Source of the DNA: Limulus polyphemus
Taxonomy: Eukaryota
NCBI RefSeq assembly: GCF_000517525.1
Contig: NW_013668828.1
Span: 33,672-54,171 of the forward strand
Reading direction: 5' to 3'
Length of the DNA stretch: 20,500 nt
Program-made: the position numbers and the translations under genes
Shown: positions 1 to 20,500 of the stretch, one piece after another
How the letters are laid out: every line of letters starts with the position of its first letter
Numbering within the stretch: the first letter of the stretch is position 1
Notes under the pieces: model-generated
Databases searched by the model: none
What the model saw: only the letters and a program-made list of their open reading frames with translations
What the model was told of the DNA's origin: nothing

Positions 1-120
1 TGCTTAATAATTTAAATGTTCTAGCATCAAAACTATAACAAGCACCAAATGGTTATGAGGTCAGCCCCAGGGACCGAGCTTGTGCTGAAAGCGTTAAGTA
101 TGGAAGATGGAGTCTTTCAT
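1..120 (-). mobile_element. Truncated fragment of the same tRNA-derived SINE family found at 11220-11478, 14826-15120, 17846-18064 and 18512-18789 (tail/body part; cut by window start)
   Basis: Shares 'aaaactataacaagcaccaaat(g/a)gt' (32-56) with 14826-14850. The following 'ggtcagccccagggaccgagcttgtgctgaaagcg' is homologous to 14859-14890 and to the SINE body. A further piece 'ggttatgaggtcag' recurs at 14464-14477. Confidence 0.4.
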
Positions 121-179
121 ACTTCTACATTACCACATGAGTGATGTGGCTATAACACTTGTTAGGTCAAGTATACATA

Positions 180-724
180 TACAGGGTGTCCCAAAATGAA
201 TTTACCAAAAAGAAAGTTGAATAATTTTTTAAACATATGGGATAACAACAAAATTCAAAACAAAATAACTGCTGAAGACTTGTAAGTTTTTTTTAAGTTA
301 ATTATTATTTTTATTACTTACATTATTTATCACTATTATTTATGAATGTGTTTTACTACAGATTTTCAGAACTGACTCTGTTTTTGAGTAAAATGACAAC
401 TCTTGAAGTGTTCCCCCGATTTAACCCCTTTGGAAACAAAAGTCGACCATAATAAACCAAAAGATATTGAGGAACCAAATCTTCGTATCCGTGATGCTTT
501 GTATACATCCCTACAGCTGTATTGGAAAATGTGTTCTCGGAATGTGAACACAGAATTAGATTGATTGTAACTAATGATGAAAGGCATGTAGAAGTTAATT
601 AATTAAATAAAATAAAACTTACAAGCCTTTAGAAAACATTTTGTTTTGAATATTGTTGTTATCTCAAATAATAGAAATGTTATTAAACTTTCTTTTTGAT
701 ATATGCATTTTGGGACACCCTGTA
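180..724. mobile_element. Non-autonomous Tc1/mariner-type element (MITE-like, ~541 bp) with ~45-bp terminal inverted repeats and TA target-site duplication
   Basis: Left end is 'TA|CAGGGTGTCCCAAAATGAATTTACCAAAAAGAAAGTT' at 180-220. Right end at 678-724 is its reverse complement, '...AACTTTCTTTTTGATATATGCATTTTGGGACACCCTG|TA'. Flanking TA dinucleotides are at 180-181 and 723-724, and a CAGGG terminus is typical of Tc1-like TIRs. The interior has no intact transposase ORF; the 366..587 minus ORF of 73 aa lies inside. Confidence 0.6.
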
Positions 725-1069
725 TTTCCCAGTATCACCAACCCTGGATTAACTCTTGCCAATGTGTAAGTGGTTTGAATAAGATCAACACATTTTAAAG
801 CTGATTATCTGGATGCTATAAATGTTTTCTTGTATATGTTGTTTGAGTGATAACAAATTCATTATTAAGCACAAATATACAAAGCTCTCCTGTCACCTGA
901 AAAGACTGCTGGAGCAGAACTACTTTCACTTATCCTAAATATCCTTACCTTATTTCTTCTAATATAAGAATATTCCTGTAGTTTTGAAACATATATCTAA
1001 AAAAATAGATTTCTCAAACAAAAACTTTATCAAAAGATACTACAATAAAAATGCCAGGCTTGTTCCTAA

Positions 1070-1234
1070 GTTTTGTAAGCTTCACATTAGAATCCTTTGT
1101 TCTCTTACCATCAGAACTTCCAAGTCACTTCTCAGAGATCATACACACTAAGTTTTGTAAACTTCACATTAGAATCCTTTGTTCTCTTACCATCAGAACT
1201 TCCACAAGTCACTTTTCAGAGATCATACACAACT
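1070..1234. repeat. Tandem duplication, 2 copies of an ~82-bp unit
   Basis: Unit 'agttttgtaa(g/a)cttcacattagaatcctttgttctcttaccatcagaacttcca(ca)agtcactt(c/t)tcagagatcatacaca' occurs at 1070-1150 and 1151-1234 with more than 95% identity. ORFs 1051..1305 and 1097..1291 are read-throughs of this repeat. Confidence 0.8.
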
Positions 1235-4200
1235 TTTTATGCAAAGACTATTTACTTTACATTGACTTGGTTAGACGACAATCTTTGTTAACCATTCGTG
1301 CTTAGCCCATGATTCTATCTTGTTTGAAGATAATATATACAAAAGTGGAAACCTCCATCAGTTGCTATGTATGCTGAAGATCACCTGCAATACCCATAAA
1401 AAATGTGTTCTTTGACTACTGAGGATCCCAGTATAACTGACATGGACAGAGCATTCAATCTTGGGTCATGCTATGTAATATTGTTAGTGTACAAAACTAA
1501 AATGATAAATATAATAAAAACCAAAGTTTCATTAACAACTGCAAATCTCATCAAATTAAATGCAAATAAGAAAAAAGTTGACATATCTGTCCAATGCAGT
1601 GCTAAGGAGAAGTTATCATGAGTCCCACTGGTGAAGGTTTGTTTTTGCATGATCAAATCATCATCATGTACCAGCACAATTTATGTTCACCATATGAATA
1701 TAAGTGGGAGTAAGCTCAAGGCTAGTGGCATGGAAACCTCATAGGAGATGCAAGAGACGTATAGCATTTCTGTGCGTGTTATTTTATATCAAAACCACAT
1801 CAGGCTATCTGCTGTGTCCACTTAGGGGAATAGAACCCCTGATTTTAGTGTTGTAAATCCAAAGACTTACCGCTGTCCCAAAGGGGGATGCATTTCTGTG
1901 TGAAGAGGTAGATTATCATCTCAGAAATATTTTTAAATCAACATGAGAAACAAATCCAGCTACTTTTTTAAACAATATAAAAAAAAGCAATCAAGATAAA
2001 CTTTTACTCCAATACATCTATAAGTTTTTTTTCAGTTGTACAATGTAAAAGGAACACTGATAAAACTAACTTTTGTAGTTATTCTACTAAAAATACTTAG
2101 GTTTTTCTACTGCTTTATAAACTCAAAATCTAATGATCATAACAAAATAAACCATACTAACTTTTTGCCTTTACAACTGAACAAGCAAACAGTTCCATCC
2201 TGGTAGCCTGCTACAAGGTACCTTCCAACTTGACTCAAGCTAGTTATCATTCTTCGTACTTGCAGTGCTTGTATATCTAACAGGTTTGACCCATCCTCTA
2301 GCAAGACCACCTAATAAAGTAAACATAGTATTCATTCACATAATTTTAATGCAGTTCTTTACCTATTATCTCAAAAAAATGCTATGAAAAGGACATTCTA
2401 TTTCATGCTGAACCACTGTGAAGAAAGATTAGCCTTATTACTTGAAAGCTGCATATAACAGGAGATTAGGTTAGAATATTCACAAAACTTCATGGAAATT
2501 ATTAATATTCTCTATATTGTACAGTTGTTCTTAGTGTGATGTTCTTCTGATACGTAATGTTACTTAATGCTATTCAGTTCACTGAAACTTTCAGCAATCA
2601 GATGTTGCAGAATCTGTGATTTAAAATATGATATGGATTAATAAGACAAAGTTTTTACTTAGATTTCAAATCCAAAAACTTTAGAAAAAAAAAAGCAATT
2701 TGAAGATGAAAAAAATCTGGTGTTCATTAAACATCTGTAGTTAATATATTTCAACCAACTATAATATACTTCTCACAGTATAATTTAGAATCCAAGTACA
2801 CAGGCTTGTTCAACATCACTTTTACTGAATTTATAGAAAGTTAGAACTGAGCCAAGCAGGTTCAATGCTTATATTTACACTACAAAAACTCCTGAATGGA
2901 TTACATGTAGCTCTTGATTTTACACTGCTGACAAATAAAACCAAGAATTTGGATATTGAAACCCCACCTTTATCTGTCCAGTTTTAGATGCAACACATAT
3001 TCCACATAGAGTACCAGAAGAGGGTTTCTTAAAAGAGCTAATGCAGTTGACAGAGTCTCTAACTAGCATTTTTTTCCAAAACAGAGCACCTGGTAAATAT
3101 TCGTTATACACAAAAACCTTGAGTTGTGTTTTATTTTAAAAGAAAAGAAAACAATATACGTATTCACATAAAAAAAAAGCATGCATCAATTTAACAGTAT
3201 TATTACATTCTATATTATACCAAACAAAGATAGCTAGAATATAAACAAATTATTGCAACAAAGTAAAATGTAAGAAAATAGCTCTCAAAGCTTCATTTAA
3301 GATTCTACAATTCTTAAAAGTACAACTTAAATTCAAGAAGTTATTTTCATGCAGGAATCTTCTGGATAGGTATGTATTAAAACTAAATTTTATAGGCACT
3401 TCACGCACATATGCAGGAGGAGGTTTTGAGATGGTTTGGTTGAACCCCCTATTTTTGTGATGTAAAAAAATTATGCTTATAGTTATAGAGCAGCTACTAA
3501 TGATATTTAACGTTTTCGAAATAGTCTACATTATTCTGATGAAGCATTAGCATTTTTTGCCTTGAAACAGCCGCATATACCCAGACACGCAAAGCATTAG
3601 CATGCTCTGCAAGCTGATTATGCTTCGCACAATATGTGTTGGCTTTTGATCTTGCAAATAAGAACCCCTTCCTCTTAAGCATTCTGCATATGAGCCTGCA
3701 ATTTTAGAGAGAAATGTTACCTCTTTCCATACAGGGTTAGTCGATGTAACCAACCCTTTTAACCTCAAAGTAACCATCATAGTTTCTATACTATAATGTT
3801 TAACATGTTTTACGTATCTTTACAAAATTTAGCATGCTTTTAGTAAACATTACAGGTCTTTTGCACACAAAAAATCAGATTTTTCAATTAAGTACTTTAC
3901 TCAAGATTTACCCTTGAATATAAGGAATCATGGTGTTGACTGCTCAGAATGATTTTCACGTTAATATTAAAAATACTTTTCTTCATTTGAAAATTGTAAA
4001 ATGTCATTTGCTAGAATCTCTAAAACCTCCTAAGTAAATATCAAACTTTTTTTTTCAGTAAAATTTTGTTTTATCTGTGATTTTCTCTACCCAAACTTGG
4101 TCAATTTGACCAACCTTGTAATCACCCATAAAAAAATACAAAATAAATCTAAATCTTTTTTTTTCTAGAATGACTGCAGATTCGAACAGAAAATTACAGT

Positions 4201-6196
4201 TTTTACCTTAAACAGTTTAAGACTTGTAACAGTCAACATCTGTTTATATTTAATTTTATTGTTCTATGGCTCGTTGAATTGTGTCTAACTAGTTAATCCT
4301 GCCATACAAGTTGTAAATCACTTGATGAGCACATAGCTCACATTACATTTTGAACAACGTAATGCATTAGATGTTGATGAATGTCCCTCGTGCAGATTTT
4401 TTAGGATATTATTGTTCAATATCTTACCTAATCTAACCTAAAAATTTTCTAATTTTTACATCTTAGTTACTTTTGTAACAAAATGTGAAGAATATGCACA
4501 AGAAATATAGTAACTATAATTGCCCTTTTTTTGCTGTTGGTTGCAGATGAAATTTAAGCCTACTTTTTTATACTAATTGTACTAGTACACTAAATAATAT
4601 TTATGTACTTAAATAATGCACCTAGGGACACATAATAACATTCACAAAGCAAACGATGTCCTATAACTATCATAATATAAATGGCTTTCTAACTATGCTA
4701 ACTTTTAACTGAAACAACAAAATATAATGTCATTTGATAGATTGGCACTTTATACAATACTATTCATAACCAGTAGAAAAGCAAAGTTTTAGGATTAAAG
4801 GCTATGAAAATTAGACTTTGCCTTAGTAATATCTATGTTATAATGAGCAATTTATGTCAAATGCCATACTTCACAGAATGGTGGTAAATAAATTAAAGAA
4901 AAGAGAAGACCTAGAGGACAAATGTCATGATTCTCATAAAACAAGAGTTTGAAGATTTTTTAAAATATGCCCTAATAAAATTAAGAGCTTAAAACTTAAA
5001 TAATATTAAAATTTGCTTTATTAAAAACATTTTGATACCAATTTTATTAATATTCATTGATAATAAAGTGGTTTAATTAAATTTTGAATGTAACTCTCTA
5101 AAAGATCACAGCATGCACACTCTAACCTTCCTGCAATGAGAGGGTTAATCTGCATAGACAAAAAAAATCTATACAGAGTAATTTAGACCAAACACAAAAA
5201 TGTGTCTTTAAAAACAAGTATCAATATTGTTATTTGAGAAATAATTTAATCGAAGGAAATGTGAAAATACATATATAATGTATGTAAACTTTGAAATGTT
5301 TTCATTTTTAAAATGCTAGAAGAATCCTAAAACAGCAAAAATTATGAGAACACCTTAGTGAGAAAAAATTATGCAAGTTATTTATTTTTTTCTTTTGAAC
5401 AGAGAATGAAGAAAAATAAACTTATAAAAGGAAATAATCCATTAAATGTTTACTTCATGTATAAACCTGAAAAACGGCCATTGTACAAACATATACGTGT
5501 ATGATAGAAAAATGTGATATTTCTACATCTTACATTTGAAAATAAAGTTTTGTTTACACTTCCTTATTTTTGTGTTCTTTTGTTTATTTGAGATACTTCT
5601 GCAAATTGGCACAAGGGCTAACTACACTGCCTGTTTAATTGTGAACTGAGAGATCAGAGAAAAGGCAGTTAGTCAAAAGCACCCATCAACAATTCTGGGT
5701 TACTCTAACTGAAATAGTGAGTTATGAAAATCACTTCTATAATGCACTCACAGTTCAAAAGTATGAAGCACAATTTTTTGGCAACTGGCCAAAACACAAC
5801 TTTAAGAAACATGTTTCTTTAACAATATTGGCTGATCCAATTTCTAGGTAGAAATAAGAAAAAATAAAACAAACCATAATTAAATATACCATCTATTTCA
5901 AAATTGTATGTACAATTTGTTTATGTAGTTAGAAAAATTAACAATATTTTTAGTCATTTGAGATATGTCTACAAGAAATCAAGTTCTTCAATATTTACTT
6001 AAGTTTTAATTTTTTTAATAAATTGATTTTCTTTTAGTCAAATAACATTTGAAAAATGTTTGGAAATTTCTTGTTCTAACTAAAAAATAAAAAAATGACG
6101 TTTTTAATGAAAAGAACTTTTCATATTTTAATTTATTCAGCAAAATCAAATTCACTGCTTTCTCTGCAACTGAAGGTTAGAGTATTAATTGTGAAA

Positions 6197-6202
6197 TTTA
6201 TT
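6197..6202 (-). other. Putative polyadenylation signal AATAAA for the minus-strand WD40 gene
   Basis: The plus strand has 'tttatt' at 6197-6202, which is AATAAA on minus, about 100 nt downstream of the proposed TAA stop at 6305-6307. A second AATAAA on minus lies at 6132-6137. Confidence 0.25.
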
Positions 6203-6225
6203 ATACCCAAACTCTGCTATAGTAA

Positions 6226-6241
6226 TCTCTCTCTCTCTCTC
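6226..6241. repeat. (CT)8 microsatellite
   Basis: tctctctctctctctc, read directly. Confidence 0.9.
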
Positions 6242-6304
6242 AAGAAAAAAGTAATTACAGTAAATTCTAAATAAAAGTAATAACAAAGCTGTTAACACAT
6301 TATA

Positions 6305-6450
6305 TTATTCTACAACTACGTCTGTACAAGTAGAGAAAATAAGGGACGATACCAGCATCAAACTGATTAAGGCCACTAGATGCAAAGCTGAATGTATCAG
6401 ACGAGTTAAAGGGAACGTCTTAAAACAGCTCATATACATGCTCAAAAACT
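6305..6450 (-). CDS. Tentative terminal coding exon of the WD40 gene (hydrophobic C-terminal tail, includes stop codon)
   Basis: Minus-strand acceptor is 'cttgctccag|AG' (AG from plus 6451-6452). With the 1-nt carry (G) from exon 7058-7205 the frame reads [51 protein letters not shown], which is 47 codons open in about 30% GC DNA. AATAAA lies about 100 nt downstream. Phase-compatible, but not supported by homology I can recognise. Confidence 0.35.
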
Positions 6451-9400
6451 CTGGAGCAAGTAGTTCGTATAAATATTAAATAGATTATAAAGAGTTTTAT
6501 ATTAGAGATATTTTATGGAACCAAAACAAAAAATAGTATGACACAATCCAACATGAATTTTAACAAAGCTAAACATTATGTCTACAACATAAAGTAAAAA
6601 AATAAAATTATTTAAAGCAAATTTATCAACTATAATCTGTAACCTTTAGAAATTCTACACATAAGCAAGCACTGTGAATTCTTCAAAACAAACTTTCTAA
6701 ACCTTATGAAACAAAAAAAAATTTTTTAATGCTTCATCTACCATTTTCAAATAATTTCTAATAAAAATTCAAAAACATTATGCATAAGTATTTACAGCAC
6801 AATATCTGTAAATATTGTCACAAAGAAATGTGGTAACTTCAAATAAATTATTTCATCAACTTGGATTTTGACATTAGACTTCTCGCACACCAGGTGAGTG
6901 CTCTTTCAACTAAGCTAAAGGATTAACCCACTAGTACTTTTTAACAACTCAAGTTACTAAAGAATGTTTGGTAAGCTGCATACAGTACCTGTGTACTTAC
7001 TCTATTACAGATATTTTCTTCATAGTCTAATTAGGTTAGGTTTTCGTTGATTTTTACCTTTTTGTGTATCAAACAGACAGACTTCTCCAGTTTCTTGTCC
7101 AACAGCAACATAAGAAATATCCAAAAAGATCATACAAGTTGGAGTTGAAGATAAAACTGATTGAGGTATGGTGTGTACAACAGCCTTGCTGTAACTGATC
7201 CATACCTGCAATTATAGCAATTTTAAAACATTTAATACAGAAACTCTAGGGGGGGAAACTTCATAATTATGTGATGATAAGCTGATTAGGACAGTAGCAG
7301 TTATTTCTTGTTTTGATACAGATAAAAACTAAAAACTCGGCACTTTAGGAAAGACAATATTAACAAACTATGGGGTGTTATTTTAAAAGACAAATTAACA
7401 ATAAGCACAGCTCTAAAACAACAGCTGTAACATAGTAAAATCTTTACTAAAAATAATGTAAAGTTATATTTCTGAGCATTATATCCAAAACAAAGTTAAT
7501 TTTCACATGATCAGGAGGCAAAAGCTTTCTAAATGTAATATTTCAAAGCATAGCCAAGAAATACATTTAAATCTCTGTGAAAGAATTTGGAAAAAAAGAA
7601 ATTAATTAAGTATTCATTAGAATTGTGATAATAGTATGTAAAGATATCACATATTTCAATACTTTAATGCCAAATACCTTTAAGGTTCTATCTTTACTCC
7701 CTGTGATCATAATGTCCTCCGAAATTGAAAAAGATGCACATGTGACAGGAAGAATATGACCTTCCATTTTACCAATCTGAAAAGTGTCAAAACACTAACA
7801 ATTATTAATGATGACAAGAAACCCACTTGAAGTAAAAATGTATAGCAGAGACGGTTGGTATGGGTATTAAAAACTTTAATTAAAATAAAGTACAAGAACA
7901 ACGTTTCAACCTTCTTAAGTCATCATCATTTGTACTTTATTTAATTAAAGTTTTTAATACCCATACCAACCGTCTCTGCTATACATTAACAATTATTATT
8001 ATTATTTCATTTTTGTTTTCTTAAGAAATTTTGGTCCAAGTCTGCATAATAATCTTACTTACAAAACTTCCACTGTTTTTAGTTTGCAGAGTTAATAATT
8101 TTACTGGGATAAGTTCAAAGCCTTCAAGTAATACCATCATGATAGTGTACATAAAGACAAACAAAAAGAATAAAAAACATATTCTGGAGCTGCCAATTTA
8201 ACATTTTTGACATGAGGCTGACATGCCATTCTGTACATTGGTTACAAACCAACCATGAGAACGTACAGCTAGAGCTGGTGATAAACTGAACAAATACCTC
8301 TTCACCAGATAATAACCTTACAAAAAAACATGGAGATAAAATGCACATAACAATAAACAAAGGCAAAATAATCTTTTATTTTTGGCTTATGGTCATGTTC
8401 TGTTTTTTTTTAAAGTCCAACAAAGTTTCTATGTGTGAGTAATTTAGAAGATGAAGTACTACAATCCCCTTCACTAAACCTGAGTCAAAAACTTAGATGT
8501 TTAATTGTTTAGTAGTATGAATACTATTTATTATATGTAAGTAATGTAGCAGATGAAGTACTACAATCCCCTTCACCAAACCTGAGTCAAAAACTTAGAT
8601 TTTTAATTGTTTAGTAGTATGAATACTATATATTATATGTGAGTAATGTAGCAGATGAAGTACTACAATCCCCTTCACCAAACCTGAGTCAAAAACTAAG
8701 ATTTTTAATTGTTTAGTAGTATGAATACTATTTATTATATGCGAGTAATGTAGCAGATGAAGTACTACAATCCCCTTCACCAAACCTGCTGTAAATACAT
8801 TTATTACTAGTGAAGTGTACTAAGCTACATCTCAAAATGATGTTATTGCCATGAATATTTCTTATCATTGTATCTATTTGTTTGAGAAATGCCAACCTGA
8901 AGTAACTAAACAGGAAATTACACTTTTAATCTAGTGCAAGAATAACCCATGATTTATCTAATAATAATAATAATGAGCTGAATAAAAATAAATAAGTTAT
9001 AAGTTCACTAACCCGAGTACCTTGAGATGCTGACCACAGGAATACTTCCATTCTGGATGATGATGACACAATATGTTGACCACTAGTGCTAAAAGCCACA
9101 AATTGCACAGACCCTTTATGACCATGGAGGATCTAAGAAAATTATATGATACTTTAATAACAGCAATGTCTGACAAGTCCATTGACTTCATACTCATTCA
9201 AGGTGTCCACAAAACTATACTAATTACTATATTCTTTGGTGTCAGTTCCATATGTTTTACCTCTGCTCTGCCTATACAACAAATCACAACTGGTATAAAT
9301 TGGTTCAAACCTGCTTTTACAATAAATACACACAACAACAACAACAAAGATTAACACACATGCTTAAAAACACAATCGGTGAAATTCCTAATAGTTACAA

Positions 9401-12400
9401 CTATGCATGAATAAATAAATGTCAAAACAAATCATGTTATTTTTCACTATGATTCTCAGTAACTTCTACTAGTGTGATTACTCACTGCTTTTCTTCTAAC
9501 TGTAACAAGATCCCACAGTTTAACTGTTTGGTCCCATCCTCCACTAACCAGTAGCTGCTTCTCTGGATGAAAATCTATACAGCTGACTGGTTTCCTAAAA
9601 CATAAATTATCTTGTTATTCTACTATAACGTATTTTAATTTTTTTATGAAATAGAAGTACTTTAACTAACAAGAATTTATACATGTATCATGACCAATGA
9701 GGAATGTAATTTCAAACTATATTAGCTCCACAAGTTTGGCCGTCTCAGCACCAACCTTTTTATGTCTTCAAACACAGAGTAGTAGACTTTATTTATGCAC
9801 ATTTCTACTGCTGAAGTTGGAATATGATTTCATATTACAATTAGCATAACTGAACATGCTGGAATGAGTCTTAATAAACATTCTATGCAATGAAAAAGTA
9901 TTCAGGTAGTATATACATCTGTAAGAAATGTTAAGCACTTACATAACTTATAGATGGTTCTAAACATCCGTAAATTTGAAAAGCAAAATAAAGGAAGTAT
10001 TCTGATAATCCACACAAGTAACCAAGAAAAGTATTTATTCAGTATTTCTGTTTTATGCATGCCACAGTTGAATGCAACTCATATAAAACAAATAATTTTG
10101 ATACTGCATCTTTCTTTTTTTTCACCAAGATTTAAGAATTAGGATCCTACCAATATTTCTAGTACAGTGAAAACTATAGAATTTTCAATGAAAATTAATA
10201 ATTTAACACTTGACTTTAATGATAAAGTATACAGATGATGTAATACATGTGCTATTATGCCTTATTACTTCAACCGTTACAATAAATCACAACCGATGCA
10301 CCAGGAAGGAATGAAAACCAGTGCACTTTGATAAGCTAATTAGTTTCATGAAATTAATAAATTTAATTGATACTCAAGGTAATCAACTGATCAAGTTAAC
10401 TGCTCAGTTCTAACTGTATACAGCACTGAAAAATATACATTTTTCATTGAAACACTTATTTGTATTAGAAGTTAATGTCTATGAACCTGTAGCCACATGT
10501 AGTTTGCATGTTTTTTATGTTACTCTGAGTGATATTTTAACTCCTTATTTAGGAATTACACACATACTGAAAAGACTAATTAATTTGGGGCAAATCTTGG
10601 GTAACTCAGTCTATTACATGGTTGGAATGCATTTTTGGATATTTGGTTTGAATTCTATTTTCAAAACCTCGTAAATTATTGGTTTACAAGCTCCTACTAC
10701 ATACACATATTCATAATAATTTTACTTCTTTACTTCTGACTTTTACTCCTGAACAACAATCCTTACTTGTTCTGTTTAATACAGGTAATTTCTCTACAGT
10801 CTTTCCCACTCCAGATTCTTATTGTTTTGTCCCATCCTGTAGAAACAATGGTGGTTCCATCAGGATCAGAAGCACAGGAAGTTACACTTCTTATGTGACC
10901 ATCTAAAACTCCAATTCTGTAGTAACAACCAAAAAAAAAAAGATATTAGTGTAACTCATATTATTTTAATTATTTCTTTTTACAAAACAAAGCAATATAG
11001 GTCTAAATAAGAATTTTCTCTGAATAAAACTCAGCAAGAATTAAAATAATTTTTAAGAGATGAATCTACAATGAATAATGAATGTTATGTATAAAAACCT
11101 CAAGTATTATATAAAACACCTGGAAAATAATACTAAGTAAAACAAATCATTACAACAAGAAAATCTCCAAAATACAAAAAGTCATCTTGCAGCTTGTAGG
11201 TATTTGCTATTTTCAACCTGAGTAACAACGTATGTAATGTGCTAAATAGCCAGGACAGACACCCAAAAGTTCAAACTTAGCAACCTCTAATTTAATACTG
11301 CTAGTCAGAAAAGGGACAACCAGTCAGATGCACCTACTACCAAATAGCATGGTGTGACAGTCACAATCATAATTTTCCCACAACTGAAAGTGCAGAGCAT
11401 TTACAGAGGCATTTCATGACTCAGGCTTTGAACCTTCCAAACCACAGCTTGGCATACTAACCACAAGGCCATACTAATCCCAGGATCTTTAAATAACAAT
11501 TAGTAAACATACACTGAGCGTACATGTAAATACCCATAGTTAAATGATTTCATTAGCAAGTATAAGAAATTATGTGCACATTTCTTTAAGTATTCCAGAC
11601 ATCTTTAAAGTTATCCAGGCAAATTAACTACATGAATAGTCTATAACCACTGAAGAATGCCAATGACACTTACCTTTTATATACCTTCATTAAATTTGAG
11701 CAATAACTACTGTAACAACTTGACATAAATCAATTTTCTGTGTGAAAATTAGTTAATTACTGAGGTAAATCTAAAAGCAGTGGAATTGGCAACATTTAAT
11801 ATATGTTGAAGGAAATATACATAATATCAAAAAGAAATCTCACTGGAATAAAAAACCACTTAGTTATGACGAGTAACTGTTAAAAGTCATTGAACTTTTC
11901 TCTATGGAAACTAGGCCTTGATTTATACAAATGCTACTGTGTGTAATAATACTTAAACAGAAAGGTGGGAAGAATGAAAAATGCTTTACAGTAGAATTAA
12001 AAACAACAACTATATAGTTGTGTTGACTATTGAAAATTATCTAAATCTGTTTATCTATCTATGTATATAAATTAGGCCTCAGTCACACATGTGATTGTGG
12101 ATATTAATAACTAAATTCAAAGAAAAGAAGAATGAGAAAAACCCTTCTGAGTAAAGTTGGTGATATATGTTCAGTATCAGTAAAATATCACTTGGATGAT
12201 ACTTACAAAACAAATGACGATTCAAAATATTCAACAACATAAACAGTAGGTGTTAAAAAAGCAAGTCTAGAGTGATAAACGGATTCAAATCAATATTTGT
12301 AAAAATAGGTGAGATTTTATGCAGCTTCAAGCTTCAAATTTTTTTCTTCAATTAATATGTCTTGTACTTACAAAAAATAGAAGCATATACCTTGCGTTTT

Positions 12401-14309
12401 TTATATCTATGCAGTTCAACAAAGTTTAAAGCTAATAGCTAAGAGAAGTTGTATTTTTCCCATAAATTTAACTGTGAATTTATAATATTTTAGTTTATTC
12501 ATAAGTCTCTTTCATTTTATTGTTTTGTCTGGTCAAGGTTGTATGTAAATCTGACATTATAAATTATATTTAAATATATAATTGGAATAATTTATTTATA
12601 ATACTCTGAGTTTCTAAATAATTCATTTCAGACTATAACTTTCACTGTGAGAAATGTCTTTTGTTAATTCTAAAAGACAACACTTTGTAATAGGTGATTC
12701 CTCAGATATTGATTTGCTAAAAAAAGTTAAATATTTTCTTACCTATATCCTCTTGTTATGTCCCACAAACATAAGCTTTTATCTACTGAAGAACTGCATA
12801 ACTTGTCATTTCCCACAAAACATATACTTGTTATTTTCTGAATGTGGCCTGTTAATGTACGTTTTATCTGTAACAAAGATATTGAAGATATTAAGAACAG
12901 TAACTATTTCTACAGGAGAGTAGCAGCATATACTCTTGTAAACAATCCCAAAAATCAGGTACTAAGTGTTGAATCAAATCGATGACAATGTACACCTACA
13001 AATCATCATCAGCTAAATTTATTTCTTAAGCATGGTTTAGTATTACAGCATGTGACAGCCAGCAAGGTAATAATCTATTTTAATAAACCCCAAACTTTAC
13101 AATTGAAATGTACTAATTGTTCATTTATTATCCAAAAAAAATATATTCTCCAACACAAAGTCCTACTTAAAAGTGGAGTTATCTGCACTAGCAGTTTCTT
13201 AACCCTCTCACTATAGGTCTTCCTATAGGTCAGGGGTCAAAGGGCATGCCATCATGTTTGTAGACTTACATTCAAAATTTTATTGATCTACTATTTTATG
13301 AATGTATGCCAATATGTTTGGTATCACATTGTACATTATAATTCTAATTTTAGTATTATATATATTAGTTAATTTCTTAATTTAAAAGCAACTATAAAAA
13401 CAAAATTCATAAATATCAATTTTTGTGTGTCACATGATATATTTAATGCAGCTTTGATTCGAATTAGATGTTTGTGATGTACAAATTCTATAGTTTCTTA
13501 TGAATTAAAAACTCAAATTACTGATATTGACAAGCTAGAATATAAAATAAAACTTCCTTTTTTTCTTCTGAGATATCACTACATTTAGTAAATCAAACAC
13601 AGTGGGCCCCGCCCACCTCTTTCATTTTTGGCTTGCTTACGTACACCTACTCTGTCTATGACGTGTAAATAACCAAGTAAAAGCTCAGAATGTCTTCCAC
13701 ATTGTTTTCTCAGCCTCTAGGAGGTTGAAAGTTCCCAAGATTATTTCTTTGTTTCGGATCTTGGAAGGAATGGGTAAGTGAAAATTTTGTCCAAAACACA
13801 ATATTTTTTTTTACCCAAATACAGTTTAGTTAGTAAGTCTGATAAATTACGCTGGATTACTGCAATATCAATAGTCATTTATAGTATTTGGTTCTTTCAA
13901 AATGCATATATAAAACCTAAAAAAAAATATTTTCTTTTACATCCTCCACGTGAAAAATTTGACAAGGCTTACCAAATTACGACAAGCAGGCAAACAAGTA
14001 AAAAGTTTGTAAGTAGAAAAAATCATTGTTTTTCTATATTTCTTTATATACTGTTCTATGTTTTAAGAAAACTAATCCAAATTTTATAACTTATTTGTAA
14101 AGATAATAATATATATACATATATAATGTATTATAACTGAAACGCGACTGTATTTTACAAAATACTGGTCCACTAGAACAAACCGTAGACAGATCAATTT
14201 GTAAAAGCCAATTTTATACTATTGAATACAGTTACACGAGTGCACCGAGCCGCATCAATGCAACTTTTGTAATGTTAGTTAGACAGAGCTTAAAGGTCAA
14301 TAAAATAAA

Positions 14310-14344
<35 letters not shown>

Positions 14345-15780
14345 TGTATAATGTTATGAGATTTAAGCTATTTAGAGTAAACATTTATGGATTCTTGTTA
14401 TAATTTGTAGTCATTCAAGAACAAAAAATGTGTAATTTATATCCATTTCCTAATTTTTTACGTTGGTTATGAGGTCAGTCAAATAGACTAAACTCATACA
14501 GAGATACAATAGTGAAATAACAGATAAAATATAAAGTTCTTTCAAAAACAAAACGTTTGATAATTATCTGGTGGTTATTAGGAGGTTATAACTTGACAAT
14601 TTTCTGATGCATAAAAGTATTTTTAATCTTAAAATCAAAATTATTGTTTTTTGGATAGTCAAAATTCTAAAAATAAAAAAAATGTGCAGGCAACTCATTG
14701 CTTCAAAAATCTTAAAACTTAATAAACAAAATCAGATATATTGTGTACTAAAGCCTTGTATTGTTTACTGATAATCTTTAAAATTTTGTGAAGATACACA
14801 TACTGCATTAAAAGTCATAGTATGAAAACTATAACAAGCACCAAATAGTACGAAATTGGTCCCTGGGACAGAGCATGTAGTGAGAGAGTAAATTTTGAAC
14901 TGAAAAACTAAAGGGATGGCAGCTAGTCAGAATTACCCACTGAAGGATGTCATCTAGTCAGAATCTCCTACTTAGAGAAGGCAGCTAGTTAGTATTACCC
15001 ACTGCCATCTCTTTGGTTAGTCTTATCAAAGTGGAATTTGAAGTTACTTTTATAATGTACTCATGGCCCTAAAGTGCAGAGCATGGTTTTACTGCAACAC
15101 TAGACCACTGCTGGTGCCATTTGAAAAAAAACTAACAAAGGCACTCAAAGTGGTACCAAGGTTTAGCCTATATTCCTGTGAGATATGCAAGTTATTTTCT
15201 TATGCAGAATATTTATGATGACTACTTAGGAAGGAAATTCACAACGACAGTGATACTCATATAGATGAGATTGTAAATTTTTGCTGTATTTTGATGGCTT
15301 AATCTTATTATTAATTGTCATACTGGAACATCTGATTATAGATAGTTTTTTTACCTCCCATGCTAGAATTATTCAGGAGAGCAGTCAGATCAAGGAGTAA
15401 AACACTAAATCAGAAAATAACAGTAAGACCACTGTTATACAATCTCATATTGTCATGTGAACAAATAAATAATACACTTGCGTTTTCCTCTCCAGAACTT
15501 TTCTCACAAATTTCTCGATCAAATGATACAAATCTCATATCATAAGAAAGGCCTTTATCCTACTAGTCTGGATTGCATATTGGCTTTTCCATTTAGAATC
15601 ATCTTACCTGTTTTAACATTACATCCACCTTAAAAGGCTGCACATTTGACACAGATCTCAAAATCATAAAAAAAAAGCACTTACAGAACCAGTTTGGACA
15701 TCTATAAGTCTTATTACACCATCCTGTCCTCCTAAACCAGCAATATCACCCTTCCTTGAAACTGCCAGACACTGTATTGG
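6305..15780 (-). CDS. Gene-level span of a multi-exon WD40-repeat (beta-propeller) protein gene; the 9 exons are listed separately and the 5' end probably lies further upstream
   Basis: Eight exons with canonical AG/GT boundaries join in phase, and their conceptual translation contains at least 7 WD40-type blades (GH...WD-like units). See the individual exon entries. Confidence 0.75.
6848..6935 (-). repeat. Degenerate tRNA-like SINE head fragment
   Basis: The minus strand reads 'gggttaatcctttagcttagttgaaagagcactcacctggtgtgcgagaagtctaatgtcaaaatccaagtt'. It has a D-arm-like 'TAGCTTAGTTGAAAGAGC' and 'ATCCAAGTT' resembling the B-box region of the SINE heads at 18720-18789. Similarity is weak. 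Confidence 0.2.
7058..7205 (-). CDS. WD40 gene coding exon (phase 0 start, 1 nt carried out)
   Basis: Minus acceptor is 'ttgctataattgcag|GTATGG' and donor is 'CAAAAAG|GTAAAAAT'. It encodes [49 protein letters not shown](+G). It joins the upstream exon as ...GSKDRTLK|VWI..., a classic WD blade end. Confidence 0.7.
7678..7776 (-). CDS. WD40 gene coding exon (99 nt, phase 0/0)
   Basis: Minus acceptor is 'cttttcag|ATTGGT' and donor is 'CTTAAAG|GTATTTGG'. It encodes [33 protein letters not shown], a GH...TGSxDxTxK WD repeat. Confidence 0.75.
7837..7987. repeat. Near-perfect ~150-bp palindrome (two ~57-bp arms, ~36-bp loop); MITE/foldback-like hairpin in an intron
   Basis: Left arm 'aatgtatagcagagacggttggtatgggtattaaaaactttaattaaaataaagtaca' is at 7837-7894. 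Right arm 7931-7987 is its reverse complement, with one 1-nt indel (aaaat versus aaat). The loop is 'agaacaacgtttcaaccttcttaagtcatcatcatt'. Confidence 0.8.
8063..8121 (-). CDS. WD40 gene coding exon (59 nt; starts with 2 nt completing Gly codon, ends phase 0)
   Basis: Minus has a long polypyrimidine tract 'ttttttattctttttgtttgtctttatg...cttgaag|GC' and donor 'AGTTTT|GTAAGT'. With the carry-in G from exon 9021-9132 it encodes [20 protein letters not shown]. It is the only stop-free frame, and its phase matches both neighbours. Confidence 0.6.
8431..8787. repeat. Intronic tandem repeat, about 3.5 copies of a 102-104-bp unit
   Basis: Unit 'atgt(g/a)(a)agtaatgtagcagatgaagtactacaatccccttcac(c/t)aaacctgagtcaaaaacttagat(t/g)tttaattgtttagtagtatgaatactat(t/a)tattat' starts at 8431, 8535, 8637 and 8739. 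The minus ORF 8595..8783 is a read-through of this array. Confidence 0.85.
9021..9132 (-). CDS. WD40 gene coding exon (112 nt, phase 0 start, 1 nt carried out)
   Basis: Minus acceptor is 'tttcttag|ATCCTC' (AG from plus 9133-9134) and donor is 'CTCAAG|GTACTC'. It encodes [37 protein letters not shown](+G), a textbook WD blade (GH..V..VAFS..G..IVS.S.D..V.LW). An in-frame TAG lies immediately upstream of the acceptor. Confidence 0.8.
9486..9594 (-). CDS. WD40 gene coding exon (109 nt; 1 nt completes Lys codon, ends phase 0)
   Basis: Minus acceptor is 'tttatgttttag|GAAACC' and donor is 'AAAGCA|GTGAGT', a consensus donor. It encodes (K)[36 protein letters not shown]. Confidence 0.85.
10767..10916 (-). 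CDS. WD40 gene coding exon (150 nt; phase 2-type start, 2 nt carried out)
   Basis: Minus acceptor is 'tatcttttttttttggttgttactacag|AATTGG' and donor is 'CAGAACAA|GTAAGG'. It encodes (R)[49 protein letters not shown](+AA). The upstream exon's AG plus A gives Arg. The carried AA plus G of the next exon gives Lys. Plus-strand ORF 10679..10906 is its antisense shadow. Confidence 0.85.
11220..11478 (-). mobile_element. tRNA-derived SINE copy (intronic, same orientation as the host gene)
   Basis: Minus-strand head is 'cctgggattagtatggccttgtggttagtatgccaagctgtggtttggaaggttcaaagcctgagtc', with an A-box-like TGGTTAGTA and a B-box-like GGTTCAAAGCC. The body 'gcctctgtaaatgctctgcactttc...ctgactagcag' is homologous to 14900-15118 and to the other SINE copies. 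Confidence 0.55.
12743..12867 (-). CDS. WD40 gene coding exon (125 nt, phase 0 start, 2 nt carried out)
   Basis: Minus acceptor is 'cttaatatcttcaatatctttgttacag|ATAAAACG', with an in-frame TAG just upstream, and donor is 'GGATATAG|GTAAGA'. It encodes [41 protein letters not shown](+AG). The junction with exon 15685-15780 reads ...LIDVQTGS|IKRTLTGH..., a canonical WD blade boundary. Plus-strand ORF 12654..12923 is its antisense shadow. Confidence 0.85.
13596..13775 (+). promoter_or_regulatory. CpG-containing promoter-like module plus a putative first exon of a plus-strand transcript (ATG-G followed by GTAAGT), nested in the 2.8-kb intron of the WD40 gene
   Basis: Read directly: GC/Sp1-like box 'gtgggccccgcccacc' at 13602-13617; CRE-like 'tgacgtgt' at 13659-13666; TATA-like 'taaataacc' at 13666-13674; ATG at 13770-13772 in 'ggaaggaATGGgtaagtg', with a consensus GTAAGT donor directly after ATG-G. 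CpG is clustered locally in otherwise CpG-poor DNA. The minus strand has no ATG-containing ORF here, only a GTAAGC donor at about 13635-13640. Confidence 0.35.
14314..14342. repeat. (TA)14 microsatellite
   Basis: atatatatatatatatatatatatatata, read directly. Confidence 0.9.
14826..15120 (-). mobile_element. tRNA-derived SINE copy (intronic, sense to host gene) with an internal ~25-bp motif present 3 times
   Basis: Homologous to the 17846-18064, 18512-18789 and 11220-11478 copies ('ggcagctagt.a...cccactgcca.ctcttgg...' and '...aaagtgcagagcat...'). The motif 'ggcagctagtcagaattacccactg' occurs 2.5 times (14910-14934, 14972-14996, and partially 14940-14960). Confidence 0.55.
15685..15780 (-). 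CDS. WD40 gene coding exon (96 nt, phase 0/0); most upstream exon identified
   Basis: Minus acceptor is 'ctctctttctgtag|CCAATACAG' and donor is 'GGTTCT|GTAAGTGC', a consensus donor. It encodes [32 protein letters not shown]. Confidence 0.8.
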
Positions 15781-15888
15781 CTACAGAAAGAGAGACAGAA
15801 TAACTGAAGTACAAATACTAATTAGTCTTAATATGAGAAATAAGAACCAACTACATAGATGTAAAAACATTATAACTGACCAAATAAA

Positions 15889-16300
15889 GACAGGAGTTTT
15901 ATAGAATATCTTTGGGTTTTAATGATTAAGGTTTTGTTTTTTAAAAGATTTTATTCAATGTTAAAACCATAACAGGAGTTTTATAGAATATCTTTGGGTT
16001 TTAATGATCAAGGTTTTGTTTTTAAAAGATTTTATTCAATGTTAAAACCATAACAGGAGTTTTATAGAAGATCATTGGGTTTTAATGATCAAGGTTTTGT
16101 TTTTTAAAAGATTTTATTCAATGTTAAAACCATAACAGGAGTTTTATAGAATATCATTAACATTGAATAAAATCTTTTAAAAAACAAAACCTTGATCATT
16201 AAAACCCAAAGATATTCTATAAAACTCCTGTTATGGTTTTAACATTGAATAAAATCTTTTAAAAAACAAAACCTTGATCATTAAAACCCAAAAACCAAAA
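15889..16300. repeat. Composite palindromic array: about 3.1 direct copies of an ~88-bp unit (15889-16158) followed by about 1.6 inverted copies (16159-16300)
   Basis: Direct units 'acaggagttttatagaatatc(t/a)ttgggttttaatgat(t/c)aaggttttgtttt(t)taaaagattttattcaatgttaaaaccata' start at 15890, 15972 and 16063. From 16159, 'aacattgaataaaatcttttaaaaaacaaaaccttgatcattaaaacccaaagatattctataaaactcctgttatggttttaacattg...' is the reverse complement. The predicted foldback has a stem of up to about 140 bp and a loop of about 30 nt. Confidence 0.85.
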
Positions 16301-17845
16301 GTTGTATGTAACTAAGAAAATAACAAAAATCCAGGACCATAATGCTGGATTAGACTAAAGATTTTTTTACCATGTTAATGTTTTTATACAAACAAAGAAA
16401 GCTTTAGTACTGGGTTAGAAAATAGATGATGAATGTTACAAAAAATAAAGACTGCCAAAAGAGTATTGCTTTATATTTGAAAAACTTTCAGAAAAACTGT
16501 TAAAAATGAAGGAAAAAAAATCAAGTTTACCATAACTTTAACATCGCTTCATACTACAATGTATGTATAGTACAAGGTACTTGTATAGCTTCAAGTCTGT
16601 TTTACTGGGTCAAATACATTATTATACAATTCCAAAAGGAATATCAATGAACCTATGTGTATTTCACCGAGTTAATTTGTTAATAATATAATGATTACTT
16701 TTATAATTACAGGGTTACTTACAAAAACAAAGACTATATGTTTCTGAATTATTAATTAAAAATAGTTATTACACATATTTTACTTATTTAAATTTTACTA
16801 ACCAATAACCTCCTTTGGAGTTATTATTTCAGTGTTTCTATATGTTTTTCAGATAAAAGCTCTATACACATTCTACATAAACAGAGAACAGTTATACAAG
16901 TACAAGCCTATATTTTAATTTATAATAGCTTGTACATGAAGATGAATAGGTGCTAATAAGGCCTCTTGGTTGCTCACCTTTAATCATGGAAAAATTGTTC
17001 TACAACTTCATAAGTTATATTTCTTCCCATAAAATATGACCGTATGAGGAAAAGCCATAAAAACAACCTTTCCATCAGCATCTTAAGACATTAATGGCAA
17101 GACATAAAGATAAGCTTATATGTGCAGCTGTAGGAACTACTTACCTCTCTGAATTCAGATAATGTCAACCTAAGGGGTTCAGGGAACTGAGGCCTTGTTA
17201 ACCAGTGGATGGCCCAAGCCGATGTATTTTGTACTGCATCAGTATACACGCACGAAGAGTCTGGTTCATTAAGGGCCTGTTGTCGTACCAAACTGGGGTA
17301 CCTTTGAACACCCAAAACAAATATATATCTTAATTTATATACCAAAGTTCTTGTCAGTGTATCATTTTAATATTTAATAGATACTTTATGTGAAAATTCC
17401 AAATTTACTAACTATTGTTGTGAAGTTATAATTTATAAATAATAAAACATTCAGATGTTAAAGTTTTTCCACCATTTTATAGCTGTTTTACTTTTCATTT
17501 GTGATTAAATGTATAATATTACTGTAAGAATTTCAAAGAATATCATTTCATGCTTGTTTTTTACAGCACATAAGTTTACTGTTTGATGTTTCTAACGTAA
17601 AACTCTTCTTGTAGGCGCTATTGTGAAATTATATACGTAATAACATCTTTGCAATAGGCATTTCTGCTTTCGTTATAAGCAGTCTGGTACATACAGAAAA
17701 CTCACTATGTATGTGGTATATGCAGGCACACTATGTGTTTCTTACATATTATATAGGTAGTGCTTGCATCCTTAGAATAGTAGTATTATTGTTTAATGTA
17801 CAAAATGATGTATTTACTTAATCAGAAACAGCTTTGGTTTTAGAT

Positions 17846-18064
17846 TTTTTCTGCAAAGTTTGCTTGAGGGTTATCTCCACTTCTCATCCATAATTTAGAA
17901 ATGACAGACTAGAGGAACGGCAGCTAGTCAACACTATCCACCATCTCTTAGGCTATTTTAATCGAATACTGGCATAGAATGTCAAATTATAACATCCCCC
18001 ACGGCTGATAGGACGAGAATGTTTGGTGATGGGATTTGAACCCGTTACCCGTAAAGGTGTCACA
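17846..18064 (-). mobile_element. tRNA-derived SINE copy (sense to host gene)
   Basis: Minus-strand head is 'gtgacacctttacgggtaacgggttcaaatcccatcaccaaacattctcgtcctatcagccgtggggg...', with B box GGTTCAAATCC. The body 'ggcagctagtcaacactatccaccatctcttaggc' and the tail are homologous to 18512-18789. Confidence 0.6.
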
Positions 18065-18511
18065 AAATAAACTTTTAATTTGATTAATTTGTTTGGGTGT
18101 TCAGTAAAGGTTGTTTCAGTGTGTTTCACTTTGTTTCCACTCTTTCTTTACTTTGAATTTAGTTGAGGTCAGAGAATTCAGATTCACACCATAATACATT
18201 TTCTGTTGAAACCTCCTTATGTTCTGTGGCTCTTATTCAAATAATCTTAGATGGAAATCAGTGAACATGTGAAGACCACATGTTCCTTGAATTTTACTGG
18301 ACCATGGCAAATCAAAAGGGTTACTGATCAGGGTTGGAATACCCCAAAACTGATATAACTCGGTGACAAGTGGTAAATCAAATGATAGATTAAGCTTCAA
18401 ATTTATTTTTTAGTATTTTAAAAAGTTTGTCAGCTGAATAATTCAGAAGAATAAATTAGTAGCATCAATGATGCTTATTCTTGAAATTCCTATATAAATA
18501 TAAGATAACTG

Positions 18512-18789
18512 TTGGTTTGTTCGTTTTGAATTTCGTGCAAAGCTACATAAGGGCTATCTGTGCTAGCCATCCCTAATTTAGCAATGTAAGACTAGAGGGA
18601 AGGCAGCTAGTCATCACCACCCACTGCCAACTCTTGGGCTACTCTTTTACCAACGAATAGTGAGATTAACCATCACATTATAATGCCCCCATGGTGGAAA
18701 GAACAAGCATGTTTGATGGGACGGGGATTCGAACTTGCAACCCTCAGATTGCGAGTCGAGCACTCTAACCACCTGGCTAGGCTGGGCCC
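18512..18789 (-). mobile_element. tRNA-derived SINE copy, most complete (tRNA-like head, conserved body, 'gtagctttgcacgaaattcaaaacgaacaaacc' tail)
   Basis: Minus-strand head is 'GGGCCCAGCCTAGCCAGGTGGTTAGAGTGCTCGACTCGCAATCTGAGGGTTGCAAGTTCGAATCCCCGTCCCATC'. It has an A-box-like TAGCCAGGTGG and a B-box-like AGTTCGAATCC. It is followed by a tRNA-unrelated body shared with the three other copies. Confidence 0.7.
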
Positions 18790-19046
18790 TAAGATCACTG
18801 TCTGAGTATAAGACATATCAAAACACCATACATATAATGCTTCTCGCTAACAAAACAAAAAGCAACACAAACATGGTAAGTAACACTGAAATGGAATAAT
18901 ACATTTTCAGGTATGATGTGCCATATTTACAATTTTTCTTAAACAGTAGCACAAAAACATCATTTACATTCTATTTAAAATTAATGTGCAATGGTATTAG
19001 AACTGCGAGCATAAACATAGAAATGATTTTGATGTTGGAGATGCAT

Positions 19047-19617
19047 ACTGTAAATATTATATCCTCAATGACTGAGGAGTGTGATAACACCTCTTATACC
19101 ACACTGTAAATATTATATCCTCAATGACTGAGGAGTGTGATACACACCTCTTATACCACACTGTAAATATTATATCCTCAATGACTGAGGAGTGTGAAAA
19201 TACCTCTTATACCACATTGTAAATATTATATCCTCAATGACTTAGGAGTGTGATAACACCTCTTATACACCCCCTTAAATATTATATCCTCAATGACTGA
19301 GGAGTGTGATAACACCTCTTATACCACACTGTAAATCAGTCATTGAGGATATAATATCTACAGTGTATCTGTTTCAATCATTATTTTTGAAGTGTACAAG
19401 TATGTTTTGTGTATATCACTCTACTGATATTTAATTGTCCATTTACATTTGAGTACTACTATCTATGATTTTGTCATTGTGAAATGCAATAATAAATTGT
19501 TTCTTGACCATGAAGCAGAGAGGTGAGAAGTGTGGTATAAGAGGTGTTTTCACACTCCTCATTTATTGAGGATATAATATTTACAGTGTGGTATAAGAGG
19601 TGTTATCACACTCCGTA
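19047..19617. repeat. Tandem array of 5 copies of a ~57-bp unit (19047-19335), followed by a short inverted partial copy (19336-19365) and, after a ~160-bp spacer, 2 inverted copies (19526-19617)
   Basis: Unit 'actgtaaatattatatcctcaatgactgaggagtgtgataacacctcttataccac' starts at 19047, 19103, 19160, 19218 and 19273. 'cagtcattgaggatataatat' and 'gtggtataagaggtgtt(t/a)tcacactcctca(t/g)t(t/c)attgaggatataatatttacagt' are its reverse complement. Plus-strand ORF 18918..19109 is a read-through of this array. Confidence 0.85.
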
Positions 19618-19649
19618 TATAAAAAAATCAACACTACATTTTTATTATT

Positions 19650-19993
19650 TTAGTAGGAAGTTATGCTCAAAACTACTAACCTCAACAAAATGTGAAGGTT
19701 TCGAGATATAAACTGGTAGTAAGCTGAAACTTTTTTGTTCAAATTCTCATCTTTGTTAAATGTTTTTACTGTTGATATCCCAGTGATAAGCAAAGAGTTG
19801 AAATTGTCCAGCAAGCATGATCCTTGACCAAGTCGAAAATAAGCCTCAATAAAGCTGAGGTCACAGAAGATTTCTGATAGATATTTAGTGCAAGATGCCC
19901 TGCATAAATGGTATGGAAGGGCCTGAAAAGCTTCTGGCCATTTACCTGTCCAGGTTTTAGAGCCTTGAGGGTCAGCCTTATGTAACATTAGAG
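19650..19993 (-). CDS. Coding exon of an uncharacterised protein, probably a 3'-terminal exon; may belong to a separate upstream gene or to the 5' part of the WD40 gene
   Basis: A 124-codon open frame in about 30% GC DNA, with locally raised GC. The minus strand has a strong acceptor 'tatattttattttag|CTCTAATG' (AG from plus 19994-19995). The in-frame stop is at 19650-19652, with AATAATAAAA on the minus strand about 10-25 nt downstream. An internal consensus donor 'ACAG|GTAAAT' and 'TTGAG|GTTAGT' are alternative exon ends. The product reads ...LMLHKADPQGSKTWTGKWPEAFQALPYHLCRASCTKYLSEIFCDLSFIEAYFRLGQGSCLLDNFNSLLITGISTVKTFNKDENLNKKVSAYYQFISRNLHILLRLVVLSITSY*. I do not recognise any family. Confidence 0.4.
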
Positions 19994-20295
19994 CTAAAAT
20001 AAAATATATTAAATATATGGCCAAATTAACTAATGAACCTAATAATTTTTAACTTGAAGCTCAGTCAGTTAGAAACTACAGTAAAAAAAAAGTATTTAAG
20101 GCATGAAAACCCAATATTATTAAATAATTACTCATTTCATTAATGATGGTCTAGATTTCAAAGTTTTTGTTCAAAAAAAAAGAAGAATAAAAATAGCAAC
20201 ACACAATATAATTTATATACAATCCTTTCAATAATTGGTACAGAATATTTAATACTATTAGAAAAATGAGAAATACATAAATTACAAAAACAGTT

Positions 20296-20470
20296 TGTAT
20301 ACAGCTACAAGCAGTGGTGGGATTCAGCCGGTTCGCACGAACCTGTTCTTAGAATTTAATGACCTCCACGAACCGGTTGTTAACAATCGTATGTATAGGC
20401 CTAATAATAACGTTACAACTTACAAGTATGCGTGTTTACAGCGCAACTTTACCTAGCAGGCTAGGCGGAC
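20296..20470. promoter_or_regulatory. CpG-rich motif cluster at the window edge (candidate promoter or 5' region of the minus-strand gene containing exon 19650-19993, or of a gene beyond the window)
   Basis: It holds 11 CpGs in about 170 bp, against near absence elsewhere. 'CACGAACC' is repeated at 20337-20344 and 20378-20385. The 'AACCGGTT' palindrome is at 20382-20389. The inverted pair is 'ccggttcg' (20326-20333) and 'cgaaccgg' (20380-20387). Confidence 0.3.
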
Positions 20471-20500
20471 TAGGTCTACTAGATCTCTGATGAATCATTT

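Follow-up and report, generated by a model that had tools for sequence, protein, structure and literature searches.

On its minus strand the window, a stretch of 20,500 nucleotides of Limulus polyphemus DNA, contains a run of 11 internal exons (528 codons) which, judged by sequence comparison, very probably belong to the horseshoe-crab orthologue of telomerase protein component 1 (TEP1; Table 1). The gene runs past both ends of the window, which holds about a quarter of it.

Exon structure of the minus-strand gene

The exon model was rebuilt from the Tachypleus tridentatus orthologue (2281 aa in about 77 kb; reference locus CM014389.1 252576473-252657800) and extends from 19993 to 2162, its 528-aa product corresponding to Tachypleus residues 1490-2017. 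The splice junctions are predicted ones, placed by comparison with a Tachypleus protein that is itself a computational RefSeq model. A sequence-only reading of the same DNA had described a self-contained WD40 gene of nine exons between 6305 and 15780; the eight exons that it quoted are all found on the minus strand where it had placed them, with AG...GT borders and with phases that join as described, but what they make up is an internal segment of the much larger TEP1 gene. The revised model keeps seven of these exons, one of them with its donor shifted by 8 nt, and adds two exons upstream and two downstream. The upstream pair, located by tblastn, bears out the expectation that further 5′ exons lie beyond 15780, and the phase of Exon B links Exon A to E1.

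Table 1. TEP1 exons in the window, with ungapped nucleotide identity to Tachypleus and, for the added exons, the tblastn match to XP_076330930.1.
Feature	Coordinates	Strand	Exon in sequence-only reading	Length and phase	Product	Nucleotide identity	tblastn match (residues)
Exon A	19681..19993	-		313 nt, enters phase 1, leaves phase 2	LMLHKADPQG...RNLHILL(R); APAF-1-like helical domain, between NACHT and WD40 regions; first TEP1 exon in window	88.8%	1483-1593, 83% identity
Exon B	17145..17301	-		157 nt	(R)YPSLVRQQALNEP...LTLSEFRE; linker from helical domain into blade 1	87.3%	1593-1645, 81% identity
E1	15685..15780	-	1	96 nt	blade 1	93.8%
E2	12743..12867	-	2	125 nt	blade 2	89.6%
E3	10767..10916	-	3	150 nt	blade 3	93.3%
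E4	9486..9594	-	4	109 nt	blade 4	93.6%
E5, long form	9013..9132	-	5, plus 8 nt	120 nt	blade 5	93.3%
E7	7678..7776	-	7	99 nt	blade 6	91.9%
E8	7058..7205	-	8	148 nt, leaves phase 1	blade 7, strands a-c	94.6%
E9	2968..3089	-		122 nt, enters phase 1, leaves phase 0	(G)ALFWKKMLVRDSVNCISSFKKPSSGTLCGICVASKTGQIK; last strand of blade 7 and start of blade 8 (first blade of second propeller)	90.2%	1919-1969
E10	2162..2310	-		149 nt, leaves phase 2, donor AA/GTTAGT	VVLLEDGSNLLD...GYQDGTVCLFSCKGK; blades 8 and 9; last TEP1 exon in window	83.2%	1973-2017

The shifted donor is that of exon 5, which had been located correctly at 9132-9021 but given too short an end: the donor lies 8 nt downstream (CGG/GTTAGT), the exon ends in ...SASQGTR in phase 0, and it leads straight to E7. 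Across the same junction the Tachypleus protein reads SASQGTQ/IGKMEGH, and TEP1 homologues of other phyla, which align at about 30-34% identity over the whole 528 aa, have no indel there. At the other end of the model, the next downstream exon (QGTLLSNVTAHEGH...) was sought in 2161-1 and is absent; nor is it expected in the window, because in Tachypleus it starts at locus position 69343, about 300 nt past the point at which the window end aligns (window position 96 aligns with 69045).

Each of the 11 exons agrees with its Tachypleus counterpart in length, phase and AG/GT sites and aligns to it without gaps at 83-95% nucleotide identity, and together these counterparts translate exactly to XP_076330930.1 residues 1490-2017. 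The window as a whole is collinear with Tachypleus locus positions 49571-69045, its introns at about 72-83% identity. The two protein segments share 86.6% of their amino acids, with a dS of 0.256 and a dN/dS of 0.25, and the window TEP1 exons are thus under purifying selection. Whole-genome duplications occurred in horseshoe crabs, and one might read the locus as a decaying TEP1 duplicate, an ohnologue or a pseudogene, instead of a functional orthologue, given an identity of only 87% to the Tachypleus protein and a view of just 528 of roughly 2300-2700 codons. That is very unlikely for a sequence in which 11 of 11 exons are open, unchanged in length and intact at their splice sites and in which selection is purifying; moreover, introns that remain collinear over kilobases at about 75% identity are more in keeping with an orthologue between genera (dS 0.26) than with an ancient duplicate.

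Apart from this gene, Pfam gave no match above threshold in 10 other minus-strand ORF segments or in the 10 longest ORFs of the plus strand; these ORFs thus give no hint of another gene on either strand, and a search of the window with Rfam at gathering threshold returned nothing. A “tRNA-Cys” called by ARAGORN at 1816-1887 on the minus strand falls within a dispersed SINE-like repeat, has no Rfam support and was rejected.

Candidate exons at 8063-8121 and 6300-6418

Two segments that the sequence-only reading had counted, or needed, as exons behave differently in the comparison with Tachypleus. Its exon 6 (8063..8121, minus strand, 59 nt) aligns to Tachypleus at 72.9% identity and with 6 gap columns, the acceptor AAG reads AAT there, and the segment is missing from the Tachypleus protein; as an exon it would add a 17-aa insertion that is absent in 9 TEP1 homologues, and it gave neither a tblastn match to TEP1 nor a Pfam match. 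The segment is most likely intronic. One could still imagine it as a lineage-specific alternative cassette exon, paired with the more upstream of the two exon 5 donors (by 8 nt), in which case the first TEP1 propeller would gain a loop of 17 residues between its blades 5 and 6. In Tachypleus its frame is open, its two internal indels are of 3 nt each and its donor is conserved, but the acceptor AG is not, and we regard such a cassette exon as very unlikely.

The ninth, terminal exon had been placed near 6300 with no peptide quoted for it, and the only phase-compatible ORF that reaches about that position is 6300..6418 on the minus strand, which ends in TAA. It is 71.2% identical to Tachypleus, where indels of 1 nt and 5 nt break its frame, and yields neither a tblastn match to TEP1 nor a Pfam match; by this comparison the segment is to be read as intronic, and the exons that really follow E8 are E9 and E10.

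A self-contained WD40-only gene of nine exons at 6305-15780, complete with the 59-nt exon and a terminal exon near 6300, is therefore extremely unlikely. Its proposed borders are all canonical AG/GT and consistent in phase, and the exon-6 frame does stay open in Tachypleus through two 3-nt indels; yet both of its distinctive segments diverge in the manner of introns, indels included, the acceptor and the insertion of the smaller one fail to recur (in Tachypleus and in the 9 homologues, respectively), and conserved exons lie beyond it on both sides, at 19993-19681 and 17301-17145 as well as at 3089-2968 and 2310-2162. Phase agreement, which had been put at a chance of about (1/3)^7 across seven junctions, overstates the evidence: the 1236-nt intron between E5 and E7 alone contains 35 or 38 stretches of 40-250 nt, depending on which of two possible donors is used, that are open, compatible in phase and bounded by AG..GT. 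Careful hand reading can thus reconstruct the bulk of a spliced WD40 coding region, but AG/GT borders and phase agreement cannot tell true exons from decoys.

Domains, fold and membership of the TEP1 family

The window encodes an APAF-1-like helical domain, a complete first propeller of seven blades and the first ~1.75 blades of the next. The Pfam WD40 profile (PF00400, cutoff 27) scores 147 bits on the 299-aa product of the sequence-only reading, which also matches many PDB WD40 chains, and 155.9 bits on the 528-aa product. An AF2 model of the latter, built with a 30-sequence TEP1 alignment, has a mean pLDDT of 84.2; it is helical over residues 1-128 (pLDDT about 90), followed by 35 beta-strands or 8.75 blades (7 complete and 1.75 more), and holds a pLDDT of 87-88 over the E5/E7 junction. 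A single-sequence AF2 model of the 299-aa product was uninformative (pLDDT 35). Profile and blade count together bear out the earlier proposal of a spliced, minus-strand WD40 propeller with at least seven blades. The claim that the exon junctions all coincide with GH or WD holds only roughly: exons and blades correspond approximately one to one, but the junctions are spread over three sites, one 3-7 residues ahead of GH, one immediately behind the GH-equivalent and one immediately ahead of the W of WD. Blades 1, 4 and 7 lack GH, and blade 5 bears a divergent 11-residue segment.

The sequence-only reading had found no named WD family to which the protein could be assigned; the family can be named, and it is TEP1. 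The top match of the window product is a Tachypleus tridentatus protein, XP_076330930.1, which bears the name “telomerase protein component 1-like”. The same protein is the best match (E 1.7e-99, 84% identity, residues 1490-1676) in an exhaustive HMMER search with a non-repeat query made up of the helical domain, the linker and blade 1, and it is followed by many proteins of 2300-2750 aa that are matched at about residue 1300-1700. All source-named matches in that search are telomerase protein component 1 or 1-like, from Tachypleus, Priapulus, Mizuhopecten, Anneissia and Branchiostoma. For the 299-aa product, a k-mer-indexed protein search yielded nothing but generic WD40 proteins, most of them bacterial, at no more than 36% identity, and for a 156-aa non-repeat segment it yielded no match; its index evidently lacks TEP1 orthologues.

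Two TEP1-specific profiles also match the 528-aa product, Beta-prop_TEP1_2nd (PF25047, 105.8 bits, cutoff 89) and Beta-prop_TEP1_C (PF25048, 44.8 bits, cutoff 32), but they are weak evidence alone, because generic propeller families score higher. XP_076330930.1 contains TROVE (374 bits), DUF4062 (47 bits) and the TEP1 propeller families, with AAA_16 and NPHP3_N also listed. By this orthologue, TROVE, the DUF4062/TeTIR NADase and NACHT are encoded upstream of the window and the remaining propellers downstream; since the N-terminal domains that define TEP1 lie outside the window, membership rests on orthology and collinearity.

Another STAND/WD40 protein, NWD1/NWD2-like or APAF-1-like, would account for the match of Exon A to the APAF1_C profile (PF17908), a marginal one (23.1 bits, cutoff 22.8), and for the presence of full-length Apaf-1 beside WD40 propellers (best 7- and 8-bladed) among the Foldseek matches of the AF2 model; the DUF4062-NACHT-helical-WD40 plan is, besides, common to NWD1 and NWD2 (bioRxiv 10.64898/2026.05.01.722283). 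Almost no credence can be given to this assignment when the collinear Tachypleus gene has a TROVE domain of 374 bits, specific to TEP1 within this group (bioRxiv 10.64898/2026.09.21.753143), when the best named matches are all TEP1, and when the matched proteins have the length and the matched region the position that TEP1 predicts.

TEP1 in the window and in other systems

TEP1 has been linked to vault RNA stability and located at the vault caps (PMC2193651), its TROVE domain being reported to bind and stabilise vault RNA. The WD40 propellers at the C-terminus of STAND-type proteins are described as a sensor and autoinhibitory module; by the same scheme, they would control the oligomerisation of NACHT and, through it, the N-terminal effector, which in TEP1 would be a TIR-like NADase. 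A sensor role for the TEP1 WD40 region is a published proposal and a speculation (bioRxiv 10.64898/2026.05.01.722283; 10.64898/2026.09.21.753143). These aspects of TEP1 biology, both the binding of vault RNA and the TIR-like NADase that has lately been described within a STAND architecture, are under study elsewhere. TEP1 is already annotated in the sister horseshoe crab Tachypleus, so the gene is a known one and the call an ordinary one; all that the window contributes is an orthologue's sequence of the TEP1 helical domain and first propeller, of little import beyond annotation.

With the Tachypleus TEP1-like gene the window shares its exon lengths, phases, splice sites and collinear introns; the two differ as separate species or lineages (dS 0.26), and transposon insertions and expanded tandem repeats set their introns apart. 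The vertebrate TEP1 plan runs TROVE - VWA - DUF4062/TeTIR - NACHT - helical - WD40 propellers, with the helical domain placed between NACHT and WD40 (bioRxiv 10.64898/2026.05.01.722283), and the window shows the same helical-then-WD40 segment, although some of its blades are divergent (GH missing in 1, 4 and 7) and the N-terminal domains lie outside it. APAF-1, with the plan CARD - NB-ARC - HD2 - two WD40 propellers, shares an HD2-type helical domain directly before a 7-bladed propeller, as reflected in the PF17908 match and in the Foldseek matches to 3sfz, 3shf and 3j2t, but the identity is only 16% and the Tachypleus orthologue has TROVE, DUF4062 and NACHT-type domains instead of CARD and NB-ARC. 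APAF-1 is thus an architectural analogue, and the window gene stands outside the APAF-1 family.

The TEP1 segment and its Tachypleus orthologue

The window is AT-rich (GC about 30%) and eukaryotic in character, and the eight peptide blocks that the sequence-only reading quoted from a nine-exon WD40 gene are all present on the minus strand, each bordered by AG and GT and with compatible codon phases, as claimed. The core observation of a WD40 coding region stands: the 299-aa product of that reading scores 147 bits with Pfam PF00400 (cutoff 27), matches many other propeller families, and finds hundreds of WD40 chains in the PDB, with 2ymu at the top (4e-170). A word-indexed protein search with the same product returned only bacterial-type WD40 proteins, at identities of 36% or less. 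Since a generic WD40 query draws any WD40 protein, non-repeat sequence was sought upstream. Further 5′ exons had been predicted beyond 15780, and two were found, in phase with E1: exon A leaves in phase 2 through a GTTAGT donor, and exon B gives the third base of the Arg codon and leaves in phase 0. Exon A scores 23.1 bits (cutoff 22.8) with PF17908, the profile of the APAF-1 helical domain.

An exhaustive HMMER search with 188 aa comprising the helical domain, linker and blade 1 gave a clear top match (E 1.7e-99, 84% identity) to residues 1490-1676 of XP_076330930.1, a 2281-aa telomerase protein component 1-like protein of Tachypleus tridentatus. Behind it came many proteins of 2300-2750 aa, matched around residue 1300-1700, and the remaining named matches are TEP1 or TEP1-like (Priapulus, Mizuhopecten, Anneissia, Branchiostoma). 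The Tachypleus protein has TROVE (374 bits), DUF4062 and TEP1 propeller families, and NACHT is likewise carried by this collinear orthologue. Judged by orthology, the segment is assigned to the TEP1 family.

When the Tachypleus protein was aligned to the window by tblastn, eleven collinear pieces emerged, with none at exon 6 of the sequence-only reading and none within 7026-3120. In the 81 kb Tachypleus locus (L001; gene at 2001-79328), the reverse-complemented window is collinear with 49571-69045; introns align too, at about 72-83% identity, and only dispersed repeats break the collinearity. All 11 exons are gap-free, equal in length and 83-95% identical between the species, with AG/GT kept in both. 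The spliced Tachypleus counterparts translate exactly to residues 1490-2017, and thus the revised model matches the orthologue's annotated exon structure; by the same collinearity, the exons preceding A and following E10 lie just outside the window. Across the 528 codons, identity is 86.6% in amino acids and 90.4% in nucleotides, dS is 0.256, and dN/dS of 0.25 indicates purifying selection. A dS of 0.26 together with about 75% intron identity suggests an inter-genus orthologue, and the window most likely comes from another limulid, a group with the genera Limulus, Carcinoscorpius and Tachypleus. The segment, a conserved and selected TEP1 coding stretch, contains a helical domain followed by WD40 propellers. 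The gene is known already, with an annotation in a sister species; calling it here by hand was done well, if imperfectly.

Exons in the sequence-only reading and in the revised model (window positions)
Exon	Sequence-only reading	Revised model	Strand
A		19993-19681	minus
B		17301-17145	minus
E1	15780-15685	15780-15685	minus
E2	12867-12743	12867-12743	minus
E3	10916-10767	10916-10767	minus
E4	9594-9486	9594-9486	minus
E5	9132-9021	9132-9013 (long)	minus
6	8121-8063	rejected	minus
E7	7776-7678	7776-7678	minus
E8	7205-7058	7205-7058	minus
E9		3089-2968	minus
E10		2310-2162	minus

In Tachypleus, a gene called directly after the 2281-aa model (L001 80323-81328) has a TEP1 C-terminal propeller match, and the model itself falls 250-450 aa short of TEP1 from other phyla; in the public annotation the TEP1 3′ end has probably been split off as a separate gene.

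Exon 6, the terminal exon and the weight of phase agreement

Exon 6 of the sequence-only reading is not supported. At 72.9% identity to Tachypleus, with six gap columns, it is as divergent as an intron; its acceptor AAG reads AAT in that species, and it is missing from the Tachypleus protein, which reads SASQGTQ/IGKMEGH. When E5 ends at a GTTAGT donor lying 8 nt further downstream than the one originally chosen, the window reads SASQGTR/IGKMEGH. In an alignment with nine TEP1 homologues, which span several phyla, only the version with exon 6 has a 17-residue insertion at this point, and the AlphaFold2 (AF2) model of the revised product places a confident tight turn at the E5/E7 junction (pLDDT 87-88). 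In Tachypleus (L001 60556-60623) the frame is nevertheless open, both internal indels measure 3 nt, and the GTAAG donor is kept, only the acceptor AG being lost. This is probably due to chance, but nothing else speaks for an alternative-exon reading.

A ninth, terminal exon had been proposed and its peptide never given. Only one ORF in a compatible phase extends to about 6300, namely 6418-6300, closed by a TAA stop codon. Against Tachypleus it shows 71% identity and indels of 1 nt and 5 nt, and neither tblastn with the Tachypleus protein nor Pfam gives a match.

The estimate of chance phase agreement, (1/3)^7, is undercut by decoys: the E5-E7 intron holds 35 open, phase-compatible AG..GT segments of 40-250 nt for the long E5 donor and 38 for the short one, so that canonical borders and phase agreement are cheap evidence; exon 6, one such decoy, has both. 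At three of the 11 donors, those of exon A, long E5 and E10, the sequence is GTTAGT in place of GTAAGT or GTGAGT. Tachypleus keeps each of them, and the wrong E5 donor may come in part from favouring the commoner GTA donor. Junctions were said to fall always at GH or WD, which is not the case: about one exon per blade holds, and the positions are of three kinds, namely 3-7 residues before GH (E1/E2, E2/E3, E4/E5, E5/E7), just after the GH equivalent (B/E1, E3/E4) and immediately ahead of the W of WD (E7/E8, E9/E10).

Repeats in the introns

Pfam searches of other ORF segments revealed no further gene on the two strands, and no Rfam family matches in the window. Several tandem arrays lie in the introns, together with repeats of SINE-like and MITE-like type. 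Just upstream of E7 the intron contains an inverted repeat with perfect 48-nt arms (7837-7884 and 7940-7987) and a 55-nt spacer; similar sequence at non-collinear L001 3005-3184 and 33754-33822 suggests a MITE-type transposon insertion specific to the window's lineage. A dispersed repeat resembling a tRNA-derived SINE recurs as copies or fragments at 18515-18786, 17860-18060, 14890-15040 and 1770-1900, with the common core '...GGCAGCTAGTCA...CCCAC...', and related copies are scattered in Tachypleus (L001 25792-26054, 68160-68347, 17868-18058, 29115-29226). ARAGORN places a tRNA-Cys-like structure in it (1816-1887, minus strand); Rfam finds no tRNA there or elsewhere in the window. About 1.2 kb of the E1-E2 intron (13226-14475), in which no ORF can be recognised, is an interspersed repeat and matches non-collinear L001 5451-6571 and 35128-35904 at 67-84% identity.

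The tandem repeat in the intron after E5 (8430-8805; 102-nt unit, 3.5 copies, 95% identical) has apparently grown in the lineage of the window, because the Tachypleus alignment spans about one unit (L001 59128-59214). An 82-nt tandem array (15890-16292) close to the E1 acceptor, some 110 nt upstream, forms head-to-head inverted blocks (arms 15911-16027 and 16176-16292, 98% complementary) and is probably recent, as its repeats are clean. In the intron that follows exon A, a 56-nt tandem repeat of about 5 copies (19044-19367 and 19529-19614) recurs in inverted form 200-400 nt away; Tachypleus has one unit (L001 50453-50512).

Predicted structure and role

The AF2 model of the revised product, built with a 30-sequence TEP1 alignment (mean pLDDT 84.2), has a helical bundle at residues 1-128 and 35 beta-strands after it. 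These form seven complete blades of four strands each (158-446), in line with the earlier count of at least seven, then blade 8 and three of the strands of blade 9; the window therefore covers the first propeller in full and the beginning of a second.

TEP1 is a subunit common to vault and telomerase particles, maps to the vault caps, and is needed for vault RNA to be stable and to associate with vaults (PMC2193651). TEP1 runs from TROVE/VWA through DUF4062, NACHT and an APAF-1-like helical domain to WD40 repeats, a STAND layout in which DUF4062 is TeTIR, an active TIR-like NADase (10.64898/2026.05.01.722283; 10.64898/2026.09.21.753143). By analogy with APAF-1, it has been speculated that the propellers sense some signal and govern both the oligomerisation of NACHT and the activation of the NADase (10.64898/2026.05.01.722283). 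We hold with middling confidence that this signal-sensing control is the segment's most likely role, the alternative being scaffolding or vault docking. Foldseek against the PDB returned generic WD40 propellers, with no solved TEP1 propeller among the best 50 matches listed; full-length Apaf-1 (3sfz, 3shf, 3j2t) aligned across helical and WD40 parts alike, a resemblance to APAF-1 that is one of architecture only.

Follow-up and report, generated by a model that had tools for sequence, protein, structure and literature searches.

A block of motifs at positions 13596-13779 raises the question of whether a second gene begins inside an intron of another. On the plus strand the block carries a GC box, a CRE-like site, a TATA-like heptamer and an ATG that is followed directly by a consensus splice donor, and it lies in a window (the whole stretch of DNA that was analysed, 20,500 nucleotides long) whose minus strand encodes the host gene. 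The original prediction read this arrangement as an RNA polymerase II promoter whose first coding exon contributes only Met and one further nucleotide, with an intronic enhancer or an alternative promoter as the other choices.

The host gene and the motif block in its intron

The window consists of AT-rich eukaryotic DNA with a GC content of about 30%, and its minus strand holds a multi-exon WD40 gene. A 132-codon exon on this strand (19653-20048) matches the Pfam family APAF1_C (E = 7.6e-5, over the curated cut-off), and the WD40 exons come after it in the host gene. Because an exon for the APAF1_C helical domain is combined with WD40 exons, the host is identified from its predicted domains as an Apaf-1-like gene, and a host of this type points to animal DNA. 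No close relative of the host protein emerged, the best matches being 34% identical in a protein search and 41% identical in a metagenome scan. Queries with the APAF1_C exon, and with a peptide derived from a SINE, returned zero matches, and exact look-ups of the open reading frames (ORFs) of the window found no record. Pattern scans run on viral and prokaryote collections likewise gave 0 matches.

The motif block falls wholly within a 2.8-kb intron of this gene (12868-15684), on the strand antisense to the host. Both flanking WD40 exons have canonical splice sites. The exon upstream of the intron, at 15780-15685 on the minus strand, is bordered by ctgtag/CCAATACAG at its acceptor and by GGTTCT/gtaagt at its donor, and the downstream exon, at 12867-12743 on the same strand, is bordered by ttacag/ATAAAACG and GGATATAG/gtaaga. 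The earlier placement of the block between WD40 exons 15685-15780 and 12743-12867 is thereby confirmed at both splice borders.

Near the 5′ end of the block lies a GC-rich inverted repeat, GTGGGCCCCGCCCAC (13602-13616; GTGGGC-CCC-GCCCAC), in which 6-bp arms surround a central CCC. This palindrome includes a GC box of the Sp/KLF/EGR type at 13607-13614, whose plus-strand sequence is CCCCGCCC and whose minus-strand sequence is TGGGCGGGGC. Two sites of the bZIP type follow. The first, TTACGTAC at 13637-13644, has an ACGT core and is PAR-bZIP-like, agreeing at 7 of 8 positions with the PAR-bZIP consensus TTAYGTAA. The second, TGACGTGT at 13659-13666 on the plus strand, is a CRE half-site or UPRE-like element. 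The TATA-like heptamer TAAATAA (13666-13672, plus strand) differs from TATAWAW at one position, and the A of an Inr-like CCACATT on the same strand (13697-13703) falls at 13699, 33 nt past the TATA-like box, where a canonical core promoter would have a TATAWAW box some 30 nt before a YYANWYY initiator. The block ends in the ATGG/GTAAGT junction ATGGGTAAGT (13770-13779, plus strand), where an ATG is followed by the consensus donor. The ATG at 13770 stands in a good Kozak context, with a purine at -3 and G at +4, and if read unspliced it gives M-G-K-stop. The GC/Sp1 box, the CRE-like site, TAAATAA and the Kozak-like ATG with its GTAAGT donor are thus all where the original prediction placed them, and their order is kept, but the TATA-like box precedes the ATG by 98-104 nt and not by 95.

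The ATG-ended exon as a possible start of a coding or RNA gene

If the block opened a nested plus-strand coding gene, the ATG+G exon would be spliced from 13773/13774 to an acceptor at 15367 and would yield a 60-aa basic peptide. The proposed second exon had been given an acceptor at about 15358 and a spliced product of 63 aa; it in fact begins at 15367, behind the acceptor tttttttacctcccatgctag/AA, and runs on the plus strand to 15545 as 59 codons and a stop, which gives a product of 60 aa. Several features speak for this model, namely the good Kozak context of the ATG, the perfect GTAAGT that follows it, the strong in-phase acceptor at 15366/15367 and the AATAAA/ATTAAA motifs further downstream. 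Against it, Pfam searches of all three plus frames of 12868-20500 gave no match, nor did those of the minus frames of 13200-14420. An exhaustive comparison of the 61-aa ORF in which the second exon lies with 1.84 billion representative proteins likewise recovered no real homologue; there were two weak matches with E > 1e-4, of which P0121 was inspected and proved to be a junk ORF made of tandem repeats.

The composition of the proposed exon also argues against translation. With a position-specific composition score trained on the host exons, these exons scored +0.144 per codon, compared with -0.047 for the 61-codon ORF, and G occupies codon position 1 in 13% of the codons of this ORF against 28% in the host exons. 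ORFs of this size are frequent here, with 44 stop-to-stop frames of 61 codons or more in the window. The phase-1 acceptor at 15367 does open the longest frame (59 codons) among 34 pyrimidine-rich AG acceptors downstream, but about 0.3 such cases are expected by chance. We judge the second exon to be non-coding and the nested coding gene to be very unlikely; with no Pfam match, no real homologue, non-coding composition and a chance-level acceptor, this part of the original prediction is not supported.

Other continuations from the same donor fared no better. An acceptor at 13824/13825 leads to an immediate stop. The 103-codon ORF that follows the donor (13778-14086) was rejected since it has no ATG, is out of frame with the ATG at 13770 and is non-coding in composition (-0.17 per codon); its Pfam hits were noise below threshold. 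A gene of the ribosomal-protein type, with its ATG at the end of the first exon, was rejected for lack of conserved exons downstream. We regard as highly improbable the broader proposal of an orphan promoter in the Apaf-1-like gene that would drive either an antisense spliced ATG+G transcript encoding a lineage-specific 60-aa basic micropeptide or an antisense lncRNA regulating the host. The juxtaposition of ATG-G and GTAAGT is most likely incidental.

Readings of the block as an RNA gene were also considered. Rfam 15 gave no match anywhere in the window at gathering thresholds and only noise at E <= 10 in 13300-14300, and ARAGORN predicted nothing in the vicinity of the block. No fold of the 185-nt block was significant (z = -1.2 and -1.7), and a structured RNA or miRNA was rejected on this ground, the sole feature being an AU-rich 47-nt hairpin at the donor. 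This hairpin-capable element is an imperfect inverted repeat (TGGGTAA...TTACCCA; 13771-13817, plus strand) that holds both the donor and the Sm-like sequence AAAATTTTG. A 117-nt fold of 13699-13815 reached z = -2.47, and shorter folds were not significant. A Pol III type-3 gene was rejected on inspection, as a TTTT run stands about 6 nt past the start predicted from the TATA-like box.

A further reading was a spliced-leader RNA gene, a multi-copy kind in which a mini-exon ending in AUG(G) would be followed by a donor and then by an Sm site. Flatworm spliced leaders end in AUG, and this reading drew on the AUG-terminated mini-exon, the donor and AAAAUUUUG. It would imply mRNAs whose 5′ leaders end in ...GGAAGGAATGG. 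The position of AAAATTTTG, 3 nt past ATGG/GTAAGT, is consistent with such a gene, as are the promoter-like motifs upstream. However, the Sm-like run (AAUUUUG) is base-paired in the predicted hairpin and not single-stranded between stems, no spliced-leader family of Rfam was recovered even at E <= 10, and the sequence is present in one copy in the window. In addition, a start set by the TATA-like box would give an exon of some 75 nt, too long for such a gene. A spliced-leader gene is therefore exceedingly unlikely, and it was rejected on the paired Sm-like site, the single copy in the window and the lack of a spliced-leader family.

CpG retention in the segment around the block

Comparison of the window with itself placed the block within a discrete segment. 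To its left, one arm of an old dispersed repeat (13200-13440) shares about 67% identity with reverse-complemented 4922-5147; to its right the same repeat resumes at 14276-14832, where identity with reverse-complemented 3779-4291 is about 62%. The two arms are colinear with the second locus, in inverted orientation. Between them lies a single-copy, non-coding segment of 835 bp (13441-14275; GC 30%) that includes the block, its GC-richest portion, in its 5′ part and whose limits were drawn from the repeat homology and not from CpG content. The second copy of the repeat has no counterpart of this segment, and a block derived from the flanking repeat was rejected for this reason; in its place the second copy contains an unrelated 630-bp middle, not an empty site.

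The window as a whole is strongly depleted in CpG (124 CpG; observed/expected ratio, o/e, 0.26), with a GpC o/e of 1.04. The claim that the block concentrates CpG in a window almost devoid of it holds for the window but was overstated for the block, which has only 4 CpG in 180 bp (o/e 0.48, GC 43%); as many or more are present in nine further 180-bp windows that do not overlap. The surrounding segment has 14 CpG and an o/e of 0.74, compared with 0.16 in the rest of the intron and 0.23 in the middle of the second repeat copy, and the stretch 13244-13440 of the left arm has zero CpG. This local excess over the surroundings has a Poisson P of 6e-4, and P is 0.001-0.008 once the block is excluded. 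The segment also lies within the 900-bp windows whose excess of TG+CA is lowest. CpG retention is roughly uniform over the segment, with no peak at the motif block; the 550 bp after the block have an o/e of 0.94 against 0.48 for the block itself. The CpG signal that drew attention to the block is thus a property of the wider 835-bp segment. With CpG-island criteria of at least 200 bp, GC of at least 50% and CpG o/e of at least 0.6, neither the block (180 bp, GC 43%, o/e 0.48) nor the segment (835 bp, GC 30%, o/e 0.74) qualifies. Some other CpG-richer patches of the window, at about 17.8-18.8 kb, overlap SINE-like repeats.

The motifs of the block differ in how rare they are. The string GGGCGG/CCGCCC occurs once on both strands of the window (41 kb counting both), where dinucleotide shuffles give an expectation of 0.18, and the 15-mer at 13602-13616 is the GC-richest of the window (13/15). 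A literature search with the GC-box string returned only unrelated mentions of primers or sites. The window has two copies of TGACGT and a single TGACGTGT. The composite in which GC box, CRE half-site, TATA-like element and ATG-donor occur together was found in 0 of 1000 shuffles, but this pattern was set post hoc. TAAATAA carries little weight because it has 24 copies in the window; pairings of TATA-like and Inr-like sequences are common in DNA of 30% GC, and the juxtaposition of ATG and donor (ATG.?GTRAGT) occurs four times on the plus strand of the window, the one at 13770 among them.

These counts bear on whether the block is a chance cluster of motifs in neutral intronic DNA. Such a cluster is what one might find when a pattern is defined after inspection, and it would fit the abundance of TAAATAA and of ATG-donor junctions, the 23 places in the window where three CpG fall within 55 bp, and the lack of significant folding in the 185-nt block. 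It fits poorly with a GC box expected only 0.18 times per window and with a composite that no shuffle reproduced. It also fails to predict that the surrounding segment, defined by homology, is independently enriched in CpG (P about 1e-3 without the block). We consider a chance cluster to be unlikely.

Beyond the donor at 13774, the plus strand has further GTAAGT sites at 13833 and 14009 (range 13833-14014), and these three of the seven plus-strand sites in the window lie within 240 nt. AATAAA/ATTAAA is absent from the plus strand between 13546 and 14299, a tract of ~750 nt. Outside tandem repeats, this is the sole place where a 520-nt window of the plus strand combines three or more U1-type sites with a lack of AATAAA/ATTAAA. 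As a gap between poly(A)-signal motifs, of which the plus strand has 81, the tract is the fourth-longest. The U1-site cluster and the poly(A)-signal-free tract are each only marginally unusual.

The absence of the segment from the second repeat copy, together with its roughly uniform CpG retention, leans towards a younger insertion as its possible origin. Such a fragment could be entirely inert, a non-autonomous transposon or duplicated piece of DNA whose CpGs have not yet been lost and whose motifs are functionless baggage. This would agree with the colinear second copy that lacks the segment, with CpG retention that is roughly even along the segment and has no maximum at the block, with the coincidence of some other CpG-richer patches with SINE-like repeats, and with the lack of any coding or RNA-family signal. 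A younger inserted fragment would also explain the CpG retention, the U1-type sites and the poly(A)-signal-free tract. The hallmarks of an insertion are lacking, however. No further copy of the segment was found within the window, nothing convincing in the way of a target-site duplication or terminal repeats was found around it, and LTR ends, a poly(A) tail and remnants of transposable-element proteins were not found for it. An A-rich/(TA)n run at 14299-14350 is part of the flanking repeat, which holds AATAAA and (TA)n in its right arm, and is therefore not a poly(A) tail of the segment. Since none of these hallmarks was found, insertion is a candidate origin, and the second repeat copy, with an unrelated middle of its own in place of an empty site, is at odds with a simple insertion. 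An inert fragment would further leave unexplained the unique GC palindrome, the two bZIP-type sites and the cluster of U1 sites. We see an inert insertion as possible, though on balance rather doubtful.

The reading that we favour, tentatively, is that the segment is a non-coding element with promoter-like or enhancer-like character, derived from an insertion and/or spared from methylation in the germ line. It would be a discrete piece of non-coding DNA whose history differs from that of its flanks and which has undergone less CpG decay. Two causes may be proposed. The segment may have arrived later than its flanks, as a fragment derived from a transposon or a duplication, or it may have been kept unmethylated in the germ line by factors bound to an intragenic promoter or enhancer; we infer that late arrival and germline hypomethylation need not exclude each other. 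As a platform for factor binding, the segment could serve as an intronic enhancer or as a cryptic plus-oriented promoter for an antisense non-coding RNA. The GC box and the two ACGT-core sites of the bZIP type would recruit activators, the TATA-like/Inr-like pair at 13666/13699 would fix the start site of Pol II, and the three GTAAGT sites with the 750-nt poly(A)-signal-free tract would allow transcripts to reach about 14.3 kb. Both factor binding and any transcription are here predicted from motifs. Some features, namely the reduced CpG decay, the U1 cluster and the tract, appear to fit an lncRNA promoter, an enhancer or an alternative promoter, and on account of the unique GC palindrome, the pair of ACGT-core sites and the tract rich in U1 sites and free of poly(A) signals, we lean towards a plus-oriented promoter-like element.

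Relation to known nested genes and intragenic promoters

As it stands, the locus is a routine candidate whose main value is negative, in that the model of an ATG-only first exon fails and the CpG signal is reassigned from the motif block to the wider 835-bp segment. If the segment were active as an antisense promoter or enhancer, it could modulate the expression of an apoptosome-type (Apaf-1-like) host gene, and it would add a further case of an unmethylated regulatory patch inside a gene, in a genome with strong CpG depletion.

Genes nested in an intron on the opposite strand are well known, including OMG, EVI2A and EVI2B in NF1, F8A in intron 22 of F8, and a pupal cuticle gene in Drosophila Gart. 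The block resembles these in lying wholly inside a host intron, antisense to the host, with a promoter-like region of its own. In contrast, the known examples have clear conserved ORFs, whereas here no downstream ORF has homology or coding composition. In many ribosomal-protein genes the first exon ends at or just past the ATG, and the block is similar to these in that its ATG would close a short non-coding first exon, just before a consensus donor. It departs from them in that the plus strand beyond it has no ribosomal-protein or other conserved coding exons, and its TCT/TOP-like initiator is weak.

Intronic promoters may also derive from transposons, as with solo LTRs and the 5′ UTR or antisense promoters of LINEs. 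The segment differs from these in that no LTR ends, target-site duplication, terminal repeats, transposable-element protein remnants or second copy were detected. It is like them in appearing younger than the older repeats on either side, in its compact combination of GC box, bZIP-type and TATA-like motifs, and in having no coding function for the host.

Intragenic orphan promoters and enhancers are reportedly unmethylated within methylated gene bodies. Compared with orphan CpG-island promoters, the segment falls short of the CpG-island criteria, and its CpG retention is off-centre with respect to the motifs. The likeness to intragenic orphan promoters and enhancers lies in a sub-kilobase patch of retained CpG within a gene body that combines Sp-type and bZIP-type sites, is oriented on the strand opposite to the host and is followed downstream by U1-type sites.

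Open frame and old inverted repeat around the promoter-like block

Directly 3' of the putative donor, the GTAAGT of ATGG|GTAAGT at the edge of the promoter-type motif cluster (the block), a stop-free frame of 103 codons begins on the plus strand (13778-14086). Only one other ORF in the window reaches 100 codons. This frame lacks an ATG and is non-coding in composition, and its Pfam search returned only sub-threshold noise (DUF5683, E = 0.009).

The block is enclosed by one of two inverted copies of an old repeat, 3779-5147 and 13200-14832, which share ~62-67% identity. The copies have colinear arms but unrelated middles, 630 bp long in the first and 835 bp in the second, where the middle is the single-copy segment containing the block. 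This structure suggests a non-autonomous element whose core varies, or else middles that were replaced independently. A separate 126-bp inverted pair close to the window start (179-304 versus 600-725, 82.5% identity, ~300 bp between) looks like a MITE or foldback element.

SINEs, tRNA-like sequences and tandem arrays

On the minus strand, 18520-18810 is a tRNA-derived SINE whose head reads GGGCCCAGCCTAGCCAGGTGGTTAGAGTGCTCGACTCGCAATCTGAGGGTTGCAAGTTCGAATCCCCG, and a related copy lies at 17848-18028. A peptide translated from the former had no match in the protein collection. Within the host intron that holds the block (12868-15684), a second SINE-like element was observed at 14808-15125. Its three tandem units of 31 nt each (14914-15004) are related to the body of the first SINE (18596-18646), its portion at 14808-14892 is also similar to 12-97, and by eye 15060-15125 on the minus strand looks like a putative tRNA-like head. 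ARAGORN called a minus-strand tRNA-Cys with the unusual anticodon ACA at 1816-1887, which is probably a SINE head or tRNA pseudogene.

Four tandem-repeat arrays with 92-96% matches lie in host-gene introns, with units of 82 bp (1066-1231 and 15890-16155), 102 bp (8430-8788) and 56 bp (19047-19336, with an inverted copy at 19529-19614). The 102-bp array generates recurring plus-strand ATG...GTGAGT/GTAAGT pseudo-donor sites.

Identity of the host gene

The highest CpG density in the window, 10 CpG per 180 bp, occurs at 20320-20499, and 200-bp windows that start between 20201 and 20281 have a CpG o/e of 1.1-1.3. The patch lies just 5' of the APAF1_C exon and may be either a young repeat or DNA that escapes methylation. 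In a word-index search across 5.8 billion proteins, that 132-codon open exon (19653-20048, minus strand) had no homologue. Pfam gave an APAF1_C match in it (E = 7.6e-5, above the cut-off), and the host WD40 gene is therefore Apaf-1-like, its WD40 exons coming after an exon for the APAF1_C helical domain.

Follow-up and report, generated by a model that had tools for sequence, protein, structure and literature searches.

The repeat locus at 15890–16299 reads in direct orientation, then inverted, then direct again, and it encodes a very long hairpin. The best explanation of this arrangement, and in our judgement the probable one, is a young rearrangement, either an in-place inversion or a template switch, inside a minisatellite of an intron. 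Here, a minisatellite is defined as a tandem repeat with a 10–100-bp unit, and the window is the whole 20.5-kb stretch of DNA that was analysed.

Anatomy of the 82-bp tandem array and its inverted block

The array consists of one 82-bp unit in head-to-tail copies. Tandem Repeats Finder delimited a direct array at 15890–16155 with a period of 82, 3.3 copies, and 96% matches. The original prediction had described this array as 3.1 direct copies of an 88-bp unit, and both values had to be corrected accordingly. A BLASTN search of the window with a dimer of the unit identified 16157–16292 as the reverse complement of 136 nt, or 1.66 units, at 98.5% identity, where the original prediction had described ~1.6 reverse-complement copies after the direct array. 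The minisatellite arms are noncoding and have an A+T content of 77%.

The first copy in direct orientation on the plus strand, c1 (15890–15971), carries a single private change, in which T replaces C at unit position 38. The second copy on this strand, c2 (15972–16052), is 81 nt long, with a T-run shorter by one T, and the third, c3 (16053–16134), has the private changes T18G and T22A. The fourth copy, c4, starts at 16135 and proceeds in the same direction through unit positions 1–21 to 16155, where it ends at the left inversion breakpoint. An extra A at 16156, placed by the sequence and by the restored alignment (see below), marks the left junction. The 136-nt inverted block on the minus strand (16157–16292) is the reverse complement of c4 positions 22–82 plus positions 1–75 of a fifth copy, c5, and it is identical to the consensus unit. 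After this block, 7 nt of direct unit sequence follow on the plus strand (16293–16299). These 7 nt, AACCAAA, match unit positions 76–82 (AACCATA) at six of seven bases and would represent the right end of an original 5.0-copy array. They had been overlooked in the original prediction; with them, the locus has two orientation switches and not one.

When 16157–16292 was flipped back in silico and the restored array was scored against the consensus unit repeated five times, a direct array of 5.0 units was obtained, with 405 matches, 4 mismatches, and 2 one-base gaps. This restored array then runs into unrelated flank. The in-register resumption of the direct orientation is unlikely to be accidental because 7-mers within one mismatch of AACCATA occur in the window at a frequency of only ~0.003. 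A local fragment is thus reverse-complemented where it stands, and behind it the original strand continues in register. The clean restored array together with the in-register return is what an in-place inversion of 136 bp would leave behind. From this one sequence we infer such an inversion, in which the return to the direct orientation depends on 7 nt only.

Both junctions are clean. Foreign sequence is absent from them, and there is one extra base overall. Each junction has 2 nt of microhomology, TT at 16157–16158 on the left and AA at 16291–16292 on the right, and these dinucleotides fit both orientations. Position 16156 can also be parsed in another way, with c4 carrying the T22A variant of c3 and the extra A lying in the A-run at the right junction. 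This breakpoint anatomy is directly visible, and the mechanism behind it would be either template switching or end joining. The outer ends of the array are not mutually inverted: the left end corresponds to unit position 1 and the right end to positions 76–82, both in direct orientation. The left flank reads ...AATAAAG up to the array, and the right flank opens with AGTTGTATG; these two have AG alone in common, and no target-site duplication is present. Direct repeats of the ACCAAA type at the array ends were considered as a signature of target-site duplication or slippage, and were rejected as a low-complexity coincidence with a mismatch at the expected hybrid junction.

The 82-bp unit was not found elsewhere in the 20.5-kb window, where the best other BLASTN match had an E-value of 0.003 over 33 nt. 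In line with the original prediction, the unit is not derived from the other repeats of the window. Three 20–24-nt anchors of the unit gave 0 exact matches in metagenome, viral, and prokaryotic contigs, which are collections without the host genome, and six 17–22-mers of the unit (both strands) had no match in the full-text literature. Degenerate copies of the unit were not detected in the flanks (15590–15889 and 16293–16600), whose alignment to a unit trimer was no better than that of shuffled sequences. The idea that the array was born in place out of local sequence was dropped on the basis of these shuffled-level flank alignments.

The number of private changes per copy is 0–2, with one or two in each of c1, c2, and c3. 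Because the array copies differ so little, the structure appears to be young, yet so few differences cannot date the inversion. In the proposed course of events, the starting state would have been five head-to-tail copies of the AT-rich 82-bp unit in the intron, at 15890–16299. One structural mutation may then have reversed the internal 136-bp segment from c4 position 22 to c5 position 75. This could have been a two-break inversion, or the replicating strand could have switched to the complementary template and then returned; inside near-identical tandem units, an inversion and an in-register template switch lead to the same sequence outcome. Since the units are nearly identical, the flipped block would have been complementary to the adjacent copies, and a near-perfect inverted repeat of 133–134 bp with a 29-nt spacer would have arisen in one event.

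Template-switch events in the literature are mostly tens of bases long and give stems of miRNA size. The four-point template-switch model includes the in-place inversion of a fragment (PMC5453318), and template-switch events, which are enriched in introns, generate a whole hairpin in a single step (PMC10710096; bioRxiv 10.1101/2021.04.15.439925). The locus described here resembles template-switch hairpins (Loytynoja and Goldman 2017, PMC5453318; Monttinen et al. 2023, PMC10710096) in its reverse-complemented fragment with in-register return, in a complete paired stem attributable to one event, in its intronic position, and in the short microhomology at both junctions. It differs from these cases in that 136 nt would have been inverted in the context of a tandem array, which gives a ~133-bp stem.

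Abrupt direct-to-inverted switches also occur inside the satellite arrays of Tribolium freemani TfSat01 (bioRxiv 10.1101/2024.12.02.626372). As in our locus, a truncated monomer of TfSat01 directly meets a reverse monomer that is truncated elsewhere, with nothing between them and a short potential loop. In contrast to our locus, an intronic array of 410 bp that switches orientation twice, TfSat01 is kilobase-scale, very abundant, and centromeric, and its switch points are conserved across chromosomes. Given this precedent for orientation switches in Tribolium freemani, the architecture itself is not new.

The hairpin and its host intron

Two ungapped pairs of inverted arms were detected in the locus. 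The first pair, 15911–16027 and 16176–16292, spans 117 nt at 98%, and the second, 16014–16127 and 16157–16270, spans 114 nt at 96% with 29 nt between the arms. When one gap was allowed, the nearest register paired a left arm at 15993–16127 with 16157–16292 in 133 bp, with 2 mismatches and 1 bulge, and this arm pairing leaves a 29-nt terminal loop at 16128–16156. The register one unit further out (left arm 15911–16045) has 134 pairs, 1 mismatch, and 1 bulge. An inverted repeat of ~133 bp with a 29-nt spacer is present in the DNA, and either transcript would fold very stably into an A/U-rich hairpin. The near-perfect stem foreseen for a transcript of either strand was thus borne out, with 1–2 mismatches and 1 bulge. 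The loop of ~30 nt also proved correct (29 nt), whereas the stem is somewhat shorter than the ~140 bp originally given (~135 bp, with 133–134 pairs).

The RNA of 15880–16310 was folded, as had been suggested together with the original prediction. The folding energy was −213.4 kcal/mol for the plus strand (z = −24.5) and −206.1 kcal/mol for the minus strand (z = −34.1). None of the shuffled versions of 15880–16310 reached the native folding energy on either strand. With DNA parameters, the near-register hairpin had an energy of −138.7 kcal/mol (z = −30). A single 82-bp unit alone did not fold significantly on either strand (z = −1.1 and +0.2); the hairpin therefore owes its existence solely to the orientation switch. 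A duplex of such length could serve as a substrate for ADAR editing, and at the DNA level a long inverted repeat could be a site of replication instability.

With ~133 bp, the hairpin far exceeds the stem length of canonical miRNAs, as the original prediction had held. No match at gathering score was obtained with Rfam for the hairpin region. The sub-threshold matches to MIR837, MIR2606, and mir-1422 reached 30.7–52.8 bits, compared to gathering scores of 60–139.7, and the best of them, MIR837, had the same score on both strands (52.8 versus a gathering score of 117). These sub-threshold matches to plant miRNA models reflect the hairpin shape only. A miRNA precursor, for which a stem of ~30–35 bp and a family match at gathering score were expected, was rejected in view of the ~133-bp stem and the lack of an Rfam match.

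The window is eukaryotic, has a G+C content of ~30%, and contains a multi-exon gene on the minus strand. A 96-nt WD40 exon of this gene lies at 15780–15685, with the acceptor AG at 15782–15781 and the donor GT at 15684–15683. Both splice sites are strong (acceptor ctttctgtag/CC, donor TCT/GTAAGT). The concatenated minus-strand exons that include this exon matched Pfam WD40 with an E-value of 1e-43, and the WD40 exons reach down to ~2140. The nearest recognizable upstream exon, approximately at 19993–19681 on the minus strand, matched the APAF-1 helical domain PF17908 at an E-value of 7.6e-5, marginally above the cut-off. The combination of a helical-domain exon with WD40 exons indicates an APAF-1-like product, and the host gene thus appears to be an APAF-1-like gene that encodes the helical domain followed by many WD40 repeats. 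When 290 aa of concatenated WD40 exons were compared with 5.8 billion proteins, only generic WD40 matches with ~30% identity were obtained. The APAF1_C-like exon had no match in the same collection, from which the host lineage is apparently missing. Ten ORFs of the window were also looked up as exact sequences, and none had an entry.

The intron with the hairpin would extend from 19680 to 15781, and would be at most ~3.9 kb long, provided that it contains no intervening exon. This assignment is based on the splice consensus, the reading frame, and the Pfam matches of the flanking exons. The originally proposed intronic placement is supported by the splice consensus and by the APAF1_C and WD40 matches, and the splice-site position confirmed the distance of 110 nt from the upstream array to the acceptor of exon 15780–15685. 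When the sense pre-mRNA from 16420 to 15660 was folded, the long stem included neither the polypyrimidine tract nor the acceptor; in the MFE structure, the stem ends ~130 nt upstream of the latter.

The hairpin would be transcribed only within the intron of its host gene. Most likely, it is a neutral by-product that is degraded along with the intron and has no dedicated function, with neutrality taken as an assumption. Any Dicer processing or ADAR editing of the hairpin would then be incidental. Because a single in-place inversion accounts for the architecture, a function need not be invoked.

Alternative origins and possible functions

One alternative, which we regard as unlikely, is that the locus is one copy of a dispersed foldback-type transposon, MITE, or satellite with tandem-subrepeat arms, in which case the composite would have arrived ready-made by transposition or satellite spread. 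In foldback elements such as Tetris and Galileo, the arms are inverted, differ in length, and contain tandem repeats (PMC4079207, PMC3573991), and the locus shares with FB, Galileo, and Tetris the direct subrepeats that face inverted copies in unequal numbers per side. Furthermore, the same gene contains other inverted structures (the 19044–19614 array, the 179–304/600–725 pair, and the 7837–7987 repeat), which suggests that the genome is rich in such structures. However, unlike FB, Galileo, and Tetris, the locus has no inverted termini, as unit position 1 on the left and positions 76–82 on the right are both direct. It also lacks the 8–10-bp target-site duplication of foldback elements, with AG alone common to the flanks, and it has neither a middle domain nor a distinct terminal domain. 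A second copy is absent from the 20.5-kb window, and there was no exact match in the metagenome, viral, and prokaryotic collections or in the literature, none of which holds the host genome. Four minus-strand open segments elsewhere in the window, considered as transposase remnants, had no Pfam match. A non-exhaustive look at the window gave no evidence of the Tc1 element that was named in the original prediction.

Another alternative concerns function and is compatible with the inversion origin. The hairpin could be a productive source of hpRNA-derived endo-siRNAs, where Dicer would cut the intronic dsRNA to 21–22-nt siRNAs that silence transcripts or influence splicing of the host gene; we consider this distinctly unlikely. 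In its favor, both strands can form the near-perfect stem of 133–134 bp, one of them being the sense strand of the host gene (energies of about −193 to −206 kcal/mol), and the hairpin lies inside a transcribed unit if the host gene is expressed. It has also been reported that hpRNAs can arise in existing transcription units and are evolutionarily young (PMC10317233). Their defining features are Dicer-2-dependent siRNAs, a primary transcript with upregulation in dcr-2 mutants, and arms with homology to target genes or transposons (PMC10317233). The arms of documented hpRNAs copy target genes or transposons (PMC10317233), whereas the arms of our hairpin are a 77% A+T noncoding minisatellite that resembles nothing else in the 20.5-kb window, and BLASTN detected no target homology of these arms within it. 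In addition, nuclear turnover competes with dicing at an intronic location, and the Rfam matches are of a generic long-hairpin type, equal on both strands and far below gathering (52.8 versus 117). Of the proposed hpRNA-like locus, the structural prerequisite, a long near-perfect stem, was therefore found, but target-homologous arms were not found within the window. The locus resembles the Drosophila hpRNA loci (PMC10317233) in its long near-perfect inverted repeat, its position in a transcribed region, its young age, and a size that exceeds canonical miRNAs. It differs from them in its arms, which are minisatellite units without a detected target.

There is a slight chance that the locus represents the one-step birth of a newborn hpRNA in an intron of an APAF-1-like WD40 gene, with arms that derive from a tandem repeat and not from a target. 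If this is true, the repeat-rich introns of the genome may recurrently generate dsRNA sources, a second array being probably located in the same intron. Misassembly is a common problem with tandem repeats and palindromes, and both long-read and amplified libraries contain fold-back chimeras. However, an artefact of assembly or sequencing, such as a chimeric fold-back read collapsed into the consensus, is very improbable, because the direct orientation returns after 136 nt and the sequence then enters unique flank, unlike in a fold-back chimera; the copies also carry distinct private variants, as expected for real sequence.

Other repeats of the gene and significance of the locus

A second array with inverted units is found a short way downstream of the APAF1_C-like exon's donor and probably shares an intron with the hairpin. 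It starts with 5.2 direct copies of a 56-bp unit (19044–19336), which are directly abutted by a 30-nt inverted partial unit (19337–19366). After ~160 nt of unique sequence, ~1.5 inverted 56-bp units follow at 19529–19614, and the arms are up to 86 nt long with 91%. A simple in-place flip was rejected for this array, as flipping 19337–19614 by hand left a 20-nt register gap. The array at 19044–19614, for which a simple flip gives no explanation, may point to a process that recurs in the genome or to a transposon family.

A perfect 48-nt inverted repeat with a 55-nt spacer (7837–7884 and 7940–7987) is located just upstream, in transcript order, of a WD40-coding stretch that starts by ~7776. The open segment around it begins at 7794. 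A clear target-site duplication was not apparent at this repeat, which is a MITE-like element of very young age or else a further template-switch hairpin. The 126-nt inverted repeat pair at 179–304 and 600–725, with 83% complementarity and 295 nt between the arms, looks like an older MITE or foldback-like element.

A dispersed family of short repeats with the core GGCAGCTAGTCA was observed at 5637–5688, 14891–15024, 17867–17943, and 18550–18646, with 69–80% identity. This family is probably SINE-like, and at 14914–15004 it forms a 31-bp tandem triplet. The segment at 18650–18850 resembles the head of a tRNA-derived SINE. ARAGORN called a tRNA-Cys-like sequence with an unusual ACA anticodon at 1816–1887 on the minus strand, where Rfam gave no tRNA at gathering score; this is probably a SINE head or an intronic tRNA pseudogene. 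Further intronic minisatellites were present at 1066–1231 (82-bp unit, 2 copies, 95%) and 8430–8788 (102-bp unit, 3.5 copies, 95%), and both are unrelated in sequence to the 82-bp unit of the hairpin locus. The introns of the host gene are unusually rich in young minisatellites.

Because other inverted-repeat structures occur in the same gene, the hairpin locus is not one of a kind and is less surprising. These structures may stem from a process that recurs, or from repeat families. The hairpin locus would be a further instance of a known phenomenon, in which the new point is the putative inversion origin with its second breakpoint. It is best read as a structural curiosity that arose by a young structural mutation of an ordinary kind. 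A single small rearrangement within a tandem repeat can create a hairpin of >130 bp in a transcribed region, and such hairpins are the supposed raw material for hairpin small-RNA genes. The locus would matter more if small RNAs map to the hairpin or if the process proves common in the genome.

Follow-up and report, generated by a model that had tools for sequence, protein, structure and literature searches.

Gene context of the repeat

The window, which is the whole stretch of Limulus polyphemus DNA analysed here (20,500 nucleotides of contig NW_013668828.1), is AT-rich (~30% G+C) eukaryotic DNA without long open reading frames. At positions 19047-19614 it carries a repeat in which direct copies of a 56-bp unit are followed by inverted copies of the same unit. 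A six-frame Pfam scan of all open frames of at least 45 amino acids gave matches to WD40 and APAF1_C alone, all of them on the minus strand, while the plus strand had none. The APAF1_C match is located in the open reading frame 19650-20024 (minus strand) and is weak when this frame is taken alone (23.3 bits, E = 6.4e-5). Within the frame there is an exon with an acceptor (ttttag/CTC) at 19994/19993 and a donor (AG/GTTAGT) at 19681/19680, and the donor is the exact end of the Pfam alignment. Another exon, 17301-17145, follows ~2.4 kb downstream of the 19681 donor with matching phase. The spliced product of both exons matches APAF1_C with 37.0 bits (E = 3.8e-9), covering profile positions 32-130 of 135 and spanning the exon junction. 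The features of the host gene are:

19681-19993, minus strand: internal coding exon of the APAF-1 helical domain (Pfam APAF1_C and splice signals)
17302-19680, minus strand: intron holding the entire foldback repeat and two SINE-like repeats (phase-consistent splice from 19681 to 17301)
17145-17301, minus strand: next coding exon, end of the APAF-1 helical domain (acceptor ...caaag/G, donor GAG/GTAAGT)
12903-12742, 10945-10766, 9614-9459, 9132-8929 and 7794-7609, minus strand: WD40 exons (combined WD40 E = 2.2e-37)
about 7211-7023 and 2310-2140, minus strand: further WD40-repeat exons

The first-pass annotation had placed the repeat immediately 3' of a candidate terminal exon and proposed an action in the 3' flank of that exon. 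This does not hold, since the consensus donor, the in-phase splice that raises the APAF1_C score and the downstream WD40 exons all indicate that exon 19681-19993 is internal. As the exon splices onward, the repeat is intronic and lies ~65 nt from the 5' splice site. Judging from the predicted exons, the window from 2140 to 20500 is inside an APAF-1-like (NB-ARC/WD40) gene on the minus strand, and the local gene model is corrected in this sense. When a protein collection was searched for homologues of the exon, of the concatenated exons and of a SINE translation, the result was either empty or made up of generic WD40 proteins, with no close annotated homologue among them, and exact-protein look-ups found none of three window open reading frames on record. 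Moreover, the exon had no significant match among solved structures, and a full-text literature search with sequence strings returned unrelated primers only.

Anatomy of the foldback repeat

The repeat is made of a direct array, an orientation switch and two inverted pieces that are separated by a unique segment:

19047-19335, plus strand: direct array with 5.2 units of the 56-bp unit ACTGTAAATATTATATCCTCAATGACTGAGGAGTGTGATAACACCTCTTATACCAC (Tandem Repeats Finder, repeat search, unit slicing, identity matrix)
19047-19102, 19103-19159 (57 nt), 19160-19215, 19216-19271 and 19272-19327: the five full direct units
after 19327: sixth direct unit, of which only the 9-nt start is present
19335-19336: orientation-switch junction, where the direct unit ends with ...ACTGTAAAT (phase 9) and the reversed unit begins with TCAGTCATTGAGG (phase 29, descending)
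19336-19366, minus strand: inner inverted piece, 31 nt, reverse complement of unit positions 1-29 plus 2 nt
19367-19528, no strand: unique segment (the "loop"), 162 bp, with edges exactly AGTGT/AGTGT (duplication search)
19529-19614, minus strand: outer inverted piece, 86 nt, 1.5 units (repeat search, BLAST of the unit)

According to Tandem Repeats Finder the direct array extends over 19047-19336 and has 5.2 copies of period 56, with 92% matches (score 513). In the repeat search the spacing from unit to unit is 57, 56, 56 and 56, so that of the five direct 57-bp units described in the first-pass annotation the number stands and the period is corrected to 56, with 57 nt in one unit only. The small palindrome CCTCA...TGAGG, which had also been pointed out there, is present in every unit as CCTCA-ATGAC-TGAGG (for example at 19063-19077). 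There are several short inverted repeats within the unit, which are potential hairpin nucleators. The copies of the unit have diverged freely. Both edges of the block are sharp, and degenerate 56-bp units were found neither in the flanks nor in the 162-bp segment. The left boundary reads ...GATGCAT/ACTGTAAAT and the right boundary ...CACACTCC/GTATATAAA, as the outer inverted piece stops abruptly at ...CACACTCC. The outer ends are at different phases of the unit, phase 1 on the left and phase 30 on the right.

In the minus-strand reading of 19047-19614 each 56-bp unit opens with TA/CAGTGTGGTATAAGAGG, which is like the terminal motif of Tc1/mariner inverted repeats. Tc3 reportedly starts with CAGTGTGG. 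Given this start motif, the unit might be derived from a transposon end.

The orientation switch at 19335/19336 has no filler and at most 1 nt shared between the two sides. The sequence observed across it is CTGTAAAT/CAGTCATTGAGG, which can also be written as ...CCACACTGTAAAT/CAGTCATTGAGG, and the 30-mer spanning it is ACCACACTGTAAATCAGTCATTGAGGATAT. The inverted partial unit that had been described after the direct array is the 31-nt inner piece, which is 97% complementary to the direct units in the repeat search. The inner piece terminates with ...CTACAGTGT at 19366, so its end contains one copy of the 5-bp duplication AGTGT (19362-19366). The outer piece opens with AGTGTGGTATAAG at 19529, and its first five bases (19529-19533) are the second AGTGT copy. 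Its 86-nt arm (19529-19614) lies 198 nt away from 19245-19330, to which it is 91% complementary; with more distal direct units the complementarity reaches up to 97%. It had been described as two inverted full units; the right arm holds ~1.5 units, and 2.0 units are reached only together with the partial unit.

When 19336-19361 and 19529-19614 are joined, reverse-complemented and with one AGTGT dropped, they form a continuous sequence of 112 nt. This sequence corresponds in register to exactly 2.0 units, and its identity to the consensus-like direct units is 96%. A register match alone would be expected by chance in ~1 in 5 cases if any overlap of 0-10 bp is allowed and in 1 in 56 cases if it has to be exact. 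Because AGTGT is found at both edges and removal of the segment restores 2.0 units in register, the inverted array probably acquired the 162-bp segment by a later insertion. The segment is dissimilar to the unit, lacks a terminal inverted repeat, occurs only once in the window and matches no Rfam family, and apart from the 5-bp AGTGT there is no target-site duplication around it. Neither the segment nor the flanks of the repeat show similarity to the rest of the window. If the segment is indeed a secondary insertion, then the direct and the inverted array originally lay side by side, separated only by a short spacer (35 nt, or 20 nt in an alternative register), in the same anatomy as the sister locus described below.

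Folding of the repeat

As single-stranded DNA the repeat folds with -135.6 kcal/mol, compared to -50.6 +/- 4.4 kcal/mol for shuffled sequences (z = -19.3), and none of 100 shuffles folds as well. The sense-strand RNA reaches -241 kcal/mol (z = -18), and its predicted fold has an outer duplex of 86 bp and, at the junction, an inner hairpin of ~24 bp that is near-perfect. The repeat is thus a real and statistically unambiguous foldback repeat. A foldback with a stem of about 90-110 bp and a loop of about 190 nt had been proposed before; the foldback itself is genuine, with a pairing of 86-112 nt, and the loop is probably the later 162-bp insertion. According to the folding model the single-stranded DNA can extrude a hairpin or cruciform of ~86-112 bp. 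As transcription of the host gene passes through the repeat, the pre-mRNA would form the same duplex.

This raises the question of a functional intronic hairpin, in which the pre-mRNA duplex is processed to small RNAs (hpRNA, endo-siRNA or miRNA-like) or modulates splicing. The location in a transcribed intron, ~65 nt from the 5' splice site, and the predicted RNA duplex are compatible with it, and hpRNA loci and MITE-derived miRNA loci likewise consist of a long near-perfect inverted repeat in a transcribed region. Unlike such loci, the repeat has no match to a curated RNA family and no identifiable target: Rfam gave 0 matches at gathering thresholds in the window, and relaxed thresholds yielded generic hairpin matches only, the best of which reaches 30 bits where the gathering score is 119. 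No target-like similarity was found anywhere else in the window. Furthermore, the copies of the unit are freely diverging and the structure is broken by the 162-bp insertion. Taken together we regard a functional hairpin as highly improbable, and the repeat probably has no dedicated function. If small RNAs did map to the repeat, double-stranded RNA would originate from it within an intron of an apoptosis/immunity gene.

A sister locus and plain tandem arrays

The design of a direct array followed by inverted copies is present at two loci of unrelated sequence in the window, 15890-16292 and 19047-19614, as the first-pass annotation had proposed. The arrays found besides the 56-bp array are:

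15890-16292, plus strand: sister locus with direct and then inverted 82-bp units, intronic
1066-1231: plain tandem array, 82 bp, 2.0 copies, 95% matches
8430-8788: plain tandem array, 102 bp, 3.5 copies, 95% matches

The sister locus lies in a downstream intron of the APAF-1-like gene and is composed of 3.3 direct 82-bp units (15890-16155), one ambiguous base and 1.65 inverted units (16157-16292). Its arms are 96-99% complementary with a spacer of 29 nt, and its folding z-score is -34. At its junction (16155/16157) the sequence ...GAATATC is followed by A and then by TTAACATTG.... The units of the two loci have no sequence similarity and no terminal motif in common, and neither the 56-bp nor the 82-bp unit has a second copy elsewhere in the 20.5 kb. 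No inverted copies were found for the two plain arrays, which are related neither to each other nor to the two foldback loci. With these two additional arrays, minisatellites are common in the window.

In the neighbourhood of the sister locus, 63 bp past its inverted arm, there is a degenerate stretch of 36 nt (16356-16392) with ~80% identity to the reverse complement of the junction region 16143-16179. This similarity is borderline within the window (E = 0.005).

Comparison with DNA transposons and Helitrons

Arms built of tandem subrepeats and of unequal length are characteristic of the foldback transposons, such as FB, Galileo and Tetris in Drosophila and Rehavkus in arthropods and annelids. 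The repeat could therefore be read as a decayed or truncated non-autonomous element of this type, with the sister locus as a second family of the same superfamily. Several observations agree with such an origin. The arms of the repeat consist solely of the 56-bp unit and pair over 86-112 nt with 91-97% complementarity, and the same is true for the 82-bp unit of the sister locus. They are of unequal length (5.2 versus 2.0 units and 3.3 versus 1.65 units), and the design is seen twice with a family-specific sequence each time. In non-autonomous foldback copies, as in the repeat, the middle segment is small or absent and there is no coding capacity. Foldback elements whose inverted termini contain tandem repeats have been documented in arthropods (Tetris, PMC4079207; Rehavkus, PMC12581902 and PMC6446971), and the mariner-like element at 179-725 is other DNA-transposon debris in the same window.

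Both Tetris, with a flanking domain and target-site duplications of 8-10 bp (PMC4079207), and Rehavkus, with 9-bp target-site duplications and terminal inverted repeats of 26-400 bp (PMC6446971), have hallmarks that differ from what we find here. No target-site duplication of at least 4 bp was detected within +/-8 nt of the ends of the repeat, and the ends of the sister locus show only a weak and offset direct repeat, ACCAAA. By comparing the left flank with the reverse complement of the right flank we found no inverted repeat at either locus, as 298 of 300 and 44 of 300 shuffles, respectively, score equally well. In contrast to foldback transposons, the repeat has no outer flanking or terminal inverted-repeat domain, and its outermost termini are asymmetrical (phases 1 and 30). 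A target-site duplication of 7-10 bp and matching end phases are missing at both loci, although the arms are merely 3-9% diverged, so that a duplication should still show. Moreover, no transposase is encoded in the window. The foldback element suggested in the first-pass annotation is thus borne out in its arrangement of a direct array plus inverted copies and contradicted by the missing target-site duplication, flank inverted repeat and matching end phases. The repeat is not an intact transposon, and we consider its descent from a foldback-type transposon somewhat unlikely.

Helitron-type elements often carry tandem arrays in invertebrates. Such arrays are discussed, for example, in PMC12581902. 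A non-autonomous element derived from a Helitron or Helentron, with an internal tandem array, would agree with the lack of a target-site duplication at the repeat. The hallmarks that were named for a Helitron-like element in the first-pass annotation were checked: the termini 5'-TC and 3'-CTRR and the A/T insertion site are absent at both boundaries and on both strands, and apart from the repeat itself no unique hairpin lies in a subterminal position. Neither Rep or helicase nor transposase domains were found on either strand of the 20.5 kb, which for Rep and helicase is weak evidence against a Helitron, as non-autonomous copies come without the protein. An array that is itself present in inverted copies is not among the features of Helitrons. 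We therefore judge a Helitron origin to be extremely improbable.

Origin of the repeat

The nearest published anatomy is that of the satellites TfSat01 and TfSat03 of Tribolium freemani and TCAST/Cast7 of Tribolium castaneum (PMC12581902). In TfSat01 the orientation switch consists of an abruptly ended monomer followed by a reversed monomer that is truncated elsewhere, without extraneous sequence, and in the Tribolium switches the inversely oriented subarrays are of unequal length and show no extra divergence (PMC12581902). The repeat resembles these satellites in its head-to-tail monomers, in its two inverse and unequal subarrays, in the predicted hairpin and in reversed units that are no more divergent than the direct ones. 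It likewise has two inverse subarrays of a single monomer and a filler-free junction between truncated monomers, as in TfSat01. The differences are in scale, location and sequence: the repeat has 7 units in ~0.4 kb of a euchromatic intron, whereas the Tribolium arrays are centromeric and extend from kilobases to megabases, the unit sequences are unrelated, and at the repeat a 162-bp insertion splits one of the arms.

The repeat is non-coding repetitive DNA, with ~5.2 forward units abutting ~2.0 reversed units in an intron of the APAF-1-like gene. We tentatively interpret it as a dyad-symmetric minisatellite that originated in situ through tandem amplification plus one strand-switch event, a reading to which we assign a probability of roughly 0.45. 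The order of events that we infer would begin with a local 56-bp sequence being amplified in tandem through slippage or unequal exchange. A single strand-switch or end-joining event would then have placed a truncated unit head-to-head with a reversed one that is cut short at another phase. Candidates for this step are a replication template switch and break repair against the sister or complementary strand, and each would yield dyad symmetry. Later a 162-bp fragment would have inserted into the reversed arm with the 5-bp duplication AGTGT, which would have created the apparent loop.

Two other ways of producing the inverted copies were rejected. A simple two-break inversion with one break in the flank is ruled out by the 31-nt reversed partial unit, which separates the unique segment from the direct array. 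Fold-back primed by a hairpin at the palindromes of the unit predicts the junction ...CCACACT/CCTCAGTCATTGAGG, which differs from the observed ...CCACACTGTAAAT/CAGTCATTGAGG.

Fold-back inversions in general (PMC3907307, PMC11724301, PMC7467729) share with both loci an inverted copy beside a direct copy and a short single-copy spacer. Hairpin-primed fold-back synthesis requires a short inverted microhomology at the junction (PMC3907307, PMC11724301). Unlike in fold-back inversions, no inverted microhomology is present at the boundary between spacer and inverted copy at either locus: at the repeat ...TAAAT is not complementary to AGGAG beside the start of the copy, and at the sister locus ...ATATCA is not complementary to AACCAT, both being read on the present-day sequence, in which later mutation is possible. 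A further difference to fold-back inversions is that the reversed units of the repeat are not closest to the adjacent direct units. They are 92-94% identical to the adjacent units in mirror register and 96% identical to distal units, which is contrary to what a recent local copy predicts. The joining could have occurred by end joining or by a homology-free template switch, or the pattern could be due to later homogenisation. The fork-stalling or template-switch event put forward in the first-pass annotation may thus have made the junction, although without priming microhomology.

The sharp edges of the array, without decayed flank units, would also fit the insertion of a ready-made block. The repeat would then be a piece of a dispersed satellite in which the orientation switch pre-existed and which entered the intron through break repair or as reintegrated extrachromosomal circular DNA (eccDNA), hence without transposon termini. 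The arbitrary phases of the units at these edges, the lack of a target-site duplication and the fact that the reversed units are nearer to the family consensus than to their neighbours are in line with a pasted block, and for Tribolium conserved inversion junctions and spread by eccDNA have been proposed (PMC12581902). Against it, neither unit has a second copy in the 20.5 kb, and it would be a coincidence if two unrelated satellites had ended up in neighbouring introns at a distance of 3 kb. Metagenome and viral contigs, which are collections without the source organism, gave 0 matches when they were scanned for exact patterns of the 56-bp unit; as the control scan of the metagenome contigs with the core of the window's SINE also gave 0 matches, these scans are uninformative on copy number. 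We consider the insertion of such a block unlikely. If the same junction did recur genome-wide, the repeat would be an example of the dispersal of dyad-symmetric blocks.

The occurrence of the same design twice within 3.5 kb, with about two reversed units and spacers of ~30 nt in both cases, is somewhat suggestive of a family. The two loci might then represent an undescribed class of small hairpin-forming repeats, each a tandem array head-to-head with about two reversed units and a spacer of ~30 nt, which would spread, for example by hairpin or circular DNA intermediates, and have neither terminal inverted repeats nor target-site duplications. Alternatively, they might be kept in their introns because they provide double-stranded RNA that acts on the immune/apoptosis host gene. 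Both proposals together appear very unlikely to us, and neither dispersal throughout the genome nor a source of small RNAs is indicated by the present evidence. The repeat is ordinary repetitive DNA of a kind familiar from insect satellites and foldback transposons and, as it stands, a detail of annotation. What it does show is that abrupt orientation switches, as they are found in large centromeric satellites, also exist in small euchromatic minisatellites.

Other repeats in the window

Besides the arrays there are several dispersed repeats in the window. Positions 179-725 hold an internally deleted Tc1/mariner-like element with inverted arms of 126 nt, which are 83% complementary and start with TACAGGGTGTCCCAAAATGAAT. 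The interior still resembles a mariner transposase near its C-terminus (...SPDLTPL...IEEPNLRIRDA...), a likeness seen in the translated sequence, while Pfam gave no match to it. A near-perfect palindrome of 151 bp is located at 7837-7987, with arms of 48 nt that are 100% complementary and a loop of ~35 nt. The arms can be extended through ATAAAGTACA/TGTACTTTAT, and the palindrome is MITE-like; no clear target-site duplication was found for it.

SINE-like copies were found at 17867-18060 and 18550-18790, which are the two in the same intron as the foldback repeat, and fragments at 14891-15024 and 5637-5688. The core of the SINE-like repeat (GGCAGCTAGTCA...CCCAC) is conserved, and its G+C-rich tail (GGGATTCGAAC...) is tRNA-like. 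This SINE-like repeat may resemble an abundant horseshoe-crab repeat. On the minus strand at 1816-1887 ARAGORN predicts a tRNA-Cys with the unusual anticodon ACA, which is probably a tRNA-derived repeat head or a pseudogene and not a functional gene.
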